Source: an uncultured Gammaproteobacteria bacterium (GTDB lineage: Bacteria > Patescibacteriota > Microgenomatia > Levybacterales > GWA1-39-11). Taken from it: a stretch of 64,000 nucleotides of DNA. The position numbers and the translations under genes are program-made. Position 1 is the stretch's first letter; each line of letters opens with the position of its first letter. Positions 1 to 64,000 of this stretch are shown here, in pieces. Location of the stretch: assembly GCA_964537315.1 (NCBI GenBank), contig CAZIAP010000001.1:121149-185148 (forward strand), written 5' to 3'. The notes beneath the pieces were generated by a model. That model saw only the letters and a list, made by a program, of their open reading frames with translations, was not told the DNA's origin and ran no database searches.

Positions 1-266
1 ACTTTAATAGTAATGTCTTCACCGTTTTTTCCGTGCATTTTTTTACCTTTTCCATCTTCTCCATCCTGTGCGCTGATCTCTTTTTTATACGTAAACTGAG
101 AAAGATCAGAGACATTATGAGTAGCGACAATATAAATGTCTCCTCCTTTCCCTCCGTTCCCTCCATCAGGTCCTCCTTTTGGGTTATGTCCAGCACGGAA
201 AAAATGTATGGATCCGTCTCCGCCTTTTCCAGCGGTAAGTGTAATTGTTACATCGTCTACTAACAT
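1..266 (-). CDS. obg: GTPase Obg, N-terminal part (5' end of the gene; it continues beyond the window start)
   Basis: Reverse-strand translation from the ATG (complement of 264-266) gives MLVDDVTITLTAGKGGDGSIHFFRAGHNPKGGPDGGNGGKGGDIYIVATHNVSDLSQFTYKKEISAQDGEDGKGKKMHGKNGEDITIK. This is the glycine-rich Obg-fold signature. The ORF track missed it because no stop lies in the window; the listed + ORF 33..263 is its antisense. Confidence 0.8.
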   Translation of the reverse strand, partial: MLVDDVTITLTAGKGGDGSIHFFRAGHNPKGGPDGGNGGKGGDIYIVATHNVSDLSQFTYKKEISAQDGEDGKGKKMHGKNGEDITIK

Positions 267-289
267 ATTAGTATTATATCAGTAATATT

Positions 290-1060
290 TTGTTATACTC
301 ATTTAATATGACGAGTGAGTTTACCCAGGAAGAGTTTGATCAACACCTGAATCGAGAGCATAGCCAATCTGCATTTTCTACCTACCTAAAAGAGATTGTC
401 TATGGTGGAGTCGACGGTATAGTCACTACCTTCGCTGTTGTTGCAGGTTTTACGGGAGCACAAAGTGGTGATAGTACTATCGCGTCAATCTCTGTTACTG
501 CAGTACTACTGTTCGGTTTTGCTAATTTATTTGCAGATGGTGTTTCGATGGGATTAGGTAATGTGCTTTCAGTTAGGGCGGATCAAGACGTATACAAGCA
601 GGAAAAAGAAAAAGAACGGCGTGAAATTAAGGCCAATAGAAAGTCCGAGATTGCAGAAACCGTGTTTATTTTAAAACAAAAAGGTTTTACACATAAACAG
701 GCAGTACAACTTGCAGAAGTTTATGCGACTAATGAAGAGTACTGGCTTGAGTTCATGATGAATCACGAGCTTGAGATGACTAATCCGGAGAGTGATAACC
801 CCGTCCTAACAGGTTTGTCTACTTTTATTTCATTTATAGTTTTTGGCGCAGTCCCGATTCTGCCTTACTTGATATTTAGAGACAACTCTGATGTTTTTCT
901 TGTCTCGGTAGTTGCCGCGTCTATAGCTTTAATATTACTAGGTGTTCTTCGATATCGAGTCACTAAAGAAAAAATTGCGCGTTCAGTTGGTGAAGTCGTT
1001 ATACTCGGGGGAATTTCTGCAACAATTGCTTATATAGTAGGTACCTTCTTCAGTGCATAG
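290..1060 (+). CDS. VIT1/CCC1 family iron/manganese transporter
   Basis: N-terminal GGVDGIVTTFAVVAG motif and C-terminal hydrophobic helices typical of the VIT family (PF01988). Confidence 0.7.
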   Translation: MLYSFNMTSEFTQEEFDQHLNREHSQSAFSTYLKEIVYGGVDGIVTTFAVVAGFTGAQSGDSTIASISVTAVLLFGFANLFADGVSMGLGNVLSVRADQDVYKQEKEKERREIKANRKSEIAETVFILKQKGFTHKQAVQLAEVYATNEEYWLEFMMNHELEMTNPESDNPVLTGLSTFISFIVFGAVPILPYLIFRDNSDVFLVSVVAASIALILLGVLRYRVTKEKIARSVGEVVILGGISATIAYIVGTFFSA

Positions 1061-1140
1061 ATAATCTCCACTATTTTGAATTACATTCTTCTTACAAGGT
1101 TTTACACTATGTTTATCTTTAACGAATAACATAACTATTT

Positions 1141-1677
1141 ATGAAAGATAAACAAAATGTAAATAGGACAATTGAAGATAAAACAAATCAACAACACACA
1201 AGCAATTTTGGTAAACCACCAATTGGGCAAACTCCGCTTGATCCTACCGACAACGCTCAAGGAATGATGAACGATACAACCGGAATGACAGGTGTAAGTA
1301 AAGATGCGAACAATCCAAATACACCACCTCCTCAAGGCACAGAACCTGGTATTCGAACTTGGTCTGAGCATAAGTCAAAGTCAAATAGAGACGTTCCGAC
1401 ACAGAGCGAGGATTCAACTGTTCCAATATCTGAGTCTCCCGTTACTGCGACTCCAGGTAGTACTCCTACAGGTAATGAAACACTGGATGATGCTGCACCA
1501 CACACAGTTGGCGAACAAGGAGTAAATGCTACGAATCCTGATCCTGCTTCTGACGACGATACATTGGCAAATGCTCAGAATGTAGGATTGCGTTTAGATG
1601 AAGATGAAGAGCATCCGCAAGAGCTAGATATCGGAAGCGACATAGATAAAGCCGAAGAGTACCATCGAAATCACTAA
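1141..1677 (+). CDS. Hypothetical low-complexity (P/T/D/E-rich) protein
   Basis: 178-aa ORF with disordered composition and no recognisable motif. It fills the gap between flanking genes. Confidence 0.35.
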   Translation: MKDKQNVNRTIEDKTNQQHTSNFGKPPIGQTPLDPTDNAQGMMNDTTGMTGVSKDANNPNTPPPQGTEPGIRTWSEHKSKSNRDVPTQSEDSTVPISESPVTATPGSTPTGNETLDDAAPHTVGEQGVNATNPDPASDDDTLANAQNVGLRLDEDEEHPQELDIGSDIDKAEEYHRNH

Positions 1678-2393
1678 ATTTCCATTTCAACAACCAGAGG
1701 CAAATGATCTGAAGCAGCAGTGTCAGGCATTTGAAAATTTTTAACATCAAAGTCTTTTGTGGTAAATACAAAATCTATTCTATGCTCCGGAATTTGAGTA
1801 TTGGTCGTATGCGATTTACCAACTTCGTTAAGCGGTTTATTACGGGCAGCGAGTTCACTTTCTAATTCCGAATACAGTTTATTGCCAGCTTGTGTATTTA
1901 AGTCTGCTGCGAGAATACACGCCTCATCCGGTAAAGAGCTTTTTAGTTTTTCTGCTTGTATACTCTGTACTGATGTCATCTCATTCGTATTTGAAAAACC
2001 CAGATGTGTAGAAATCACAGAGATCTCTTTTTGTTCAAGCTGTAGTTTTACATACACTGCATTTCTGGGTTCGGTTTCTGAATTTTTGCGGTAAAGCGGC
2101 AACCCACTCAACTCTATTGAGCGTGACTCAATTATTGGGTAACTGCTCAGAACAGCGTTTCCAAGGGTATAAGAAGGAAAATGGCGGTCTGTAGTAAAAG
2201 CTTTCCCGAAGTAATACTGCATATTAAGAGAGTCAGCTATTTTTGCTGCATCGTTATAAACAGAGCCATCATGCTCTTTCTCAGAAACTTCCTGTAAGGC
2301 TACAAGATCTGGTTTTTCATTTTCCAGAAACTTAACTACTTCCTCAATTCTTCTTCCTCCCCAAATATTCCATGAGATAAATTTAATTTGCAT
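1674..2393 (-). CDS. Endonuclease/exonuclease/phosphatase (EEP) family protein
   Basis: N-terminal WNIWGG...LVALQEV and C-terminal SDHLPLVVE motifs of the EEP fold. Confidence 0.75.
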   Translation of the reverse strand: MQIKFISWNIWGGRRIEEVVKFLENEKPDLVALQEVSEKEHDGSVYNDAAKIADSLNMQYYFGKAFTTDRHFPSYTLGNAVLSSYPIIESRSIELSGLPLYRKNSETEPRNAVYVKLQLEQKEISVISTHLGFSNTNEMTSVQSIQAEKLKSSLPDEACILAADLNTQAGNKLYSELESELAARNKPLNEVGKSHTTNTQIPEHRIDFVFTTKDFDVKNFQMPDTAASDHLPLVVEMEI

Positions 2394-2519
2394 AAAATGA
2401 GTATATCAAGATCTATAAACAAATTCAGTAGGATGAGGATTTCATGACCAACTAAGACTTAAGTTTCTTATTGCTTGTTTTCCTAGTTTGCTGAGCAGTA
2501 TAATTAAATTGGAGGTATT

Positions 2520-3440
2520 ATGATCGAGGTATATTTCAAAACAATAAAAGACAAAAAGTTTAAGAAGATAGATGAAGTTCGCGCAGGATGCTGGATTAAT
2601 GTAGAAAACGCTACTGAGCAGGATCTGGAGAAGGTATCAGAACTGACAGGTTTGGGTATGCATGATCTGCAAGATAGCCTGGATAACTATGAAGTTCCGC
2701 GTATAGAACGACAGGAAGAAGGTGTTCTTTTATATGTTAGGACGCCTGAACCCACAGCAGGGGAATTATATACTGAGTTACTTACGATCGTCATCACATC
2801 AAAGTATTTAATAACCATATCTAAGGAAAAGAATAAGGTTACAAACTTCCTGTTAGACCAACGAACTTCAATTGCAACTACACAGAAGTCAAAAGTTGTA
2901 CTTCGTATGCTTTTGCGACTGGCTCATGAGTACACAGTGCAAATTAAGCGTCTTCGTACCAGCGTGTCTCGTAGTACAAGTGACTTCAGTAGGATAGATA
3001 CGCAAGACTTTATTCGACTTGCACAAACAGAGGAAGTACTTAATCAGTATATTACTGCTTTAGTTCCGATGAATAACGTATTTGAGGCAATTCGTACAGG
3101 AAAGTTTATTAATTTATACCAGGAAGATGAAGATTTGGTACAAGATTTGCTTGTAGGGATTAAACAGTCTGCAGATATTTGTACCGTTAACCTAAGGAGC
3201 ATTCGCAGTATTCGGGATTCGTACCAGGTAATTTTTACAAACAATCTTAACAAAATCATTAAACTTTTCACTTCGCTTACAGTCATCCTAACCATTCCTA
3301 CCATCGTAGCCAGCCTGTTCGGAATGAATGTTAATGTTCCATTCGATGAGTACCCGTATGCTTTTTCAGTTATTACACTCTCAACAGTCCTTGCAGCGTT
3401 AGCAGCTTTCCTCTTCTTATACTACAAACGTTGGCTCTAA
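2520..3440 (+). CDS. corA: CorA family Mg2+/Co2+ transporter
   Basis: C-terminal two TM helices with a GMN motif (LFGMNVNVPF) and an acidic N-terminal cytoplasmic domain. A TATAAT -10 box and a GGAGG RBS lie upstream. Confidence 0.85.
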   Translation: MIEVYFKTIKDKKFKKIDEVRAGCWINVENATEQDLEKVSELTGLGMHDLQDSLDNYEVPRIERQEEGVLLYVRTPEPTAGELYTELLTIVITSKYLITISKEKNKVTNFLLDQRTSIATTQKSKVVLRMLLRLAHEYTVQIKRLRTSVSRSTSDFSRIDTQDFIRLAQTEEVLNQYITALVPMNNVFEAIRTGKFINLYQEDEDLVQDLLVGIKQSADICTVNLRSIRSIRDSYQVIFTNNLNKIIKLFTSLTVILTIPTIVASLFGMNVNVPFDEYPYAFSVITLSTVLAALAAFLFLYYKRWL

Positions 3441-3521
3441 ACTGATAGACATTTTTTTCGCCTTTTTGAGGCTAATGAGTATATATATTGTTCAATCCTA
3501 GCCTTGAGGGTCTTAAAAAAC

Positions 3522-3550
3522 TTGACATAGCAAATTTCACATGGTATTAT
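3522..3550 (+). promoter_or_regulatory. Sigma70-type promoter (TTGACA-N17-TGgTATTAT)
   Basis: cTTGACAtagcaaatttcacatggTATTATcccc, about 12 nt before the ATG at 3569. Confidence 0.5.
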
Positions 3551-3568
3551 CCCCAAGTCTTAAAAAAT

Positions 3569-4348
3569 ATGCTTAAAAAGCAAGTGATTGCAGGCTTTTC
3601 TGCAATCATACTAACACTTTTCAGCGGAAGCCAAAATTTTGCATCCGCTACCACAAAAACAATCCACAACAACACAACCCCACCAAAGGCCGCTCTCTGC
3701 TCCGGACCTTTCCTGACTCCCTTCTGTGGGAAAATCGTAGGAAAGTGTATGTTATCGGATAAAGAGTCAAATTCACTTGTATTTGAGCCTCAGGTGTCAT
3801 ATGGGATTATTGCTGCTCCAAATTCAGACTCTGAAGAAAAAGAGGATAATAAACCTCTATTTACTTATAGTTACTCTGTAGCCAAAGCATCTCCTTCACC
3901 TGCTGCGCAAAGCCAGGCAGTTACTCCTAGCCCGACTGTAGAAGTCCAGTCTATTGTTGCATATAACGATCAGCCACAAAGTTCTACAGGTGGGTTAAAC
4001 CCTGAAGTGATTTTTTCAATGGTAAATCAAATACGTGCTGATGCAGGACTACCTCAATTTGCTAAAGATGATAGACTGTGTGCACTTGCAAATGAGCGCG
4101 CGCCTGAGCTATATAACGAAATATATGTTAATGGAAATATGCACGCGGGACTTGCGCGAAGACAGCCAAGTATTCCTTATCGTGTAACAGAAAACATGAT
4201 CTCGCAGCAGACAGAACAACAGGCAGTGAACTGGTGGATGAATTCACCTATTCACAGAAGTGCAATACTTGGAAACTATACACACGGTTGTGTTAGTTGT
4301 TCAGGAAACAACTGCGCGATGTTGTTCTCAAGCTTCGTTTCGAAATAG
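3569..4348 (+). CDS. Secreted CAP/SCP/PR1-like (YkwD-like) domain protein
   Basis: Signal-peptide-like N-terminus (MLKKQVIAGFSAIILTLFSG). C-terminal NWWMNSPIHRSAILGNYTHGCVSC matches the CAP domain. The start is chosen downstream of the promoter; the track ORF begins at 3488. Confidence 0.65.
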   Translation: MLKKQVIAGFSAIILTLFSGSQNFASATTKTIHNNTTPPKAALCSGPFLTPFCGKIVGKCMLSDKESNSLVFEPQVSYGIIAAPNSDSEEKEDNKPLFTYSYSVAKASPSPAAQSQAVTPSPTVEVQSIVAYNDQPQSSTGGLNPEVIFSMVNQIRADAGLPQFAKDDRLCALANERAPELYNEIYVNGNMHAGLARRQPSIPYRVTENMISQQTEQQAVNWWMNSPIHRSAILGNYTHGCVSCSGNNCAMLFSSFVSK

Positions 4349-4427
4349 TCTCTTATTGGTTTCTTACTTTTTTCTCTGAAATTCATTACATTGATCGATC
4401 TATAGTATATATAGGTGGGAATTATGT

Positions 4428-5954
4428 ATGTTTCGAAGCGGACTTCGTTATAAACCTCAGTGGAATACACGTGCGTACTCATATGATCCGTTGCTTTTGT
4501 ATTTATTTGCGACGCTCATGACATTTGTTGCTTGTTTGGCACAAGTGTTGATTGTCTCCTTGTCAGGTCAAGGATATACGTACCTATTATTTTTTGTTGC
4601 AATAGTGGCTAGTGCTTGGATTGGAGGATTTAGTACCGGAGTATACTCTACACTTCTTTCAGCCTGTATCGCTTATGCATTCTTTATACCCCCTTTGTAC
4701 ACAGTGACATTGAAAGATCCATCTTATCTCATAGGAAGTTTTATTTTTTTCCTCGAAGGTGTATTCATAAGTTACCTGAGTCAGAATATGCATACTGCTC
4801 TTAAAAATTCAATTTTAAAAAATACTGAACTGATCAGAAGTGAAGAGAGATATAGGTCAGTAGTAGAGTCTGTTAAAGATTATGCTATTTATACTCTTGA
4901 TAAAGAAGGATATATTACTAGCTGGAATCGCGGATCAGAACACACGAAGGGATATACACTGGAAGAAGTTTTAAAAAAGCACTACTCGCTTTTTTTCGAA
5001 CCTACAGAGATTAGCGAAGGTATTCCCTGGAAGTATCTAGCCTTAGCGACTGAGAATGGTCGTTATGAGTTTGAGGGATGGAGAAGTAAAAAAGATGGTA
5101 CAAAATTCTGGGCAAACAGTATTATAACCCCAATAATTGATGACTCAAAAACAGTATGTGGTTTTTCGGTTATTTCTCGTGACCTAACGGAAAGAAAAGA
5201 GATTGAGAGGAGAAAGGATGATTTTATCAGTATTGCTAGTCATGAATTGAGAACGCCTGTGACGAGTGTAAAAGTTTTTACCCAGGTATTATTAAAAATA
5301 TTTAGTCGGCACTCTGACAAATCTCCGGTTAAGTATTTGATGAAAATGGATGCTCAGATGGATAAATTAACGCTGTTGATCAATGACTTACTTGATGTTT
5401 CAAGAATTCAATCTGGTAAGCTTGAATTTAAGCAAGAGGTTTTGAATTTGCAGGAAATAGCAAATGAAGTAGTTGAAAATATGCAGACATTGTCAGATAG
5501 ACATACGATTGTCTGTACTGGCAGTGTTTATGATTATGTGCTTGCTGATAAAGATCGTATAGGACAAGTTTTAATAAATCTAATTTCAAATGCGATAAAG
5601 TACTCTCCTAACGCTGATACTGTAGATGTAGCCCTTACACAGAATGAATCGGAAGTGATTGTATCCGTTCGAGATTATGGCGTGGGAATACCCGAGGATT
5701 ATAAAGAAAAAATTTTCGAACGATTTTTTAGAGTATATGATGATAGAGAAAAGACGTATCCAGGTTTAGGTATGGGATTATATATCTCAGCAGAGATAGT
5801 AAAGAGGCACAACGGAAGAATTTGGGTAGAAAGTGAGCTTGGAAAAGGGTCTATATTCTATATGAGTATTCCGGTCAGCGCACAAAACCAAGCAGCGACA
5901 GCTTTTAAAAACGATATCAATGAAACTTTGTACGCTCCAGGTGTACAACCTTAA
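4428..5954 (+). CDS. Membrane sensor histidine kinase (TM region, PAS, HisKA, HATPase)
   Basis: Several N-terminal TM helices; PAS-like segment (YAIYTLDKEGYITSWNRGSEHTKGYTLEEV); H-box (FISIASHELRTPVTSV); N/G boxes (GLGMGLYIS...GKGSIFY). Confidence 0.85.
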   Translation: MFRSGLRYKPQWNTRAYSYDPLLLYLFATLMTFVACLAQVLIVSLSGQGYTYLLFFVAIVASAWIGGFSTGVYSTLLSACIAYAFFIPPLYTVTLKDPSYLIGSFIFFLEGVFISYLSQNMHTALKNSILKNTELIRSEERYRSVVESVKDYAIYTLDKEGYITSWNRGSEHTKGYTLEEVLKKHYSLFFEPTEISEGIPWKYLALATENGRYEFEGWRSKKDGTKFWANSIITPIIDDSKTVCGFSVISRDLTERKEIERRKDDFISIASHELRTPVTSVKVFTQVLLKIFSRHSDKSPVKYLMKMDAQMDKLTLLINDLLDVSRIQSGKLEFKQEVLNLQEIANEVVENMQTLSDRHTIVCTGSVYDYVLADKDRIGQVLINLISNAIKYSPNADTVDVALTQNESEVIVSVRDYGVGIPEDYKEKIFERFFRVYDDREKTYPGLGMGLYISAEIVKRHNGRIWVESELGKGSIFYMSIPVSAQNQAATAFKNDINETLYAPGVQP

Positions 5955-5963
5955 TTAATTTGT

Positions 5964-6323
5964 ATGAAAAAAATATTGGTGGTTGATGATGATGCAGCAA
6001 TTCTAGAAGCAATTCAAGTTTCTTTAGAACTTGAGAACTATTATGTATTTACTGCGACGAACGGAAAAAGTGCTATAAGTTCAGCAATAAATGAGCAACC
6101 GGATATGCTGATTCTAGATGTGCTGCTTTCAGGAGATGATGGAAGAAATATTGTCAGAACGCTAAAAAACACGCAGAAAACATCTCATATACCGATTGTA
6201 ATGGTATCTGCTCACTCTAATGTTCGTGAATCTGTAATTGAAGCTGGTGCAGACGACTTTTTGCCTAAACCATTTGATATAAATATACTTCTGGAAAAAG
6301 TCTCCAGATATACTAGGAAGTAA
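5964..6323 (+). CDS. Single-domain response regulator (CheY-like receiver)
   Basis: ILVVDDD...MLILDVLL...KPF receiver motifs. Lies 9 nt after the kinase gene. Confidence 0.85.
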   Translation: MKKILVVDDDAAILEAIQVSLELENYYVFTATNGKSAISSAINEQPDMLILDVLLSGDDGRNIVRTLKNTQKTSHIPIVMVSAHSNVRESVIEAGADDFLPKPFDINILLEKVSRYTRK

Positions 6324-6368
6324 TTTACTATATTGCAATTGTGTTGCCAATTGTTATAATAGCTTTTA

Positions 6369-7070
6369 ATGGCAACACGTACAAAGAAAACAACCAAAAA
6401 AACCGTCAAAAATAGTTCTCCATCTTTTTTTTCTCGCATTGCTGCTCTTCCAAGTCGCTTGCCTTCTATAAATCCAGTTAAACTATCAATTGTCTTGGCA
6501 ATCGCAGGTATTGTTGCGCTTCTCTACTTTTTCCAGGGAGAGTATTTGTTCGCTAAAGTAAACGGTAAACCTATCACTACTGCTGCAGTGCTCCAAGAAC
6601 TAGAAATGGTTAAGCGAAATGAAGTATCAGAGGTTGTAAACATCATGATTGATAAATCTTTATTAATGTCAGAAGCAGAGAAAAGAGGAATTACGGTGTC
6701 TGAAGAAGATATCGATAAAGAAATGAAAGCAACCGAAGAGCAGCTGAAGCAAACAGGACAGTCATTAGATAGTCAACTTGCTTTACTGGGAATGACAAGA
6801 GAAGGTCTCAGAGAAAATTACAGGATCCAAAAGTCTGTTGAGCAGATGCTTGGAGAAACAAAAGTATCTGATGAAGAAGTCGCAGACTATATTGAATCAA
6901 ACCAAGATTTACTTCCTCAAGATCAGGATGAGGAAGAGATAAGATCGATGGTAAGAGGTCAGCTCACTCAACAAAAACTTGCACAAAGTTACCAAGAATT
7001 AATAACCAAATTAAGAAATGAAGCTGATATTCAAGAGTTTAGACCTTACTTAAACCAAGCTGGACTTTAA
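6369..7070 (+). CDS. Membrane-anchored SurA N-terminal-domain-like chaperone protein
   Basis: N-terminal TM anchor followed by a SurA_N-like region (AKVNGKPITTAAVLQELE...SEAEKRGITVSEEDID). A TTGCAA-N16-TATAAT promoter lies at 6333-6360. Confidence 0.5.
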   Translation: MATRTKKTTKKTVKNSSPSFFSRIAALPSRLPSINPVKLSIVLAIAGIVALLYFFQGEYLFAKVNGKPITTAAVLQELEMVKRNEVSEVVNIMIDKSLLMSEAEKRGITVSEEDIDKEMKATEEQLKQTGQSLDSQLALLGMTREGLRENYRIQKSVEQMLGETKVSDEEVADYIESNQDLLPQDQDEEEIRSMVRGQLTQQKLAQSYQELITKLRNEADIQEFRPYLNQAGL

Positions 7071-7401
7071 TAGTAATCCATACTTTCTTCCAAAACGATC
7101 CCTTTTGATATTCTCTATATACTCTTTTCTTTTCAATGTCTATTGAGCCAGGCATAGGAGGATCAACCCAGCACGAAAGTATCACGTGTTCATTCTTCTC
7201 ATTTTTAGTCGCGATAACGGTTATTTTATAATGTTGAACTTTTTTCTGGTATTCAGTAGTATGTGCTTTTTTACCTGGGATTTTATTATCAGGTGATATA
7301 AATGCTGTATAAGCAAGATTCTGTGCAAGATTACGCTGAGCTAATCTTTCCAGTGCATGATTTGTCCAGATTACACCGCCGAATTTATTATTTAATGCCA
7401 T
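7039..7401 (-). CDS. DUF4258-like (BrnT/RelE-fold RNase toxin-like) protein
   Basis: WTNHALERLAQRNL...DNKIPGKK...HYKITVIATKNEKNEHVILSCW matches the DUF4258 pattern (HAxER..eR ... PgK ... VVitvy). No obvious antitoxin partner. Confidence 0.45.
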   Translation of the reverse strand: MALNNKFGGVIWTNHALERLAQRNLAQNLAYTAFISPDNKIPGKKAHTTEYQKKVQHYKITVIATKNEKNEHVILSCWVDPPMPGSIDIEKKRVYREYQKGSFWKKVWITIKVQLGLSKV

Positions 7402-7507
7402 AGTGAAATTGTAACATACACGTTTCGGCGGGTGAACTAATAACGTTAAGCGTAATTACTATTTACCCCTTGATTTTTCTCACCGTATTTAGTTATAGTG
7501 AATAGCG

Positions 7508-7984
7508 ATGGATGATCAAACACCTCGAAATCAGGACGATACTTCTGAATCTACAGTACTTGAAGTAGAATCAGTTGTAATCGAAGAAAATACCGCAGCA
7601 GATAATAGTACTGTTTACCTCAGTCTTGAAAATCTTATAAAAAGCAACTTAAACAACATTGATACCCTGCAAAAGCAATATAGAGAACAAAAAGAGATGG
7701 TGGATAATGTTCTAGAAAATGATCAAACATACAGACAGCATCTTGATCAGGCAAAAGAAGCTAATAATACAAAGTCTTCTACAAAACAGCAGATAATGAA
7801 AAGACCGGACGTAGTAAGAATCGCAGAAAAAATGAAAGCACTTAAAGAAGAAATTAAAGAAACCCAAGCTACACTATCAGATCTTTTACAAGAATATCAA
7901 AGAGCTTCAGGAAGCAATGTTATAGAGCGAGAAGACGGACAGATTTTAGAAATCGTCTCAACTTCCAAACTCGTAAGAAAGTAG
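7508..7984 (+). CDS. Hypothetical coiled-coil protein
   Basis: 158-aa acidic, K/E-rich ORF in an otherwise empty interval. No motif recognised. Confidence 0.35.
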   Translation: MDDQTPRNQDDTSESTVLEVESVVIEENTAADNSTVYLSLENLIKSNLNNIDTLQKQYREQKEMVDNVLENDQTYRQHLDQAKEANNTKSSTKQQIMKRPDVVRIAEKMKALKEEIKETQATLSDLLQEYQRASGSNVIEREDGQILEIVSTSKLVRK

Positions 7985-8048
7985 TTGATAGAACAGACTT
8001 TTCGCGGTTATCCACTCAACTTATCTACTCCAATTTTTCAATCTAGAA

Positions 8049-8366
8049 TTGCATAATTCTTACACATCCATGTGTTCATTCTTAATTCGCATTGGTAGCA
8101 TAGTACTCATGACAATGTTAGCATTCGCGATGTTCATCTCTCTGCTTCTTCTTATATTTAACTCACTCGACCCACGTACCACTTCACGAGGAGATATTTT
8201 CTCGTCACTTATAAAATTATCCGTTGGAATCGCACTGGGATTTGTCATCATACTTTTGTATGGAGTTGGGGTTCCTGGTTTGAAATATTTATTTATGGTA
8301 ATAGGATTTGGGGGTTTGGCGCACATGTTTCTGTCATATCGAATTCCTGAATTATCAAAAGTTTAG
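8049..8366 (+). CDS. Hypothetical small membrane protein
   Basis: Three predicted TM helices. No recognised family. Confidence 0.3.
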   Translation: MHNSYTSMCSFLIRIGSIVLMTMLAFAMFISLLLLIFNSLDPRTTSRGDIFSSLIKLSVGIALGFVIILLYGVGVPGLKYLFMVIGFGGLAHMFLSYRIPELSKV

Positions 8367-8369
8367 AGT

Positions 8370-8657
8370 ATGATACAAGCAAAGATTAAGTCTGTACCTC
8401 GAGATATAAATCCTAACCCAGGTCATGTATTGTTATTACTCTGGCTTTGGGAGGATCGTGAACGAGAAAGGTTATTTACAGAGCTTATTGAAAGTTCTTC
8501 GTATACATTTCAGTTTGACACTTTTACAAAAACGGTAAATGCAGCAGCAGAGAGATGTCTGATGGAGTTCAACGAACTTTTTAATAATTCTGATGATTCG
8601 ATGGGAGTCCTTGATATACAAGACATTACGCAAATAAAAGACGATGGTGTAAATTAA
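8370..8657 (+). CDS. Hypothetical protein
   Basis: 95-aa ORF starting 4 nt after the previous one. No motif recognised. Confidence 0.3.
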   Translation: MIQAKIKSVPRDINPNPGHVLLLLWLWEDRERERLFTELIESSSYTFQFDTFTKTVNAAAERCLMEFNELFNNSDDSMGVLDIQDITQIKDDGVN

Positions 8658-8795
8658 TCCCCTCTTTATCCTTTCTGGATTCTTACTATTTTTTTTATAT
8701 TACCTAATTTTGAAAAGTTAGCATATTTAGTCACCATAGATAATTGTAGTCTCATTTAGATAAAGCTACGAGAGGAGAAGGGAGGTGGATAATCA

Positions 8796-9086
8796 ATGAT
8801 ACATATAGGAAGGCAAAATACTAAATCAACTGCTATTAAAGCAGGTGTTGCAGGTGCAGTAATTGGGATTGCAGGCACAGCAATTGGAATTGCAATGTCT
8901 GACAAAGAAAATCGAGAAAAAATTAGAAAGTCTCTTTCAGATGCCAAGCGATGGACTAAAGAAAAAATGATGACTTCGCAAGAACAATCACAAGAAGTTG
9001 AAGGAGATAGCTCTGAAATGGTTAGAAATGAAGCTAGACCGGTGCAGTCTGAACCCGAACCTGCTAGCAGCAGTCGAAGAAGGTAA
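8796..9086 (+). CDS. YtxH-like glycine-zipper small protein
   Basis: AIKAGVAGAVIGIAGTAIGIAMSDKENREKIRK resembles the YtxH (PF12732) N-terminal segment. A GGAGG RBS lies upstream. Confidence 0.4.
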   Translation: MIHIGRQNTKSTAIKAGVAGAVIGIAGTAIGIAMSDKENREKIRKSLSDAKRWTKEKMMTSQEQSQEVEGDSSEMVRNEARPVQSEPEPASSSRRR

Positions 9087-9102
9087 TCAATATTTTCAAA
9101 TA

Positions 9103-9132
9103 AAAACAGCCCTTTAAAAGGGCTGTTTTTTT
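9103..9132. terminator. Rho-independent terminator between convergent genes
   Basis: aaaaaCAGCCCtttaaaaGGGCTGttttttt, with an A-run on the other side. It could serve both strands. Confidence 0.7.
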
Positions 9133-9147
9133 ATGGTATACTCTTCT

Positions 9148-9396
9148 CTAACGATATACAGCTCTACCAATAGCTATTAGTGCAATCGCACCCACGACTG
9201 CAATAATGATGCTGTAAGCGTTAAATCCGGTCACACCTGGAGAACCAAGGAGGTTCATGAGGAATCCTCCAATAACTGCGCCAACAATTCCTAGTAAAAT
9301 ATCCCCTACAAGTCCCTGTCGTGCACTGGTACCCATTATCATTGAAGCTACCCATCCTGCAATAGCTCCAAAAAGAATCCATAATAAAATGCTCAT
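9148..9396 (-). CDS. GlsB/YeaQ/YmgE family stress-response membrane protein
   Basis: 82 aa: ...FGAIAGWVASMIMG...DILLGIVGAVIGGFL, the hallmark of the transglycosylase-associated protein family. Confidence 0.75.
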   Translation of the reverse strand: MSILLWILFGAIAGWVASMIMGTSARQGLVGDILLGIVGAVIGGFLMNLLGSPGVTGFNAYSIIIAVVGAIALIAIGRAVYR

Positions 9397-9467
9397 TATA
9401 TATAATCACCTCCTTTAATGTCTCTTGATATTCGTAAATTCAAAATATTTCACAACACATATCTTGT

Positions 9468-9671
9468 TTACTGATTCGGCGTATTTACATTCACGTCGAC
9501 TTCATCAGGTATTGTTACTTCGGTTCCTCCAGAATTCCCCACATTTTGTAAAGCAGGAAGCCCGTAATAAAAGAACAGAACTGTAAAAATAATTAATAAT
9601 ATCACTCCTATCAAAAATCCTGAGCCGTTTCCTCTTCTTTCGCTAGGCGGATTGTTTACTATTGTTGCCAT
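9468..9671 (-). CDS. Hypothetical small membrane protein
   Basis: Start moved to MATIVNN... because a strong SD (taaGGAGGTGaagtatATG) precedes it. One TM helix. Confidence 0.4.
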
Positions 9672-9881
9672 ATACTTCACCTCCTTAACTGTGTTATAGC
9701 TTGTAAATTTCAACTAAGAATTTGGTTAAAAACGTCAGCTTATCTGCTATAACATATTTTTAATACTAATGCTTGCTGGTTAATGCTGAATGTGGAAATT
9801 GTAAGAATCGATTAAGAAGCAATGTAAATTAACCTCGCAAGGTTTTACATCCTTTTTCATTTTTGGTAAGATCAGTGAAAC

Positions 9882-11048
9882 ATGAAGACACTGGTCGAAA
9901 AGGTTTATAAGGCAAGTTTAAATCTTTCGCATCCTCTAAATGAGGAGGATACATATGAAACCATTATTAAAGATAGTATGGAGTTAGCAGACGCACAATT
10001 TGGCTCTGTTTTCCTGATAAATAGTGGTGTACTGGAGCGAGTGTATGCTTCCGACTCTCTACTCTATACGAACCGTGCACGTAAAAAGGGGTTTACTTAT
10101 AAATCTCTGAAGAGTACTACCCCTTCATTTGTATCAATTGAAAAAATAAAAAACATTCATCCTGGACTCATTAACATGGGAATAAAAGTAGTTTTATATC
10201 TACCCCTGTATTATAGAGGAAAAGCATTTGGTGTGATTGCGCTTAATTCTACGAAAAGGAAAAGCTATACAGATGAGGAACTTCAAACACTTAAAATTTA
10301 CGCCTCTATGGCGAGTTTGGCTATAAAGAAAACAGAATTGCTTACTGGTACCAAACAAGCGCTTGAAATTAGGGATTTTTTTATCTCTACAGCCTCGCAT
10401 GAACTCCGTACTCCACTTACAGCTATAAGTGGATATGCACAATTACTACACAAAAAAATGAATAATTCAGGTACACCAGAATCACGTTGGATTGAAAAAC
10501 TAGTACAGGAAACAAATAGACTTACTATTCTTACAACAGAGTTATTAGAAGTTAATAGGATACGAGCAGGACTTGCTGAGTATATTTTAAAAGAACATAG
10601 TTTAGTTGATATTTTGCAAAGAACTATTAGTCGCTTGCAATACCACCATCCCAGTAAAAAAATTTTATTTGAGTCAGTAGTTTCAGATGACAATGATATT
10701 ATAGTGGCAGATTATGACAAATTAGTACAAGTGTTTTATAACCTTCTTGACAACGCTGTGAAATACTCCTCCCATGATCAGAATGTGAGTGTGTCTGTTT
10801 TTTATAAAAAACCTTATTTTCAAGTAAAAATTGATGATAGAGGTAAAGGGATTTCACAGGAAAGGTTACAGCAAATATTTGAAGGAAAGTTACATCAAGT
10901 TGACGATGGTACTGAAAAAGCCGGAATGGGACTTGGTTTGTTTTTAGTAAAAAACATAATTGAAAAACATAATGGTTTAATTACAATAAAATCTTCAAAG
11001 AATAAAGGTACAACGGTTACGGTGAAGTTACCAAAATCGTTGAAATAA
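9882..11048 (+). CDS. Cytoplasmic GAF-domain sensor histidine kinase
   Basis: N-terminal GAF-like region; H-box (FFISTASHELRTPLTAISGYAQLL); HATPase N/G boxes (NLLDNAVKYS, GMGLGLFLV...GTTVTV). No TM segments. Confidence 0.8.
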   Translation: MKTLVEKVYKASLNLSHPLNEEDTYETIIKDSMELADAQFGSVFLINSGVLERVYASDSLLYTNRARKKGFTYKSLKSTTPSFVSIEKIKNIHPGLINMGIKVVLYLPLYYRGKAFGVIALNSTKRKSYTDEELQTLKIYASMASLAIKKTELLTGTKQALEIRDFFISTASHELRTPLTAISGYAQLLHKKMNNSGTPESRWIEKLVQETNRLTILTTELLEVNRIRAGLAEYILKEHSLVDILQRTISRLQYHHPSKKILFESVVSDDNDIIVADYDKLVQVFYNLLDNAVKYSSHDQNVSVSVFYKKPYFQVKIDDRGKGISQERLQQIFEGKLHQVDDGTEKAGMGLGLFLVKNIIEKHNGLITIKSSKNKGTTVTVKLPKSLK

Positions 11049-11049
11049 C

Positions 11050-12087
11050 ATGAGAATTGAACAACCTGACCCATCCTCTGAGATACTAAACAGTGAGCAT
11101 CGTTCCAAGGAATTAGAGCAGGATCAATTATTTAGCGTAATTCATAACTTACGTACGTACGAAGGTAACACCGGACTAACAGATGGTGCAGAATTCGCAA
11201 AGAAAGAGTATGAGCTAGTTCATGAACACAACAAATTAGTTGTTGTTAATTTAGGTCTCCCTGCGTCGGCTAAAACCACCATTATAGGTCAAGACGCTTA
11301 CCTTTTGAATAAATTATTATTGGATGATCCCACTGATATAAGACTTAGAGATATGAAAGGCTACTATCTTGGTTGGGGAAGTTACCTGATTAAGTACCTT
11401 CAATCAACTCCTGAAGAGTTTAGTGGTTTAGTTGACCAAAATCTTAAAGCCGCTTCAGAGGAGCACTCTCGGCAAGCTGTTCGTTTATCTGAAATTGACA
11501 AAAGTATAACTTATATTGATTTGCCTGGTATTGCAGGTCGCGGTGAAGAAACAATACAAGCATTAGCAGATAAGCCTTTCGTACTTTTCAGAGCAGTTTA
11601 TACAGATGAAAAGCAAAGACAAAGATACCTAATGTTCCGAGAAAAAATACATAACACAGATCCCAAACAAGGTCCAGTAATAAAGACAGCAAGGGGATTA
11701 CAAAATATATTAGACGAATTCGGAATTATAACAGATATGCCCGTCGACAGAGATTTATTAAACTTATTAAGGTGGAATGGTGCTCCTATACAGCGTACGA
11801 GAAAAGTAGATGAAGACTTTAACAAAATTCTTGTAGATTTTATTGGTAATGAACAAAAAATTCAGATATCCTCTACAAGAATATCCCAGATGTTAGAAAA
11901 TAATCCTGATTTTAGGACGAGTGTAGTTGCAGGGTACTTAGAGTACTTTCTTTCCGAAAAATTTAACATTCCTTCTGATAGAAGGATCGTTCAGGAAAAC
12001 ATACATCAGAGCATGGTTTCTCTTAATACTAATGTGCTTAAAAATATAGAAGTTGAAGTAGAAGCCGGAGGAAAATTAAAACTCTAA
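11050..12087 (+). CDS. Hypothetical protein with a degenerate P-loop-like motif, translationally coupled to the upstream kinase
   Basis: Starts 1 nt after the kinase stop codon. Contains VVVNLGLPASAKTTI, a Walker-A-like motif with Ala at the second Gly position. Otherwise unrecognised. Confidence 0.4.
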   Translation: MRIEQPDPSSEILNSEHRSKELEQDQLFSVIHNLRTYEGNTGLTDGAEFAKKEYELVHEHNKLVVVNLGLPASAKTTIIGQDAYLLNKLLLDDPTDIRLRDMKGYYLGWGSYLIKYLQSTPEEFSGLVDQNLKAASEEHSRQAVRLSEIDKSITYIDLPGIAGRGEETIQALADKPFVLFRAVYTDEKQRQRYLMFREKIHNTDPKQGPVIKTARGLQNILDEFGIITDMPVDRDLLNLLRWNGAPIQRTRKVDEDFNKILVDFIGNEQKIQISSTRISQMLENNPDFRTSVVAGYLEYFLSEKFNIPSDRRIVQENIHQSMVSLNTNVLKNIEVEVEAGGKLKL

Positions 12088-12759
12088 CTACTCTTTTATC
12101 ATGTAACCGAATCCACGTACAGATTGGATAAGTTTTTTCTTGTGATCACTATCAATCTTCTTGCGTAGATATCCCATGTATACATCTACTACCCTAGTTT
12201 CGATATCAGGTGAATATAGCCAAATTCGATTAAGAATCATCTCTCTTGTTAATATTCTTCCCTTGTTACGCATTAAATATTCGAGAAGCTTAAATTCTTT
12301 AGGAGTAAGCTGAATTGATTTTCCGTTTCTGAGAACATCAAGAGTGTTAGTATCAAGTTCTAAATCATTGACCTTAAGTTTAGTGTCACCAGTGCCTTGT
12401 TTTCGCAAACGCACCTTTATTCTAGCCAGTAATTCATCCGCAACAAACGGCTTTGTCATATAGTCGTCTGCACCAAGATCAAGTCCTTGCACAATATCTG
12501 AGGTTGAGTCTTTAGCTGTTAAAATAATAATCGGTAGCTCAGGATATTTTTTTCTTACCTCGCGACATACAGTTTCACCGCTCATGTTAGGAAGCCCTAA
12601 ATCAAGGACTATTATATCCGGCTCGATTTTTTTAAGGGTATTAAGTGCTTGGATTCCGTCTGATGCAATTTGTACTGAAAATCCACTGTCAAGCAATAGT
12701 TCTTTGAGATAACTTTGAAGGCCTGCGTCATCTTCGACGAGGAGCACAGTATTTGTCAT
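12088..12759 (-). CDS. OmpR/PhoB-family response regulator (receiver plus winged helix)
   Basis: LLVEDDAGL...IIVLDLGLP...KPF receiver motifs and a C-terminal winged-helix (LTPKEFKLLEYLMRNKGRILTREMILNRIW). Confidence 0.85.
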   Translation of the reverse strand: MTNTVLLVEDDAGLQSYLKELLLDSGFSVQIASDGIQALNTLKKIEPDIIVLDLGLPNMSGETVCREVRKKYPELPIIILTAKDSTSDIVQGLDLGADDYMTKPFVADELLARIKVRLRKQGTGDTKLKVNDLELDTNTLDVLRNGKSIQLTPKEFKLLEYLMRNKGRILTREMILNRIWLYSPDIETRVVDVYMGYLRKKIDSDHKKKLIQSVRGFGYMIKE

Positions 12760-12972
12760 GAACCCGATTATAACAATAAACTCTTACAATCTCAACTATT
12801 TTTGAATATTGTGAGACAATCCTTTCTTGCAGCTTCCTTACCTGTTTATTGTACCTATTTAAAGGGAGCAATTTAATATTAATCTTCAAGATATACAATC
12901 TTAAATGCAGATAATTAGTCTTCGTGTGCAGATATGAATTTATATTGAAGATTTGAAAGGAGGTGAAAATTA

Positions 12973-13173
12973 ATGGCATTTGCATACACAAACTCACGAG
13001 GACAAGAGTACTTTCTCCACACTAAAGAAGTAAAGCTACGAGGTGGAGATAGGATACAAAGAATTTTCTATTTTGCACCTGAAGAGCGTGCAGAAGCAAT
13101 AGATGAAGTGCCGGACGGTTTCACTGTAGTAGAAAGTAAAAAAACGGGATTACCGGTGTTAAAAAGAAAATAA
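12973..13173 (+). CDS. Hypothetical small protein
   Basis: 66-aa ORF with a strong RBS (gaaAGGAGGTGaaaattaATG) and a terminator immediately downstream. Confidence 0.4.
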   Translation: MAFAYTNSRGQEYFLHTKEVKLRGGDRIQRIFYFAPEERAEAIDEVPDGFTVVESKKTGLPVLKRK

Positions 13174-13183
13174 GACCGTATAA

Positions 13184-13220
13184 ACACCAGATGTATTCTA
13201 CAACATCTGGTGTTTTTTTT
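13184..13220 (+). terminator. Rho-independent terminator
   Basis: ACACCAGATGtattctacaaCATCTGGTGTtttttttt. Confidence 0.75.
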
Positions 13221-13395
13221 GTAAATCGGTCATTACGCTTCTCTTACTTATTTTTATTTAATTTTTAATCAGTTGAATATAAGATAAATTAATATAAGGC
13301 TTGAGTTGGAATCAGGATAAATAATAAAACTCACATGTGTGAGAGGCAGGTTATCTTGCTCCTACCCGAGCCTATATTTTTTGGAGGTGATATAT

Positions 13396-13932
13396 ATGGC
13401 AGAGATGGTATTAGGAGTATTTTCTGAGAAAGGATCAGCAGAAAACGCTATCGAAGAACTAAAATCAGAAGGTTACGACGCAAAAGATATCTCTATAGTA
13501 ATGAAGGATGAAAGAGAAGCAGAAGCAGTATCAACTGATACAGGTGCGAGTGTAGCAGAAGGTGCCTTATCAGGTGCTGCCACTGGAGGTGTAATAGGAG
13601 GCTTAGCAGGTCTACTTGTGGGAATAGGAGCAATTATGATTCCGGGCATCGGCGCAATTTTAATCGCTGGTCCTCTAGCGGCGGCATTGGGTCTTACAGG
13701 GGCGGCTGCTACTACAATATCAGGCGCTGCGACCGGTGCGTTAGCAGGAGGATTAGTAGGAGCTTTAGTTGGACTTGGGGTACCGGAAGAAGAAGCACAT
13801 GTATATGAAGATCGAGTCAAAGCTGGAGGTATTTTGCTTGCGGTTCCTGTGCAACAAGGAAGTAAGCGGGAAGCAAGAGCTATTTTGGATGATCACGGCG
13901 CTGAATCGATCAGAAATATAAACTTTGATTAG
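13396..13932 (+). CDS. General stress protein 17M/YflT-like protein with a Gly-zipper membrane segment
   Basis: Start placed at MAEMVLGVFSEKGSAENAIEELKSEGYDAKDISIV (YflT-like N-terminus) because of the GGAGGTG RBS. The central GxxxG-rich hydrophobic region is typical of this family. Confidence 0.55.
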   Translation: MAEMVLGVFSEKGSAENAIEELKSEGYDAKDISIVMKDEREAEAVSTDTGASVAEGALSGAATGGVIGGLAGLLVGIGAIMIPGIGAILIAGPLAAALGLTGAAATTISGAATGALAGGLVGALVGLGVPEEEAHVYEDRVKAGGILLAVPVQQGSKREARAILDDHGAESIRNINFD

Positions 13933-13934
13933 AG

Positions 13935-14528
13935 TTATTTTTGGGCAAGAATAAGAGTCCAGGCAAAAGGCAATTTTTTGTCTTTAATTTTTAATTTCTT
14001 CTTTTTTAAAAGTTGCGTGAATTGAGAGTGTGTCCAGTTCTGAATATGCTCGGGATGATTTCCAAGTCTTCTTACATGTCTTCCTCGCAGGAAGTTTGCA
14101 ACTCTAAACCACGGTTCGTTTGGAACCGACAATAGCAAGTATTTATTAGACACCCGAATTAACTCGTCTAGTGCTTCTTGGGGTCTTTCCAGATGCTCGA
14201 GAACTTCATTACACAGTACTAAATCAAATGCATTGTCTTTGTATGGGAGAGAGTAAATATCAGCTTTTTTAAGTGATAAACCAGGAAAATTTTTCTTGCC
14301 GATTTCTATTGCAGTATCTGAGAAATCAACACCCTCTAATTTTTTACCTAATTTTAATTCTTGTATTCTGTTAAGAGTTATTCCCTCTCCACATCCAGCA
14401 TCAAGAACTTTATCCGACTTGGTGCGTCTTAAAATCTTAAATAGTTCATTATAAAAATTATCAATAAGGTGACGTTGGATCGGGTTGCGATGCTGATGTT
14501 TTTCAAAGTTTGTAGTAGTTTTTGGCAT
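13935..14528 (-). CDS. Class I SAM-dependent methyltransferase (type 11)
   Basis: VLDAGCGEG motif I and DLVLCNEVLEHL motif of Methyltransf_11. Confidence 0.75.
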   Translation of the reverse strand: MPKTTTNFEKHQHRNPIQRHLIDNFYNELFKILRRTKSDKVLDAGCGEGITLNRIQELKLGKKLEGVDFSDTAIEIGKKNFPGLSLKKADIYSLPYKDNAFDLVLCNEVLEHLERPQEALDELIRVSNKYLLLSVPNEPWFRVANFLRGRHVRRLGNHPEHIQNWTHSQFTQLLKKKKLKIKDKKLPFAWTLILAQK

Positions 14529-14628
14529 AATAATTAGTGTCTGCGTTTTCTAGTTATAGATACATTTTAACTGCTTGTCAAGTATTTGGACAACTTGCAT
14601 GTATTTTTGCATAACATTATACTGAAGA

Positions 14629-15603
14629 TTGCTTATGACCTTGTCGCGCGTGTTTAAAGTCCTGGTAATCACTGCTGCATTAGTAACAGTTGGAGCAATA
14701 TATATTAAAAACCAAATATCAGAAACAGGTACGTTTAGTCTAGAGTCTCCCCTACCTAATATATTCACGGAAAAAAATCATCAAGTCCTTGCAACTAAAG
14801 ATTATTGGAAACCTAACACTTCTTCAAACTTGAAAAGTCGGGTAAAAGCACCTAAGTTTTCTGCACGTGCTGTTTTATCGTACGATATGACAAGTGACCA
14901 AGTACTTTTTGACAGAAACAGTAAGACTAAACTACCGATGGCGTCACTTACAAAAATAATGACAGCGATAGTTATTATTGAAAACGAAAATTTAGATGAG
15001 CTTGTTTCTGTTAGTAAGCGAGCTGCAGAGATTGGTGAGAACTCAATGATGCTTAAGGAAAACGAACGTTTTACCAGAAGAGAGTTGCTTTATGGTTTAA
15101 TCTTACCTTCCGGAAATGATGCCGCAGAAGTGCTTGCAGAAACCAGTTCTGTAGGCAGAGAAAATTTTGTGTATCTCATGAATAAAAAGGCAGAACAGCT
15201 TGGTTTAACTGATACAAATTTTACAAATCCAAGCGGGCTAGAAGGTGATGGTAACCAATATACTACGGCTTATGATTTGTTAGTCATAACTAGGTACGGA
15301 CTAAATATTCCTGAGTTCGCAGAGATTGTCGCTACAGTAGAAAAAGAGTTACCTGAGAATAAATATCACAAGTATTATAAACTTTTCAATGATACAAATC
15401 TCCTTACTACTTACCCTGGTGTAAAAGGTGTTAAGACCGGATACACATATGAAGCTGGTATGTGTTTGATATCATATCTTGAATATAAAGGGAAAAAAAT
15501 TGTTGCGGTATTACTTAATAGCAACAACAGACGAGAAGAAATGAAAAATTTACTGGACTACTCTCTTCAATCATTGGGAGTCGAACCACCAATTCATCCC
15601 TAA
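14629..15603 (+). CDS. D-alanyl-D-alanine carboxypeptidase (peptidase S11, low-molecular-weight PBP)
   Basis: SxxK (MASLTK), SxN (LPSGND) and KTG (VKTGYT) active-site motifs. N-terminal TM/signal segment. Confidence 0.8.
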   Translation: MLMTLSRVFKVLVITAALVTVGAIYIKNQISETGTFSLESPLPNIFTEKNHQVLATKDYWKPNTSSNLKSRVKAPKFSARAVLSYDMTSDQVLFDRNSKTKLPMASLTKIMTAIVIIENENLDELVSVSKRAAEIGENSMMLKENERFTRRELLYGLILPSGNDAAEVLAETSSVGRENFVYLMNKKAEQLGLTDTNFTNPSGLEGDGNQYTTAYDLLVITRYGLNIPEFAEIVATVEKELPENKYHKYYKLFNDTNLLTTYPGVKGVKTGYTYEAGMCLISYLEYKGKKIVAVLLNSNNRREEMKNLLDYSLQSLGVEPPIHP

Positions 15604-15675
15604 TTATTTAGTTAGTATCTGATTACTTCACTCTCTTGTCACAAAACAGGGTATACTGTATACTCAATACGAAAT

Positions 15676-15759
15676 TGCCCGGGTGGTGGAACGGTAGACA
15701 CGCAGGACTTAAAATCCTGTATCGGTTTCGATGTGCGGGTTCGATTCCCGCCCTGGGCA
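15676..15759 (+). tRNA. tRNA-Leu (anticodon TAA), type II with long variable arm; no encoded CCA
   Basis: Acceptor gcccggg/cctgggc; anticodon arm cagga-cTTAAaa-tcctg; T-arm gcggg-ttcgatt-cccgc. A TTGTCA-N17-TATACT promoter lies upstream. Confidence 0.8.
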
Positions 15760-15766
15760 CTACGAG

Positions 15767-16990
15767 CTACCAGTCTTTTTTGTAGTATTTTTTTCCAACG
15801 AGGTTCTTAGGCATGTATTCTTGATCGACTTTTTTACCCTTTTTTCCTTGTACTGAGCTTGCCGAAGTATCTTCTTTCCACGCATAACGTACGTGATCTT
15901 TTCCGTACCCAAGATTTTTCATAACTTTGTTTGATGCATTTCTCATATGGAGCGGGATTGGGTCGAGATTTTGTGCATCAATATCGTCCATTGCAGCGAA
16001 AATACCTTCTGTTGATGCAATTGACTTTTTAGCGGTAGCTAGAAAGCTCGCTGTTTGAGCAAGGACATATATTGATTCAGGCATACCGATCATATGCACA
16101 GACTGCATACAGCTTGTTGCAACAACAAGCGCTGTTGGCTGAGCATTTCCAATATCTTCGGACGCAAAAATTACCATTCTCCTGGCAATAAATAATGGAT
16201 CTTCACCAGCTTTAATCATACGAGCAAGATAATGTAGAGTTGCGTCTGGATCATTGCCGCGCATGCTTTTGATAAATGCTGATATCGTGTCATAGTGGTA
16301 GTCTCCTTTTTTGTCATAATAGATAGATTTTCTCTGTACTGCTTGTTCTGCAACTTTTAGAGTGACTTTTTTAGAGAGTGTTGCAGCAAGCTCGATCGCG
16401 TTGATCAATGATCGTGCGTCGCCATTGGTTGCGTGAATAATATGTTCTATAGCATCTTTGTCCCAGGTATGTTTAGGAAATTCATTTATAGCGAGTTGTA
16501 CAATTTGTTTTAAATTGTCATCGCTGAGTGCATGAAGCACAAATACTTGTGCACGGGAAATTAATGGAGCATTTACTCGAAACCCGGGATTTTCAGTAGT
16601 GGCACCAATAAGTATTATTGTGCCGTCTTCAACGTGAGGTAAAAAAGCATCTTGTTGTGATTTATTAAAACGATGTATCTCATCAACAAATAAGATGGTT
16701 GCAATGTTTTTTTCTTCTTTTATTTTTTTTGCCTCTTTTATTACCTGCCTGACTTGCTCGACTCCACTTGTCACAGCTGAAAAAAAAGTAAAGTGGTCAT
16801 TAACACTATTTGCGATCACATGAGCCAGGGTTGTTTTTCCGCTTCCTGGAGGTCCCCATAATATCATTGATGACACTTTTCCTGACTCAAGCATTCTGCG
16901 AATAGGTCGTCCTTTTCCGGTTAAATGTTCCTGACCGATATATGAATCTAGTGTTTTAGGGCGTAATCTTTCAGCTAGTGGTATTTCCAT
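15767..16990 (-). CDS. rarA: Replication-associated recombination protein A (RarA/MgsA AAA+ ATPase)
   Basis: [23 protein letters not shown]...[13 protein letters not shown] Walker A, followed by a MgsA-type C-terminal domain. Confidence 0.85.
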
Positions 16991-17149
16991 AGAAGTGTCT
17001 ATAGTTTATGGAGATATTGTAACAGATACGCAATAGCAGGTGTGATGTATATAATCTTACAAAATTTACAATTTTTGTTTGTTACAATAATCAGGAGTTT
17101 TGGGCTCACCTCGTCGGCAGGATTCCCTGCCTCGTTGAGGTGGGGATAT

Positions 17150-17221
17150 GGGCCGGTGGCGCAACGGTAGCGCACTTCCATGGCATGGAAGGGGTTGAGA
17201 GTTCAAATCTCTTTCGGTCCA
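17150..17221 (+). tRNA. tRNA-Ala (anticodon GGC), with the G3:U70 identity pair; no encoded CCA
   Basis: D-arm gcgc-aacggta-gcgc; anticodon arm cttcc-atGGCat-ggaag; T-arm gagag-ttcaaat-ctctt; G3-T70 wobble in the acceptor stem. A leader hairpin precedes it. Confidence 0.75.
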
Positions 17222-17416
17222 CTACTTCAGAGCGATTCGATGTACATCGGATAGGTCAGGGTTCGCGACGGTATGCCAATACCTAGTCCGCTTGTTGGGA
17301 ATCCCCTTAGGTCCGCTGATCTTCATTCTTTTGATTAAATAATACTTGACATATTTCACTCCTCCGTATTAAACTATGGGACGTACCTTAACTTTTTGTG
17401 TTCTTAGTGTCAATAC

Positions 17417-17908
17417 GTGACATATAGAACGCGTCTCAGGCGGGAGAATGTCATGCTTCAGACATCTCAAGGCATAATTCGTATAGGATCTTCGGTCTTT
17501 GCAGATTATGAGTGGAGGCATGCGATGCAAGTATTTCTGAGAGAAACAAGTCCGATTCCACTTAACCATAGGAATCGGTATAGAAGATCAGAAATTAATC
17601 TTGGCAAATTCGTGCTTGCATTCCACTGGAGAACAAATACATGCTTTGCTTATATGAATGAAGCTATGTCAGATAGGCTGCCTTTGTTCGTAAGCGCAAG
17701 CGGCATAATAGAGTTACATAGATGTGACTATGTACGTGATGCGTTGGTGAAGTTTTTGGTCAAAGATGAGGTAGATCAAATTGGGTTAATGCTACCTTGT
17801 AGAGGATGGGTATGGATTAATAAAAAAGACAACCGAGAACCGTTGGATCTTTTTTGGAGTCATTTACCGACTTCTAGTCAGCTCAAAAAAGCATTTCCAG
17901 CGTTCTGA
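17417..17908 (+). CDS. Hypothetical protein (GTG start; doubtful)
   Basis: 163-aa Arg-rich ORF with a terminator at its 3' end. The start codon overlaps a TGTCA-N5-TGACA palindrome. No recognisable family, so the coding status is uncertain. Confidence 0.3.
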   Translation: MTYRTRLRRENVMLQTSQGIIRIGSSVFADYEWRHAMQVFLRETSPIPLNHRNRYRRSEINLGKFVLAFHWRTNTCFAYMNEAMSDRLPLFVSASGIIELHRCDYVRDALVKFLVKDEVDQIGLMLPCRGWVWINKKDNREPLDLFWSHLPTSSQLKKAFPAF

Positions 17909-17945
17909 AAAGTAGCATGAAATTTCATGCTGTTGGAGTCATCTA

Positions 17946-17982
17946 TGCCGTCTCAGGAGTACACCTGGGGCGGCTTTTTTTT
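17946..17982 (+). terminator. Rho-independent terminator
   Basis: gCCGtCtCAGGagtacaCCTGgGGCGGCtttttttt. Confidence 0.6.
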
Positions 17983-17993
17983 GAATATAAAAT

Positions 17994-18767
17994 TTAGTGT
18001 CCGTGTGAAAGAAGTTCAGATACGATCCACATTACCCATACACCTGCTATAACCAAAAAGCTTTCCAGATATGCAGCTTTCTTAAGTCCGTGCTCTTGAA
18101 TTCCTGGTATAAGATCAGCAAGCGCAATATAAATAAAGAAGCCCGCTGTTAATGCCAATAAATATGGAAGATACTCTTCAACATAGCTTCCAAAAATGAT
18201 TATTAAAGTAGCACCGAGCAGTGCCATGCATGCGCTTAAGATATTTACTAAGACCACACTCTTGGCTTTATAACCTTTTTTGAGTAAAATACCGAAATCT
18301 CCGATCTCTTGTGGAATTTCATGAGCTGCAACAGCTATCGTAGTTGCGATTCCCAACGGTACACTGATTAGGAATGTGGCCGCGATTACTACTCCATCAA
18401 TAAAGTTGTGAACACTATCTCCTATAATTACTAGAGCTGCGTTTTGCTTCTCTTCGTTACCCACCTCTACGTGAGAGTGATGAAACCAAGATATAAATTT
18501 ATCGAGAAGAAAGAAAGACAATACACCTGCTAAGGTTATAACCAGAATGTTTTCAAATGTATGAATCCCTGATCCCTCTAGCTGGTGTCCGGCTTCAGGT
18601 AACAATTCAAAAAATGATGTTCCCAGTAAAGTTCCTGCAGCAAATGCTGAGACTAAATGAGATATCTTGAAAGCAAACTTCTCTCTTGATACTAATATTA
18701 GTCCTCCTATTAAAGAGAAAACGCTACCAATCAATGTAAAGAAATAAATATAAATAATTACTGGCAT
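17994..18767 (-). CDS. ZIP family zinc/metal transporter (ZupT-like)
   Basis: HEIPQEIGDFGILLKKGY is the ZIP signature (HExPxExGD). About 8 TM helices. Confidence 0.85.
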   Translation of the reverse strand: MPVIIYIYFFTLIGSVFSLIGGLILVSREKFAFKISHLVSAFAAGTLLGTSFFELLPEAGHQLEGSGIHTFENILVITLAGVLSFFLLDKFISWFHHSHVEVGNEEKQNAALVIIGDSVHNFIDGVVIAATFLISVPLGIATTIAVAAHEIPQEIGDFGILLKKGYKAKSVVLVNILSACMALLGATLIIIFGSYVEEYLPYLLALTAGFFIYIALADLIPGIQEHGLKKAAYLESFLVIAGVWVMWIVSELLSHGH

Positions 18768-19210
18768 GATTTACATACTCCGAAGAACTCTAATGAATGA
18801 TTTACGATTGTGTACTGTAGCTTTTTTTCAATTGTTTTTTCATGTTGTTCTACATCCTTTTCTACCGGGACATCATCTACCCTTTTACACGATACGCACA
18901 TGATATGGTGATGATGGTCTTTATTTGCGATTTCATATCGATTTTTTCCAGCTTCAAGGTATATCTCCCTTATTATTTCATGGTTAAGTAATTTTTCGAT
19001 TTCCCGATACACTGTAGATTTATTTACTACAGTATTATTTTCTCTCATTAAAGCAATAATTTCAGGAACTGATAATGGCTGTTTTGCTGTATTCAGTATT
19101 TCAATAAGTACATCACGAGTATTGCTTGCGCGATGTCCGCATTTCTTCATTCTAATTTTAACTGTCGTTTTAATTCCCACGTCTTTTATAGTAACGCAAC
19201 TTAGTTGCAT
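18758..19210 (-). CDS. zur: Fur-family transcriptional regulator (probable Zur)
   Basis: Fur-type winged-helix N-terminus and HHHH...C..C metal-site motifs (DHHHHIMCVSCKRV ... VCKSCQ). Overlaps the ZIP gene by 10 nt, giving an operon. The Zur assignment is inferred from that neighbour. Confidence 0.75.
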   Translation of the reverse strand: MQLSCVTIKDVGIKTTVKIRMKKCGHRASNTRDVLIEILNTAKQPLSVPEIIALMRENNTVVNKSTVYREIEKLLNHEIIREIYLEAGKNRYEIANKDHHHHIMCVSCKRVDDVPVEKDVEQHEKTIEKKLQYTIVNHSLEFFGVCKSCQ

Positions 19211-19249
19211 TTGTCAACCCTCCAGAGGAGGGTTCTCTTTCTATAAACT

Positions 19250-19516
19250 GTGATAGTATTAATTATGTACAAGGTATATATCTTGAAAAGTATCAGTAGG
19301 CCAGAGAAGTCATATGTTGGATATACAATTAAAAGAGTTCAGGATAGGTTACAAGAGCATAATGAGGGGCTTACTCAATCGACTAAAGCATATAGACCAT
19401 GGAAATTGTTATATTATGAGACATTTTATTGTAAACTTTGTGCTGAAAAAAGAGAGAAATTGCTTAAATCAGGCATTGGATTTAGATTTCGTAAAATGAT
19501 ACTAGAGAATTTTTGA
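19250..19516 (+). CDS. GIY-YIG nuclease superfamily protein (UPF0213/YazA-like)
   Basis: YKVYILKS...SYVGYT...RLQEHN is the GIY-YIG motif. 88 aa. Confidence 0.7.
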   Translation: MIVLIMYKVYILKSISRPEKSYVGYTIKRVQDRLQEHNEGLTQSTKAYRPWKLLYYETFYCKLCAEKREKLLKSGIGFRFRKMILENF

Positions 19517-19583
19517 CAAAAGTTGGTATAATTACGTGGCAAACAGCAGAAAGTAATAAATTATACTGTTCTGCTTTGCAGAA

Positions 19584-19656
19584 CGGGGATTAGCTCAGTT
19601 GGTAGAGTGCGCGGTTTGGGACCGTGAGGCCGGAGGTTCGAGTCCTCTATCCCCGA
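19584..19656 (+). tRNA. tRNA-Pro (anticodon TGG); no encoded CCA
   Basis: cggggat acceptor; D-arm gctc-agttggta-gagt; anticodon arm cgcgg-ttTGGga-ccgtg; T-arm ggagg-ttcgagt-cctct. An extended -10 (TGgTATAAT) and a leader hairpin lie upstream. Confidence 0.8.
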
Positions 19657-19696
19657 CACGTTTGATTTCTGTAACTGATATAGTAAAATAAGGAAA

Positions 19697-29054: not shown

Positions 29055-29094
29055 CAAAAAAACAGATAAATAGACAATTAAGCCTATTTATCTG
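29055..29094 (-). terminator. Rho-independent terminator for the minus-strand stress-protein gene
   Basis: Perfect 11-bp stem CAGATAAATAG / CTATTTATCTG, followed on the minus strand by a T-run. Confidence 0.7.
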
Positions 29095-29110
29095 CTGTGT
29101 GGATTATCGT

Positions 29111-29377
29111 TTAGCGGCTTCCTCCTTTTCTACCTGCTTCAGATGCGCGTTCTGGGTCATTTTTGAAGTTTCCTCCACTTTCTGATCCACCACGGCTTCT
29201 TTCTTCAGTAGTCAGTTCGTGTGCATGTCCACTCTTCTGTGCAGCTTGTCCGCCTTTTCTACCGATCTCGCTCATATCTTGTTTAGATGAACTAGCTTGA
29301 CCGCCCTTACTACGGGCTTTCTCAGCAGTAGCTTCATCATAGTTCTCTGATGCAAATCCTCTGTTGCTATTTGCCAT
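29111..29377 (-). CDS. KGG-repeat general stress protein (YciG/con-10-like)
   Basis: Repeated RKGGQA / SKGGQAS / GRKGG segments (KGG domain). Start placed at MANSNRG because of the AGGGGGTG RBS. Confidence 0.7.
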   Translation of the reverse strand: MANSNRGFASENYDEATAEKARSKGGQASSSKQDMSEIGRKGGQAAQKSGHAHELTTEERSRGGSESGGNFKNDPERASEAGRKGGSR

Positions 29378-29544
29378 ATTTTTCACCCCCTTTAAAGTTC
29401 AAATGTTTCTGCTTATATATCAACATGGATTGATATGTTACTCAATTAGCGTAAAAGTTTAATCATAGAATTGCACGGTACTCGTAAGTAAGCAGGCAAG
29501 TTTATATCTTTTTTCTTACGAACTCAAGATATAATAAGTTTTTT

Positions 29545-30225
29545 ATGATTCCAATTTCAGATTCAGTTAAATCACTTAAGTTTCCATTATTTAATCTTGC
29601 GATTATTGCTTTAAATATTTATGTATTCTATTTAATGCTTACATCTCCAGATATTGAGGCGTTTATTAATACCTTTGCACTAATACCTGCACAAGTTAAT
29701 TTTTCTGATACAAATAGTCTAATCCCATTTGTTACATCTATTTTTTTACATGGGGGATTTTTGCATATCGCGTCAAATATGTTGTTTTTATGGGTTTTTG
29801 GCGATAACATTGAATCTCATTTCGGCAAACTATGGTATCTGATGATATTTTTTATATCCGGTATTGCAGGTGGACTTGCGCAGTATATTTTTAACCCTGA
29901 CTCTCAGATACCAATGTTAGGAGCATCAGGGGCAGTATCTGGAATCTTGGGCGCATATTATGTCTCCCATCCCCACGCAAAAATAAGATCTATCGTGTTC
30001 ATTTTCTTTTTTGTAACTATACTGAAAGTTCCAGCATCAATTTATATACTCTATTGGTTTGGTTTACAGGTATTATCAGGATTTTTATCTATTGGAGAAG
30101 GTGATGTTGGCGGAATTGCGTTTTGGGCACATGTCGGTGGATTTATCGCAGGAGTTGTATTGGCAAAAATTGGAAATAAAGAGTATCATGAAGGAATAAT
30201 TGAAGGTGAATTCGAGGAAGTCTAA
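29545..30225 (+). CDS. Rhomboid family intramembrane serine protease
   Basis: HGGFLHIASNMLFLWVFG and the catalytic GASGAVSG...H motifs in a 6-TM protein. Confidence 0.85.
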   Translation: MIPISDSVKSLKFPLFNLAIIALNIYVFYLMLTSPDIEAFINTFALIPAQVNFSDTNSLIPFVTSIFLHGGFLHIASNMLFLWVFGDNIESHFGKLWYLMIFFISGIAGGLAQYIFNPDSQIPMLGASGAVSGILGAYYVSHPHAKIRSIVFIFFFVTILKVPASIYILYWFGLQVLSGFLSIGEGDVGGIAFWAHVGGFIAGVVLAKIGNKEYHEGIIEGEFEEV

Positions 30226-30269
30226 ACTAGTTATTAGTTAGTGCTTTGTTTATTTTAAATTAGAGAATT

Positions 30270-30464
30270 ATGGACATTGGTAGAGTTTTAATATTTATAG
30301 GTATAACATTAATAGTTGCTGGGGTAATTTTTACATTTTTACCCAAACTTCCCGGAGATATTTATGTGAGAAGAGGAAATTTTACTTTCTTTTTCCCCAT
30401 AGTCACGTCAATTATTATCAGTATTATATTGACTATTCTTATAAATATTTTTCTTAGAAAATAG
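30270..30464 (+). CDS. DUF2905 family small membrane protein
   Basis: 64 aa: ...FLPKLPGDIYVRRGNFTFFFPIVTSIIISIILT matches the DUF2905 pattern. Confidence 0.55.
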   Translation: MDIGRVLIFIGITLIVAGVIFTFLPKLPGDIYVRRGNFTFFFPIVTSIIISIILTILINIFLRK

Positions 30465-30530
30465 CATTAAATAAGTAATAAATTTGCAGTTATTGACACG
30501 AATTTATGTACTACGTATAGTTAAAATAAG

Positions 30531-31007
30531 ATGAAATGTCGTAAATGTGAAAAAGACTTAGTTTCATCAAGTAGGCATTTAAATTGTCCCAGTTGTAGGA
30601 AAAAGTTATACAAAAATAAATGTCCATTATGTAATAGTTTAAAGCAAAGAAAATCCGCTCGTTGCATACACTGTTTAAATAAAAGCAAACAATATCCATT
30701 TTCTAATAAAAAGCATATTAATAAGAGTGGATATGTATATGTATATTACCGTTCTCATCCTTATTGTGACAAAGAAGGAAGAATTCTAGAACATAGGTTA
30801 GTAATGGAAGAAAAACTTGGTAGATATTTATTGCCTACTGAAAGCGTTCACCATAAAAATGGAATAAGAAGTGATAATCGTATTGAAAATTTAGAATTAT
30901 GGGTCAATTCGCAACCGACTGGCACTAGAGTCGAAGATGTAGTAAAATGGGCACAGGAAATCATAGATTTATATGGTGATGTTAGCTCAGTTGGCCTAGA
31001 GCGCTAG
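30531..31007 (+). CDS. HNH (HNH_3-type) endonuclease with an N-terminal Cys-rich zinc-ribbon region
   Basis: CRKCEKDL..CPSC..CPLC...CIHC, then YVYVYY...EHRLVMEEKLGR...VHHKNGIRSDNRIENLELW (the HNH_3 motif). The 3' end (30975..31007) overlaps tRNA-His. Confidence 0.7.
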   Translation: MKCRKCEKDLVSSSRHLNCPSCRKKLYKNKCPLCNSLKQRKSARCIHCLNKSKQYPFSNKKHINKSGYVYVYYRSHPYCDKEGRILEHRLVMEEKLGRYLLPTESVHHKNGIRSDNRIENLELWVNSQPTGTRVEDVVKWAQEIIDLYGDVSSVGLER

Positions 31008-31053
31008 GTTGTGGTCCTAGAGGTCGCCGGTTCGAATCCGGTACGTCACCCCA
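30975..31053 (+). tRNA. tRNA-His (anticodon GTG) with G-1 and an encoded CCA
   Basis: G(-1)gtgatgt acceptor; D-arm gctc-agttggccta-gagc; anticodon arm ctagg-ttGTGgt-cctag; T-arm gccgg-ttcgaat-ccggt; acgtcac plus C73, then CCA. Confidence 0.8.
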
Positions 31054-31069
31054 AATAGTCCTATAGCAC

Positions 31070-31098
31070 TTGACATTTAGCCTTTTTTCTGCTACAAT
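31070..31098 (+). promoter_or_regulatory. Consensus sigma70 promoter (TTGACA-N17-TACAAT), copy 1 of a duplicated ~42-nt block
   Basis: ctatagcacTTGACAtttagccttttttctgcTACAATtcac. A near-identical block sits at 31513..31554. Confidence 0.55.
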
Positions 31099-31140
31099 TC
31101 ACAAATCTTTATCTTCTTGGATTAGGAAAAGGAGTTCGTC

Positions 31141-31341
31141 ATGAAAGACTACAATTTTCCTGTATATGGCACCCAAGGTGGTGGACTTGCCAGGGAGGTA
31201 AACGGCACGTTTATCTTTGTCGAGAAGCCTGATGTGTCCGGGCTTGATGTCGGGGACGAAGTTCCCGAGATGTGGGGACTGATTCCAGCAAATGCACTCG
31301 CGCTGGATAAAGAGCGAGACGCAAGCTATTACGGCATCTAG
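31141..31341 (+). CDS. Hypothetical small protein in a locally GC-rich islet
   Basis: 66 aa with an AAAGGAG RBS. Its codon usage is visibly GC-richer than the surrounding genes. A GC-rich hairpin (GGGCGCGC...GCGCGCCC) follows. Confidence 0.4.
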   Translation: MKDYNFPVYGTQGGGLAREVNGTFIFVEKPDVSGLDVGDEVPEMWGLIPANALALDKERDASYYGI

Positions 31342-31522
31342 TCGAACACACTATAATTAATCTTGGCACTAATTGTGCCTCAGGGCGCGCAAGTAAGTCG
31401 GAAAAATCCGACCGAACGCGCGCCCATTTTCGACTATAAAGTGAAGAGATGATCGTAGTTTAGTAAGTTTTAATAGTATCGGTCCTTAGTTATTATTGTT
31501 CAGGAATAACAACCTATAGCAA

Positions 31523-31551
31523 TTGACTTTTAGCCTCTTTTTTGATAGAAT
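31523..31551 (+). promoter_or_regulatory. Consensus-like promoter (TTGACT-N17-TAGAAT), copy 2. It predicts a leaderless transcript.
   Basis: ctatagcaaTTGACTtttagcctcttttttgaTAGAATtcactccATG. The ATG at 31559 is about 7-8 nt after the -10 box. Confidence 0.5.
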
Positions 31552-31558
31552 TCACTCC

Positions 31559-32218
31559 ATGAATAAAGAATCCTCTGCTATTCTTATCCATGCCAGTGGT
31601 GTGGATGAAACACGGCCTGATTTTCCTGATACTGTTGCTCGTCAGTCCGCTCTTGCAGCTGCTGAGTTGTATAGGCAGGACCGAGAGAATACATATCTTG
31701 TAATAAATGCTGGAATGCATGACGATACAGTGCTATCAGAAAATCTCGCGAATCATATTAGACGACTACTCCGTGCAGAAACAAACCCTGAAGTGGATGA
31801 TCATTTAATTGTTCATAACACTGCTCGTGATACTCACAATGAAGTATTGAATTTCAAGTCAGTTAGTGAAGTTAATAATTGGGATAAACTATATGACCTT
31901 GGTCCTGAATCCCAATATTCACGAAGAGAGCGGGCAGTAAATCGTATAATGCCAAATAAAATTCCTTCGGAGAACATTATTAACGCAGAAGATGTGTTAA
32001 GAAATATGAATGAGGAAAGATATAGTAAAGTTATTGAATTCGTACACAGTACTCCTAAATATAAATCATTTGCGATTTATAATAAGGGTTTGGATATTAT
32101 TGATGGATTGCCTTTAGGAGGGGCAATGCTTAATATTATGAGTAAAGTAGTTTCAAATGAATCAAAAACTGCTGTAGGAAAGCTAATTAATCAGGTACGA
32201 AATGTAATGCATCGTTAA
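31559..32218 (+). CDS. DUF218/YdcF-like domain protein (diverged)
   Basis: Start moved to the ATG at 31559 (leaderless). ILIHASGVD...RQSALAAAELYRQDRENTYLVINAG...SENLANHIRRLL...DHLIVHNTARDTHNEV matches the DUF218 (YdcF/ElyC/SanA) pattern. Confidence 0.45.
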   Translation: MNKESSAILIHASGVDETRPDFPDTVARQSALAAAELYRQDRENTYLVINAGMHDDTVLSENLANHIRRLLRAETNPEVDDHLIVHNTARDTHNEVLNFKSVSEVNNWDKLYDLGPESQYSRRERAVNRIMPNKIPSENIINAEDVLRNMNEERYSKVIEFVHSTPKYKSFAIYNKGLDIIDGLPLGGAMLNIMSKVVSNESKTAVGKLINQVRNVMHR

Positions 32219-32426
32219 AATAGAAATTCGCTACAATATCTTGAATTTCAGACCTAAGTCTCTATGGCTTTATCGCTAAGGACTCTAAGCTTTCTAGACT
32301 TAAGTACGTATATTGAACTATCTCATTAAAAGACGGCACAGAAACCTTTTGAGTCTTTTGAATAAATTGTACCCAGAAGTATTTGAAAAGATTGTACAAA
32401 CATATGTCTTCAGTTAAAATGAAATT

Positions 32427-32870
32427 ATGAAAGAACTGCAATTTTCAATTGAGATAAATGCGTCTAAAGAAAATGTATGGGATACTCTATGGCAAGACGA
32501 AACATTTCGAGAATGGGCAAGTATCATTGATCCAGGAACATGCTTGGTTGGAGATTTGAAAGAAGGCAGTGAAATACAGTTTATCTCTGAAAGCGGGTAC
32601 GGTGTAACAAGTCTAGTGGAGAAACTAGTTGTAGGTGAATTTCTGTTGCTAAGACATAGCGCAGATACACAAGATGAGGGCAAACAGGAGCGTGAAAAAG
32701 AATGGACAGGTGGCGAGGAAAGTTATAGACTTGTAGAAAAAAACGGCACCACGACTTTAACTGTTGCATTCGATGTTCCGCCAGAATTGGAAGAATATTT
32801 TAAAGACAACTATCCTAAAGCTCTGGAGAGAGTTAAAGAATTGACGGAAAATAAATATGTCAGCAATTAA
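32427..32870 (+). CDS. SRPBCC (START/AHSA1-like) superfamily protein
   Basis: 147 aa: N-terminal ...ASKENVWDTLWQDETFREW... is typical of AHSA1/SRPBCC ligand-binding proteins. Confidence 0.55.
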   Translation: MKELQFSIEINASKENVWDTLWQDETFREWASIIDPGTCLVGDLKEGSEIQFISESGYGVTSLVEKLVVGEFLLLRHSADTQDEGKQEREKEWTGGEESYRLVEKNGTTTLTVAFDVPPELEEYFKDNYPKALERVKELTENKYVSN

Positions 32871-33408
32871 TTTTAAAACTAAACTTTACAAAATTAAAGG
32901 TTGGACAATTCTAAGATTACCTGAAGAAGCATCGGCAAAACTTCCATCTAGAGGTATGACTATGGTAGCAGGAACGTTTAATAATGTTCCATTTAAAGCT
33001 CTTCTTGAACCGGACGGGAGATATGCACCAGGACAAAAGCCAAGCCATTGGTTTAGTCCTAATAATACCTTGCTTGAGAAAGCAAAGGCGTCTGTAGGAG
33101 ATATGGTGCATGTCACACTCCAGTCAACAAAAGAATGGATAGATCCGGATGTTCCAGCTGATTTAAAAAAAGCTCTCGATACTTCTCCAAAAGCAGAGGC
33201 ATTATGGAATGATATTACTCCACTCGCCCGTTGGGATTGGGTACGTTGGATACGTGCAGTAAAAACTGAGGAAACGAGGAAAAAGCATATTGATGTTGCG
33301 CTGGACAAACTAAACAAAGGAATACGAAGGCCATGTTGTTTTAACCGTAATCTTTGTAGCGAACCTGCAGTATCAAAAAACTGGAGATTGCTCGATCCCA
33401 CTTCATAG
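32857..33408 (+). CDS. DUF1905 plus YdeI/OmpD-associated family protein
   Basis: N-terminal DUF1905-like beta region; C-terminal ALWNDITPLARWDWVRWIRAVKTEETRKKHI matches the YdeI/OmpD-associated family (PF13376). Confidence 0.55.
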   Translation: MSAINFKTKLYKIKGWTILRLPEEASAKLPSRGMTMVAGTFNNVPFKALLEPDGRYAPGQKPSHWFSPNNTLLEKAKASVGDMVHVTLQSTKEWIDPDVPADLKKALDTSPKAEALWNDITPLARWDWVRWIRAVKTEETRKKHIDVALDKLNKGIRRPCCFNRNLCSEPAVSKNWRLLDPTS

Positions 33409-33456
33409 ATACATCACAATGAGTCCAAGAGATAGAAATATTTCTATTTGGAATTG

Positions 33457-34614
33457 CTATGCATTAGCTTGAGATTTATGCAAGGATAACGGAGTTATCA
33501 ATCCGTCCAGCGCTCTACTCTTATCAACATTTGTTTGCGAATTAACACGTTTTGATATATTTTTAACGATCGCTCGAATAAGTTGCTTTGATTTGCGTTC
33601 ATTTTTTTTGAGAGAAACGTTCCAATCCAGACCAGGTCCTGAATTTCCTTCTATCAAGTAGACGTTGCCACGGTCGCTTATGATAAAGTCTAAAGCGTAT
33701 AAAGAATTAGGTACATTGATGCGATGTGCAATATGATTAGAAAGATTAAGTACCTTAGGTGGAAGTTCGTTTAGCGAAATATATTCAAGCAATCCACCCA
33801 TGTGCTCGTTGCATCTAAATTCATTTTCTGTAGCAATACGAAGATATGTTTGGATCGCTTTACCGTCTAGATATATCACTCTGATATCTATAAAACCTGA
33901 ATAATTTTTGTATTGATAACCATTTTGAAATTTTGTGAAAGGTTGGATTGCAAAATTTATATTTGGGTTTTTTAACAGTATACTCTGTAGTTCTTTAACT
34001 GAGTTTTCTGCCTTAACAATATAAATATTGTGTCCACCTGCTCCGTGTCTGTCTTTTATAATAATGTCTGAAGAGAAATCTTTTTTATTAGGGTGCTTTG
34101 CTACCAGCGTCTCTAACTTATGTAATGCTGTGCGAATGTCATTCTGAGTATTTTTATGAATTGATACGGTTGGGATGGCAAACTCATTGAGTTCATCATA
34201 TGTGGCTTGTTTATCAAAAAATAGGTTATATAGCTTCGAGGGATTAAACGGTTTTACTGATGGATTATCAAAGAGTGCAGCTCGAACATTCTTTCTCTTT
34301 TTTGTTGTTGGAGAAAACTTATCAAATATAAAGTTTGAAAAACAAGGCTTTACTACTTTTACCCATTGATTGTCTTCAAAAATCCAATAGCTATTAAATC
34401 TTCCCTGTTTGAAGTCACCTGATGTTGTTAAAGCTGCATTTATCTGCATATTTTTGCAACTCTCAAGAAAATATGCGTATGCATGATTATAGTCCTGATC
34501 TTTATTTTCAAACGGTATAACTGACGATGATGAGGAGGCGCTTGAAGCAATTTCGTCGTTGTATACAATCAGTGTGTCAAATATTTTTATTCTATTCATG
34601 GTCATACTAGTCAA
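33457..34614 (-). CDS. ATP-grasp fold protein (YheC/YheD-like)
   Basis: IIKDRHGAGGHNIYIV and the C-terminal YLIEGNSGPGLD (ATP-grasp E-x-N..PG block) motifs. Confidence 0.45.
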   Translation of the reverse strand: MTSMTMNRIKIFDTLIVYNDEIASSASSSSSVIPFENKDQDYNHAYAYFLESCKNMQINAALTTSGDFKQGRFNSYWIFEDNQWVKVVKPCFSNFIFDKFSPTTKKRKNVRAALFDNPSVKPFNPSKLYNLFFDKQATYDELNEFAIPTVSIHKNTQNDIRTALHKLETLVAKHPNKKDFSSDIIIKDRHGAGGHNIYIVKAENSVKELQSILLKNPNINFAIQPFTKFQNGYQYKNYSGFIDIRVIYLDGKAIQTYLRIATENEFRCNEHMGGLLEYISLNELPPKVLNLSNHIAHRINVPNSLYALDFIISDRGNVYLIEGNSGPGLDWNVSLKKNERKSKQLIRAIVKNISKRVNSQTNVDKSRALDGLITPLSLHKSQANA

Positions 34615-34820
34615 TTCAATGTTAATAAAGCACGGTAGGGCTTCTTACGCAAATATACTATAAGTCTTGTGAAGAGATGCGGTGTTCACGTAAAAAGATT
34701 AGTCTTTGATGAACAAAAATCTCACTGAGAAGCGTCTATCTAATATGTTTAGTATACCACATATCACCTCCTTTTGCTAATGTGTCTAAGTCTAAAAAAT
34801 AATATGGGATAGGAAATATC

Positions 34821-36164
34821 TTAACTAATCGTAACTGTTTCGCCTTTAACCGGAAGATGTGTTTTAACTGTAGGAATATCTCTCATAATTTTGTCTTGGA
34901 GTGCTCTTCTTTTTTCATCTTCACCATGTACTAAGAAAACTGTCTCCACTCCTTCAATATGCTTAAGCCAGTTGAGTAGTTTTGGTTCATCAGCGTGTGA
35001 GCTCATGGACTCAATTTTTGTAATAGTAGCGTTAACTTGCACCTCTTCATCAAAAAGTGGAATCTGTCTTGCACCTTCTTCTAATTGCCTTCCCAGTGTT
35101 CCTTCAGCCTGGTAACCAACTATTAACAACCTAGTATTATGCTTGGATATATAATTCTTAAGATGAAAATGAACTCTGCCCCCATTCATCATCCCGCTTC
35201 CTGCAATTATTACTTTTGGACCTTCTGTATGAAGAATTTCTTTGCTTTTCTGAGATGTTGGCGTGCTGATTAGAGATTTGTATTCAAAAGGCTCGACGTC
35301 TTGTGCAAGTTCGTCGTTATAAAGATTAGGATATTTTTTAAATATTTCTGTAACAGCAATTGCCATGGGGCTGTCTACAAAAATTGGAGTGCTTGCATTG
35401 ATTTTTTTCTGTTGTACGAGATGTCCGATTCGGTGGATAACCTCTTGAGTACGCTCAATAGAAAAAGCCGGAATGATTAACGTGCCGTTTGTCTGTTCTA
35501 CCTCATTAATTTCGTGTTGTAGTAAAGCATATATATCTTCCTGGGTGTGATTTCTTCCTCCGTATGTAGATTCCATTACGACAATTTCAGCTTTTGAAAT
35601 TAGTTCAGTTGGCTTAACTATATCTTCAGGAGTATTGCCTAAATCTCCACTGAAAACAACTGTTTTACCGTCAGGACAGTGTACCTCTATACTTGCAGAA
35701 CCTAGGATATGCCCTGCGTCTCTGAAAATTACTTCAAAGTCCGCAATTTTAAATGGTTCTCTATACTCCACTGTCTTAATCATCTCCATGACGACATCAA
35801 CATCTTCTATCGTATAGATAGGTTCGATCTGCTCTTCTTCCTCTTTTCTTTCTGCGATCTTTGCTGAGTCATTGAGGGAGATCTCAACGATGTCTTTTGT
35901 TGCTTTAGTCATATATATATTACCGGCAAACCCTTGCTTTGCAAGTAGAGGCAATCTGCCACAGTGGTCAAGATGAGCATGGGTAATTAAAACGGCCTCA
36001 ATACTTCGAGCATCAAAGGGAAGTTCAGATTTATTTTCCTGCTCTGTTTTTTCATCTTCTTGAAACAAGCCTAAGTCAATGACAACAGATGAACCTCCTG
36101 ACTCTAATAACGAACACGATCCCGTGACGGTTGATGAAGCTCCAAAAAAAGTGAGGTTAGACAT
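34821..36164 (-). CDS. MBL-fold metallo-hydrolase of the beta-CASP family (RNA-metabolising, CPSF/Ysh1-like)
   Basis: HAHLDHCGRLP motif 2, DAGH motif, beta-CASP region and the C-terminal conserved His motif (VHGE). 447 aa. Confidence 0.75.
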   Translation of the reverse strand: MSNLTFFGASSTVTGSCSLLESGGSSVVIDLGLFQEDEKTEQENKSELPFDARSIEAVLITHAHLDHCGRLPLLAKQGFAGNIYMTKATKDIVEISLNDSAKIAERKEEEEQIEPIYTIEDVDVVMEMIKTVEYREPFKIADFEVIFRDAGHILGSASIEVHCPDGKTVVFSGDLGNTPEDIVKPTELISKAEIVVMESTYGGRNHTQEDIYALLQHEINEVEQTNGTLIIPAFSIERTQEVIHRIGHLVQQKKINASTPIFVDSPMAIAVTEIFKKYPNLYNDELAQDVEPFEYKSLISTPTSQKSKEILHTEGPKVIIAGSGMMNGGRVHFHLKNYISKHNTRLLIVGYQAEGTLGRQLEEGARQIPLFDEEVQVNATITKIESMSSHADEPKLLNWLKHIEGVETVFLVHGEDEKRRALQDKIMRDIPTVKTHLPVKGETVTIS

Positions 36165-36262
36165 GGTTTATTCAGTATAACAAACTATTATTATTAAATT
36201 CATCTGATATAATTCGGAATACGTTAAGTTTTAGTATTTGTACTTTGAAATAAGGAGGAGTT

Positions 36263-37069
36263 GTGTCACTTTTCAACGTGGCTACACTGAATATTTCTGG
36301 CTGGAGAATGTCAGGCCAAAATTCGTGGAATGAAAGACGGCTTAACGCCGTAAATTTCATAAGCCAATACTCACCTGACATAATCGGTTTCCAAGAACTC
36401 CATCTGAGCAATGTGTTTTACTTAACTGAGAGGATAGAAAATGTGAACTTTTGGATGGGAATAGATGAAGGAAATGGGATGATTCCCAATACGATTGCAG
36501 TAAACAGCCGCCGTTTTTTTTGTGTACTCAGTGAGTCGGTTTGGCTTAGTGATACCCCTTATATTAAAAGCAAAGGTTGGAATTCTCAGGACCCCAGGGT
36601 GTGTTCAATATATCATCTCTGGGACTTACAAGATAACCGACAGCTTGTTGTGGTAAATACTCACCTTGATCATGTAAGTGAAGAAGCAAGAGTCAATGGC
36701 TCTAAAATGATATTGGGCGAGTTATCAGAACTTGATATATATATGCCGGTTGTTATAACTGGCGACTTTAATTGCGATACATATGCGCCGTTTGAGGGAG
36801 TTCAGTATACAGGTACTCCTAATGAGATATTCAGTTATGCGGGATTCAACGATGCCTGGTATGCAAGAAATAACCAATACCCACCACCCAATACCTTTAA
36901 TGGATTTAAAGGGAGTAAGTATGAAGGAGGAAATCATGGTACCTGGAGGGTTGATTGGATACTTGCCAAAAACCTTAATGTTATTTCGTGCGAGATTGTA
37001 ACTCAACCAGATGATCAGTTAATTAGCGATCATTACCCGGTTATTGCAATGCTCGACTACCAAGACTAG
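36263..37069 (+). CDS. Endonuclease/exonuclease/phosphatase (EEP) family protein
   Basis: LNISGW...IIGFQELH...TGDFN...SDHYPV motifs. Confidence 0.7.
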   Translation: MSLFNVATLNISGWRMSGQNSWNERRLNAVNFISQYSPDIIGFQELHLSNVFYLTERIENVNFWMGIDEGNGMIPNTIAVNSRRFFCVLSESVWLSDTPYIKSKGWNSQDPRVCSIYHLWDLQDNRQLVVVNTHLDHVSEEARVNGSKMILGELSELDIYMPVVITGDFNCDTYAPFEGVQYTGTPNEIFSYAGFNDAWYARNNQYPPPNTFNGFKGSKYEGGNHGTWRVDWILAKNLNVISCEIVTQPDDQLISDHYPVIAMLDYQD

Positions 37070-37268
37070 GGTTTTGGGGGGCTTTCTAAGTCCCCCATCT
37101 TTAAATTTCTTCTTACCAGAATCTTACATGATCATAACTTAGTTTTTGCAGCATTCACACAGTGGAACGTTAATATAAAGCAGTATGAGACAAGTAATGT
37201 CTCCAGAATTTGGAGCAAACTAAAAATTTATTAAGTTGCAAGCGTATTTCGTCTTATATAGGCAGGAG

Positions 37269-37985
37269 TCAGTTTAATTTACATACGTAAAATACTCTGC
37301 CCGATTTGTTGGTAATACGTTTCCTGTACGGATCTATCCTTTTTAGAATCGTAAAGTTTTCCTTGAGTTGTTGCTCTACTTTGTCTAGAGGGAAAGAGGA
37401 TTCGTAGACTTTCTCTTCTGTGTAAATGATATCCTTCTTTTTGATATCTTCAATTAACTGAAACTTAACATAATATAAGTTTTCTTTATCCTTATTTACT
37501 TTCATTACAGCTACAGTATCTGAATTTAGTTTAAGTGCGTTTGCGTCAAATGTTGATAATGTTTCGAGTCTAACTAAAGTATTCATATCAAATATAAATA
37601 TGCCCTCATCGGATAGATGTTTAGAGACATTGGAAAAGAGCTTCTTCCACTCTGGAAAAGTCGTTAGGTGATTTATCGAGTCAAAGATGCAAAGTATTGC
37701 GTCAAATTTACGAGAAAGTGAAAATGAGGTCATATCGTCCTGATAAAAATTAGCGTTAGGGACTTGATTTTGAGCAATTGAAAGCATTCCTTCTGAGTTG
37801 TCCAGTCCATGAAGGTCATAATATTTTGGAAGACTTTTTAATATGTTGCCAGTTCCACAGCCGAGTTCTAGAATACTTGAGCGTTTCGAAACAAACTGTC
37901 TCACCAATTTATTAGTTGTATTAGTAATACTTGAATAGTCTCCCATCAGGGAATTATAATACTGGGAAAGCTTGCGACTGTACAT
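37269..37985 (-). CDS. Class I SAM-dependent methyltransferase
   Basis: ILELGCGTGNIL motif I and ILCIFDSINHL. Confidence 0.7.
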   Translation of the reverse strand: MYSRKLSQYYNSLMGDYSSITNTTNKLVRQFVSKRSSILELGCGTGNILKSLPKYYDLHGLDNSEGMLSIAQNQVPNANFYQDDMTSFSLSRKFDAILCIFDSINHLTTFPEWKKLFSNVSKHLSDEGIFIFDMNTLVRLETLSTFDANALKLNSDTVAVMKVNKDKENLYYVKFQLIEDIKKKDIIYTEEKVYESSFPLDKVEQQLKENFTILKRIDPYRKRITNKSGRVFYVCKLN

Positions 37986-38039
37986 ATCAGGATATTATAC
38001 TGTACGTCAGTATAACTTATCTATACAATTAAAGTACAT

Positions 38040-39311
38040 ATGAATAAAAAAGAGGTGTCGTCATCATTTAGTCGCGTCGCAAGCGACCAATCAATATTAA
38101 GAATAAAAGGACTCTGGAGAATTACATCTTCTTTATCAGGAGCTTATACAAAAAAGCGCGTAGGAGAAATCATTGTAAATGAAGGATTTTCTCTATTAGG
38201 TGCGCACAGTGGTGATATCATACTAATAAACCCCGATAAATCATTTAAAATGATTGCACAAAAAGGTTACGAAAAAGATTTTTTAAATACTTTACATAAA
38301 GCTGACAAGAAATCTCCACTTTTGTCTTCTGAGGTAATTAAAACGGGCAAAGCCTTCTATATAGAGGACGCAAAAGGATTAGATAAAAAATACAAGGTCG
38401 CAAAAGAATTTATTGAAATGACAGGCTCACACTCTGCGGTACTATTACCTCTCATAATTAGAAATAAAATTATTGGAATTTTACAGTTCACATTTAAAGT
38501 ACCCCAGAAATTTTCGGGAGAAGATAAATTATTTATCAACACACTTGCATATCAATGCGCGCAAGCATTTGAACGCGTTATTGCGTTAGAAGATTTAAGG
38601 AAATCTAATAGAGAGTTAAGAAATCAAAACAGAGTTAAAGATGACTTTATCAGTATGGCATCTCACGAGCTAAAAACACCTCTGACAGGAATAAACCTAT
38701 TTTTAGATTTATTAACAAAGCAGTTAAAGACTGAAAAAAATAACAAGAGTACGATTTATTTAGAAAGAGTATTCGAGCAAGTTAAGAGATTACAGTTACT
38801 TGTTGACGACCTACTCGACTTATCAAGAATTCAAAAAAGAAAACTCACTCTCCATCCGGAAGAATTTAGATTAGATGAGCTGATACGTGATTTAGTGACT
38901 GAGTATCAATTAATAACCAAAAGCCATAAAATTATAAACCAAGATATAGATAAGGTTCTAGTCTTTGCAGATAAAATGCGTATTTATCAGGTGTTAGCTA
39001 ACTTCATATCAAACGCAGTTAAATACTCACCAGAAAAATCACGTATAACAATCAATCTAAGAAAAGAAGAACAATACGCTCATATTAGTGTAAAAGACGA
39101 AGGAATTGGAATCTCAAAAATAGATCAAAACAAAATATTTAATAGATTTTACCAAGTAGATACGACATATAGAAATGGTAGCCTGGGATTAGGGATGGGA
39201 CTATACATTTCATATCAAATTATAAAAGCACATGGGGGGAAAATTTGGGTACAGAGTAAAAAAGGGAAAGGATCGACCTTTTATTTTAGTCTTCCGATTA
39301 AAGAAAATTAG
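38040..39311 (+). CDS. Cytoplasmic GAF-domain sensor histidine kinase (orphan)
   Basis: GAF-like N-terminus; H-box (FISMASHELKTPLTGINLF); N box (NFISNAVKYS); G boxes (GLGMGLYIS...GKGSTFY). No cognate regulator is adjacent. Confidence 0.8.
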   Translation: MNKKEVSSSFSRVASDQSILRIKGLWRITSSLSGAYTKKRVGEIIVNEGFSLLGAHSGDIILINPDKSFKMIAQKGYEKDFLNTLHKADKKSPLLSSEVIKTGKAFYIEDAKGLDKKYKVAKEFIEMTGSHSAVLLPLIIRNKIIGILQFTFKVPQKFSGEDKLFINTLAYQCAQAFERVIALEDLRKSNRELRNQNRVKDDFISMASHELKTPLTGINLFLDLLTKQLKTEKNNKSTIYLERVFEQVKRLQLLVDDLLDLSRIQKRKLTLHPEEFRLDELIRDLVTEYQLITKSHKIINQDIDKVLVFADKMRIYQVLANFISNAVKYSPEKSRITINLRKEEQYAHISVKDEGIGISKIDQNKIFNRFYQVDTTYRNGSLGLGMGLYISYQIIKAHGGKIWVQSKKGKGSTFYFSLPIKEN

Positions 39312-39320
39312 ATTTGCACT

Positions 39321-41969
39321 CTAAGCCTTAAACTGAAGAAAATGTTCTTTTTTATTGAGAAACTTAATTATATCTATAATTAGGATAATCATGATTCCTG
39401 CTGATCCGGCAATTATCCAGCTAGTAACTCCGAGCGGTGTAGTTTCAAACATTTTTTGTAGAGGTGGAAGATAGATTATCGCAAATGATGTCATAAGAGA
39501 AATAAATGTTGCTAATACAAGATATTTATTAACAAACGGACTCCTTGTTAGTACTCCATACCTGAAAGATCTGAAATTATACGCGTTTGCAATCTGCATG
39601 ACAATTAAACTTGCAAGCACAGTTGTTCTTGCTACTTCTTTTGGAAGATCGAGAATATTAAATGAAAAGTACGTGATACACAGGATTATTACGCCCATTA
39701 TTACTCCAGTAACAATTATGATATTTAGAAACTCATTGGTTAAAATTTTAGCGTTTTTACGTGGTTTTTCTCTCATAATATCCTTAGATGTTGGGTTAAA
39801 TCCAAGTGTGATTGCAGGCATATTGTCTGTAACAATGTTGATAAGTAGGATTTGAAGTGCTGTTACGATTGGAACATACCAGCCAAGCCATGGTGCAACG
39901 ATCATACCTACAAATAAGATATAAATGTCGCACCAGTTGCACGAAAGTTGGTATGTTATAAATTTTTGAATATTATTAAATACAGTTCTACCTTCTTTAA
40001 TTGCCGTGACTATGGTTGCGAAGTTATCATCTTTTAGGGTTATATCAGCTACTGATCTTGATACATCAGTACCGTTTATACCCATCGCAACACCTATATG
40101 AGCCTCTTTCAACGCTGGTGCATCATTGACTCCATCTCCAGTCATTGTTACGATCTCTCCATTATCTTTTAAGGCCTTTACTATTCTTAGTTTGTGTTCA
40201 GGTTTAACGCGGGCAAAAATAACAACTCTCTGAACAATATTCAGTAGTTCTTCATCTGTAAGCTCATTAATTTCATCCCCTAAGAGCGTGTCTCCTTCAA
40301 GTCCAATTTGCTTCGCTATTGCTTCTGCAGTTATCTTATTGTCACCTGTGATCATCTTAACTTTTATGCCGCTTCTGAAACATAGTTTAATTGCGTCTTC
40401 AACCTCTTCTCTTGGAGGATCTTCCATTGCAGCAATTCCCAAAAATACTAAATCATCTTCTGAATAGCGTTTGTTTGTGGATTTTTCTATTTTATATGCG
40501 AAAGCAAGTGTTCGCATCGCATCTGAGGCAAAATTTTGATTAACCGATATGATTTCTTCCTTCTCTTTATTAGTAATTTTTACAATTTTACCGGACTTTT
40601 GTATTCTGGAGCAGTTGGAAAGTATGACCTCAGGCGCACCTTTAACGTACACAATTTTATCATCACCTTCTTGATGCACTACTGACATCATCTTTCTTTC
40701 TGAATCAAATGGCATTTCATCGACTCTTTGTAAGTTATTATCTTCTCTATAAATTTCTGCTTTAGAAGCTGCAATTAAAAGCGCGCCTTCAGTAGAAGAC
40801 CCGCTGACTTTGAAATTGTTATTATCTTCAAGTCTAAATATTCTGCTATCGTTGCATAGAACCGAGGTTTTTAGAAGCATAGATAGTTCTTGGTTTTTCG
40901 ATATATCTACTCGTGATTTATTTGTGTTATTTATTTGCCCTGCTCTACCATATCCTACACCAGTCACTTCGTAGGTGCTTCCATTTGAGTATATTTTTCT
41001 TACCGTCATCTCTCCATGTGTAATAGTTCCGGTTTTATCTGAGCAAATTACTGATGTTTCGCCTAAAGTCTCAATGATAGACATTCTATTGACGACTGCA
41101 TTTTGCTTGGCCATGCGATTAACTCCGGCTGCTAGTGTTGTGATAAGTACAACTGGAAAACCTTCAGGAAAGGATGAGACTGACAATGCGATTACCACAA
41201 TTAAGATATTAATTATTACATCAGCTGTAATGGTGTCAGCTCTTGCTATAAGTACAACACCAGTCAATACTGCGGCTGTGAGCCCTACGTAGACCATATA
41301 CTTTGATATATCGTTAACTTTATCCTGTAAAGGTAGGTGCTTTTCTGCAGTTGATATCATTCCTGCTATATTTCCGAATTTGGTATTCATTCCAGTATGT
41401 AATACTTGCGCAACACACTTTCCATGAACAATATAGGTGCCCATGTTAATTTCGTTTTCGTCTCTAAGCTTTGAAGAATTCTTAATTGCGAATTTTTTAA
41501 CATCAGTAGATTCACCTGTAAGTACGGCTTCGTTAACTTTTAGGTCCGTAGCATGGATAACTTTACAGTCGGCAGGAATTCTTTCTCCTGTTCGCAATAA
41601 CAATATGTCACCAGGAACAATTTCACTAGCTGGAATTTCTTGTTCTTTTTTATCTCTTATTACCCGAGCTACTGGTAAAATCATTTTTTTAAGCGCGCTT
41701 ATTGCCTTTTCAGCTTTATATTCTTGAATAAAACCTGTTAATACTACAATTGAGATTACACCAATTATTACACAGCCAGTCAGGCTCTTGCCTAAAAAGA
41801 ACGAAGCTACCATGGTTATCGTAAGCAGATAGACAACCATGTTTTTTTTAACTTGACGAAGAAGAATTTTTAACGGCGAAACCTTATTGATTTCTTGAAT
41901 TACATTTGGGCCAAATTCTTTTAGTTTTTCTTTTGCTTCTTGTGTAGATAGTCCTGTAATTTGCTCCAT
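39321..41969 (-). CDS. P-type (type II, Ca2+-ATPase-like) cation-transporting ATPase
   Basis: TGES, ICSDKTGTIT (DKTGT phosphorylation site), MITGDN and TGDGVNDAPALKEAHIGVAMG motifs. 10 TM helices. Confidence 0.9.
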   Translation of the reverse strand: MEQITGLSTQEAKEKLKEFGPNVIQEINKVSPLKILLRQVKKNMVVYLLTITMVASFFLGKSLTGCVIIGVISIVVLTGFIQEYKAEKAISALKKMILPVARVIRDKKEQEIPASEIVPGDILLLRTGERIPADCKVIHATDLKVNEAVLTGESTDVKKFAIKNSSKLRDENEINMGTYIVHGKCVAQVLHTGMNTKFGNIAGMISTAEKHLPLQDKVNDISKYMVYVGLTAAVLTGVVLIARADTITADVIINILIVVIALSVSSFPEGFPVVLITTLAAGVNRMAKQNAVVNRMSIIETLGETSVICSDKTGTITHGEMTVRKIYSNGSTYEVTGVGYGRAGQINNTNKSRVDISKNQELSMLLKTSVLCNDSRIFRLEDNNNFKVSGSSTEGALLIAASKAEIYREDNNLQRVDEMPFDSERKMMSVVHQEGDDKIVYVKGAPEVILSNCSRIQKSGKIVKITNKEKEEIISVNQNFASDAMRTLAFAYKIEKSTNKRYSEDDLVFLGIAAMEDPPREEVEDAIKLCFRSGIKVKMITGDNKITAEAIAKQIGLEGDTLLGDEINELTDEELLNIVQRVVIFARVKPEHKLRIVKALKDNGEIVTMTGDGVNDAPALKEAHIGVAMGINGTDVSRSVADITLKDDNFATIVTAIKEGRTVFNNIQKFITYQLSCNWCDIYILFVGMIVAPWLGWYVPIVTALQILLINIVTDNMPAITLGFNPTSKDIMREKPRKNAKILTNEFLNIIIVTGVIMGVIILCITYFSFNILDLPKEVARTTVLASLIVMQIANAYNFRSFRYGVLTRSPFVNKYLVLATFISLMTSFAIIYLPPLQKMFETTPLGVTSWIIAGSAGIMIILIIDIIKFLNKKEHFLQFKA

Positions 41970-42041
41970 GGGCAGTACAAATTAAACTATATCACAAGCG
42001 AAGTTACGTGTTCAATTACTCAAGAATATAAAAAATGAAGG

Positions 42042-42533
42042 TTAAATATACTTACTGTACATGAAGAAATCTTTGCCCCACCAATGTTTTTTTAAGATTG
42101 CCTCCTGTGCATATCCAACTTTTTGGTAGAATTTTTGTGCCAACTCGGTTGTAACTACTGATTTATGACAGTTATGTTGGCGAAATTTTTCTTCCGCTTC
42201 TATGAGCAGACTCTGAGCCACTTTCTTTTTTCGATGTTCGGGTGACACATACACCCAATGAACTACTCCCACCCCATCAGATGTATAGTGAGCAAGCAAT
42301 ATTCCTACACATTCACTATTTCTCATAGCTAGAAGTAGCATTCTGCCTTTTCTGTATCGAGCCATAAATAAGTGAAATAATGAGTATCTATTCTTTATCC
42401 TCTGACGTGTGTGCTTATCGTAAAGCATGAAATCCTCATCTACTGCTCTATCAAACATTCGAGGTAATGAAAGCATTTCTTTTATAGTGGGGATACAGAT
42501 TTTCGCATATCCATTTTGATTTATTTGTTTCAT
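42042..42533 (-). CDS. GNAT family N-acetyltransferase
   Basis: VSPEHRKKKVAQSLLIEAEEKF is the acetyl-CoA-binding Q/RxxGxG/A-like motif A. Confidence 0.65.
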   Translation of the reverse strand: MKQINQNGYAKICIPTIKEMLSLPRMFDRAVDEDFMLYDKHTRQRIKNRYSLFHLFMARYRKGRMLLLAMRNSECVGILLAHYTSDGVGVVHWVYVSPEHRKKKVAQSLLIEAEEKFRQHNCHKSVVTTELAQKFYQKVGYAQEAILKKHWWGKDFFMYSKYI

Positions 42534-42606
42534 AATACATAACTATAGTTCACCAAGCACAAAATGATGTATTAGAAATATAATAAAACTGCAATAAATT
42601 TGAAGA

Positions 42607-43518
42607 CTATCCGATGGTAGTTGAAAAACTCAGTAATGAAAGTAACGATTGTCGTTGTTTTGCGCTTAGTTCAAGCTCTTGTAACGACTTGTTACCAGTT
42701 GAAGAATACTCTTCTAATAGACCTTGTACTGCTTTTTTTGTAGCCAGTTTATCATTTTCATTTTCTGCAAGCAGGAGTTGGGCAGTGTTTGGCACATTAT
42801 TTTGCATATCAAGATTCTTGTCTTTGCCTGAATTCATCTCTTCACTTATATCCATCCAGTCATCTCTGAGTTGAAATGCCAATCCTGTTGCGTCACAGTA
42901 AGTATCGAGCATATGTATATCTTTGCCTGCTAGATGTAAACCAAATTGGATTGGATACATAAAGGTGTACTGTGCAGACTTAAATCTTGATATGTTCTTG
43001 CTTATTTGTTTATCAATATTTTTTTCCCAGTAAAACATCTCATAAAATTGTCCAATACATAAAAACCTTTGCATTTTACTGAACAAAGGCAAAAGCTCAG
43101 GAACGTGCTGTGCCATATACTCATTTGCTGCAGATAATAGGAAATCTCCTATCAATATTGCACCTACTTCTCCTTTTAAACCTTTATTATTAAATGCTTC
43201 GTGTATAGTAGGGACGTCGCGTCTCAACTTTGCCCCATCCATGATATCATCGTGTACAAGAGCAAATGTATGACACAGCTCAAAAGCAACTCCTGCGTGA
43301 ATAACTTTATCATTGACCTCATCTGCTCCAACAGAAATCAAAAAAGGTCTGATTCTTTTACCTGACCTTATGAATGGGAGTAAAGGTTCAAAAAAAGTTT
43401 TAATGATTTCCGTATCTATACCGTTATTATTTGACTGAAGGTAAAGCTGGTTCACAGTTTCCTCAAATTGAGGCTCAAATGATTTTATAAACTTATCGAA
43501 AAATATATCTTGCTTCAT
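42607..43518 (-). CDS. Polyprenyl diphosphate synthase (trans-isoprenyl diphosphate synthase)
   Basis: First DDxxD (LVHDDIMDG) and second DDxxD (QLRDDWMDI) motifs. Confidence 0.8.
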   Translation of the reverse strand: MKQDIFFDKFIKSFEPQFEETVNQLYLQSNNNGIDTEIIKTFFEPLLPFIRSGKRIRPFLISVGADEVNDKVIHAGVAFELCHTFALVHDDIMDGAKLRRDVPTIHEAFNNKGLKGEVGAILIGDFLLSAANEYMAQHVPELLPLFSKMQRFLCIGQFYEMFYWEKNIDKQISKNISRFKSAQYTFMYPIQFGLHLAGKDIHMLDTYCDATGLAFQLRDDWMDISEEMNSGKDKNLDMQNNVPNTAQLLLAENENDKLATKKAVQGLLEEYSSTGNKSLQELELSAKQRQSLLSLLSFSTTIG

Positions 43519-44243
43519 ACTATGTGCGAAAAAGGGTTAAAATTAGTTTTTTTATCATAATGGTCAATACCCTCTGCTTTCTTAAGCTTATTTACTATTA
43601 CATACGTTACAGGAGTAAATATCACTTCTGTTAATACCTTTAATAAATATCCTGAGAGAATTATTGAGAATAACAATTCAAGTGGTAGTATGTTATAAAA
43701 TGCAATAAATACAAAGATTGTCGTATCAAGTAACTGTCCAATAATAGTTGATCCTATGGTTCTTGCCCATAAATATTTACCTTGTGTGACGAGCTTCATC
43801 TTAGCCAATATTATGGAATTCACAAATTCTCCAACAATATAAGCACAAAGGCTTGCAATTACTATTCGCGGAGTTAAACCCAAAATGTTCATAAAACTTT
43901 CCTGATATGGCCAATCTGATGCAGGAGGGGCAAAACCCACCAAGATAAAAGTAAATGCCATCAATAGTGCGCATATAAAACCTATCCAGATTACTCGCCT
44001 TGCTCTGGCAAAGCCATACACTTCAGTCAAAATATCTCCAAAAATATACGTAAGCGGAAAAAGAAAAGTTCCTCCTCCAAACGATAGCGCGCTGATTGTA
44101 ATTATTTTAGTATCGGCAATATTTGATATAAGTAAAACAGCAACAAATAGTGCAGTTATTATGTCTAAATACTTAAATGATTTCACGGACCTATTATACA
44201 AGATATAAAGCTTACTTTCAGTATTATTGCGAATTAAGTACAA
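43515..44243 (-). CDS. YhhQ/DUF165 family queuosine-precursor (VUT) transporter
   Basis: FPLTYIFGDILTEVYGF and the ...TIGSTIIGQLLDTTIFV motifs characteristic of YhhQ. Confidence 0.8.
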   Translation of the reverse strand: MYLIRNNTESKLYILYNRSVKSFKYLDIITALFVAVLLISNIADTKIITISALSFGGGTFLFPLTYIFGDILTEVYGFARARRVIWIGFICALLMAFTFILVGFAPPASDWPYQESFMNILGLTPRIVIASLCAYIVGEFVNSIILAKMKLVTQGKYLWARTIGSTIIGQLLDTTIFVFIAFYNILPLELLFSIILSGYLLKVLTEVIFTPVTYVIVNKLKKAEGIDHYDKKTNFNPFSHIV

Positions 44244-44321
44244 GTTTCCAGGTAGCAGTTTATAAAATTAAAAAACCTTTTATCGGAAGACTAATTAAAG
44301 CATGTGGTCAATGTGGGGTGT

Positions 44322-44618
44322 TTAGGTATTTGAAGGTTTTGAAAAAATTTGATACGCGGTTAAAAATCCAAGAGATGCTGCAATGGCAATAGAAAGTGAG
44401 GTTAGATCAATACCGTGTAACCCTATTCCATATAAGACAGTTGCAAAAGCTCCTCCTGCTACAGCCCCTAGAATTCCTAGCGCACACGCAGCAAAAAGGC
44501 TGAGCTGAGATTTGCCTGCACTCATTAAATGAGCTGCTCCGCCAGCAACAATTCCAAAAGAAATCCAGGTAACGAGGTTTATCCACGATATGCTAATTTC
44601 TGTAAATGATAATTCCAT
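44322..44618 (-). CDS. Small membrane protein, possibly GlsB/YeaQ/YmgE-like
   Basis: FGIVAGGAAHLM...GILGAVAGGAFATVL repeats of the GxxxG type. Confidence 0.4.
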   Translation of the reverse strand: MELSFTEISISWINLVTWISFGIVAGGAAHLMSAGKSQLSLFAACALGILGAVAGGAFATVLYGIGLHGIDLTSLSIAIAASLGFLTAYQIFSKPSNT

Positions 44619-44730
44619 ACAATAAGTTTATAAGCGATATAAAAATCTACTGGAAAAAAATGGTAAGAACAAGACAAGAATAAATGCTAGATTGTACTTG
44701 TAATACTTGTTCTGGTATAGTGTTGGCATT

Positions 44731-46179
44731 ATGCAGCTGCCCGAAAAACTTGCTTTTGTTGATATTGAAACTACAGGCGGTAGATCACAATTTGACAGAA
44801 TCATTGAAATAGGAATCGTACGTGTAGAAAATAATAAAGTGGTTAAAAAATACCAATCACTTTTAAATCCAGACACATATGTCTCACCGTTTATTGAGCA
44901 ACTTACAGGAATTACTTCAAAAGAACTGGAACGAGCCCCAACGTTTTATGAAGTAAAAGACGAGATATTAGATATTTTAAAAGACTGTATTTTTGTAGCA
45001 CATAATGTGAGATTTGATTATGGTTTTTTGAAAAGTGAATACAAACGTTATTTAACTAACTTTTCATTGAAGCACTTCTGTACTGTAAAACTCTCGCGAG
45101 CTCTGTTTCCTGAACATAGGCATCATAACCTTGATGCAATAATTGATCGTTTTGGTTTTACTTGTGATAATCGCCACCGAGCCTTAGGAGATGCAGAAGT
45201 AATATGGAACTTTTACTCGCATTTGCAGAAACATACTAGCCAAGATGTTTTTTATCAAGCACTGCAAACTGCATTAAAGAGACCATCAAGGCCGGTTAAT
45301 ATTACCGAAGATATGATTGACGCATTGCCAGAGTCTCCTGGTGTTTACATTTTTCAGGATAAAGCCGGTTCACCTCTTTATATCGGTAAGAGTATTAATA
45401 TTCGTGACCGTGTTCTCTCACATTTTTCTTCTGACACAGAGTCGACAAGGGAAAGGGAAATTTCAGAGCAAACACATCACATCGAAACAATTGTCACTGC
45501 AGGTGAACTTTCTGCACTGTTTCTGGAGTCAAAGCTAATCAAAGAAATGCAACCTTTATATAACCGTAAGCTTCGTTATAAACGAAAGTTATTTGTAATT
45601 TGTAAAGCGGTGAGCGATAGCGGTTATGATACAGTGCAGATTCAGGAAATGGAAAAACTGACTATGGGTGATCTAGGCAGCATTCTAGCTATTGTTAGGT
45701 CCAAAAAGAAAGCCGTTACTCTACTCCACGATTTGGCTAAACAGCATAAACTTTGTACGAAAGTATTAGGCGTAGAACACTCCTCTAAGTCATGTTTTGC
45801 GTATAGACTGGGGTGGTGTAAAGGGGCGTGTGTAGGAAATGAGTCGCCATTAACATACAATCTTCGTATGCTCACTGCTTTTTCAGAATATAAAATAAAG
45901 AAATGGCCATTTGATGGACCTATTCTGATACATGAAGAGAATGTGTTTGATGAAAAAGCTGTTGGATATATTTTTGACTCTTGGTGTTATCTAGGAAATT
46001 GTGAAGCTAATACTGGCTGTAACGTGAGTTCTCAGTACACCTTTGACCACGATATGTACAAGATCTTAGTGCAATTTTTAAAAAATCCTAAGAACTATAA
46101 AAAAATTAAAAAGATTTCTGATATTTCATTACCTGTATCTATTCCACAAGCATCTTTAACAGAAACTATAAAAATCTAG
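44731..46179 (+). CDS. DnaQ-like 3'-5' exonuclease fused to a UvrC-like GIY-YIG nuclease domain (Cho/UvrC-homolog-type)
   Basis: Exo motifs FVDIETTG, VAHNVRFDYGFL and HRALGDAEV, then GIY-YIG (PGVYIFQDKAGSPLYIGKSINIRDRVLSHF) and a UvrC-like central region. Start placed at MQLPEKLAFVDIETTG. Confidence 0.7.
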   Translation: MQLPEKLAFVDIETTGGRSQFDRIIEIGIVRVENNKVVKKYQSLLNPDTYVSPFIEQLTGITSKELERAPTFYEVKDEILDILKDCIFVAHNVRFDYGFLKSEYKRYLTNFSLKHFCTVKLSRALFPEHRHHNLDAIIDRFGFTCDNRHRALGDAEVIWNFYSHLQKHTSQDVFYQALQTALKRPSRPVNITEDMIDALPESPGVYIFQDKAGSPLYIGKSINIRDRVLSHFSSDTESTREREISEQTHHIETIVTAGELSALFLESKLIKEMQPLYNRKLRYKRKLFVICKAVSDSGYDTVQIQEMEKLTMGDLGSILAIVRSKKKAVTLLHDLAKQHKLCTKVLGVEHSSKSCFAYRLGWCKGACVGNESPLTYNLRMLTAFSEYKIKKWPFDGPILIHEENVFDEKAVGYIFDSWCYLGNCEANTGCNVSSQYTFDHDMYKILVQFLKNPKNYKKIKKISDISLPVSIPQASLTETIKI

Positions 46180-46397
46180 ACTTGTCTCATAATAAATTTG
46201 AGTGTTTATGATCTGGTAGTTTCTATTAATATTCGGTTTACTTTCAAGTAATTTTCTACTATATTTATATCACTTATGTTAGTCCCTGCCCTTAAAAAAA
46301 TAGTACGCATGTATGCATACTGGATACTGAGTTAATTTATCAATCATTGTTTATTACAGAGGTCTGTACTCTGTAATATTACTGTTCATTATCTGAT

Positions 46398-46658
46398 ATG
46401 AATACAAAAGTAAATGAAAAAATAAAAGTAGTTACGCTTTTTGATCCTTATGCTCATGTAAATAAACCTCTCCTTTTAAAATGGAACTCAAGAATATATA
46501 AAATTACAAAACTTGGTTTCCATCACAAATATAAGCAAGGCAGGACACTTATACATATTTTTTCAGTGACAGACGGCTCTACTTTTTTTCGTATTAAATT
46601 TGATACAGACACTCTAGATTGGGTATTGGAGGAAATATACGATGGAACTTCCCATTAA
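46398..46658 (+). CDS. Small protein overlapping the polymerase start; candidate YolD-like accessory protein
   Basis: 86-aa ORF with a 17-nt overlap onto the Y-family polymerase gene, the position YolD/UmuD-like partners occupy in Gram-positive-type operons. Assignment is by position only. Confidence 0.3.
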   Translation: MNTKVNEKIKVVTLFDPYAHVNKPLLLKWNSRIYKITKLGFHHKYKQGRTLIHIFSVTDGSTFFRIKFDTDTLDWVLEEIYDGTSH

Positions 46659-47898
46659 CGAAGCAGAGCCAAAAGTTATGCATATTGATTTAAACTCTTG
46701 TTTTGCGACAGTGGAACAACAGGCAAATCCTTTGATACGTAATAGGCCCGTTGCAGTTGCTGCAGGTATTGCTGAAGCATGTTGTGTGATATCACCATCC
46801 TATGAAGCTAAAAGAATGGGAGTTAAGGTGGGATTTAGGGTAAGAGACGCAAAAGCGGTGTGTCCTGATATCATAATACTTCCTCCTGATCCTCCTAAGT
46901 ACCGTGCCGTGCACTTATTGTTTTCTAAAATATTTAAAAGCTACTCGCCAAACGTTGTTCCTAAATCTATAGATGAAGCAATAATTGATTTTGCAGGAAC
47001 TAAGTATTTAGAAATTGGACTGGAAAAAGTAGGAATGGAGATTAAGCACAGAATGAAGTCAGAAATAGGTGACTATATAACCTGCAATATAGGTATCGGA
47101 ACAAACAGGTTCTTAGCAAAGACAGCCGCATCGCTACATAAACCTGATGGTATGGATACTATTACACACACAAATCTTCGTGAAGTATTTGAGACATTAG
47201 AATTAATAGACCTTTGTGGAATAAATACACGATTTCAGGCACGTCTTTTTGTCGCGGGAATTTCAAATCCTATCCAATTTTTAGATACTTCAGCATTTAA
47301 ACTGAAATCAGAAGTATTTAAGAGTGTAGAAGGATACAGATGGTACATGAGACTGAGAGGCTGGGAAGTAGATAATGTTGAATGGGGAAGAAAAACTTAT
47401 GGTCAGTCTTATGCATTGAAAGAGTTTACAAATGACATATCAATACTTGCCCCACTGCTTATGAAGCTCTGTGAAAAAATGGGAAGAAGACTCAGACGAG
47501 GAGGATATTACGCATCAGGTATACATGTTGGATGCATATATGAAAAATCCGAGTACTGGCATGAGGGAAGAAAGGTTGATAAGAAGCTATATAACACCAC
47601 AGATATATATAAAGAAGCAATCAAATTGCTGGCAAAAGCTCCTATGAAACAGACAGTTTCGCATTTAATGGTTAACTGCTACAATCTTTCTCCATTGTCT
47701 ATAATGCAGCTGGAACTGGACGATACTGAGAGACAAAAAAAATGGAGACTGAGCAGCTCTATGGATATGGTAAATGATCGTTATGGAGAGTATGTAGTTA
47801 CACCTGCCTTAATGATGGGACTAAATGACAAAGTTATAGACCGGGTTCCGTTCGGAGGTGTCAAAGAATTAGAAGATATTTATGGCAGACAAGTTTAA
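46642..47898 (+). CDS. dinB: Y-family DNA polymerase (DinB/Pol IV-like)
   Basis: MHIDLNSCFATVEQ catalytic motif, SIDEA, and the palm/finger/little-finger organisation. Confidence 0.85.
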   Translation: MELPINEAEPKVMHIDLNSCFATVEQQANPLIRNRPVAVAAGIAEACCVISPSYEAKRMGVKVGFRVRDAKAVCPDIIILPPDPPKYRAVHLLFSKIFKSYSPNVVPKSIDEAIIDFAGTKYLEIGLEKVGMEIKHRMKSEIGDYITCNIGIGTNRFLAKTAASLHKPDGMDTITHTNLREVFETLELIDLCGINTRFQARLFVAGISNPIQFLDTSAFKLKSEVFKSVEGYRWYMRLRGWEVDNVEWGRKTYGQSYALKEFTNDISILAPLLMKLCEKMGRRLRRGGYYASGIHVGCIYEKSEYWHEGRKVDKKLYNTTDIYKEAIKLLAKAPMKQTVSHLMVNCYNLSPLSIMQLELDDTERQKKWRLSSSMDMVNDRYGEYVVTPALMMGLNDKVIDRVPFGGVKELEDIYGRQV

Positions 47899-48515
47899 TC
47901 CTCTCCGGCCGCTTCAAACGGAGTGATATATATTTCTCTATTTATAGGCAGAGGTGCTTCTTGATGAGGATCCTCACCTATAACTTCTTGTAAAAATTCT
48001 TCCCGAGCTGCTTGAAATATATCAAGCTCAGTTTGAGCATAAGAGACCTTACGTGTATTTTCTTCCATAGTGAGAATTACATTGTTTTCATGAGCTTTTT
48101 GTAAAATGTCGAATCTTTCTACTAAATCTTGAGTTCCTACATAAAGTAATTCCTTGGTCACTTTAACGTTTCCGGCATTAGCACTTCTTTCTGCTTCTTC
48201 CAACGCCAGATCTTCAACAGTTTTTTCTGATTCTTTTTTTGCTTCATTAAAAAGTTTTCTAGCAGCCTCAAGATCTCTTTCCTGTTTTGCTTTTTCAGCT
48301 TTTGCAAGTTTTGTTTCTACTGTAGCCTGTTTAATCTCACTTAGGTGTTCTAATTCCTGAGTTAAAAATGTACTTTGTTCAAGTGGGTTTGAAGCGACTT
48401 GCGCAATAACATCTGTAACTTTTTCCTCAGGGATTTCTTTGGCAGGTCGTGAGATACCGCGCTCAGCAGCAGATTTAAATAAACTACGTAATGACATTGA
48501 TTCAATGCTTTTCAT
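47895..48515 (-). CDS. Hypothetical coiled-coil protein
   Basis: 206 aa, E/K/A-rich helical. Overlaps the polymerase stop by 4 nt (convergent). No family recognised. Confidence 0.35.
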   Translation of the reverse strand: MKSIESMSLRSLFKSAAERGISRPAKEIPEEKVTDVIAQVASNPLEQSTFLTQELEHLSEIKQATVETKLAKAEKAKQERDLEAARKLFNEAKKESEKTVEDLALEEAERSANAGNVKVTKELLYVGTQDLVERFDILQKAHENNVILTMEENTRKVSYAQTELDIFQAAREEFLQEVIGEDPHQEAPLPINREIYITPFEAAGED

Positions 48516-48622
48516 ATGATATTACAAAAATAAAACGTATCGAGTATTAAAGCCCAAAAGGTGTAAAAGGGCCAGATATCTATCGAGAGTATATATATTT
48601 TATCTTAAGCGAATCTAGTAAA

Positions 48623-49945
48623 TCAAGAAGCAGTTTGAATTGTCTCGTCAACCTCAATTGACTCGTCGGGAGCAAATCTATCCGGATCAATCATAAACCC
48701 CTTTAGGTCTTTTCTTCCTACGATAATAGGATATTTAAGATGTGATCTGTCAACTATAGATGCATCGCTAACAACTCTCTTACCTGCGATTTCCAGAGTA
48801 AGATTCACTAGAGGTCGGTATTTTTGACCACTGGCAGATCTAATAAACACTTTCCTGTCGTTTGAGATAGGTATATTTAGTTCTCGGGCAAGAGACTCAT
48901 CAATAGATGATCTGTATGCGCCGGTATCTAGTTTTGCATCGACTACTTTTTCTTTTGATTCACCAATTACTTTAACTGACTCTACAACTCCCAGAACTTT
49001 CTTTTCAAAGTGCACTTTTGCTGCAAATGGAGCCGCAAAAAGTGATTTTGCGACCTCTACTCCTCTCTCAGGTGTAGGGATATCCATATTCTCTACTCGC
49101 TCAAGCCTGGTACGAAGTGAGGTGAGATTAGCTATCTGAATTGATAGCCCTGGTCTTGCGTTTAGCTCAAGTACCAATGGACCCTTTTTTCCGTCGAGTA
49201 CAAGATCTACTCCAACGTATCCAAGCCCTGACACCATCTGTGTTTTTGAAGCCATTAATAATAAAGAATCCCATTCGGGTATCTTGATGCCTTGTACTTT
49301 AATCTTAGTCTCAGGAATATACTGAATAACTTTATCATGCCACACACCAGAGGTAGATATCCCCGTTTTGATATCAATTCCCAAAGCAATTGCGCCCTGG
49401 TGTAGATTGGCTTTACCGCCTGACTCTTTCGTGGGAAGCCTGATCATCGCCATTACAGGTACTCCATTTAGTACTATAATTCGTATATCAGGAATTCCTA
49501 TAGCTTTAATTTTTTTAAAAAATGGATTTTCGGTTAATCTCTCTTCTATGAACGCTCTATCAGGCAAATACTGTAAAGAATATGCACCTTCTAATATATC
49601 TAAGATATGATTTTCCAAACCATCAACATCAAACTCTTGCCCGCCGACTGTTTTACCGTAATTTCCATCCCAGTTTTTAATTGGAAGAATACCTCCTCCT
49701 CCCCAGCCTCTTGCGGGTTTTACTGCAAATCCTTGTGAAGGTAAACTTGTCCAGTCAAACGCTTTTATCTCTTCTCTAGAAGAAAACTCAGCAAAAAGCT
49801 CAGCTGTCGGTATACCATGTGCTAAAAGAAGCTTTTTTGCCTCGAGTTTATCATCAGCTACATACCGAGCTGAGGGTGGATTATAACGTCTGATGTAAAG
49901 ATAGTTCCGGGCGTTCATACCCAGAATTTTGTTGCTAACTGCCAT
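48623..49945 (-). CDS. RimK-like ATP-grasp (alpha-L-glutamate ligase-like) fused to a C-terminal retropepsin-like 'putative ATP-dependent Zn protease' domain
   Basis: ATP-grasp segments (GFAVKPARGWGGGGI ... LELNARPG) and a C-terminal LDTGAYRSSI...YPIIVGRKDLKGFMIDP (DTGA aspartyl-protease-like, DUF785-type). Start moved to MAVSNK, giving an 11-nt overlap with the upstream gene. Confidence 0.65.
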   Translation of the reverse strand: MAVSNKILGMNARNYLYIRRYNPPSARYVADDKLEAKKLLLAHGIPTAELFAEFSSREEIKAFDWTSLPSQGFAVKPARGWGGGGILPIKNWDGNYGKTVGGQEFDVDGLENHILDILEGAYSLQYLPDRAFIEERLTENPFFKKIKAIGIPDIRIIVLNGVPVMAMIRLPTKESGGKANLHQGAIALGIDIKTGISTSGVWHDKVIQYIPETKIKVQGIKIPEWDSLLLMASKTQMVSGLGYVGVDLVLDGKKGPLVLELNARPGLSIQIANLTSLRTRLERVENMDIPTPERGVEVAKSLFAAPFAAKVHFEKKVLGVVESVKVIGESKEKVVDAKLDTGAYRSSIDESLARELNIPISNDRKVFIRSASGQKYRPLVNLTLEIAGKRVVSDASIVDRSHLKYPIIVGRKDLKGFMIDPDRFAPDESIEVDETIQTAS

Positions 49946-50855
49946 GTTGTGTGATTGGAGAAAATCTAAAGTACTCGGTAAACCGCAATCCGAAGTACCT
50001 ACCAATTAAGATATTAAGCGGAATGACAATTAACATTGATTCTGGATATAAGATTACAAAGTTTCTAATTGGTTCATAAGATAGTAAAAAGTATCCTAAT
50101 ACTCCAAGTGAGACGGTAATAGCTGAGATCATTACCATGTCAGGGAATGTACGATCAATCTGAAGTTCAACTATGTTTTGGCTAAGCAAAATTAGAAGTA
50201 GTACAGGAAAAATAGATATTTGAGTAACTGCAAGTATTCCAATTTGTGCACTAATTGTAAGAGTTGCTAGAATTCCGACTGAAACAATAAAGATTGTAAG
50301 AGCCATTTTTGCAAACTGCATAATTCGAAACCTTCTGAGAATTAGTCGTGCAAGTGTCGAAGTTAGAATGATTGTCGTAAGCAATATAAGTCCTGCAGCT
50401 ATACCAGTAGCTACAAGTGTAATTGAAAGCGCGACCGGTAGTAACATAGCAAGGGATGGAACGCCTACAACATGTCTGAAAAACACTACAAAAGTAGCTA
50501 AGAGCGGGAGAAGTAAAATAAGTATAACTGTATTCGATGGCACTCCTGCTCTAACTGAGTGTTGTATGGCAAAAGCGATAAAATTGGTTACAGTAGGTTT
50601 TTCCACCGATCTTCTTTCAAAAAGCTCCTGAATTCGTTGTGCACGTTCTTCGTTGTCTTCAACTCGGGTAACGTCATCTTGACGCAAACGTTCAAGTTGG
50701 GCAATAGCTTCTGCAGAAGGTGAGGCTTCTGCCTCTTCTGTTGCTTCTTCTGTCTCCACTAATGGAGAAGTAGGTATTGTTTTTTGTGCTCTAATAGGAG
50801 CAGCAACAAAGAATAGAAACATTAAAAAAGTCGCCAAAATATATATTTTTTTCAT
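49935..50855 (-). CDS. 7TM domain protein of the 'inactive transglutaminase-fused 7TM' family
   Basis: Signal peptide (MKKIYILATFLMFLFFVAAPIRA), acidic linker, then 7 hydrophobic helices. It is the conserved upstream partner of RimK-like ATP-grasp genes. The family assignment comes from the architecture and operon context. Confidence 0.55.
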   Translation of the reverse strand: MKKIYILATFLMFLFFVAAPIRAQKTIPTSPLVETEEATEEAEASPSAEAIAQLERLRQDDVTRVEDNEERAQRIQELFERRSVEKPTVTNFIAFAIQHSVRAGVPSNTVILILLLPLLATFVVFFRHVVGVPSLAMLLPVALSITLVATGIAAGLILLTTIILTSTLARLILRRFRIMQFAKMALTIFIVSVGILATLTISAQIGILAVTQISIFPVLLLILLSQNIVELQIDRTFPDMVMISAITVSLGVLGYFLLSYEPIRNFVILYPESMLIVIPLNILIGRYFGLRFTEYFRFSPITQHGS

Positions 50856-51253
50856 GATGTGTATATTGTACTGTATGTATGCAAAAGGAATCAAGAAAGA
50901 TTAATTATTATGATATGATAAATGCGTCAAGAGAATTAATGAGATATACCTTAAAAATTATTCGACTAAGTTTAATAATCATCCTCTTTATTGTCGTAGT
51001 GTGGATGAATGCGACTCCAGGACACTTCAATACTGGAAATTGTGGATGTGAGTTGAACTATTCTCAAAAAGATTACTCTGAAATTATGATTTGTCCTCAG
51101 GTAGAATGCGAAGATTATCCAGTTATGATAGGTTCGCTGTTTCTAGTTCCGCTTTCATTTATAGACATCAATAGATGACATTGTCAGGATAAACTTCTCG
51201 TCCCGTTTGTTCTTCAAAAATATGGTGCTGCTTGTCCTGAGCATGCCGAAGTG

Positions 51254-51326
51254 TGAGCGACCAGGGACTCGAACCCTGAACCGATTCCTTAAGAGGGAAT
51301 TGCTCTACCGATTGAGCTAGTCGCCC
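51254..51326 (-). tRNA. tRNA-Lys (anticodon CTT); no encoded CCA
   Basis: Reverse complement: gggcgac-ta-gctc-aatcggta-gagc-a-attcc-ctCTTaa-ggaat-cggtt-caggg-ttcgagt-ccctg-gtcgctc-a. Confidence 0.8.
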
Positions 51327-51384
51327 TGCATGTGGAAAGACAACTAACGTTTTCTTTCCATCTTTCTTTCCTTTATTGTATCGC
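51327..51384 (-). promoter_or_regulatory. Conserved tRNA promoter/leader module preceding tRNA-Lys
   Basis: Minus strand: gcgatacaataaaggaaagaaagatGGAAAGaaaacgttagttgTCTTTCCacatgcag, then the tRNA. Same module as at tRNA-Gly and tRNA-Arg(TCT). Confidence 0.45.
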
Positions 51385-51419
51385 TTTGTAGCACATTTTC
51401 GTACCTATTTAATACTTTG

Positions 51420-51492
51420 CGCGCCCAGCAAGAGTCGAACTTGCAACCGTTGGTTCCGAAGACCAATGCTCTATCCATTAAGCTATGGGCGC
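51420..51492 (-). tRNA. tRNA-Arg (anticodon TCG); no encoded CCA
   Basis: Reverse complement: gcgccca-ta-gctt-aatggata-gagc-a-ttggt-ctTCGga-accaa-cggtt-gcaag-ttcgact-cttgc-tgggcgc-g. Confidence 0.8.
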
Positions 51493-51533
51493 AACTATAT
51501 ATTTCAAACGTCCAATCCGTCAACTGACGGATT

Positions 51534-51604
51534 CCGAAGACTAGTGCTCTATCCATTAACCCGCCTGCAGTGCAAGCTAGCTTTGCGGGCAGGGCTATGG
51601 GCGC
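51534..51604 (-). pseudogene. Truncated tRNA-Arg 5'-half paralog carrying a 35-nt palindromic insertion in the D-stem. It lies at the predicted transcription start, upstream of the intact tRNA-Arg(TCG).
   Basis: Reverse complement: gcgcccatag[ccctgcccgcaaagctagcttgcactgcaggcggg]ttaatggatagagcactagtcttcgga..., which is the acceptor, D-arm and anticodon-loop bases of tRNA-Arg. There is no pairing anticodon stem and no T-arm. A TTGATT-N17-TGgTAAAAT promoter lies just upstream on the minus strand. Confidence 0.5.
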
Positions 51605-51775
51605 AGAGTCATCAAATTTTACCAAAATTAGTACTCAGACACAATCAATGCAGATATAATACGAACTTATAGTATATTGATATGTGTGCTATAATACAGT
51701 GGAGACTTATTCGTACATTAACAGCTGCTCTACTATTGTCCTATATGCATTCATTTAGCGAAAGGTCGCATACCG

Positions 51776-52039
51776 GTGAGTAATATTGTTGTTCTGGATG
51801 TTCCGGATGAAATAAGAGAATATGTTTATGACCTTACACAGGCTCGGTCTGTCTCAAACGATGTACAATTATTTGTTAACATATCGAGCGATATTCCAAA
51901 TGAGGACATGACCGTCGAACTTTCTATTCCAAATAACGACTGTTCATTTGTCTCTATTTTTGACTGGAAAATCGTGTACGACCAAGAGATAGCTTTAGCA
52001 AGCAAGTCTGACGATGTTATGTACTACTTGAACATTTAG
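51776..52039 (+). CDS. Hypothetical protein (GTG start). There may be a frame shift into a downstream frame ending at 52146.
   Basis: 87-aa ORF. A protein-like -1 frame continues to a TAA at 52144-52146, immediately before the terminator. Confidence 0.3.
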   Translation: MSNIVVLDVPDEIREYVYDLTQARSVSNDVQLFVNISSDIPNEDMTVELSIPNNDCSFVSIFDWKIVYDQEIALASKSDDVMYYLNI

Positions 52040-52158
52040 ACAGTGGAAGAAGTCCGGAATTGGGCGATCTATCACCAGCAGAGGCTATCAGAGAAGAAAA
52101 TTTCGATAGCACATGGGCAGCTGCAAAAAACTTTGCAATAAACGGATAAGACTTTATG

Positions 52159-52190
52159 AAAGGGGAGGCTTTACACCTCCCCTCTTTTTG
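52159..52190 (+). terminator. Rho-independent terminator
   Basis: aaAGGGGAGGctttacacCTCCCCTctttttg. Confidence 0.75.
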
Positions 52191-52234
52191 TTAGTAACTA
52201 TCATCAATTTACTAACTTTTGGTATACTACAACC

Positions 52235-53173
52235 ATGCAAGCATATTTATCTATTGTTATTCCTATATATAACGAAGAAGAAAGTATAGAAGAGCTGGTT
52301 GACCAGATAGAATCAGCCGTCAAAAAGATGGAAAAGCCGTACGAGGTTATATTTGTAGATGATGGATCAACAGATAAAACGTTACCGATATTAAAGCGCC
52401 TTGAAAAAGATAAAACTTATATCAAAATCCTCTCTCACAGACGAAACTTAGGTAAGTCACATGCATTGATGCACGGATTTCACAAAGCCAAAGGTGAGTT
52501 TATTGCCACACTTGATGCAGATTTACAGGACGATCCTGAAGAAATTAACATATTACTCAATCACTTGATAGATAAAGACTTAGATATGGTCACCGGATGG
52601 CGTAGAAATAGGCAAGATACTAATGCAATAAAATCGGTTTCCAGAATCGCTAATCAGTTTGTGTTGCGATTATTTAAGCTCAATATTCACGATCTTAATG
52701 CCGGAATAAAAGTTTACCGATCAGATGCTGCAAAAGAACTAAATCTATACGGAGGACTACATAGATTTATCCCAATTATGCTTTCAGAATTAGGTTATAG
52801 GGTTGACGAGCACGAAGTACATAATCGGTCAAGGAAATTTGGGTACTCAAAGTATCGTGCATCTAAGGTACTCACGGACTTACCGGATCTTGCGACAATT
52901 TATTTCCTAACTAAGTTTACGCACAAGCCATTGCATTTCTTTGGGAGAATCGGGATGATCCCATTTTTAACTGGTACAGCGATTCTTGCATATCTATCAT
53001 TTTTAAGAATATTTTTAGATCAAGCGATTGGTACTCGTCCGCTACTTACATTTGGAGTCCTTATGGTTATTTTCGGTGCACAGTTAATATTAACTGGGTT
53101 ATTAGGTGACTTGATTGTTAACCTTCATTTTAAAGAAAAATCAAAACTCCCAATCAAGTATGAGTCGAAATAA
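52235..53173 (+). CDS. Family-2 glycosyltransferase, polyprenol-phosphate sugar synthase type (DPM1/GtrB/ArnC-like) with C-terminal TM helices
   Basis: LSIVIPIYNEEESI...VIFVDDGSTDKT...LDADLQDDPEE motifs, then two C-terminal TM segments. Confidence 0.8.
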   Translation: MQAYLSIVIPIYNEEESIEELVDQIESAVKKMEKPYEVIFVDDGSTDKTLPILKRLEKDKTYIKILSHRRNLGKSHALMHGFHKAKGEFIATLDADLQDDPEEINILLNHLIDKDLDMVTGWRRNRQDTNAIKSVSRIANQFVLRLFKLNIHDLNAGIKVYRSDAAKELNLYGGLHRFIPIMLSELGYRVDEHEVHNRSRKFGYSKYRASKVLTDLPDLATIYFLTKFTHKPLHFFGRIGMIPFLTGTAILAYLSFLRIFLDQAIGTRPLLTFGVLMVIFGAQLILTGLLGDLIVNLHFKEKSKLPIKYESK

Positions 53174-55517
53174 CCTTGTCTCTTCTGTTAAAAAAATTGT
53201 TCGTTTTTTACTAGGCGTACCTATTACAATCGCTGCATTTTATTTTATAGGAATGTTCCTCTGGAACGCCAGAGATGAAATTGAGTACTCACTAGCAAAT
53301 GCAAATTACACTTTGCTTTTAGTCGGAATATTGTTTTTTATACTCTTCTTCTTCCTAAAAAATATTATTTGGATTAGAATTCTCAAAAATCTAGGTGCAA
53401 AAGATATTGATACTACAAAGAGTTTTTTTCTGCTCTCCTTCTCAGAGACAAAAAGGTATATTCCCGGTAGTATATTTGCCTATGCTGCAAGAGTAAAGTC
53501 ATATAATGATGCTAATATTCCGTCTAAACTTCTAGTTAAATCGCTCATTATTGATTCCTTATTGCTTGTTATCCCTAGTCTAATTATTAGTATTCCGGGA
53601 ATATTGTTTATTTTTCCGCGCCTCCAACAGCAGTTCCCTGAATACTCTCAATATATTTTACCAGCAACTATTGGTATTTTTGCATTTTCAATGTTAGCGG
53701 TGGTTGCAGCAATTGTACTCGCAAAAAAGAAACTAGGAGTAAGGTCAATTAATATAAGAGATGTCGTAAATAAATATGGAGATCTTTTCTTTTTGTCGTG
53801 CTTATCATGGTTTTTCTTCGGACTTGCCAACTACTTAGTAGCAAGTTCTATTCATGTGCTTGATCCTAAATATATTCTGCAGTTTGCTTCATTTTTTGTC
53901 CTATCTTGGTTTATTGGATATATAAGTATTGTAACTCCGATGGGTCTTGGGGTACGTGAAGGTATAATGATTTTAGGACTTGCTCCCTTCGCTCCACTTT
54001 CAGTAACTTCACTAATTGCGCTTTTTTCAAGGATTAGTTTTATGGCAGGTGAGTTTTTATTTTTGCTGGTAAGTTTTATATTATTCAAAAGTAAGTATCT
54101 ACAAAAATGGTGGAAGTTTGCTGAAAAACATGCGCATGCTGTAATTTTATGGATAGGAATTGTTAGCTATATTATTTATTTTTCCTATGTATCAATTGTT
54201 AAGTATTTGAACTTTTTTATGGGAAAGTTTGATCTTGGCAACATGGATCAGACTGTCTGGAATACCCTCCATGGGCGGATTTTTATGTTTACCAATCCAG
54301 ACAGTACAGAAAATATCAGTAGACTTGCATTTCATGCTGATTTTATTTTGATACTACTGTCACCACTTTATCTAATATGGTCAGATCCAAGAATGCTCTT
54401 AATCCTGCAAACCGTTGTACTTGGGTTAGGTGCATATTTTGTATATAAAATAGGACAACACATACTGAAAGATAATACGATTTCACTAATATTCGCGTAT
54501 GCGTTTCTACTAAATCCACTTGTGCAAAAACAAAATTTGTATGATTTCCATGCGGTCGTATTGGCCACTACTTTTTTGCTTGCAGTATGGTATTTTTTCA
54601 TCAAAAAGAACTTGGTATGGATGACGGTATTTCTCATATTGGCGGTACTTACCAAGGAGAATATTTACTTAATTACTGCAATATTTGGTATATTTCTGAT
54701 AACTCGAAAACATTTTAAACTAGGAAGCATTATTACGATTGTATCTATCACTACTTTTATTTTGCTCATGAAGACTTTTATACCTGAAGCACGTGGTGGC
54801 GAACACTTTGCTGTATCCTTTTTATCAGAGTTTGGAGATAGCTTTGGTGCTGCTGCGATTACAATAATCACAAATCCCATTCAAACAATTCAGGTATTTT
54901 TCGAACATAATGGATTGAGATATCTTAACATGCTTCTGCTTCCATTAGGATATCTGCCTTTTGCTTCACCTTTGTATTTATTATTTGCTGCTCCTGATAT
55001 TGCAAAAAATACACTAGCAGATAACCCCAATTTCAGATCATCATTCTATCAGTATAACGCAGAGATTTTACCGTTTCTCTTTATTTCTTCAATATACGGT
55101 GTTTCATTGCTCATGAAATATTTCCCAAAAAAAATGTTAGTGTATTATATTTTAATTTTTTCTCTAATAGGCACTTGGCTCCACGGGGCTCTACCGTTTG
55201 GTAAATCTCCGTACGTTTCTATATATACTAACCCACGCAGTGATGCTGATCAGATACGAAAGTTTATAGCCGAGATAGATGAAGGAAAAAGTGTTGCTGC
55301 TACCAATAACCTAGGATCACATCTTTCGCGGCGAGAAAACATTTATGTACTTCCAAGAGGGATAAACGAGGCAGACATGATCTTGTTACTAACTGGAGAT
55401 TGGTATGAGTCCAGAGATAATCAGCTTAAACTTATTGAAGATTTACACGCTGATCCTAACTTCAAATTATACTATCAAACGGGTAATTTCTACGGATTTG
55501 AAAGAGTAAAAAAATAA
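53160..55517 (+). CDS. Large polytopic membrane protein: UPF0104 flippase-like (MprF-TM-like) domain fused to a DUF2079-like (GT-C-like) domain
   Basis: Start placed at MSRNNLV, a 14-nt overlap with the GT2 gene. The N-terminal region has the ...IVTPMGLGVREGIMILGL motif of the UPF0104/flippase-like family. The C-terminal ~450 aa are multi-TM with a DUF2079-like pattern. Confidence 0.55.
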   Translation: MSRNNLVSSVKKIVRFLLGVPITIAAFYFIGMFLWNARDEIEYSLANANYTLLLVGILFFILFFFLKNIIWIRILKNLGAKDIDTTKSFFLLSFSETKRYIPGSIFAYAARVKSYNDANIPSKLLVKSLIIDSLLLVIPSLIISIPGILFIFPRLQQQFPEYSQYILPATIGIFAFSMLAVVAAIVLAKKKLGVRSINIRDVVNKYGDLFFLSCLSWFFFGLANYLVASSIHVLDPKYILQFASFFVLSWFIGYISIVTPMGLGVREGIMILGLAPFAPLSVTSLIALFSRISFMAGEFLFLLVSFILFKSKYLQKWWKFAEKHAHAVILWIGIVSYIIYFSYVSIVKYLNFFMGKFDLGNMDQTVWNTLHGRIFMFTNPDSTENISRLAFHADFILILLSPLYLIWSDPRMLLILQTVVLGLGAYFVYKIGQHILKDNTISLIFAYAFLLNPLVQKQNLYDFHAVVLATTFLLAVWYFFIKKNLVWMTVFLILAVLTKENIYLITAIFGIFLITRKHFKLGSIITIVSITTFILLMKTFIPEARGGEHFAVSFLSEFGDSFGAAAITIITNPIQTIQVFFEHNGLRYLNMLLLPLGYLPFASPLYLLFAAPDIAKNTLADNPNFRSSFYQYNAEILPFLFISSIYGVSLLMKYFPKKMLVYYILIFSLIGTWLHGALPFGKSPYVSIYTNPRSDADQIRKFIAEIDEGKSVAATNNLGSHLSRRENIYVLPRGINEADMILLLTGDWYESRDNQLKLIEDLHADPNFKLYYQTGNFYGFERVKK

Positions 55518-55542
55518 TAGAGGCTCAGTTATAAACTATTTT

Positions 55543-56901
55543 CTACTTTCTAACTAATTTATAATCTTTGGGAAAGTACAGAAACGAAGCAGGAACATCA
55601 TCTAGTAGATACTTTTGAAACTCGCTATAAATATTGACTCTTTCCTGAGTATCAGTCTCAATTCTACCATCTTCAAGAAGTTTATCTATACGTAAATTTT
55701 TATACTTTCCAATATTATTAACTTGGTCTGAATGCCAAAACGTGTACTGGTCAGGGTCTTTTGGCAAACGGTATTTATACAGTAATACCTGAAAAGTAGG
55801 GGGAACATCTTCACGTACAACAATCTTTGTGTTTATTCCGATTTCTTTCCAGTTTGCTGCAATAACTTTTGCAGTACTCTCCAGTTCAGCAGGTGTGGTA
55901 ATCTCTAGCTCAATGTCTGAAGGTAAATCGCTGCTTACAAGTAACTCATTCGCAATCTCTTTATCAGTGATTTCGGCACTAGGATTACTTGCGAAATAAA
56001 TGCTGTTTGGAGGTATAGGTGAAAAAGCTCTTTCACCAAACTCAAACGATGGAGGAAGTGCGTAATTTAATGCTTGTCTGTACTTTTTATTTGAGAGGTT
56101 GCTATCTGTATTGTTATAAAAAAGTGTGACTAGCTCATTATAGTTTACTGTTTCTTCTATGCTTGTATTTGACCACTTCGCAAGATTCATTTGATCAATT
56201 TCAAGTGTATTCACTCCTGAAATAATATCGACCTCACCTAGCATATATGCTGTTTTTAAAGATGCCTGTGTTGGATAAAAATAAATTAGTTTTTTATGTA
56301 GCCTATCGTTTCTATCTTGTAAGACTAGTGATTTTACAAAACCCGCATTAAGCTCTACTTTACTTAATTTATATCTTCCAAGCCCTGAAAAGTCTTGAAG
56401 CAATATGGGCTTAGATACAACGCTTAAAAACGGCGTATAGGGTGCAGAAAGTGTAAATGAAACAGTATAAGGATCAATGATAGTTTTTTTTGCGTCTTTA
56501 AAATTTAAATTGAGCGATTGAGCATTAAATGTTTCACCATTATGAAACTTCAACCCCTTTTTGAGATAAAAGACGTATTCCTTACCATCTTGTTTTACTT
56601 CCCATCTTTCGACTGCAGCGGGTGTTATTTCTCCTCTTTCAGACACATTGGTAAGCCCGTAACTAACATCGGATATTATTGAGTTTGGCAGACCGTCAGG
56701 ATCATAAACTCCTAGGACTCCTACACGCTGTATTTTGTTGTCTACTGATGGTCGTATATAAAAGTTAAGAAAAGCAATACCTGCGACACTAATTATTATG
56801 CCTATGATAATTGAAGTGAAAATTGTACGCTTCCAGCGTTTGAAGTATGCTTTAAAAAGCCAAAAATAGTATCTTTTTCGAAGTTGTGCCATAGTGGACA
56901 A
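55543..56901 (-). CDS. Membrane-anchored solute-binding protein family 5 (peptide/nickel-binding)-like protein
   Basis: N-terminal TM anchor, then GLKFHNGETFNAQSL and DPYTVSFTL segments typical of SBP_bac_5. No adjacent permease genes. Confidence 0.5.
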   Translation of the reverse strand: MSTMAQLRKRYYFWLFKAYFKRWKRTIFTSIIIGIIISVAGIAFLNFYIRPSVDNKIQRVGVLGVYDPDGLPNSIISDVSYGLTNVSERGEITPAAVERWEVKQDGKEYVFYLKKGLKFHNGETFNAQSLNLNFKDAKKTIIDPYTVSFTLSAPYTPFLSVVSKPILLQDFSGLGRYKLSKVELNAGFVKSLVLQDRNDRLHKKLIYFYPTQASLKTAYMLGEVDIISGVNTLEIDQMNLAKWSNTSIEETVNYNELVTLFYNNTDSNLSNKKYRQALNYALPPSFEFGERAFSPIPPNSIYFASNPSAEITDKEIANELLVSSDLPSDIELEITTPAELESTAKVIAANWKEIGINTKIVVREDVPPTFQVLLYKYRLPKDPDQYTFWHSDQVNNIGKYKNLRIDKLLEDGRIETDTQERVNIYSEFQKYLLDDVPASFLYFPKDYKLVRK

Positions 56902-56908
56902 TTACACG

Positions 56909-57124
56909 CTACGCAAGTATGAGACGTAAAATTGAGAGGGCTGCAAATAGTGCTGCAAGTATAATTGTTGCATAAAACAAGAATTTTTCAACCCCTTTTT
57001 TGCTGCGGTAAGTTTCTGCACCTCCACCGAAAGCTATTCCTACGCTTGTTCCTCGTGTCTGCATTAAGACAGATACCATGAGCAGGATACAAACAATGAT
57101 ATGCGCTATTGTAATTACTGTCAT
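56909..57124 (-). CDS. secG: Preprotein translocase subunit SecG
   Basis: 71 aa: TM helix, LMQTRGTSVGIAFGGGAE glycine-rich loop, then a second TM helix. Confidence 0.7.
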   Translation of the reverse strand: MTVITIAHIIVCILLMVSVLMQTRGTSVGIAFGGGAETYRSKKGVEKFLFYATIILAALFAALSILRLILA

Positions 57125-57132
57125 AAAAACCT

Positions 57133-57531
57133 CTAAATCAGATCAAATACCCATTCAAGAACCTTTACAATCAAGGCTATTATAACAGATATTACTATGT
57201 ATGACAAAAGGTTTCCTACATGAATATTTTGACCTATGAGATGCTGAGTTTCAAAAACAAATGAAGATATTCTAACGAATCCAAACAGCACTGCAACTAC
57301 ATATAAACCAATGATATTAGATAAGATTATTACTATGATTCCACTCAAAAATGCAAAAGGAAAAACAAAAATACTAAGTAATGGACGCAGTATTGCGGTA
57401 GATATTACGAAAGTCACTGCTGCGAAAATATAGTTTAAGTAATTACCGGAAACAGTGAGGCCAGGAGCAATGAGAACTGTGGCATAAAATGCAATCGCTG
57501 TAATCAATATAGATCTAAAGAATGATTTCAT
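57133..57531 (-). CDS. Phage holin family IV (DUF360/YvlD-like) membrane protein
   Basis: ...APGLTVSGNYLNYIFAAVTFVISTAILRPLLSIFVFPFAFLSGIIVIIL matches the PF04020 pattern. 4 TM helices. Confidence 0.6.
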   Translation of the reverse strand: MKSFFRSILITAIAFYATVLIAPGLTVSGNYLNYIFAAVTFVISTAILRPLLSIFVFPFAFLSGIIVIILSNIIGLYVVAVLFGFVRISSFVFETQHLIGQNIHVGNLLSYIVISVIIALIVKVLEWVFDLI

Positions 57532-57600
57532 AGTTAGTAGTTTAATTATAGAATGAAAAAGGTTAATCAGGCAAATGCTGAATAATTGAGGAAAATGTTA

Positions 57601-58911
57601 TTACTTTGTAAATTCCAGCATTGCTTTTTTTCTAAGTAACCTGTGGTAGGTAACCGCAAATCTATGAGCTTCATCTCTAATTCTGCGAAGTAAGTTAATA
57701 CCCGGTGTTTCTTTAGGTAGCTTTATCTCTTCAAACTCATATTTATTTCCATATGTTGGTACTGGTAGCACAATAATCTCCTCTCTCTTTGCCAGCCCGA
57801 TAAGGGGTATATCTATACTCGCGCTAGAAAGTGCTCCCATAGCAGCACTTACTTGTCCTTTTCCTCCGTCTATCACAAATAGGTCAGGTAATGGCCAATC
57901 ATTGTTTAGTCTACGCCTCAACATCTCATTCATCATGAAAAAATCATCCGGTGTAGACTTGGCTTTTATCTTAAATCTTCGGTAATCTTTTTTTGAGACA
58001 TCGCCGTTTATTAATACCACCATAGAACCGGTAGCCTGCTTGCCTTGTATATTTGAAATGTCATAGCACTCTATTCTCTCCAGTTTGGTTACACGAGGAT
58101 CGTGAGCCTGAAGTATCTTGACTAAAGAGTCTACTTCTTTAATAATCCGATCAAAATATAAATCCGGTTTCTGTGCATACTCAAAAGGTGAATAATGCTC
58201 GCTAGTGATTAGCTCTATTGCTTCAATTTGTTTTTGTATTTTTGCTGCTATTTCAAACTCTTCATGTTTAACTGCATCATTTTGCTCAGCCTTAAGAGTT
58301 TTCATTAATGTTTGTTGTTTACCACTTAAGAATTGTTTGATTTTTTTAATGTCTTGTTTGTATCTAATAAAGTTATCAGGTCGTGCAGGTATACACGGGC
58401 AAAGTCCAAGATGGTTGTATAAACAAGTTCTTTTAGGGTGGTTTATTACAGACTGATATGGAAATATCCGACGAAGAAGCTTTAAAATAATTTTCACATC
58501 TCCAATGTTAGTATAAGGACCGAAGTACGAAGACCCGTCCTTGACTACTTTTCTGGTAATCGTAACGTAAGGAGCGATTTTTTTATCACCTTTGTAAACT
58601 TTAATATAAGGATATGATTTGTCATCTAGTAGCTGGATATTATAAAACGGCTGATGCTTCTTAACTAGTACCGCCTCAAGCAAAAATGCCTCAACTTCTG
58701 ACCCTACTTGAATATAATCAATTGACTTAATATCACCAACAAGTTTAATTGTTTTTGCATCTAACGCAGTTTTTGAAAAATAAGATGAAACACGCTTTTT
58801 AAGGTTTTTGGCTTTGCCAACATAAATAACCTTATTTTGCGCGTTTTTGTATATATATACGCCGGGTGATTCCGGCAATGATAAGTAGGCTGATGAGTCC
58901 AATTGTTCCAA
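57601..58911 (-). CDS. uvrC: Excinuclease ABC subunit C (short form lacking the C-terminal HhH region)
   Basis: GIY-YIG (PGVYIYKNAQNKVIYVGKAKNLKKRVSSYF), a UvrB-interacting region and an RNase H-like endonuclease domain (DISNIQG...DGGKGQ). 436 aa, ending before any helix-hairpin-helix motif. Confidence 0.85.
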   Translation of the reverse strand: MEQLDSSAYLSLPESPGVYIYKNAQNKVIYVGKAKNLKKRVSSYFSKTALDAKTIKLVGDIKSIDYIQVGSEVEAFLLEAVLVKKHQPFYNIQLLDDKSYPYIKVYKGDKKIAPYVTITRKVVKDGSSYFGPYTNIGDVKIILKLLRRIFPYQSVINHPKRTCLYNHLGLCPCIPARPDNFIRYKQDIKKIKQFLSGKQQTLMKTLKAEQNDAVKHEEFEIAAKIQKQIEAIELITSEHYSPFEYAQKPDLYFDRIIKEVDSLVKILQAHDPRVTKLERIECYDISNIQGKQATGSMVVLINGDVSKKDYRRFKIKAKSTPDDFFMMNEMLRRRLNNDWPLPDLFVIDGGKGQVSAAMGALSSASIDIPLIGLAKREEIIVLPVPTYGNKYEFEEIKLPKETPGINLLRRIRDEAHRFAVTYHRLLRKKAMLEFTK

Positions 58912-60658
58912 TACCTCCGATTATTAGTGAGTTCTGATGTGGAAATACACCTACCTGAATGTTTTGCGTGTCGGTGTACCCTTCAAAAGTGATTTTAATA
59001 GGGAACGTACGATTTGTCAAAAATGGAACATGTTCAAATGCAAGCGGTACAGCAACTTTTCCATACGGTGGTAGCACATCAATCACAAATTCATTCTGAC
59101 GTAGTGGAATGTCAGACTCTATAGTAACCGACTTGTTATAAAGCGCGGTGTTTCCAGTATTTTGGATTAGAACATGCCCTTTGATGGGAAAAACAGAAAG
59201 CGCGTAAGACGGAAGCGAAGTTTTAAGACTTACAAAAGATTTCTTCTCAAAATTCGATTTATCAGTGAAATCTATCCGTACATCTTTTGAATCAACTGTA
59301 AATTTATATCCGCCTGCTGGGACAGGATAGTTACTATCCAGCCCCTTTTTAACAAATGCGATATGGTCAAAATCAAATACCTCAAAATAGTCTGATCCCC
59401 CTGTGGTATTTCCCCAAGTAGGATCGACCATTATCCAGGTTCTTTTCTTTTCATCATAGTACTCTGGCCATGCATGGAGCACATCCTTAATTAGAGATAA
59501 AGGCCGTAGTTTGTCGTTCTCAGTATGCGCGTACCCTTCAATTGATCGAGCAGGTATTCCTTTACTTCTTGCGAGCGCAACGAACAGATCAGTAAACTCA
59601 AGGCACACTGCGTTAGATGGGTTTTTTAAGGCTTCCTTTGCTCCAATCCTATCATTATCTCCTGTTACTTTATCGTAGTTATATGAAAGTGTACTAACTA
59701 CATATTCATAAATGTCTTGTGCAGTATTCAAGTTTTTTGCAGCCTCACGTACTTCTTTACTATTTAGTTCCCAGTAAGGTTGAGTTACTAGATATTTTTT
59801 TCTGTCTTCTGCAGTAAGAATTTCAGGCTTAGGTGTGTGGAGAAGTCTGACCATACCAGTTACATGTATCGTTCTTTTTTGCTGTGAAGAAAGGTTAAAC
59901 TCTGCGAGCCAATTGCCATCTTTATCTTGATATACATCTGCTGGAGCAGGGTCAATTTTATTGATAATTACATCTTGATAGTTGGTTGAGGGAGGAAGCG
60001 CAATCTCAGTTTTAATAGGAAATAAATTAGAGTTTGTAATGTGATAATCGAGGTCAAACGAATAGTACTGCTCGCTTCCAAACACTACAAAAATACCTGC
60101 TTCTCCGATTTCCTCTTTTTCAAAAGTTATTATATTGTTGTCATACTGATAAATTTTTTTGGGCTTTATTATTGTGGGAGTACCAAAGGATGTGGGAACA
60201 TGAAGTGAAAGCGTATATTTTTCAAACTCTGAAATATTGCGTACTCCCGGAACTCCGATTTCCAAAATTGATCCATTTTTGTGAGCTATTTCTTTTGAAG
60301 TAAAGCTTACAGTAAAAGTGTTTTGTCTATTGAGTCCGACGACTCTGTCTTGGAACTTAATATCAATTTTTTTTCCATCTTCCTGATCTTCAACCGTAAA
60401 TGGAATTGCTCCGCCTGGACCTAATACAGAGATATTGCTCACATCACTATACCCAATAGTCATCCCGTAGGAGGGAGTGTAATAGTACTCTGTATTATTT
60501 GTTATAGTAATCCTCTGTGTTACGTATGTAGTAGTATCTTCCTGAATAGAAAACGTTGAGGCAGAAGATATGGAAAAAGTATCATCTGCTGCATGGACTG
60601 TGATAGGAACAAAAGCGAATATGAAAGATAAAAACAACGTAGAAATTAAATTTCTCAT
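58832..60658 (-). CDS. Secreted/membrane-anchored transglutaminase-like cysteine protease domain protein
   Basis: Signal peptide. Core Cys (NAVCLEFTDLFVALARSKGIPAR), His (HAWPEYY) and Asp (WIMVDPTWGN) motifs of the transglutaminase-like superfamily. C-terminal TM helix. Overlaps uvrA by 4 nt and the annotated uvrC start by 80 nt. Confidence 0.7.
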   Translation of the reverse strand: MRNLISTLFLSFIFAFVPITVHAADDTFSISSASTFSIQEDTTTYVTQRITITNNTEYYYTPSYGMTIGYSDVSNISVLGPGGAIPFTVEDQEDGKKIDIKFQDRVVGLNRQNTFTVSFTSKEIAHKNGSILEIGVPGVRNISEFEKYTLSLHVPTSFGTPTIIKPKKIYQYDNNIITFEKEEIGEAGIFVVFGSEQYYSFDLDYHITNSNLFPIKTEIALPPSTNYQDVIINKIDPAPADVYQDKDGNWLAEFNLSSQQKRTIHVTGMVRLLHTPKPEILTAEDRKKYLVTQPYWELNSKEVREAAKNLNTAQDIYEYVVSTLSYNYDKVTGDNDRIGAKEALKNPSNAVCLEFTDLFVALARSKGIPARSIEGYAHTENDKLRPLSLIKDVLHAWPEYYDEKKRTWIMVDPTWGNTTGGSDYFEVFDFDHIAFVKKGLDSNYPVPAGGYKFTVDSKDVRIDFTDKSNFEKKSFVSLKTSLPSYALSVFPIKGHVLIQNTGNTALYNKSVTIESDIPLRQNEFVIDVLPPYGKVAVPLAFEHVPFLTNRTFPIKITFEGYTDTQNIQVGVFPHQNSLIIGGIGTIGLISLLIIAGITRRIYIQKRAK

Positions 60659-63546
60659 GCAATACCGAGTTCTCGAGCTAAATATCTTCCGGTATGTGAC
60701 TCTTTATTACGCGCAATCTCATGTGGAGTTCCGACAGCGATTATCTGTCCGCCGCCTTCTCCACCTTCTGGTCCAAGATCAATAATATGATCTGCGTTCT
60801 TGATCACATCCAGATTATGCTCAATTACTATTATAGTATTACCTTTTTCGACCAGTTTACGCAATACCGCAATCAATTTTTGAAGATCAGCAAAGTGCAA
60901 CCCCGTAGTCGGCTCATCTAATAGATATAGACTTTGTCCCTGTCCTTTTTTAGACAATTCCGCAGCCAACTTAATTCGCTGTGCCTCTCCTCCTGAAAGA
61001 GTTGGAGCTGGTTGTCCAAGTCTTACATAAGACAGTCCTACTTCCATAATAGTTGATAGTTTGTTTGATAGACCTTCATGAAAAGAAAAGAAAGCTGCTG
61101 CCTCACTGACCGTCATATTTAAAACATCAGCAATATTTTTACCCTCGAACTGAACCTCCAATGTATCTTGTGTAAATCTTGTTCCGTTACACACTTCACA
61201 CTCAATATACACGTCAGGCAAAAATTGCATCTCAATCTTAATCTGCCCTTCTCCCTCACAGTTTTCGCATCGTCCTCCACGGACATTAAATGAAAATCTA
61301 CCAGGTCCATATCCACGTAGACGCGCTTCGCGAGTATTTGCAAAAATATCCCGAATATATGAATATGCGCCAGTGTACGTGGCCGGATTACTGCGAGGAG
61401 TACGACCAATTGGAGACTGGTCAATCATGTATACTCGTTTCAGATGCTCATACCCTGATATGCTCTGAAATTTACCAGGTCTTTGCCGATGAAACACGTT
61501 TTTTTCTTGAGCAATTGCGTGATATAGCACATCATTGATTAATGTAGATTTTCCACTTCCTGAGACGCCTGTTACACAGATAAGCTTTCCCAGAGGAAAT
61601 TCAGCAGATACGTTTTTAAGATTGTGTTCCTGGACACCTTGTATTCTAAGTGTCAGTCCTTCATGTGGATTTTCACTGTCTTTGCTTCGTTTTACTACAA
61701 TTTTTTTCTTTCCGGAGAGATAAGGACCTGTTACAGACTCTTCGCTTTCCATAATCTCTTGTGGAGTTCCACTAGCTACTATAGATCCTCCAAACTCGCC
61801 TGCTTTAGGACCGATATCAAAAATGTAATCAGACTCCTCCATCATTTCTTTGTCGTGTTCGACTACTACCACACTATTTCCCAAATCTCTGAGACGCTTG
61901 AGGGTACTAATAAGTTTAGTATTGTCACGTGGATGAAGTCCTATGGATGGTTCGTCCAAAACATACAGTACTCCGGATAATCCGCTTCCGATTTGGGAAG
62001 CAAGTCTAATACGCTGGGCCTCTCCACCAGCTAATGTATGCGCGCTTCGGGATAAAGTTAGGTAAGAAAGTCCCACGTTGTTTAAAAACTTAAGTCGTAC
62101 TAATATTTCACGAAGTATCATTCGTGATATTTCGTTTTCCTTTTTGTTTAACACCTCAGGCAATCCATCAACAAATTTTTCTGTCGCTTCTATACTCATA
62201 GTGCTTACTTCAGAGATACTTTTTTGATTTACTGTGACAGACAGTGCTTCTTTTTTTAGTCTTGCGCCATTACAAATTTCACATATCTTAGGAGTCATGT
62301 ATTTCTCAATCTCTTTTTTAATGAGTTCAGAATCTGATTCTGTGTACCTGTTGAGTAGGTAATTTACGACACCCGGATAGCTCTCATAAATCTTAGTTGG
62401 TTCACCAAACCTATTTTTTCCTTTTACTTCGTACAGCCTGTCTCCTGTTCCATAGAGTAATAACTCCTTCTGTTCAGGAGATAGATGCTTAATTAACAAG
62501 TCCATGGGAACATTGTTATCTTCTAATGCGGTACGTACAGTTCGACCAAACCATGTCTCTTTGTCATATATATTGGATAGTGCAAGTATTCCACCTTCTG
62601 CGATGGTTAGTTCTGGATTCAAAACTAACCCTTCATCAATATCATGTCTGATACCAAGTCCATTACAGCGCGGACATGCGCCATAAGGAGAGTTAAATGA
62701 GAATAAACGAGGCTCTATTTCTTCAAATGCAATACCACACTCAGGACAGGCGAATTTTTGAGAGTACAGCGTGTCTTCCATCTCAGTTGGCTTATCAGGA
62801 AAACTAAACGACTCATCAGATACTTTGGAGATGATCACTTCTCCGTTTCCGAGGTTTAACCCTTGCTCAACTGACTCAACAAGACGTTGACGGTCATAGT
62901 CTTTAGAAAGCGTTACACGGTCTATTATTGCGTCAATTGTGTGTTTGTTTGTTTTAATTAACACAAGATCTTCGTCAAGTGAGTAAACTCGTCCGTCAAT
63001 TCTTACACGTTGGAAACCTCTTTTTTTTAGATCACGAAAGAGATCAGTGTACTCTCCTCGTCTACCTTTTACTATCGGGGCAAGAATCATAATACGTGTT
63101 GGAGTAATTCCAATAAATTTAGTAATAATCTCTTCGACGACTTGTTCCTTAGTAATCCTCGATATCTCTCTGCCACAATTTGGACAATGTGGGTGACCTA
63201 TGCGCGCGTATAAAAGTCGCATATAGTCATAAATCTCAGTCACGGTTCCAACTGTTGAGCGTGGGTTGTGCGAGGTGCTCTTTTGGTCAATTGAAATGGC
63301 TGGAGATAATCCTTCAATAAGGTCAACATCAGGCTTTTTCATGACACCCAAAAACTGACGCGCATATGAAGAAAGAGACTCAACATATCTTCTTTGACCC
63401 TCTGCGTAAATTGTGTCAAACGCAAGTGAGCTTTTACCACTCCCTGACAAACCTGTAAAAACAACTATTTTATACTTTGGAATCTCAAGGTCTATGTTTT
63501 TGAGGTTATGCTCTCGTGCGCCTTTTATAACTATTTTATCAATCAT
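60655..63546 (-). CDS. uvrA: Excinuclease ABC subunit A
   Basis: Two ABC cassettes ([11 protein letters not shown] and [10 protein letters not shown] Walker A; LSGGE signature motifs twice) plus the Zn-finger CxxC pairs typical of UvrA. 963 aa. Confidence 0.95.
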
Positions 63547-63737
63547 GGTTTTCTGCTCTTCATTCTGAGCTGACCGACAGCCAACAAAGAAAAGTGTAAT
63601 AAATTTATGATTAACTACGCGTAAATTTTACGAAGTATGCGAAAGTTAAACAGTCTATTATAGTCTAATCTGCGCGCCAATTACAAGCAGTGATATAGAG
63701 AGAGTGATAAAAAGGTATAATACATTTTCATTCTAAA

Positions 63738-63813
63738 TGTCCAGAACCGATCTCGACATTTTATAGATTTGTGGCTATTTTTATAAATTCTGTCTAGAAC
63801 CGATCTTGACAAG
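63738..63813. promoter_or_regulatory. Two tandem 21-bp TGTC-N13-GACA elements (TGTCyAGAACCGATCTyGACA) in the uvrB-uvrA intergenic region
   Basis: tgtccagaaccgatctcgaca (63738..63758) and tgtctagaaccgatcttgaca (63791..63811), 53 bp apart. Confidence 0.35.
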
Positions 63814-63845
63814 TAGAAAAATGTACTAGAAGTGATGATTTGTAG

Positions 63846-64000
63846 CTAGTTTTGTTGGAGGTATCGGATTTTGTCGCGAAGTAGAGCTGCAGTTTCAAAG
63901 TCTAGTGATTTTGCAGCTTCTTTCATCTCTGATCTTAGTCTTTTAATAAGTTTCTCTCGCTGATCTGGGAGAAGTACTTCTTTATCCATCATTGGTGCAA
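63846..64000 (-). CDS. uvrB: Excinuclease ABC subunit B, C-terminal end (the gene starts beyond the window)
   Basis: Minus-strand translation ...MMDKEVLLPDQREKLIKRLRSEMKEAAKSLDFETAALLRDKIRYLQQN* is the UVR domain of UvrB. Confidence 0.8.
   Translation of the reverse strand, partial: APMMDKEVLLPDQREKLIKRLRSEMKEAAKSLDFETAALLRDKIRYLQQN

Follow-up and report, generated by a model that had tools for sequence, protein, structure and literature searches.

The interval described here lies in a window of 64,000 nucleotides (the whole stretch of DNA that was analyzed), and carries on the forward strand an HNH endonuclease ORF, a tRNA-His gene, a gene for a 66-aa protein followed by hairpins, and a gene for a 219-aa protein. 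The host is a small-genome bacterium of the CPR/Patescibacteria type. The HNH ORF (30531..31007) encodes a protein of 158 amino acid residues with two N-terminal zinc ribbons, and it was matched to HNH_3 of Pfam (PF13392; 40.6 bits against a curated cut-off of 24.8, E = 2e-10) and to the ‘HNH endonuclease’ family phrog_20891 of PHROG (1e-35), the latter profile match ending near residue 150. A sigma70-type sequence upstream of the ORF (30493..30521; TTGACA-N17-TATAGT, matching the consensus at 11 of 12 positions) would act as the promoter of both the ORF and the tRNA gene. The ATG (30531) is found 9 nt past its -10 box (30516-30521), and no Shine-Dalgarno (SD) sequence precedes it.

The tRNA-His (GTG) gene (30975..31053; Rfam, 61.3 bits) has an encoded G-1 (30975), a body at 30976-31053 according to ARAGORN and Rfam, and an encoded CCA. 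As stated in the original prediction, the HNH ORF runs 33 nt into this gene, G-1 included; the last 11 codons of the ORF, with its stop, are tRNA-His sequence, and the TAG stop (31005-31007) lies within the tRNA. The D-loop of this tRNA has one extra base, through which the HNH stop, usually found at GGT-TAG, falls on a TAG of the anticodon stem. The claim that no other tRNA has an encoded CCA was also found to be true among the eight tRNAs of the window. Use of the encoded CCA as a marker of the HNH-linked tRNA was rejected, given its presence in only two of the four HNH-linked tRNAs examined. The tRNA gene is uninterrupted, with no match to an intron family in Rfam even at E <= 5, and the Rfam search of 30200-32300 at the same threshold returned the tRNA and a chance snoRNA match only, with no riboswitch, intron or sRNA family. 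No integrase was found among the ORFs of the window, and no tRNA-derived direct repeats were found in 30400-32400 or within ±400 nt.

Residues C3, C6, C19, C22, C31, C34, C45, C48, E87, H88, H107, H108, N110, D115, N116 and N120 were invariant in 32 HNH sequences, and the four invariant CxxC pairs support the zinc-ribbon N-terminus that had been read from the window alone. The ORF is predicted to encode an intact HNH endonuclease that has kept its catalytic and metal-ligand core and would act as a nuclease on a presumed target. When five loci were compared in 60-nt bins (nt 0-419), 1-5 of 20 third codon positions and 17-28 of 40 first and second positions were invariant per bin. Among the 120 best homologue clusters (90% identity), 76 end in …YG[DG][VI]SS.G, a tail that is the translation of G-1 plus the acceptor and D-arm of tRNA-His. 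These clusters are mostly 156 aa long, with the D-loop TAG as the stop, and their source names are Saccharimonadales, Daviesbacteria and Microgenomates. In all six independent loci with DNA (the window, L040, L120, L121, L122/123 and L206/207), tRNA-His (GTG) starts inside the HNH ORF, and a TTGACA-type promoter is present, with 6-9 nt between its -10 box and the start codon (9 nt in the window; 6-7 nt in L040, L120, L121, L122 and L206). Conservation among the loci extends from the -35 box to the 3′ end of the tRNA, and this stretch appears to behave as a unit, hereafter the cassette, within one clade of Patescibacteria. On these comparisons, the overlap is read as a conserved architecture of the HNH subfamily, found in at least 76 clusters, and not as a local accident.

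Outside the subfamily, no tRNA was found at the ORF end in 79 more distant metagenome HNH loci (<=50% identity), one of which (L072) had nothing more than a ‘tRNA-???’, called by ARAGORN 13 nt past the match end with an anticodon of four bases. Likewise, no tRNA was found within 2 kb in 80 viral HNH loci. A phage origin of the exact cassette was considered and rejected, as these viral loci held neither a close (>=60%, full-length) homologue nor a linked tRNA.

The HNH gene is located between a DUF2905 or rhomboid gene and tRNA-His in the window, L121 and L122. In L037, DUF2905 is followed by a 73-nt spacer and tRNA-His, and HNH is absent from that site. L037 was the only close relative available that clearly lacks HNH, and its distance from the window matches that of L120 (OmdA identity, 78 and 77%, respectively). 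At this one fixed site, HNH is present in some related genomes and absent from another. The tRNA-His alleles also differ: L037 has the acceptor GTGGTTG and the T-stem GCGGG/CCCGT, and all HNH-linked copies have the acceptor GTGRTGT and the T-stem GCCGG/CCGGT. The window tRNA-His is 72% identical to that of L037 and 79-90% identical to the HNH-linked alleles. The HNH-linked acceptor and T-stem states are missing in L037, L038 and the L040 stump, a comparison of few genomes made with tRNA-His alone. This stump, a 44-nt 5′ piece of an HNH-free-type tRNA-His, lies ∼25 nt upstream of the -35 box of the L040 cassette and is the single one of its kind, none being found in the window, L120, L121, L122 or L206.

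The HNH proteins of L120, L121 and L122 share 64-70% amino acid identity with that of the window, and the corresponding values are 52-55% for rhomboid and 78% for malic enzyme. The order malic enzyme-tRNA-Arg-rhomboid-HNH-tRNA-His is common to the window, L121 and L122, and the cassette of L120 lies in a rearranged context. Since HNH diverges like host genes and the gene order recurs, it has been passed on in this clade mostly by vertical descent and over a long time, an unusual history for a homing gene that is selfish and nothing else. The gene 3′ of tRNA-His differs in every relative examined, encoding the 66-aa protein in the window, GIY-YIG in L037, OmdA in L120, RidA in L121 and a hydrolase in L122. 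Gene order after tRNA-His is thus not the same in all relatives, whereas a uniform order was named in the original prediction as what would refute it, and the surroundings of tRNA-His are taken from these comparisons to be a hot spot of gene-content change.

The 66-aa gene (31141..31341) belongs to a conserved Patescibacteria small-protein family with the motif PVxGTQGGG…FVEKP…VGD..P..W..PAN. An SD sequence (AAGGAG, 31129..31134) is located 6 nt before its ATG; a strong SD is kept upstream of most homologues and is rare in the window genome (7 of 54 genes). The ORF is as GC-rich as originally described, with a GC of 0.512 and a GC3 of 0.537 (z = 4.9 and 7.2, respectively) relative to the 54 long ORFs of the window (GC 0.368 ± 0.030, GC3 0.285 ± 0.035). 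The composition shift placed downstream of the nuclease gene was recovered for the tRNA, the 66-aa ORF and the hairpin, but not for the 219-aa gene, the GC of which is average (0.365); the HNH ORF is AT-rich (GC3 0.22). We found 73 homologues of the 66-aa protein at 42-77% identity, and an exhaustive profile search gave 396 clusters (50% identity, E <= 0.001). The top match of that search, P0199 (6424 aa), was a false positive: this giant repeat protein, rich in T, D and N, was picked up through 55 weak matches to its repeats, each worth ∼2 bits. The gene was located in 29 genome loci from many Patescibacteria lineages, with neighbors that never recurred and no linkage to tRNA-His or HNH. Its GC exceeded that of the locus in 29/29 genomes (mean excess, 12 points), which makes the GC islet a property of the family and not the scar of a local transfer. 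Pairwise identity was 0.76-0.91 for codon positions 1 and 2, and 0.35-0.46 for position 3. Although saturated at the latter identity, the synonymous sites have stayed G/C-rich, which is evidence against recent transfer of the gene to this site. By these comparisons, the ORF is a real and strongly conserved gene of Patescibacteria that stands alone. The maintained GC-rich synonymous sites possibly reflect an RNA-level or expression-level constraint, undescribed for Patescibacteria. No match to the protein was found in Pfam, PHROG, NCBIfam or PADLOC, nor any sequence match in the PDB; the family structure was confidently modelled and gave no significant structural match.

Downstream of the 66-aa gene, two hairpins followed by A-UUUU occupy 31365..31430, a small one at 31365-31379 and a GC-clamped compound one at 31383-31425. 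The fold of -37.6 kcal/mol, compared with -20.4 ± 3.0 for shuffles (z = -5.75; 0/200 shuffles as good), bears out the compound hairpin of the original prediction. The tail behind it is short (A-UUUU-CG), and a consensus terminator scan did not include this site. When 28 loci of the family were inspected by eye, most had a promoter-like box and an SD on the 5′ side and a GC hairpin with a T run on the 3′ side, and the hairpin with T run was counted after the gene in ∼17 of the 28. These terminators of the homologues are more clear-cut than the one in the window. The hairpins are a probable intrinsic terminator of the 66-aa transcript, judging from their fold and position. A tRNA-like minihelix was also considered and rejected, given that the loop lacks the T-loop consensus and no tRNA match is found there.

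The 219-aa gene (31559..32218) encodes a lineage-restricted protein with a Rossmann-like alpha/beta fold. Four homologues only were found, all starting with M-[NS]-K-E, and an exact look-up of the protein gave no match. The DUF218/YdcF-like label given earlier proved weak: the Pfam DUF218 match (E = 0.0048, 17.2 bits) lies below the cut-off of 27.6, and membership was not established. No NCBIfam match was obtained, nor any PDB sequence match with a 5-sequence profile. The AF2 model (pLDDT 83) was weakly similar to YdcF (3ca8) by Foldseek (E = 0.01, TM 0.43 over 164 columns), which ranked 13th among generic Rossmann-like matches (G6PD, SRP GTPases, USP). A recombination junction at 31612-31641, where four Logan assemblies break, was considered and rejected; ∼35 nt there are identical to L037 by eye, and the breaks are put down to a k-mer shared by co-occurring relatives.

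The leaderless geometry proposed for this gene is indeed present, with the ATG (31559) 7 nt after the -10 box (31546-31551) and no SD, and leaderless mRNAs are predicted for both the 219-aa and the HNH gene. Of 54 genes, 18 had a -10 box placed 4-12 nt upstream of the ATG, versus 3.8 ± 1.9 at random positions, and 7 had an SD; the leaderless start thus appears typical of gene starts in the window genome. A literature search combining leaderless, Patescibacteria and Shine-Dalgarno gave no result.

A 43-nt block containing a sigma70 promoter occurs twice, as had been noted, at 31060-31102 and 31513-31555 (37/43 identical). Copy 1 (-35 at 31070-31075, -10 at 31093-31098) lies before the 66-aa gene, and copy 2 (-35 at 31523-31528, -10 at 31546-31551) is the predicted promoter of the 219-aa gene; both read TTGACx-N17-TGnTAnAAT. 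When the 23-nt core was searched as an IUPAC pattern (two N positions, up to 3 mismatches), these were the only two sites in the window, with 0 expected. The L037 orthologue of the 219-aa gene has the same block, which stops 7 nt short of the same ATG, and copy 2 is ancestral for the gene because it is conserved there. Copy 1 shares 86% identity with copy 2 and 79% with the orthologous L037 promoter, and the two copies have derived spacer bases in common. From this pattern, copy 1 is interpreted as a recent local duplicate of the 219-aa promoter, now ahead of the 66-aa gene. CCTATAG was also tried as a general promoter-associated motif and rejected (4 matches versus 5.7 expected).

Based on these results, we consider it moderately probable that the 1.7-kb interval consists of three adjoining transcription units, the first of them a homing-type cassette, and not of one module. 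The first unit (30493-31053) would comprise the promoter, the leaderless HNH ORF and tRNA-His as one selfish-type cassette. Lacking a stop codon before the tRNA, the HNH ORF continues into tRNA-His, so that a single transcript most likely serves as both nuclease mRNA and tRNA precursor. The cassette would most likely go back to a free-standing homing endonuclease gene, which took up residence at the 5′ edge of tRNA-His and, on homing, carried its own tRNA-His allele along by co-conversion. Its persistence is probably due to a stabilizing effect of the overlap, in that the essential tRNA gene would be harmed if the cassette or its promoter were deleted. The second unit (31060-31430) would be the stand-alone 66-aa gene, driven by the recently duplicated promoter copy of its neighbor, with high GC, a strong SD and a hairpin terminator as family traits. 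The third (31513-32218) would encode the lineage-restricted Rossmann-like protein on a leaderless mRNA from the ancestral promoter. A stronger version of the cassette model, which we regard as unlikely, makes it an ‘addictive’ selfish element with the sole effective tRNA-His promoter upstream. With the nuclease stop inside the tRNA, loss of the nuclease or promoter would then cost the host its tRNA-His; RNase P cutting at the tRNA 5′ end would yield a non-stop nuclease mRNA, and this would couple nuclease dosage to tRNA maturation and throttle it. A TAAAAT box, conserved inside the 3′ end of the HNH ORF at a distance of 27 nt from the tRNA, might serve the tRNA as a promoter of its own, in which case the argument that tRNA-His depends on the cassette would be weakened.

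The three-unit reading has to be weighed against other accounts. HNH-tRNA-His may be a domesticated, vertically inherited operon that has lost its mobility, in which the HNH protein serves the cell, for instance in the metabolism of tRNA or DNA, and the overlap results from genome compaction. The gene order common to the window, L121 and L122, the HNH identity within the range of host proteins, strong purifying selection with intact catalytic residues, and the lack of viral-contig copies with a linked tRNA are all consistent with such an operon. It is nevertheless the less probable account, given that HNH is missing in L037, which is as close as L120 and has another tRNA-His allele, that the L040 cassette is immediately preceded by a stump of tRNA-His, that the cassette context is rearranged in L120, and that members of the domain family are elsewhere typically enzymes of phages or homing endonucleases. 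It is far less probable that the overlap is a meaningless run-on or gene-calling artefact, with the protein ending earlier or the gene decaying. The PHROG match does end near residue 150, and distant homologues without the tRNA tail end soon after …LYG; however, an in-frame stop before the tRNA occurs in 0/76 clusters, the frame and stop position are constant across loci at ∼30% protein divergence, and the coding-type substitution pattern reaches the tRNA.

The original prediction took 30531-32218 as a whole to be one small horizontally acquired island at tRNA-His. The gene-content hot spot and the absence of HNH in L037 agree with that prediction; the single module is very improbable. A local GC peak, a flanking tRNA, a nuclease gene and variable gene content after tRNA-His speak for an island, but the 66-aa family is unlinked to HNH or tRNA-His in 29 loci, and L037 has the 219-aa gene with the same promoter and without an adjoining HNH or 66-aa gene. 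Moreover, the GC of HNH and the 219-aa gene is host-like or lower, and the window has neither an integrase nor tRNA-derived direct repeats. With three units of separate histories side by side, the one-module reading is only partly right.

Same-strand overlap of a protein gene and a tRNA is rare in bacteria, and here it is the fixed design of a nuclease subfamily, present in at least 76 clusters of a bacterial radiation that is among the largest and the least understood. Should the cassette home, it would show how alleles of an essential tRNA can be exchanged by a selfish gene that is anchored by a promoter and a stop codon common to it and that tRNA. The tRNA-His allele types in these genomes may mirror the history of the element and not organismal phylogeny. 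With the cassette, a coupling of mRNA translation to tRNA processing could be put to the test in a concrete case. In genome annotation, ORFs ending in a tRNA should not be trimmed or discarded. The 66-aa family (∼400 clusters) is a candidate for a Patescibacteria-specific function, and the gene-start survey adds sequence-level evidence that leaderless initiation may be dominant in the lineage.

Free-standing homing endonuclease genes are found in phage tRNA clusters, such as T4 SegB and the HNH enzymes of T5. The literature on the T4 enzymes includes a review (PMC2988022) and a paper on SegB (PMC13096335). As in these systems, a stand-alone nuclease gene lies beside a tRNA and not in an intron, its presence varies among relatives, and it would be expected to spread by cutting the nuclease-less allele and co-converting the tRNA marker. 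Unlike them, the cassette is chromosomal in Patescibacteria, with none found in viral contigs with a tRNA, and it is always tied to tRNA-His; its ORF overlaps the tRNA and borrows its stop codon, and it is predicted to be leaderless, to have a promoter common to the tRNA and to be apparently long-resident. Within the same phylum, HNH (PF01844) genes have been described in group I introns at position 35/36 of tRNA-Asn (PMC13011429), a paper in which a search for the term ‘tRNAHis’ found nothing. As there, a tRNA gene would be the target of an HNH-family mobile element, but the cassette is intron-free and of the HNH_3 type, with HNH upstream of the tRNA. As with integrase islands and prophages, a tRNA gene bounds variable DNA, and a duplicated tRNA piece marks the insertion in L040 and L037, as in integrase islands. 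The cassette differs in having no integrase, in its size of only ∼560 bp, in the lack of a tRNA-derived direct repeat in the window, and in its insertion at the tRNA 5′ edge instead of the usual 3′ end.

Leaderless mRNAs are common in Actinobacteria and Deinococcus-Thermus, and the starts described here share with them the distance of 6-9 nt after a consensus -10 box and the absence of an SD; in this Patescibacteria-type genome, unlike in those groups, they are known from sequence geometry alone. Gene-tRNA overlaps and tRNA punctuation are also known from animal mitochondrial genomes. As in mitochondrial punctuation, a coding frame enters a same-strand tRNA, so that the mRNA would receive its 3′ end from 5′ processing of the tRNA; in contrast, the overlap here is found on a bacterial chromosome and belongs to one selfish-type gene family, and not to genome-wide compaction.

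The tRNA-His(GTG) gene was placed at 30976-31053 by ARAGORN and Rfam, with an encoded G-1 at 30975 and an encoded CCA at 31051-31053. As the original prediction had proposed, it is the only tRNA gene of the window with an encoded CCA, which is absent after the other seven (7/7). The HNH_3 endonuclease ORF (30531-31007) was identified by matches to Pfam HNH_3 (40.6 bits, cut-off 24.8) and to the PHROG family phrog_20891 (1e-35), and the N-terminus of its protein carries two CxxC…CxxC zinc ribbons. The run of this ORF into the tRNA gene was confirmed, the stop codon being the TAG at 31005-31007, inside the anticodon stem. Because the D-loop of the window tRNA-His has one extra base (GGCCTAG), the frame passes the usual TAG and stops at the next one; the protein has 158 aa and a …SVGLER tail, which was also found in a few other clusters.

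Relatives of the HNH protein numbered 2973 at E <= 1e-10, and almost all of those above about 60% identity were 156 aa long. The C-terminal sequence …LYG[DG][VI]SS.G was present in 76 of the 120 best HNH clusters and is the peptide read from G-1, the 5' acceptor strand and the D-arm (GGT GRT GTT AGC TCA NTT GGT TAG). Since this tail is translated tRNA sequence, the HNH genes bearing it lack their own stop codon and end at the D-loop TAG (GGTTAGAGC); in one cluster (P0085), the frame was open through the entire tRNA, and the translation included the GTG anticodon region. When the DNA of five more independent HNH loci (L040, L120, L121, L122/123 and L206/207) was compared, the 5' end of tRNA-His(GTG) lay within the HNH ORF in each, and a TTGACA-type -35 box with a 17-18-nt spacer was found upstream. 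TCCACA occurred in the promoter spacer of 5/6 loci, and the -10 box was 6-7 nt from the start codon in the five further loci, as against 9 nt in the window. Similarity between the loci began at the -35 box and ended at the tRNA-His 3' end, thus delimiting a conserved unit of ~560 bp that comprises a promoter, a predicted leaderless ORF and the tRNA. Over nucleotides 0-419 of the HNH ORF (five loci, 60-nt bins), 1-5 of 20 third positions and 17-28 of 40 first and second positions were invariant, and this substitution pattern is, on comparative grounds, that of a coding sequence. No tRNA was found at the HNH ORF end in 79 metagenome loci of distant relatives (<= 50% identity), except in L072, where ARAGORN reported a 'tRNA-???' with a 4-base anticodon 13 nt past the match, nor was any found within 2 kb of HNH among 80 viral-contig loci. 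The architecture of the HNH-tRNA-His cassette and its conservation are regarded as very likely. Separately, two clusters of distant HNH homologues (P0179 and P0190) had EGIEPS or EGVEPS in their C-terminal tails; these look like a reverse-complement tRNA T-arm in translation (GGGTTCGATCCC) and suggest that other HNH_3 genes may adjoin tRNAs on the opposite strand.

The history of the cassette was considered by comparison with L037 (GCA_964448725.1), a locus that lacks HNH and in which 73 nt separate a DUF2905 gene from tRNA-His, the next gene. Judging by OmdA, L037 (78% identity) and the HNH-bearing L120 (77%) appear about equally close to the window, and they share 80% with each other. Two types of tRNA-His allele were distinguished. 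The tRNA-His of L037 has the acceptor GTGGTTG/CAGCCAC and the T-stem GCGGG/CCCGT, states also seen in the tRNA-His of L038 and in a tRNA stump in L040 over the portions covered; all HNH-linked tRNA-His genes have the acceptor GTGRTGT/ACRYCAC and the T-stem GCCGG/CCGGT. The window tRNA-His is 72% identical to that of L037 and 79-90% identical to the HNH-linked tRNAs. The L040 stump (2386-2430) is a 44-nt tRNA-His 5' portion ~25 nt upstream of the cassette -35 box; it has the HNH-free acceptor type, runs from G-1 as far as the anticodon-stem 3' strand, GTG included, and its junction falls at the variable-loop position. In L040, an older tRNA-His was evidently truncated on the arrival of a cassette that brought a complete tRNA-His. 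Tail-bearing HNH clusters carried source names that included Saccharimonadales, Daviesbacteria and Microgenomates. That the cassette moves fast is argued against by the divergence of HNH (64-70% identity), which is in the range of host proteins, by the recurrent order malic enzyme-tRNA-Arg-rhomboid-HNH-tRNA-His, and by the finding of no tRNA-His stump besides that of L040. It is best read as a homing-type element, now long-resident, that would be stabilised by its overlap with tRNA-His and by the probable supply of the tRNA's promoter; our confidence in this homing and anchoring mechanism is moderate. A TAAAAT box inside the HNH ORF (30919-30948, VVKWA codons), 27 nt before the tRNA-His 5' end, was invariant in five HNH loci, synonymous sites included, and could be an alternative, internal tRNA-His promoter.

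Other sequences were observed at the 3' side of tRNA-His. In L037, a 96-aa GIY-YIG gene (501-791) lies directly 3' of the tRNA, between two identical, directly repeated copies of 16 nt from the tRNA 3' end (TCCCGTCAGCCACCCA, 449-464 and 823-838); a second nuclease family, unrelated to the HNH, has thus settled at the opposite end of this tRNA gene. The AATAGTC after the repeat is a flank also found after the window tRNA-His. In L206, a block starting with CCTATAG (3521-3575) directly follows the HNH-linked tRNA-His, and a 635-aa gene has its ATG 6 nt past the …TTTTTGATATAAT of this block, in a layout like that of the window's 43-nt promoter block. CCTATAG was rejected as a general motif of the window (4 matches, 5.7 expected).

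The duplicated near-consensus promoter block was recovered as a 43-nt sequence at 31060-31102 (copy 1) and 31513-31555 (copy 2), with 37/43 positions identical, TTGACx-N17-TGnTAnAAT in both, and two copies in the window versus 0 expected. The 219-aa ORF starts with the ATG at 31559, 7 nt past the -10 box of copy 2. Its protein had only four homologues, all with the equivalent Met start, and the L037 orthologue (80% aa identity) is preceded by the same block (CCTATAGCAATTGACA…TGATAAAATTCACTTCATG), 7 nt before the ATG. Copy 2 is therefore ancestral and its leaderless geometry conserved; the proposed distance of about 7 nt from -10 box to ATG thus holds in the window and in L037. Copy 1 resembles copy 2 (86% identity) more than the L037 block (79%), and five derived spacer bases are common to the two window copies, which points to lineage-specific duplication or gene conversion as the source of copy 1. 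It extends exactly from -44 to about +1 and now precedes the leader and SD that belong to the 66-aa gene. The 219-aa protein was modeled as a Rossmann-like alpha/beta domain with a helical tail (pLDDT 83). Its DUF218 label was not sustained, the Pfam match being below the cut-off and YdcF (3ca8) being one among many weak fold matches. Contigs of four independent Logan assemblies (SRR7082966, SRR7082968, SRR7082976 and SRR7082982), 100% identical to the window, break at 31612-31641, with upstream and downstream contigs overlapping by 24-30 nt. A structural feature was discarded as the explanation: ~35 nt there are identical, by eye, to the L037 orthologue, which points to a k-mer common to co-occurring relatives.

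Among the 54 window ORFs of at least 100 aa, 18 had a -10 box (at least 5/6 positions matching) whose end lay 4-12 nt upstream of the ATG, most often 6-9 nt, compared with 3.8±1.9 for random positions, and an SD was present in 7/54. By default, this organism seems to initiate translation on leaderless or near-leaderless mRNAs; judged by this layout, it is the SD-led 66-aa gene that is unusual, not the leaderless-type 219-aa gene.

Between the two promoter copies, the 66-aa ORF (31141-31341; SD AAGGAG, 31129-31134) is followed by two hairpins (31365-31379 and 31383-31425; -37.6 kcal/mol, z = -5.75), the second being the anticipated GC-clamped compound hairpin. The window is AT-rich, with a GC of about 0.30-0.43 per kilobase (0.366 overall). 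Relative to 54 long window ORFs (GC 0.368±0.030, GC3 0.285±0.035), the 66-aa ORF has a GC of 0.512 (z = 4.9) and a GC3 of 0.537 (z = 7.2), in agreement with the GC-rich codons originally described. The HNH ORF lies on the AT-rich side of the average (GC3 0.22) and the 219-aa gene does not stand out (GC 0.365, GC3 0.24); the GC 'islet' thus reduces to the tRNA, a single small gene and a probable terminator hairpin. GC climbs locally a second time, to 0.44-0.47, over a minus-strand gene at 29111-29386 that encodes a 91-aa stress protein with KGG repeats (Pfam KGG, 5e-12), in which Gly, Ala, Arg and Ser are abundant.

Searches with the 66-aa protein gave 73 homologues (42-77% identity) and a family of 396 clusters (50% identity, E <= 0.001), with V8, T11, Q12, G13-15, F26, P30, G38, D39, P42 and W45 invariant. 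Its hosts include Uhr-, Harrison-, Woese-, Vogel-, Taylor-, Buchanan-, Colwell- and Zambryskibacteria and Saccharimonadia-labelled MAGs, and by such comparison the ORF is a real protein family. The AlphaFold model, a confident one (pLDDT 89.8), consists of four short strands with a helix at the C-terminus; structure and sequence searches gave no significant match. In 28 printed loci inspected by eye, most homologues were preceded by a promoter-like box and an SD, and ~17 were followed by a GC hairpin and T run; no neighbour recurred in three or more loci, and linkage to tRNA-His was absent. The GC of the gene exceeded that of its locus in 29/29 cases (mean excess 12.1 points), and its GC3 was above all neighbouring ORFs in 18/29. 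Pairwise identity was 0.35-0.46 at third positions and 0.76-0.91 at positions 1 and 2; such near-saturated yet G/C-rich third positions indicate a maintained family property and not the scar of a recent transfer. Four homologue loci (L008, L014, L019 and L021) had a near-identical two-hairpin 3' UTR (…GGCTGCTTCA…GAAGCTACGA.GACGACCCGCC.TAAGAGGTCGTCTTT…), with differing coding third positions.

All features of the original prediction were present apart from the DUF218 label. Its reading of the interval as one acquired module was supported only in part, given that the GC-richness of the 66-aa gene is a family trait (29/29) and the copy 2 promoter is ancestral (L037). Of most interest is the HNH-tRNA-His cassette, which varies the theme of free-standing homing endonucleases. 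Literature searches on the combination of HNH, tRNA-His and homing gave nothing relevant. Patescibacteria HNH genes have been described inside group I introns of tRNA-Asn (PMC13011429), and a term search of that paper gave no mention of tRNA-His. The closest analogues are free-standing homing endonucleases of phage tRNA clusters, e.g., T4 SegB (PMC2988022, PMC13096335), from which the cassette differs in its conserved same-strand ORF-tRNA overlap with a stop codon borrowed from the tRNA, in its predicted leaderless start, and in being tied exclusively to tRNA-His.

Follow-up and report, generated by a model that had tools for sequence, protein, structure and literature searches.

A predicted standalone ImuB-C-family protein encoded in overlap with a Y-family DNA polymerase in CPR bacteria

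An 86-codon ORF at 46398..46658 on the plus strand of a 64,000-nucleotide stretch of DNA (the window) is a real, conserved gene. Its product is, judging from profile comparisons, a member of the standalone ImuB-C family belonging to a CPR (Patescibacteria) clade that current models miss. With the Y-family DNA polymerase gene directly downstream, this ORF probably makes up a translesion-synthesis operon of just two genes that matches the known imuB-C–polY type. The first-pass annotation had placed an exonuclease::GIY-YIG nuclease gene, the small ORF, and the polymerase gene on this strand; all three were borne out, with exact coordinates and with identities that agree with domain calls.

The small ORF and its coupling to the polymerase gene

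Its homologues, its substitution pattern, and a confident structural model identify the small ORF as a genuine gene under selection. A search of 1.84 billion representative proteins returned 634 family matches at E ≤ 1e-3, nearly all 80 to 90 aa long. Homologues were 86 to 30% identical to the 86-aa protein, and dN/dS was 0.008 to 0.146 (six pairs). The AlphaFold (AF2) model (pLDDT 93.3) is all-beta, with seven strands. Residues V11, P24, W29, G48, H53, and W75 are nearly invariant in the family, and close homologues share R32, K35, and R49 without exception. A metagenome scan for nearer relatives yielded one locus only, at 48% identity, and the named copies encountered in databases were all annotated “hypothetical protein.”

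The polymerase gene (46642..47898, plus strand) begins inside the small ORF. Its Shine-Dalgarno sequence, GGAGGA (46628-46633), is encoded by L-E-E codons of the small ORF, and its ATG (46642) lies within that ORF's D-G codons, giving a 17-nt overlap (ATGGAACTTCCCATTAA) that runs to the TAA at 46656-46658. This junction (46628..46658, plus strand) could be read in related loci as well, 12 of which (L001-L009 and L011-L013) have the same 17-nt overlap and an embedded GGAGG. The small ORF ends differently in L010 and does not overlap the polymerase gene there; L014 gives no junction because its contig stops within the small ORF. In every related locus that extends past the ORF stop, spanning several CPR lineages, the polymerase gene is directly 3' of the small ORF. 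The initial proposal that the small ORF sits where a polymerase accessory factor would be encoded therefore holds, as it lies upstream of and overlaps a Y-family polymerase gene, and the coupling is tight and translational, with the ribosome-binding site (RBS) and start of the second gene contained in the last codons of the first. That the overlap and its embedded RBS are retained argues well, if indirectly, for co-production of ImuB-C and an active Y-family polymerase as partners.

By sequence, the polymerase is a catalytically intact Y-family enzyme. It matched the Pfam domains IMS (2e-35) and IMS_C (little finger; 1.5e-9). We aligned it with nine CPR orthologues and applied published motif definitions (PMC6511836); the features that follow are all on the plus strand. 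The active-site residues D16 (in HIDLNSCFATVE, 46681-46716) and D111/E112 (in SIDEA, 46966-46980) are kept in 10/10 orthologues. The C-terminus has a UmuC/PolY layout, comprising a clamp-motif position (47707-47721) that reads QLELD here versus QLxLF in relatives, a candidate RecA-NT-like motif (MDMVNDRYGEYVVTPALMMG, 47761-47820) that we compared with the published one by eye, and a conserved tail (DRVPFGGVKELEDIY, 47839-47883). The block D-x-(I/V)-N-(D/N)-(K/R)-(Y/F)-G-E-(Y/F)-x-(V/I)-x-P-A and the tail DR(I/V)AFG are each present in 10/10 orthologues, and the RecA-NT-like block is also found in Geobacter PolY. The earlier label “DinB-like” was right as to the Y family and an intact active site but is only approximate, given this C-terminus and the NCBIfam scores. 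The best models were PolY/DinB subfamilies, all under cutoff: PRK03103 was highest, at 187 bits versus 381, and no DinB equivalog cutoff was reached, with E. coli-type PRK02406 at 157 versus 256 and UmuC PRK03609 at 55 versus 431.

A small gene that precedes and overlaps a Y-family polymerase gene is also the arrangement of UmuD- and YolD-type accessory factors, and in UmuC it is through the same C-terminal order, a RecA-NT-like motif and then a conserved tail, that UmuD' is bound (PMC6511836). The UmuD'2C (Pol V) and YqjX/YolD-YqjW/UvrX systems thus resemble the locus in gene position, in polymerase C-terminus, and in the SOS control seen in the window's relatives. That the small protein is itself such a factor, a structural analogue of the small subunit of Pol V, is nevertheless extremely unlikely, since it is unrelated to these subunits in sequence and predicted fold. 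We found in it no S24 serine-protease fold with a Ser-Lys dyad (UmuD/Peptidase S24) and no SH3 core, and YolD (PF08863) matched neither the window protein nor any of 114 family members. Neither the protein nor its family, apparently a beta-barrel, has a close fold relative in the PDB, and the likeness to UmuD or YolD suggested at first was not recovered at the level of fold. ImuB-C has likewise been published as having no PDB fold relative (PMC12926913).

Relationship to standalone ImuB-C

Searches of Pfam and NCBIfam at E values up to 10 gave no match for the 86-aa protein, and the 114 family members gave only noise against NCBIfam. Using hhalign, we matched the 114-sequence profile to an 84-aa protein from a SRAP-lexA-small-polY cluster on the Geobacter anodireducens plasmid pSD (98.3%, E = 1.2e-14, 80 columns; 98.1% once a Pelobacter homologue was added). 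The two proteins are 25% identical, and tblastn recovered the pSD homologue at E = 4e-3 in 7.3 Gb. We equated the pSD protein with the family archetype, GSU0042, by genus and operon architecture.

The connection to ImuB itself is weak. Pfam DUF6504, which we checked on real ImuB proteins and which marks their C-termini, was matched by 27 of the 114 members at E < 0.1 (best, 1.2e-5), in register, although these matches span only the N-terminal half and all displayed scores are below the gathering score. Against alphaproteobacterial ImuB-C, hhalign returned P values of 0.003 to 0.0009 with probabilities of only 10 to 24%; a global alignment fell short of significance and left the C-terminal half in an ambiguous register. 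These low probabilities, and the fact that DUF6504 matches neither the window protein nor the Geobacter pSD protein, could suggest a separate CPR/Geobacter small-protein family that shares the neighborhood of ImuB-C and resembles ImuB and DUF6504 only spuriously. We regard this as very improbable, because no other family was matched by more than three of the 114 members, because the DUF6504 matches always fall in the same register, because signals of P ~1e-3 came independently from three different profiles, and because a published HMM comparison links GSU0042-like proteins to ImuB (e values of 1e-4 to 1e-5; PMC3765255). In a literature text search, the term “DUF6504” appeared in no paper.

Standalone ImuB-C proteins themselves, small proteins encoded ahead of error-prone Y-family polymerases, have been described (Aravind 2013, PMC3765255; Timinskas & Venclovas 2019, PMC6511836) and are covered in a 2026 paper (PMC12926913). 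The small protein is thus not the unrecognised polymerase cofactor first envisaged; it would belong to this family, whose published contexts (a DinB-type polymerase, lexA, and SRAP) are those of its relatives.

ImuB-C genes also occur without a polymerase gene, beside Ku/ligase, SplB, or SRAP alone (PMC3765255), and the Pelobacter plasmid copy of the small protein has no adjacent polymerase. Members of the family have conserved basic residues and Trp residues, including a C-terminal Trp, with no catalytic pattern. Such features could suit a protein acting mainly alone, either as a DNA-damage sensor or recruiter, as Aravind proposed for ImuB-C (PMC3765255), or as a polymerase brake, and not as a stoichiometric subunit. 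We consider this unlikely for the CPR clade, in which the polymerase gene is always adjacent and nearly always overlapping, with an embedded RBS, an arrangement typical of co-produced subunits. Moreover, ImuB uses this domain as its protein-protein interface with DnaE2 and ImuA (PMC12926913).

SOS context and upstream repeats

In related loci, lexA lies immediately upstream of the small ORF in five cases (L004, L005, L006, L009, and L014), and a SRAP gene is present in 14, divergent in L001, L003, L007, L008, L011-13, L017, and L018-22. Perfect GAAC-N4-GTTC boxes are found at -26/-31 in L003, L007, and L008 and upstream of lexA in L005, L006, and L014. The 64-kb window, in contrast, contains no lexA, recA, SRAP gene, or LexA box, and GAAC-N4-GTTC with 0 or 1 mismatch is absent before both the small ORF and the Cho-like (exonuclease::GIY-YIG) gene. 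Damage induction of the operon may extend to this genome as well.

Palindromes had been noted upstream of the small ORF. They are present, and the larger is stronger than first described: TACAGA-gg-TCTGTA (46355..46368) falls within a perfect inverted repeat with 10-nt arms and a 7-nt spacer (TATTACAGAG-GTCTGTA-CTCTGTAATA, 46352..46378), identified in a sequence scan. The center of this repeat is 33 nt before the ATG of the small ORF. It had 0 matches in 100 shuffles, it is the sole copy in the window, and its RNA fold is -12.4 kcal/mol (z, -1.9). Its conservation is only partial: relatives retain TTATTAC-N8-GTAATAA, and a 7-nt insertion in the window lengthens the stem. The repeat is a candidate hairpin or operator. 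A scan also flagged the hairpin as a terminator, a reading that we rejected because in relatives the site lies between divergent genes and so cannot terminate an upstream gene on the same strand. The TTATTAC...GTAATAA element occupies exactly the position of the LexA box in relatives.

The second palindrome, GTATGCATAC (46311..46320, within an 8-bp stem at 46302-46321), lies 2 nt from the position first given and is not conserved in relatives. Before the Cho-like gene, the 8-bp inverted repeat AGAACAAG ... CTTGTTCT (44666-44673 and 44706-44713, 32-nt spacer) is present as reported; its frequency is about chance level for an AT-rich spacer, and in L018, the nearest relative covering the region, only TGGTATA(G/T)T beside the start is kept. 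This repeat is probably due to chance. We rejected a LexA-box reading of the window palindromes, which contain no GAAC-N4-GTTC. Nor did a shared regulon emerge: nothing matching the palindromes turned up in the rest of the 64-kb window, an outcome that the first-pass annotation had itself named as counting against the idea. TACAG-N4-CTGTA occurs once in the window versus ~1.6 expected, and sites resembling GTAATATTAC show no enrichment.

It is conceivable, though we think quite unlikely, that the operon in this lineage is free of LexA control and perhaps governed by the conserved hairpin/inverted repeat, acting either as an operator of a new, non-LexA kind or as an RNA element in the 5' UTR. 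If true, a CPR bacterium with a reduced genome would be tuning an error-prone polymerase by such an element.

The neighboring nuclease and the proposed operon

The gene at 44731..46179 (plus strand; an alternative TTG start upstream at 44707 is possible) is predicted from its domains and motifs to encode a DnaQ exonuclease::Cho-type GIY-YIG protein, the “Cho+Exo” architecture described previously (PMC1564403). Like those nucleases, it has an ExoIII/DnaQ N-terminal domain, a GIY-YIG domain, a Cys-rich linker, and a Cho C-terminal domain, with catalytic motifs intact. On the plus strand, the motifs of a DnaQ-type DEDDh 3'-5' exonuclease (FVDIETTG, 44755-44778; HNVRFDYGFL, 45001-45030; HRALGDAE, 45175-45198) are followed by the GIY-YIG motif region (45340-45393) and the linker (45754-45831). 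Pfam matched RNase_T (9e-34) and GIY-YIG (1e-7), and for the L018 orthologue, 80% identical, the precomputed domain assignments include RNase_T, GIY-YIG, UvrC_M, and Cho_C. The protein differs from described Cho+Exo nucleases in its CPR host and in scoring under NCBIfam equivalog cutoffs: the Cho model (covered from 26 to 278 of 289) gave 198 bits, under a cutoff of 367, and PRK07883 gave 252 bits, under 495. It differs also in its adjacency to a polY operon, which is confined to the window's own narrow lineage; in the closest-lineage relatives, a SRAP gene and another ORF lie between the Cho-like gene and the small ORF/polymerase pair. The three genes, first presented as a cassette, are thus no conserved unit. 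We likewise rejected as a member the convergent 206-aa ORF (47895..48515, minus strand), which has no family in Pfam or NCBIfam and is not conserved in relatives.

The profile match to the pSD protein, the weak but in-register DUF6504 matches, the failure to match UmuD, YolD, or any PDB fold, and the context in relatives together suggest that the locus represents a lexA/SRAP–imuB-C–polY module. The counterpart is the Geobacter sulfurreducens lexA-imuB-C-polY operon, or “GeoPolY-like” PolY–ImuB-C–RecA module (PMC3765255; PMC6511836; PMC12926913). [quoted passage not shown] The window locus differs in lacking lexA, SRAP, and a LexA box, in its 17-nt overlap versus 4 nt on pSD, and in belonging to a CPR clade, whereas the groups that PMC6511836 names for this module are Deltaproteobacteria, Deferribacteres, Planctomycetes, and Clostridia.

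[quoted passage not shown] The weak sequence signals point to a shared domain superfamily, and in both cases the domain follows or accompanies a Y-family fold with a RecA-NT-like motif; here, however, it would be a separate protein, the polymerase has an intact active site, and neither a DnaE2 nor an ImuA gene turned up at the window locus. The embedded RBS and start would allow the small protein to be produced in fixed proportion with the active polymerase. We infer that the two proteins form a physical complex and that the biochemical role of the small protein is that of a noncatalytic subunit or regulator of the polymerase, which would dock on the sliding clamp (through an element that is degenerate in this genome) and on RecA. 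In most relatives the operon would be under SOS control, through lexA within the operon or LexA boxes at the promoter, with SRAP as a neighbor. The window's lineage keeps the pair without a LexA box, and this genome would additionally have lost the SRAP gene; the pair here sits immediately after the gene for the Cho+Exo excision nuclease.

With this assignment, an unannotated ORF would become a named part, and no new kind of system is revealed. It would place the ORF in a clade of standalone ImuB-C proteins that extends across the CPR, numbers hundreds of clusters, and escapes Pfam and NCBIfam, and compact operons of two genes such as this one could be well suited to probing the biochemical role of standalone ImuB-C.

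A small gene coupled to the polymerase

An ORF map and the sequence itself confirmed the coordinates given in the first-pass annotation for four ORFs: a 482-aa DnaQ-type exonuclease::GIY-YIG fusion (Cho+Exo; 44731..46179, plus strand), an 86-aa small ORF (46398..46658, plus), a 418-aa Y-family polymerase gene, polY (46642..47898, plus), which starts 17 nt ahead of the small-ORF stop, and a convergent 206-aa ORF (47895..48515, minus). Pfam and NCBIfam scans identified RNase_T (9e-34) and GIY-YIG (1e-7) domains in the 482-aa protein and IMS (2e-35) and IMS_C (1.5e-9) domains in the 418-aa protein. The same scans gave no credible family match for the 86-aa and 206-aa proteins; the latter had a single weak chance match in NCBIfam, far under its cut-off.

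Homologues, low dN/dS values, and a confident all-beta model show that the small ORF is a genuine gene, one that is coupled to the polymerase gene. Three 86-aa homologues (86, 59, and 55% identity) each lie directly upstream of an IMS gene. When one genome per species was scanned, 11 loci turned up, distributed over Gottesmanbacteria, Parcubacteria, Microgenomates, Saccharibacteria, and other Patescibacteria. In 1.84 billion representatives, searched exhaustively with an HMM, 634 family proteins scored E<=1e-3 (203 at <=1e-10), nearly all of them 80-90 aa long. Nei-Gojobori dN/dS was 0.085-0.106 between the window and the related locus L001 and 0.008-0.146 in five other pairs, a result unchanged when the overlap codons were omitted. 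An AlphaFold2 model based on 114 sequences has seven beta strands (pLDDT 93.3, pTM 0.81).

In every locus extending beyond the small-ORF stop, tblastn placed polY directly after the small ORF. Reading of 12 loci revealed a junction whose logic is conserved nucleotide for nucleotide: the small protein ends in ...L-E-E-x-x-D-G-x-x-x-stop, the polymerase Shine-Dalgarno sequence (GGAGG) lies within the L-E-E codons, and the polymerase ATG falls within the D-G codons, giving an overlap of 17 nt. The corresponding elements in the window are GGAGGA at 46628-46633, the polY ATG at 46642, and the small-ORF TAA at 46656-46658, all on the plus strand. At one locus, L010, the small ORF has a different end and does not overlap the polymerase gene. 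Read from its sequence, the junction has the form of classical translational coupling, which argues that the small protein and the polymerase would be made together.

Relationship of the small protein to ImuB-C

Among 114 family members, 27 matched the Pfam family DUF6504 (PF20114; best 1.2e-5), while every other family was matched by at most 3 members. Individually inspected, the DUF6504 matches cover the N-terminal half in one common register. We verified that DUF6504 is the C-terminal domain of ImuB (ImuB-C): the product of Sinorhizobium meliloti pSymA imuB, from an imuA-imuB-dnaE2 cluster, matches IMS and IMS_C and, over residues 430-500, gives a weak DUF6504 match, and homologues of its C-terminal region that are named "protein ImuB" in their sources carry PF20114. 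The Pfam DUF6504 model matched neither the window protein nor an 84-aa protein encoded on Geobacter anodireducens plasmid pSD, and the named copies that we encountered are accordingly all annotated "hypothetical."

This unnamed 84-aa gene was the sole match when the window small protein was compared by tblastn with 72,556 plasmids, and it sits within a SRAP-lexA-small-polY cluster. The family profile matched its product with a probability of 98.3% (E 1.2e-14, 80 columns), the sequence match that we consider decisive for the family link. Profile-profile comparisons with alphaproteobacterial ImuB-C were weak and repeatedly positive (P 0.003-0.0009). On pSD (CP014964.1, 2617-5480), the SRAP and polymerase genes are apparently frameshifted, each in two pieces, and the polymerase has no entry in the plasmid's gene table.

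The ImuB-C superfamily was defined by Aravind et al. in 2013 from small GSU0042-like proteins, as an all-beta domain with a conserved C-terminal Trp whose standalone form is found most often beside DinB-type polymerases and "often" with LexA and SRAP (PMC3765255). [quoted passage not shown] A 2026 survey describes ImuB-C as a novel-fold beta-barrel, unlike the SH3 core of UmuD'/YqjX (PMC12926913). As in the published standalone ImuB-C systems, the window small ORF and its relatives adjoin a polymerase gene, with a lexA/SRAP context in the relatives. By these sequence comparisons, the small ORF probably belongs to the standalone ImuB-C family and to an operon type described since 2013, so the earlier suggestion that it would be an unrecognised cofactor does not hold.

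The polymerase and neighboring genes

The active site of the polymerase is intact (D16 in HIDLNSCFATVE, D111/E112 in SIDEA), as it is in 10/10 orthologues. The little finger is followed by a clamp motif, QLxLF-type in relatives (QLDLF, QMSLF, QQSLF) and QLELD in the window, and then by a conserved block, D-x-(I/V)-N-(D/N)-(K/R)-(Y/F)-G-E-(Y/F)-x-(V/I)-x-P-A, which by eye we read as resembling the RecA-NT-like motif of PMC6511836. The protein ends in a conserved tail, DR(I/V)AFGG(V)KELEDLY (DRVPFGGVKELEDIY in the window), and Geobacter PolY has the same C-terminal layout. The enzyme had been called DinB-like; its place in the Y family stands, and the DinB label is only approximate, since it scored under every DinB and UmuC equivalog cut-off in NCBIfam. 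Given this and the C-terminal layout, "Y-family PolY with UmuC-like C-terminal organisation" describes it better.

The fusion of an exonuclease with GIY-YIG is the known Cho+Exo architecture (PMC1564403). In the window protein the DEDDh, GIY-YIG, and Cys-rich motifs are all intact; it spans nearly the whole NCBIfam Cho model (198 bits, under cut-off), and in its orthologue, 80% identical in sequence, UvrC_M and Cho_C are present. Cho+Exo adjoins the polY operon only in the window's own lineage (L001, L018-L022) and was not found within 6 kb of the pair in ten other loci, and the three genes proposed as a damage-tolerance cassette are thus not a conserved unit. Only one spacer block upstream of Cho+Exo is conserved between the window and L018, the extended -10-like box TGGTATAGT (44713-44721); it ends 10 nt ahead of the ATG, so the mRNA leader may be very short or missing. 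An 8-bp inverted repeat reported around this promoter region is not kept in L018.

Gene order in close relatives is Vut_1 - orf98 - Cho+Exo - orf57/106 - SRAP (minus) - small ORF - polY - variable acidic ORF (minus) - ATP-grasp. A 106-aa (or 57-aa) ORF and SRAP are missing from window positions 46180-46400 (compared with L001 1204-2585 and L018 4237-5630), and their noncoding flanks are retained (46206-46291 = L001 1662-1747; 46332 onward = L001 2539 onward). This pattern suggests either that the window lineage lost the segment by deletion or that the other lineages gained it by insertion. No conservation of the convergent 206-aa acidic ORF, labelled a coiled coil in the first-pass annotation, was found in relatives; in the syntenic loci L019 and L020 its slot holds a 181-aa acidic ORF that hardly resembles it (34% over 35 aa), and the slot after polY is, from these sequences, apparently fast-evolving. 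Downstream of the polymerase operon, relatives keep a gene pair encoding a 7TM_transglut protein and a fusion of ATP-grasp (ATPgrasp_ST/RimK-like) with a retropepsin/Zn-protease-like C-terminal domain (window 48623-50005, minus; L019 2661-4881). Within 15677-31050 and 51254-51492, eight tRNA genes pass the Rfam gathering threshold, including two close pairs (19584/19877 and 51254/51420).

The region upstream of the small ORF

In relatives, lexA lies directly upstream of the small ORF on the same strand (L004, L005, L006, L009, L014), or a YedK-like SRAP gene diverges from it (L001, L003, L007, L008, L011-L013, L017-L022); in L014, SRAP is upstream of lexA. Perfect palindromes of the form GAAC-N4-GTTC, the LexA box of the Gram-positive type, occur in L003, L007, and L008 at -26/-31 relative to the small ORF; in L005, L006, and L014 they precede lexA. 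In place of the inverted motif, L017 has a direct repeat, GCGAACAAA-AA-GCGAACAAAG (~1235-1262, upstream of the small ORF), which could be a variant operator.

The palindromes noted previously in the window exist, and the main one proved stronger than described: perfect 10-nt arms, TATTACAGAG/CTCTGTAATA, flank a 7-nt spacer (46352..46378), an arrangement that arose in 0/100 shuffles and has a single copy in the window. None of the window palindromes is a LexA box, and none recurs elsewhere within the 64 kb. The GTATGCATAC palindrome, for which no conservation was found in relatives, is part of an 8-bp stem (46302-46321) at the junction where relatives carry the SRAP gene; on the minus strand the stem is followed by ATTTTTTTAA, making it terminator-like for a minus-strand transcript.

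The inverted repeat before the small ORF occupies the position of the relatives' LexA box. The element is partly conserved, as TTATTAC-N8-GTAATAA plus the block CTCTGTAATAWTACTG, in two relative lineages; in the window, a 7-nt insertion lengthens its arms to 10 nt. Both versions are predicted to form hairpins, the window sequence at -12.4 kcal/mol (z -1.9) and that of L001 at -6.9 kcal/mol (z -3.4). Across the three lineages compared, the change in spacer length tentatively speaks against a dimeric operator of fixed spacing and slightly favors a hairpin.

What this locus adds to the published ImuB-C systems is modest: a putative ImuB-C clade that spans the candidate phyla radiation and is not seen by current domain models, a small-ORF/polY coupling junction that appears deeply conserved, and one lineage without the lexA/SRAP context that would have a local hairpin instead.

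Follow-up and report, generated by a model that had tools for sequence, protein, structure and literature searches.

Two open reading frames lie on the minus strand of the window, by which we mean the whole 64,000-nucleotide stretch that was analysed, and checking of their start and stop codons in the sequence established that the gene pair is real and that the two frames overlap, as the original prediction had proposed (Table 1). Given the 11-nt overlap, gene 2 is, as read from the sequence, translationally coupled to gene 1. A promoter-like site just upstream of gene 1 is a suggestion only: over the region as a whole, 15 promoter-like matches were found against 10.7 expected from shuffled sequences, which is no enrichment. 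No paralogues were found within the window.

Table 1. Coordinates of the cassette genes, their encoded domains and motifs, and flanking features, counted from the first letter of the window.
Feature	Coordinates	Strand	Basis or detail
Gene 1, RloB-like seven-helix membrane protein without a transglutaminase domain	49935..50855	-	ATG at 50855, stop at 49935-49937, 306 aa
Gene 2, RloC-type ATP-grasp ligase::retropepsin-like peptidase	48623..49945	-	ATG at 49945, stop at 48623-48625, 440 aa
Overlap of gene 1 stop and gene 2 start, ...CAACATGGCAGTTAG	49935..49945	-	11 nt; sequence
Weak promoter-like site just upstream of gene 1, TTGATT-18-TACAAT	50865..50894	-	Consensus scan, 9/12 matches
Signal peptide, MKKIYILATFLMFLFFVAAPIRA	50787..50855	-	Hydropathy; basic n-region, then hydrophobic core; predicted cleavage before Gln24
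Extracellular N-terminal segment, acidic, partly helical	50538..50786	-	10 K/R versus 17 D/E; homologue alignment
Seven transmembrane helices, residues 107-290	49986..50537	-	AlphaFold model
Invariant cytoplasmic C-terminal motif, GRYFGLRxxEYFRF	49962..50003	-	Alignment of 40 homologues
ATP-grasp ligase domain, residues 5-304, equal to the whole of RloC	49034..49933	-	Alignment to Legionella RloC
Interdomain linker, 12 residues, APFAAKVHFEKK	48998..49033	-	pLDDT <50 at residues 308-314
Retropepsin-like aspartic peptidase domain, short-flap type, residues 317-421	48683..48997	-	Pfam and PDB matches
Catalytic D340 in DTGA	48917..48928	-	Invariant column
Disordered acidic C-terminal tail, DRFAPDESIEVDETIQTAS	48626..48682	-	pLDDT <50 at residues 427-440
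Cys-rich ORF, 99 aa	50879..51178	Divergent from cassette	ORF listing, gene caller

The features flanking the pair were of less consequence than had been proposed. The 99-aa Cys-rich ORF exists and was called by the gene caller, but the suggested role as substrate or immunity factor fell away, as relatives show no linkage between the ORF and the cassette. Its homologue is a 78-aa protein at one locus (L004), from a close relative, encoded beside the same tRNA-Lys gene, with a 234-aa gene between the homologue and the cassette. By tblastn and ORF listings, neither L005 nor any of the more distant loci has the ORF, and no further relative was found among 5.8 billion proteins. With one homologue, not adjacent to the cassette, it was rejected as a cassette partner. 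The palindrome AGATATCT at 48574-48581, earlier picked out as notable, occurs five times in the window versus 1.94 expected, a count reached in 6 of 100 shuffles. The supposed hairpin terminator has a 5-bp stem, a 13-nt loop, no adjacent T-run and a folding z-score of -0.73, and was passed over by the terminator scan. Shuffles, folding and the terminator scan all being at chance level, both were discarded as regulatory elements. Two further candidates were tried and rejected: the downstream 206-aa gene as a third cassette member, since its counterpart in this position in one close relative is only weakly similar and the other loci lack it, and an anti-phage defence system, for which PADLOC gave no match with any of four proteins.

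The gene 1 product matched the Pfam family 7TM_transglut (PF14402) over residues 88-301 (8.9e-22; 78.2 bits versus a cut-off of 25), and its residues 109-299 are 23% identical to residues 311-501 of Legionella RloB. The match to the NCBIfam RloB model (NF052267) covers only profile positions 311-504 of 508 and, at 45.2 bits, did not reach the cut-off of 900. The protein had been described as a 7TM protein fused to an inactive transglutaminase. The signal peptide, the acidic segment, the seven helices and the 7TM_transglut assignment were all borne out, whereas the inactive-transglutaminase domain (PF14400), which Pfam detected fused to PF14402 in Legionella and Aeromonas RloB, was absent by Pfam from the gene 1 product, where PF14402 stands alone. 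Among the best 120 homologues listed, most are proteins of 300 to 320 aa that likewise carry PF14402 only. The position held in RloB by the transglutaminase domain is taken here by the acidic N-terminal segment, which has a mean net charge of -7.5 over 40 homologues and conserves the motifs A-T/S-x-x-A-x-A-S-x-S-A and DVTR in the alignment. AlphaFold confidence (pLDDT) is low at residues 21-66. The gene caller picked Met12 as the start of gene 1, but the homologue alignment favours Met1, and Ala23-Gln24 at the predicted signal peptide cleavage site is invariant or nearly so in the 40 homologues.

The AlphaFold model of the membrane part (moderate confidence, pLDDT 71.7) places helices at residues 107-130, 135-150, 152-175, 180-205, 215-233, 237-259, and 271-298. 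No specific structural relative was found among solved transporters and channels, and since the model is also of moderate confidence, export by this protein would be a guess. In the C-terminal motif, residues G285, R286, Y287, F288, G289, L290, R291, E294, R297, and F298 are invariant in 40 homologues, and the motif is kept in Legionella RloB, stands just before the linker in a 7TM::ligase fusion from Halobacterium, and recurs in a gene fragment upstream of another relative (P0325). We propose that it is the docking site for the ligase. The positive-charge distribution of the protein fits an N-terminus outside and a C-terminus inside; the predicted signal peptide, the positive-inside rule, and the Halobacterium fusion all agree that the C-terminus is on the cytoplasmic side.

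In the gene 2 product, the ligase domain matched ATPgrasp_ST (PF14397) at residues 13-286 with 225.6 bits versus a cut-off of 31.4 (9.4e-67), and the NCBIfam model TIGR02291, “alpha-L-glutamate ligase-like”, scored 298.9 bits (3.6e-89), just below its cut-off of 314.2. Residues 5-304 align end to end, at 43% identity, with residues 11-313 of the 314-aa Legionella RloC, which ends at the aligned ...SLFA, where the linker of the fusion begins. By its ATPgrasp_ST match and this identity, the domain is of RloC type. Membership in RimK proper was not indicated: PF08443 matched residues 232-268 only, no PreATP-grasp domain was reported by Pfam or NCBIfam, and the RimK model TIGR00768 gave 50.6 bits, short of its cut-off of 143.4. 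Among solved structures, its fold is closest to ArgX/LysX and RimK. The previously quoted motifs GFAVKPARGWGGGGI and LELNARPG are both present, and residues K76, R79, E134, E135, D247, E260, N262, and R264 do not vary across 48 sequences. The mean AlphaFold pLDDT of the fusion protein is 84.4.

The protease half of the same 440-aa polypeptide was recognised by two Pfam families above cut-off, the Zn_protease/RimB-like family PF05618 (3.8e-7) and Asp_protease_2 (PF13650; 2.1e-5), while gag-asp_proteas reached 7.6e-6 but, at 26.9 bits, remained under its 28.2-bit cut-off. NCBIfam returned RloA3 at 1.3e-11; the RloA1, RloA2, and RloA3 models scored 24.7 to 44.5 bits, below their curated cut-offs of 210 to 280. 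The domain also matched PDB entries 9g59, 9g58, and 2pma. It carries the clan AA active-site signature, with LDTGA at 339-343, within the expected LDTGAY, and the downstream hydrophobic-hydrophobic-Gly (IVG-R) motif as IIVGRKD at 407-413. In 48 fusion proteins, A337, K338, D340, G342, A343, R377, R400, and G410 are invariant, and the D-T-G-A, R and R columns are also invariant when proteobacterial RloA and the Chloroflexota and haloarchaeal domains are compared. The catalytic residues of ligase and protease being invariant in 48 sequences, both enzymes look active.

K338, R377, and R400 align with the columns of RloA K46, R114, and R137 in 9g58, 9g59, 2pma, and proteobacterial RloA, a mapping that rests on alignment and matching spacing (K-x-D; 23 from R to R). 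In RloA, whose structures are 9g58 and 9g59, these three residues coordinate poly-Glu, and the R114A and R137A substitutions abolish cleavage and complementation (PMC12239564). By alignment, then, the catalytic Asp and the poly-Glu-coordinating positions of RloA are kept in the CPR domain. The domain has a mean net charge of +6.7. About 23 to 29 residues of the RloA flap region are lacking, and specificity could therefore differ. It also departs from secreted RloA in having no signal peptide and in following a ligase domain that requires ATP; its attachment to the C-terminal end of the ligase makes it a cytoplasmic protease. Peptidases of clan AA act as homodimers to which each chain brings one Asp, and a tandem-duplicated peptidase domain occurs in relatives, for example P0243, which fits an active unit of two domains. 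The tail beyond the domain is acidic in 46 scorable homologues (3 to 10 D/E against 0 to 5 K/R), has a mean net charge of -5.9 over all 48, and ends in D or E in 17 of the 48, although its sequence itself is not conserved.

A search with the fusion protein returned 7,503 relatives at E<=1e-5; lengths among the best 120 run without exception from 411 to 466 aa. The fusion is not peculiar to the window but the standard architecture in Patescibacteria. Both points on which the original prediction was staked came out in its favour, in that the profile matches (PF14397, PF05618, and PF14402) are significant and the pairing recurs in relatives. Seven other CPR genomes, whose flanks are unrelated, keep both the order, 7TM protein then ligase, and the tight packing, the called coordinates giving a 14-nt overlap in three of the seven loci and a 13-nt gap in one; Chloroflexota-type and proteobacterial operons have gene overlaps of 4 to 8 nt. 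In the seven genomes the flanking genes differ, and no third gene is conserved beside the pair to hint at an acceptor. A scan of the genome collection recovered three close relatives only, because its patterns were derived from a single sequence.

The same modules are joined differently elsewhere. All three pairwise fusions exist: ligase::protease in CPR bacteria, protease::7TM, and 7TM::ligase; the proteobacterial form has three separate genes for the three modules. In a Chloroflexota relative (P0258), a signal anchor and one or two protease domains are fused to the 7TM part and followed by a separate ATPgrasp_ST gene, and protease::7TM with a separate ligase was also seen at L017, L019, and L020. 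The 7TM::ligase form is a single 584-aa ORF on a plasmid of Halobacterium sp. DL1 (L016), and some relatives extend ligase::protease with a MATCAP or YdjC domain (P0325, P0331, P0285). Relatives of the P0258, L016, and P0325 types share with the window the module set and the 7TM-then-ligase order, and the short-flap protease domains of relatives are 36 to 48% identical to that in the window. They differ in the fusion partner of the protease and hence in its side of the membrane, and some add domains. The existence of the three pairwise fusions argues that the three modules act as one complex, and it fixes the topology of the 7TM protein.

We compared the cassette with the canonical Rlo loci of Legionella adelaidensis (L014) and Aeromonas caviae (L013). 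As in the Rlo operon, protease, 7TM, and ligase modules are encoded together. Shared with RloABC are the ATPgrasp_ST ligase, PF14402 with the same C-terminal motif, a retropepsin-like peptidase that keeps DTG and the K/R/R positions, and overlapping genes in 7TM-then-ligase order. The cassette differs in having two genes rather than three, in a membrane protein that carries a cleavable signal peptide and an ~80-residue, mostly acidic segment instead of PF14400, in a cytoplasmic protease where Pseudomonas RloA is secreted, and in its CPR host. To our knowledge, CPR bacteria have no outer membrane. The cassette is thus a Patescibacteria (CPR) variant of the Rlo system, in a tiny-genome bacterium, and is widespread and undescribed; our literature search found no paper combining ATP-grasp, RimK, and Patescibacteria. 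Iyer et al. are said to have been, probably, the first to predict this gene neighbourhood, in 2009.

The label “predicted but uncharacterised” is nevertheless outdated, because the homologous rloABC operon of P. aeruginosa was characterised in 2025 by genetics and structure (Lormand et al., mBio 2025; PMC12239564), and biochemistry has been reported for RimB/RimK as well as for a RimBK hybrid (Little et al., JBC 2025; PMC11957791). In Pseudomonas, rloABC contributes to hypo-osmotic tolerance, to cell shape, and to the formation of biofilms. Ligase and 7TM protein are epistatic to the protease there: loss of rloB or rloC relieves the defects of a triple protease mutant (PMC12239564), which implies that what the protease acts on is a product of RloB and RloC. 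RimK makes poly-alpha-Glu, while RimB stimulates RimK and trims the product (PMC11957791); this stimulation offers a rationale for keeping ligase and protease in one complex. Both the cassette and RimK/RimB pair or fuse an ATP-grasp ligase with a cytoplasmic retropepsin-like endopeptidase, which in RimB cuts poly-Glu. The order in RimBK is the opposite, however, with the protease N-terminal (RimB portion, residues 1-163), and RimBK contains a true RimK (PF08443 plus PreATP-grasp), lacks a membrane partner, and acts on the C-terminal Glu tail of ribosomal protein S6, whereas the ligase in the window falls in the RloC/ATPgrasp_ST clade. A Tn-seq study of the saccharibacterium Southlakia lists an ordinary, separate, and non-essential RimB/RimK pair, and the supplementary tables searched contained no “transglut” annotation, which shows that the RimB/RimK and Rlo systems are distinct. 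CapBCA/PgsBCA carries out membrane ATP-dependent poly-gamma-glutamate synthesis coupled to export and a dedicated depolymerase. It is an analogy in working only, with no homology detected, having a Mur-ligase-type fold, a gamma linkage, and other membrane components.

The reading we favour, to which we give a probability of roughly 0.55, is that the cassette is the CPR form of Rlo, in which a ligase docked at the membrane builds glutamate chains and its protease, on the cytoplasmic side, trims them. In its broad outline, the original proposal of a membrane-associated system for ligation and processing is supported. The ligase would dock on the cytoplasmic tail of the 7TM protein and join L-glutamate by alpha-peptide bonds at the expense of ATP, either into free chains or onto a putative acceptor. 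Pairing of the protease domains of two fusion chains would activate the peptidase, which would cut long glutamate runs and so limit chain length or release product, and which may also stimulate the ligase as RimB does RimK. The 7TM protein could pass the acidic product to the cell surface or couple the enzyme to the state of the envelope, and the likely physiological role would be envelope or osmotic homeostasis, as for rloABC. The case for glutamate is indirect, drawn from the protease rather than from the ligase: pointing toward it are the K338/R377/R400 alignment, the basic protease domain, the RimK/RimB precedent, and a Glu/Leu/Phe/Val dehydrogenase gene directly after the ligase gene at one related locus.

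The protease stands on different sides of the membrane in different hosts, being cytoplasmic in CPR bacteria, a secreted protein in Pseudomonas, and anchored on the outside in Chloroflexota-type fusions. Unless its role varies between hosts, the substrate must be accessible from both faces of the membrane. An improbable alternative is a cytoplasmic glutamate “osmostat”, in which ligase and protease would reversibly polymerise and depolymerise the main anionic osmolyte while the 7TM protein sensed membrane tension or envelope state and transported nothing. Placement of the synthetic and degradative activities in one cytoplasmic CPR polypeptide suits such a device, as do the lack of a transporter-like fold for the 7TM model and the pattern of conservation in the 7TM family, which keeps the membrane core and cytoplasmic motif and varies the outside domain (transglutaminase-like, acidic segment, or protease). 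The rlo phenotype is moreover hypo-osmotic lethality, and its authors raise glutamate or polyglutamate homeostasis (PMC12239564). Against this, a protease outside the cytoplasm in Proteobacteria and Chloroflexota-type fusions implies that the substrate crosses the membrane, and the 7TM protein has no recognisable sensing domain.

Equally improbable in our estimate is the decoration of an envelope glycopolymer or lipid-linked sugar with amino acids, the ligase acting on a sugar-borne carboxylate or amine, the 7TM protein flipping or exporting the carrier, and the protease processing a peptide stem. The Pfam name “sugar-transfer associated ATP-grasp” and the fusion of ligase::protease to a YdjC-like carbohydrate deacetylase in one relative invite this thought. 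Cell-wall genes do occur nearby at some loci, namely PBP1a with an S11 carboxypeptidase (L011), FemAB with a Mur ligase (L008), and an M23 peptidase with FtsX (L007), and in the window a glycosyltransferase gene lies 1.1 kb away beyond tRNA genes. None of these neighbours is conserved across loci, however; the closest folds (ArgX/LysX and RimK) act on protein or peptide C-termini, and the protease keeps the poly-Glu-binding residues.

We consider it quite unlikely that the fusion modifies ribosomal protein S6 or another cytoplasmic protein tail in the manner of RimK/RimB, with the membrane gene a mere neighbour. The protease is cytoplasmic like RimB, active RimB-RimK hybrids exist (PMC11957791), haloarchaeal RimK::retropepsin proteins of the same domain order have no 7TM neighbour, and the MATCAP-type carboxypeptidase domain of other relatives fits C-terminal tail editing. 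Yet the ligase is RloC-type rather than RimK-type, given the TIGR00768 score and the lack of a reported PreATP-grasp domain noted above, the 7TM gene is adjacent and tightly packed at every locus examined and fused to the ligase in Halobacterium, and the separate RimB/RimK pair of Southlakia marks two distinct systems. RiPP-like maturation of the Cys-rich peptide, which is encoded by an adjacent, divergent gene and has one transmembrane helix and a Cys-rich tail, is effectively refuted by the lack of co-conservation.

A bolder generalisation of the favoured reading, drawn from the natural fusions taken together, which we hold only as speculation and think improbable, is that Rlo-type systems are three-part membrane machines in which a docked cytoplasmic ligase would polymerise glutamate on a seven-helix conduit. 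The retropepsin, which could be mounted on either membrane face, would measure chain length or release the chain, and the machine would yield in CPR bacteria a surface layer of short poly-alpha-glutamate chains or a tension-gated glutamate osmostat. If true, this would be an envelope or osmoregulation mechanism so far undescribed in bacteria.

As a kind of system the cassette is not new, and a specialist would not be surprised by the fusion by itself. What RloB and RloC make is a question raised in 2025, since cells without the Rlo proteases are rescued when either of the two genes is deleted, and any mechanism must account for a protease that is cytoplasmic in CPR bacteria and outside in Proteobacteria and Chloroflexota-type fusions. 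With ligase and protease in one soluble polypeptide and a minimal membrane partner, the CPR cassette would be a compact start for in vitro reconstitution, and its thousands of relatives among tiny-genome bacteria suggest a function important to the minimal cell envelope.

The interval 48623..50894 of the minus strand holds two long ORFs in the ORF listing of the window, and the start codon of each was backed by homologue alignments. The stop codon of the upstream gene (49935-49937) falls within the first codons of the downstream gene, giving an overlap of 11 nt. The two genes are coupled and together encode a seven-helix (7TM) membrane protein and a fusion of an ATP-grasp ligase with a protease domain, and all sequence motifs quoted in the original prediction were found in the window. 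The G+C content of the cassette is not unusual relative to the rest of the window, in which no paralogues of the cassette were found. The host is a bacterium of the Patescibacteria (CPR); of the three genome records that the genome scan returned, two are Candidatus Levyibacteriota MAGs, at 80-81% identity.

Table. Coordinates of the cassette, of features near it and of selected features in related loci
Locus	Feature	Coordinates	Strand	Remarks
Window	7TM protein gene	49935..50855	-	ATG at 50855; 306-aa membrane protein
Window	Ligase::protease fusion gene	48623..49945	-	ATG at 49945; 440-aa soluble protein
Window	Gene for acidic, coiled-coil-like protein	47895..48515	-	206 aa; 107 nt 3' of cassette, same strand
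Window	Cys-rich ORF	50879..51178	+	99 aa
Window	Degenerate partial tRNA-Arg(TCG) copy	51509..51604	-
Window	Two envelope-related genes	52235..55517	+	past the tRNA genes
L004 (Levyibacteriota MAG)	Homologue of Cys-rich ORF	3342..3578	-	78 aa
L004	7TM gene in two frames	4434..5392		ORFs 4434..4892 and 4877..5392
L016 (Halobacterium sp. DL1 plasmid CP007061.1)	7TM::ligase ORF	3164..4918		584 aa
L017	Protease::7TM, ligase and dehydrogenase genes	4001..7695		all on one strand

Pfam assigned residues 13-286 of the fusion protein to ATPgrasp_ST (9.4e-67) and residues 332-421 to RimB-like/Zn_protease and Asp_protease_2, with gag-asp_proteas slightly below its cut-off. The NCBIfam model TIGR02291 ("alpha-L-glutamate ligase-like protein") scored 298.9 bits against a cut-off of 314.2, and all three NCBIfam models for RloA, the protease of the rloABC operon, matched weakly. 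Using the canonical rloABC operon of a Legionella adelaidensis plasmid as the reference, we found that the entire length of the ligase RloC (314 aa) aligns with residues 5-304 of the fusion at 43% identity, and that the protease domain starts 12 residues past the end of this alignment. The latter shares 23% identity with Legionella RloA, relative to which about 29 residues are missing past the DTG region. AlphaFold returned a confident two-domain model (pLDDT 84.4), disordered at the linker (308-314) and the tail (427-440), and the nearest solved folds of the ligase domain were ArgX/LysX and RimK. Across an alignment of 48 sequences, K76, E134, E135, D247, E260, N262 and R264 of the ligase are invariant, as are K338, D340, G342, A343, R377, R400 and G410 of the protease; we interpret the ligase set as the nucleotide- and metal-binding residues of the ATP-grasp fold. 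Judged from sequence, the predicted catalytic residues of the fusion protein are intact.

The top PDB matches of the C-terminal domain were 9G58 and 9G59, the RloA structures deposited by Lormand et al., and 2PMA, the RloA-like Legionella pneumophila protein that served as their search model (PMC12239564). RloA cleaves runs of at least eight alpha-linked glutamates; its residues K46, R114 and R137 coordinate the substrate, and the R114A and R137A variants lose both activity and complementation (PMC12239564). RimB likewise cuts poly-Glu, and it both stimulates RimK, which makes poly-alpha-Glu, and breaks the product down (PMC11957791). The K-x-D, R and R columns of RloA align with K338/D340, R377 and R400 of the fusion, and the two arginines are 23 residues apart in both proteins. 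In an alignment extended to proteobacterial RloA, one Chloroflexota domain and one haloarchaeal domain, no variation occurs in the D-T-G-A, R and R columns. The CPR protease domain is basic, with an average net charge of +6.7. Together, the aligned K/R/R columns, the structural matches, the basic domain and the published work on RloA and RimB support a predicted preference of the fused protease for acidic substrates, the acidic substrate probably being poly-Glu.

The only Pfam match of the upstream gene product was PF14402. The original prediction had placed this protein in a family fused to an inactive transglutaminase; the corresponding module, PF14400, is not in the window's protein, though it is in RloB of Legionella and Aeromonas, and residues 311-501 of RloB align with residues 109-299 of the window's protein. 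The protein starts with a signal peptide, whose predicted cleavage site has a conserved Ala-Gln, followed by an acidic, partly helical segment (mean net charge of -7.5 over homologues) and seven predicted helices. The distribution of positive charge fits a topology with the N-terminus outside and the C-terminus inside. At the C-terminus, GRYFGLRxxEYFRF is invariant across 40 homologues, and related forms occur in Legionella RloB, in a Halobacterium fusion and upstream of one distant relative. Searches of solved structures with the 7TM protein gave no specific match.

A search with the fusion protein gave 7,503 relatives at E<=1e-5, and each of the best 120 is 411-466 aa long; the few listed relatives with a named source bear the labels Patescibacteria, Saccharimonadia, Daviesbacteria and, once, Candidatus Sulfotelmatobacter. 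The 120 top-ranking relatives of the 7TM protein have PF14402 as their sole domain and are mostly 300-320 aa long. The original prediction staked itself on the gene pairing, and this was kept in seven other genomes (loci L003-L012), in each of which the 7TM gene lies immediately 5' of the fusion gene. Packing is tight in these seven loci (by called coordinates, the two genes overlap by 14 nt in three of them and stand 13 nt apart in a fourth), and their flanking genes, such as those for SecA, EF-P, an M3 peptidase and PBP1a, have nothing in common. The split 7TM gene of L004 is more likely a sequencing error than a pseudogene, because the contig name states 2.9x coverage. A contig labelled "uncultured Gammaproteobacteria bacterium" (L003, CAYVAJ010000024.1) carries a CPR-type cassette whose proteins are 84% and 78% identical to those of the window, which probably reflects an error in binning or labelling.

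Other features lie near the cassette. The Cys-rich ORF, suggested as a substrate or immunity candidate, has one homologue, in L004, where a 234-aa gene stands between it and the cassette; no other locus has it, a search of 5.8 billion proteins gave no further relative, and the suggestion was not borne out. The two ORFs share the pattern W-MN-x-TPG-x-F...GC-x-C...CP-x-V-x-C, and in both window and L004 tRNA-Lys(CTT) directly adjoins the small Cys-rich membrane ORF, which probably represents a genuine small protein specific to the lineage and is otherwise an orphan. The palindrome AGATATCT and the hairpin 3' of the cassette are both at chance level, and no anti-phage defence model gave a match. 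The 206-aa protein matched no family in profile searches; it weakly resembles an ORF of 173 aa that occupies the corresponding position in the related locus L005 (20% identity, E=5e-8), and its gene is absent in more distant loci. The tRNA-Arg(TCG) copy, a degenerate partial duplicate of the neighbouring gene, was called by neither ARAGORN nor Rfam. It consists of the 5' acceptor/D-arm GCGCCCATAGC, a 34-nt GC-rich hairpin insert, a D-loop and anticodon region near-identical as far as the anticodon loop, and a diverged 3' half that lacks the acceptor 3' strand. By its DDGSTD motif, one of the envelope-related genes resembles a family-2 glycosyltransferase; the gene that it overlaps encodes a polytopic membrane protein of 800 aa, and neither neighbour is conserved across related loci.

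When the protease domain by itself was searched against the full library, 852 representatives came up at E<=1e-3, and their architectures were read from Pfam scans, sequences and gene contexts. In one type (P0258 from Chloroflexota; P0243), a single protein combines a signal anchor, the seven-helix module and, between them, one or two protease domains; a separate ATPgrasp_ST gene comes next and overlaps its gene. Others are ligase::protease::MATCAP-type carboxypeptidase and ligase::protease::YdjC; P0325 (798 aa), P0331 (916 aa) and P0285 (688 aa) carry such a MATCAP-type (tubulin tyrosine carboxypeptidase family) or YdjC-like domain after ligase::protease. In the plasmid collection, haloarchaea encode RimK-proper::protease proteins that no 7TM gene adjoins, and the Halobacterium plasmid encodes an intact fusion of the seven-helix module to an ATPgrasp_ST ligase. 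This last ORF lies in a stretch without listed annotation and adjoins transposase genes. A gene fragment upstream in the related locus L018 ends in the 7TM C-terminal motif. In L017, the gene for two tandem protease domains fused to 7TM is followed by a ligase gene and, directly after it, a Glu/Leu/Phe/Val dehydrogenase gene, a single case that may hint at glutamate supply. The Halobacterium fusion confirms a cytoplasmic C-terminus for the seven-helix module. The modules are co-inherited, and we take the occurrence of every pairwise fusion of protease, 7TM and ligase as strong evidence that the three act together physically.

The type of system is already known, as rloABC since 2025 and as RimB/RimK and the hybrid RimBK, and a 2009 study reportedly predicted the neighbourhood computationally. 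In the searchable literature, neither the arrangement seen in CPR bacteria, nor its cytoplasmic protease of the short-flap type, nor the wider module-shuffling pattern appears to have a description. In Pseudomonas, rloB and rloC are epistatic to the Rlo proteases (PMC12239564). The protease sits inside the cell in CPR bacteria and outside it in Proteobacteria and in Chloroflexota-type fusions. Less likely than the mechanism that we propose are roles as a cytoplasmic glutamate osmostat or in decorating an envelope glycopolymer; S6-type editing of protein tails is less likely still, and the RiPP idea of the original prediction is the least likely. In the proposed mechanism, the ligase would dock on the 7TM protein at its cytoplasmic motif and polymerise glutamate. 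The fused protease would dimerise, would trim or free the chains and would perhaps stimulate the ligase, and the 7TM protein would export the product or sense the state of the envelope.

Follow-up and report, generated by a model that had tools for sequence, protein, structure and literature searches.

Split tRNA genes are known from Nanoarchaeum equitans. Remnants of tRNA genes are also left behind when one allele is replaced by another, including replacement through homology-facilitated illegitimate recombination, and RNA genes can be entered by small palindromic insertion elements such as the REP/BIME sequences, the Rickettsia palindromic elements and the GC clusters of AT-rich mitochondrial genomes. 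To our knowledge, bacteria have no pathway for the joining of tRNA halves. A further source of tRNA gene fragments is integration by tyrosine integrases, for which anticodon-centred sites are common (PMC4383910). Fragments of the 5' part, which the initial annotation of the locus described here considered unusual for integrases, are indeed rare but known, with 159 of the 3919 islands in Islander (about 4%) having one (PMC4383910).

The present locus contains a stub of a tRNA-Arg(TCG) gene. It lies within a 64-kb stretch of DNA with a G+C content of 36-38%, the whole of which was analysed and is referred to as the window. Two alleles of tRNA-Arg(TCG) have to be distinguished: allele A is the type found at the orthologous locus L045, and allele B' is the intact gene of the window. 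The locus is made up of the following features.

51612..51648, minus strand: promoter of the native tRNA-Arg, its function assigned from conservation
51594..51604, minus strand: nt 1-11 of tRNA-Arg(TCG) allele A (acceptor 5' strand, nt 8-9 and D-stem bases 1-2), an exact second copy of GCGCCCATAGC
51560..51593, minus strand: imperfect GC-rich palindrome of 34 nt, CCTGCCCGCAAAGCTAGCTTGCACTGCAGGCGGG, between tRNA nt 11 and 12, absent from the L045-48 orthologue
51532..51559, minus strand: nt 12-39 of tRNA-Arg(TCG) allele A, TTAATGGATAGAGCACTAGTCTTCGGAA, agreeing with L045 at 28/28 positions and with the intact gene of the window at 26/28
51514..51533, no strand: perfect 9+2+9 palindrome AATCCGTCA-GT-TGACGGATT, which begins exactly where the tRNA similarity stops
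51493..51513, minus strand: last 21 nt of the 39-nt spacer, which together with the preceding palindrome hold a promoter-like TTGACG-N18-TATAGT
51419..51492, minus strand: intact tRNA-Arg(TCG), allele B', found by ARAGORN and by the Rfam tRNA model (69.6 bits), presumably functional
51327..51418, minus strand: Arg-Lys spacer of 92 nt with a shared tRNA leader module, 90.5% identical to L050
51253..51326, minus strand: tRNA-Lys(CTT), found by ARAGORN and Rfam

Like the split genes of N. equitans, the stub is driven by a promoter, comprises a 5' half up to just beyond the anticodon loop and is continued by structured sequence. However, it is found in a bacterium, its D-stem is interrupted, the window holds no 3' half, and the distance to a complete gene with this anticodon is 39 nt. 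With the small palindromic elements it has in common a short, imperfect GC-rich palindrome that entered a structural RNA gene of an AT-rich genome cleanly and without target duplication, but here the palindrome is a single copy in 64 kb, resembles the palindromes of relatives weakly, and no family is established for it. The integrase-generated fragments of Islander at the anticodon-loop 'A' sites are likewise partial copies in direct orientation beside an intact gene, ending at the anticodon loop. In the present case, the intact gene is not a hybrid of host and element sequences sharing a block of identity; it is wholly another allele, in both strands of the anticodon stem as well as in the T-arm. 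There is neither an island nor an integrase, and the gap is only 39 nt, in keeping with the statement of the initial annotation that this is not the standard footprint of an integrase. Remnants of allele replacement also combine a resident relic with an incoming functional copy, one non-homologous junction and little decay, although here a perfect palindrome occupies the junction and the relic keeps its promoter, probably serving as the leader of the new gene. The stub belongs to a known kind, the tRNA gene remnants: it is a gene-replacement scar and not a new kind of gene.

Structure of the Stub

The first 39 nucleotides of tRNA-Arg(TCG) are reproduced in two segments on the minus strand, nt 1-11 at 51604..51594 and nt 12-39 at 51559..51532. 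The sequence GCGCCCATAGC has exactly two copies in the window, at 51604..51594 and 51492..51482 (both minus strand), and the 28-mer TTAATGGATAGAGCA.T.GTCTTCGGAA also has two, one in the intact gene and one at 51559..51532 with two mismatches; the number expected from shuffled sequences is zero in both cases. A Logan contig assembled independently from SRR7082976 agrees with the window throughout 51280..63173 and spans the entire structure of stub, palindrome, spacer and intact gene. The stub with its palindrome is a real structure, not a product of chance.

The second segment contributes the remaining D-arm, the 5' strand of the anticodon stem (CTAGT), the anticodon loop (CTTCGGA) and nt 39, where the similarity to tRNA-Arg ends. 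As had been described initially, what follows contains neither a strand to pair with the anticodon stem nor a T-arm, and an acceptor 3' strand was not found after nt 39 either. In its standard, intron and low-score modes ARAGORN identified no tRNA in the stub, with or without the 34-nt palindrome, and the Rfam model RF00005 gave no match to it at E<=10. A functional or intron-containing tRNA is thereby ruled out, and the stub no longer encodes a tRNA. The palindrome itself does not qualify as a tRNA intron: it is 34 nt long, it interrupts the sequence at nt 11/12 rather than at the canonical position 37/38 or in the anticodon loop, and it has no intron match in Rfam. The intron reading also fails because the 'gene' that would host it lacks its 3' half as well.

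The initial annotation correctly recognized a truncated 5' part of tRNA-Arg with a palindromic GC-rich insertion in the D-stem; the insertion, placed between nt 11 and 12, measures 34 nt instead of the 35 nt given there. Compared with L045-48 it is a clean insertion with flanks that match at 100%. No target-site duplication is seen (ATAGC/CCTG...CGGG/TTAATGG in the window against ATAGC/TTAATGG in L045, slashes marking the ends of the insert), and a MITE mobilized by a transposase was rejected on this ground. The palindrome, with a hairpin energy of -18.5 kcal/mol, is present once in the window at up to 3 mismatches. It resembles other GC-rich palindromes at tRNA genes of relatives weakly (P=0.04 for L002, and P=0.38), and a family of GC-rich palindromes that would include it (L002, L030, the tRNA-Ala leader) is not supported, the similarity being weak or non-significant. 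GC-rich hairpins were few overall in the searches.

The perfect 9-bp hairpin reported before is confirmed as a 9+2+9 palindrome at 51533..51514. It overlaps the segment of nt 12-39 by 2 nt, and the intact tRNA-Arg starts 21 nt after it, not 16 nt as had been claimed. Three perfect 9+2+9 palindromes were seen in 64 kb, with about 3 expected across the whole window. The location of this one at the breakpoint suggests a non-random mechanism, an element end or a recombinase site being examples. The junction palindrome was not found in IMG/VR. Neither the palindrome nor the 39-nt spacer has more similarity to tRNA 3' halves than expected by chance, and the idea that the spacer is a decayed 3' half was given up for this reason. 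The spacer also bears no similarity to the spacers of relatives, and a derivation of spacer or palindrome from the X element of L049 and L061 (see below) found no similarity in its favour. A BLAST search of the locus against a phage database returned only generic tRNA matches.

The Orthologous Locus in Related Genomes

The named homologues of a nearby family-2 glycosyltransferase (GT, 52235..53173) belong to Candidatus Levybacteria or to the Patescibacteria group, which identifies the host as a CPR bacterium and, by these homologies, as a Candidatus Levybacteria. Scans of genome collections and metagenomes, together with contigs, yielded 12 related versions of the locus, given here as L numbers. 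The nearest relative is L045-48, represented by four independent assemblies, with a GT that is 88% identical at the protein level. Positions 51594..52042 of the window, comprising an upstream ORF and the promoter, align to L045 426..873 with 84% nucleotide identity over 449 nt. In L045-48 the same promoter runs straight into an intact tRNA-Arg of allele A, GCGCCCATAGCTTAATGGATAGAGCACTAGTCTTCGGAACTAGGGGTTGGGGGTTCGACTCCCTCTGGGCGCG, and the stub is identical to its nt 1-39 at every one of the 39 positions. Nucleotides 1-11 of the stub abut the promoter leader just as they do in L045.

An ordinary intact tRNA-Arg follows the promoter in L019/L028/L057, L056, L060, L052/53, L050 and L054/55 as well. 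Taken with L045-48, these loci show a single tRNA-Arg without a stub, which is the very observation that the initial annotation had named as speaking against its reading. Comparison among the relatives marks the stub structure as lineage-specific and the version in the window as unique.

The neighbouring genes 7TM_transglut, ATPgrasp_ST, GT2 and DUF2079 are syntenic in relatives. The unit of promoter, tRNA-Arg and tRNA-Lys is inverted relative to GT in L002, L050 and L052/53 when compared with the window, L045, L049, L019 and L054-57, and between 7TM_transglut and GT2, which are conserved, different genes have been inserted (shikimate kinase, unknown ORFs). This interval is a rearrangement hot spot. 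A homologue search with a small ORF at 50879..51178, tried as a synteny anchor, returned only the ORF itself. The Logan contigs of two runs of the host organism (L001, L017) break inside tRNA-Lys at about position 51280 of the window, and in the relative L002 the contig end (L002 position 1) falls within tRNA-Arg; these are probably graph breaks at sequence common to co-occurring strains.

Two Alleles of tRNA-Arg(TCG)

The stub had been taken for a duplication of the neighbouring gene. This does not hold: the stub differs from the intact tRNA-Arg of the window at nt 27 and 29, and at both positions it has the bases of the L045 orthologue. Because the intact gene carries compensating bases for these positions, the stub was not copied from its neighbour. 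The two alleles differ at 11 of 73 positions (B' of the window against A of L045), through compensated changes in the anticodon stem (TTGGT/ACCAA in B', CTAGT/ACTAG in A) and in the T-stem (GCAAG/CTTGC in B', GGGGG/CCCTC in A) and through one base of the variable loop. The same differences at compensated positions led us to drop a staggered-cut duplication of CRISPR-like or casposase-like character, with a repeat and an insert of 39 nt each. By these comparisons, the neighbour is a separate allele and the stub a relic of the native gene.

The absence of any change in the 39 nt of the stub, despite a flank identity of 84%, has a probability of 0.84^39, or about 0.001, which would mean that the old gene was intact and under selection until recently relative to the split between the window and L045. 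The B' gene, on the other hand, differs from the tRNA-Arg of L061 at just 2 of 73 positions, although the GT of L061 is only 80% identical and L061 is a more distant relative. A B-like allele stands directly behind the promoter in L060, L019, L028 and L057, and in the neighbour-joining tree of GT the A-like and B-like alleles are mixed over both clades. The tRNA-Lys of these genomes differs at 1-3 of 74 positions, L049 excepted. Such a mixture of alleles next to a nearly constant tRNA-Lys points, as the simplest reading, to tRNA-Arg(TCG) alleles that have been replaced here again and again among close Levybacteria. The window would show one of these replacements, in which the 5' part of the old gene stayed behind.

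Promoter and Transcription

The promoter consists of an extended -10 element, TGgTAAAAT, at 51624..51616 on the minus strand (TG at 51624..51623, TAAAAT at 51621..51616), followed by a leader of 11 nt. A promoter 14-mer, TTGGTAAAATTTGA at 51625..51612 (minus strand), is found with at most 2 mismatches 7-46 nt upstream of tRNA-Arg(TCG) in L019, L028, L045-48, L049, L050, L052-57 and L061; the form in L060, TTGATAAAATCTGT, is more diverged. Within the window the 14-mer is not a general motif. Its conservation in front of tRNA-Arg(TCG) in relatives argues that the promoter is real. The extended -10 element of the initial annotation is thus retained, but not its -35 element, since TTGATT (51648..51643) is separated from TAAAAT by 21 nt and is not canonical; the promoter classes as one of the extended -10 type. 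Transcription from this promoter, whose core is conserved in every relative examined, is expected to start about 5 nt before the stub, so the earlier placement of the stub next to the transcription start was accurate.

A promoter scan detected a second site in the spacer, TTGACG (51523..51518)-N18-TATAGT (51499..51494), with a 10/12 match. Its -35 element lies inside the junction palindrome and its -10 element ends 1 nt before nt 1 of the tRNA. With the -10 element abutting the gene, transcription would start inside the tRNA, and the site is probably not the promoter of the tRNA. It resembles an operator-overlapped promoter brought in with incoming DNA. A terminator scan from the promoter to the intact gene (51493-51620, minus strand) found none; the hairpins were rejected as intrinsic terminators because they have no U-tract, the next letters being UUAAUGG and GGACGUU. 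As no terminator intervenes and the only promoter-like site of the spacer would start inside the tRNA, transcription of the intact gene probably begins at the old promoter, which would make the stub a leader of about 110-115 nt. Judging from this arrangement, the stub is most likely an inert 5' leader that RNase P removes.

The tRNA-Lys seems to be served by a promoter and leader module of its own, and the single tRNA-Arg/tRNA-Lys transcription unit assumed in the initial annotation is not established. The module in front of tRNA-Lys consists of the -10-like GCGATACAATA (51384..51374), the SD-like AAGGAAAG, the mini-ORF ATGGAAAGAAAACGTTAG and a hairpin that abuts tRNA-Lys, all on the minus strand. 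It is one instance of a shared module of about 60 nt that was found at 51333..51400 (-), 19690..19730 (+), 19810..19876 (+) and 28900..28963 (+), upstream of tRNA-Lys, tRNA-Gly and tRNA-Arg(TCT) and after tRNA-Pro. The mini-ORF reads ATG GAR ARA AAA CGT TAG (MERKR*/MEKKR*), and the hairpin, GGAGA...TCTCC, lies at the tRNA 5' end. The module also occurs in L050, L052 and L054, at times twice; L054 keeps the hairpin but not the ORF.

Origin of the Stub

We consider it fairly probable that the stub is a non-functional relic of the original tRNA-Arg(TCG) gene of this lineage, still attached to its promoter, and that the gene was replaced by B' through a local rearrangement and was separately interrupted by a palindrome. 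The stub has the orthologous position, the orthologous promoter and the sequence of the orthologue (39/39). A local rearrangement would have joined the 39-nt spacer and the complete B' gene to nt 39/40 of the old gene, whose 3' half would have been lost in the process. This most likely happened by recombination with DNA of a related Levybacterium that carried B', through homology on the tRNA-Lys side and by illegitimate joining at the anticodon loop, while in a separate event the 34-nt imperfect palindrome would have entered between nt 11 and 12; we infer both the joining mechanism and the order of events. The stub would now be transcribed in front of B' as the leader of its precursor, from which RNase P would remove it. 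Several observations count against the relic reading or sit uneasily with it. The right-hand junction of the rearrangement could not be placed, a perfect palindrome at the exact breakpoint is not accounted for by simple illegitimate joining, and no donor of B' and the 39-nt spacer was found. Stubs are also present in L049 and L061, and the phenomenon could therefore be more systematic than an accident.

Integration offers another route to the same arrangement. An element may have integrated at the anticodon loop by site-specific recombination, displaced the native 5' part of the gene and rebuilt the gene with a 5' part of its own, leaving a scar of the rare 5' fragment type after its deletion down to 39 nt. 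The geometry is one accepted by Islander, with the 5' fragment on the upstream side of the intact tDNA, in direct orientation and ending at nt 39 by the anticodon loop, and the perfect palindrome at the junction would fit such a history, as would another att-like scar, an 18-nt copy of the tRNA-Gly 3' end behind a conserved 38-nt motif that is also present at the tRNA-Lys of L049. Integration predicts, however, that the native A-type 3' half is still in place, and the strand observed is ACCAA, which pairs with B' and not with the CTAGT of the stub, next to a T-stem of B type. The allele-A 3' half CTAGGGGTTGGGGGTTCGACTCCCTCTGGGCGCG was not found within the 64-kb window, nor was an island with either a displaced A-type 3' half or a copy of the tRNA-Lys 3' end at its boundary. 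No integrase is encoded among the called genes of the 64 kb, only 39 nt separate stub and gene, and the flanks are syntenic. On balance an integrative element is an unlikely source of the stub.

A further history can be envisaged in which an ancestral tandem pair (A followed by B) shared one promoter, the lineages each lost one copy, and the A copy lost its 3' half here by deletion. Both allele types do occur in both clades, the window keeps remains of both, and the L045 contig ends 362 nt after allele A and so leaves room for a B copy downstream. But two intact copies were seen in 0 of the 12 related loci, and the 39-nt spacer resembles neither a tRNA 3' half nor the spacer of any relative. 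Moreover, B' is nearly identical between distant genomes and yet differs from the A of the sister lineage at 11 of 73 positions, for which transfer is a better fit than long coexistence, and we hold a tandem ancestor to be improbable. Lastly, a chimeric assembly of reads from two strains, one with allele A and one with B', might be suspected given that two alleles circulate in related populations and that contigs break inside tRNA-Lys (L001, L017) and tRNA-Arg (L002). The agreement with the independent Logan contig over stub, palindrome, spacer and intact gene makes such an artefact very improbable indeed, and a chimera of two tRNA alleles would not have produced the unique palindrome and the 39-nt spacer.

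Recurrent Stubs and the Predicted Folding of the Leader

The loci L049 and L061 also have a stub behind the tRNA-Arg promoter. There, nt 1-19 of tRNA-Arg are followed by an element of 130-150 nt, termed X, and then by a complete tRNA-Arg, which is of type A' in L049 and of type B' in L061.

L049 2920..2771 and L061 214..86, minus strand: X element, after tRNA-Arg nt 1-19

The order within X is ACGGACTGAT, a hairpin (TTCCAATAAtTTATTGGAA or CCGCCaagGCGG), a core AGATGGAGTTCACTTGCAAGC...AGACAAGTGTGG and a second hairpin, up to the full tRNA-Arg. Its 40-nt core is almost invariant between genomes with GT genes about 70% identical at the DNA level, and the hairpin has an entirely different sequence in L049 and L061 with the pairing kept. 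X can also be read as an ORF of 30-34 codons (MEFTCK...DKCG), but its pattern of substitutions does not resemble that of coding sequence. Rfam gave no match for X (nothing beyond the tRNAs in L049 and L061), and two X motifs were not found in IMG/VR. As judged from these loci, 5' stubs arose at least twice independently at the tRNA-Arg promoter.

Equilibrium folding of the precursor of the window predicts the correct acceptor stem with a probability of 0.88 in the presence of the 34-nt palindrome and of 0.20 in its absence. When the palindrome is deleted in silico, the acceptor strand of the stub captures the 3' strand with a probability of 0.79, and a probability of 0.8 for the correct stem is attained by only 2-3% of 34-nt inserts with shuffled or random sequence. 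It is a possibility that the palindrome has been retained because it neutralizes the mispairing of the stub with the real tRNA. For L049 and L061, the strand of the stub is predicted to win the acceptor pairing outright.

These predictions allow a functional reading. The stub of the window would be one form of a class of pre-tRNA-Arg leaders specific to Levybacteria, in which the acceptor 5' strand left in the stub serves as a decoy, competing with the genuine one for the 3' strand of the tRNA, and the structure of the leader, be it the palindrome or X, decides whether the RNase P substrate folds and thereby gates the maturation of tRNA-Arg. Both the effect of the palindrome on the predicted fold, rarely equalled by the control inserts, and the predicted success of the stub strand in L049 and L061 speak for it. 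So do the invariant core and pairing-preserving hairpin of X and the repeated origin of stubs at one promoter. Still, most relatives have no stub and the version in the window is unique; the calculations describe thermodynamic equilibrium alone, and folding during transcription favours local pairs. X is represented by just two sequences, too few for covariation statistics. Such a leader class is unlikely.

Other tRNA-Associated Elements

Several further elements lie close to tRNA genes in the window and in its relatives. The 3' end of tRNA-Gly recurs as an exact 18-nt copy at 20044..20061 (+), 94 nt downstream of tRNA-Gly (region 19950..20061). The copy is preceded by the motif GTTCGCGCCGCTACgaaGTAGCtAGTACCCTTGGGGTGA, which is also found before a copy of the tRNA-Lys 3' end in L049 (2505..2390, minus strand). 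The motif on the tRNA-Gly side was not found in Rfam or IMG/VR. In layout, this 3' scar resembles the attR end of an integrative element that targeted the T-loop and has shrunk to about 110 nt, or else a miniature element.

A small GIY-YIG (YhbQ-like) ORF at 19250..19516 (+) lies 68 nt upstream of tRNA-Pro, and a homologue with 42% identity is found in L045 at about 340..85 (-), directly downstream of tRNA-Arg, where tRNA-Lys would be expected. A mobile nuclease gene tied to tRNA loci is one possibility raised by these positions.

GC-rich or palindromic structures are present at other tRNAs: a GC-rich hairpin directly 5' of tRNA-Ala in the window at 17102..17149 (+), a 45-nt palindrome that abuts the 5' end of tRNA-Lys in L002 at 100..152 (+) and is absent there in all other relatives, and a 68-nt palindrome after a tRNA in L030 at about 1142..1225, absent in its relative L033. 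A strong GC-rich hairpin, GGGCGCGC...GCGCGCCC followed by ATTTTC, at 31383..31425 (+), comes after a 66-codon ORF (31141..31341) downstream of tRNA-His and is probably an intrinsic terminator.

Implications

For annotation, the locus carries a warning: the 5' part of a tRNA gene close to a promoter need not mean a duplication or the footprint of an integrase. For Levybacteria, it indicates that tRNA-Arg(TCG) has been replaced repeatedly at one locus next to a tRNA-Lys that hardly changes, with at least two independent events leaving 5' stubs. The recurrent turnover at this locus, the unexplained palindrome at the junction and the X element add to its interest. The leader class set out above, should it exist together with fast turnover of tRNA-Arg(TCG) alleles, would mean that tRNA maturation is regulated or driven by conflict. 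If the stubs, the palindrome and X do affect the folding of the precursor, they would form a simple natural system for the control of tRNA maturation by a leader in CPR bacteria.
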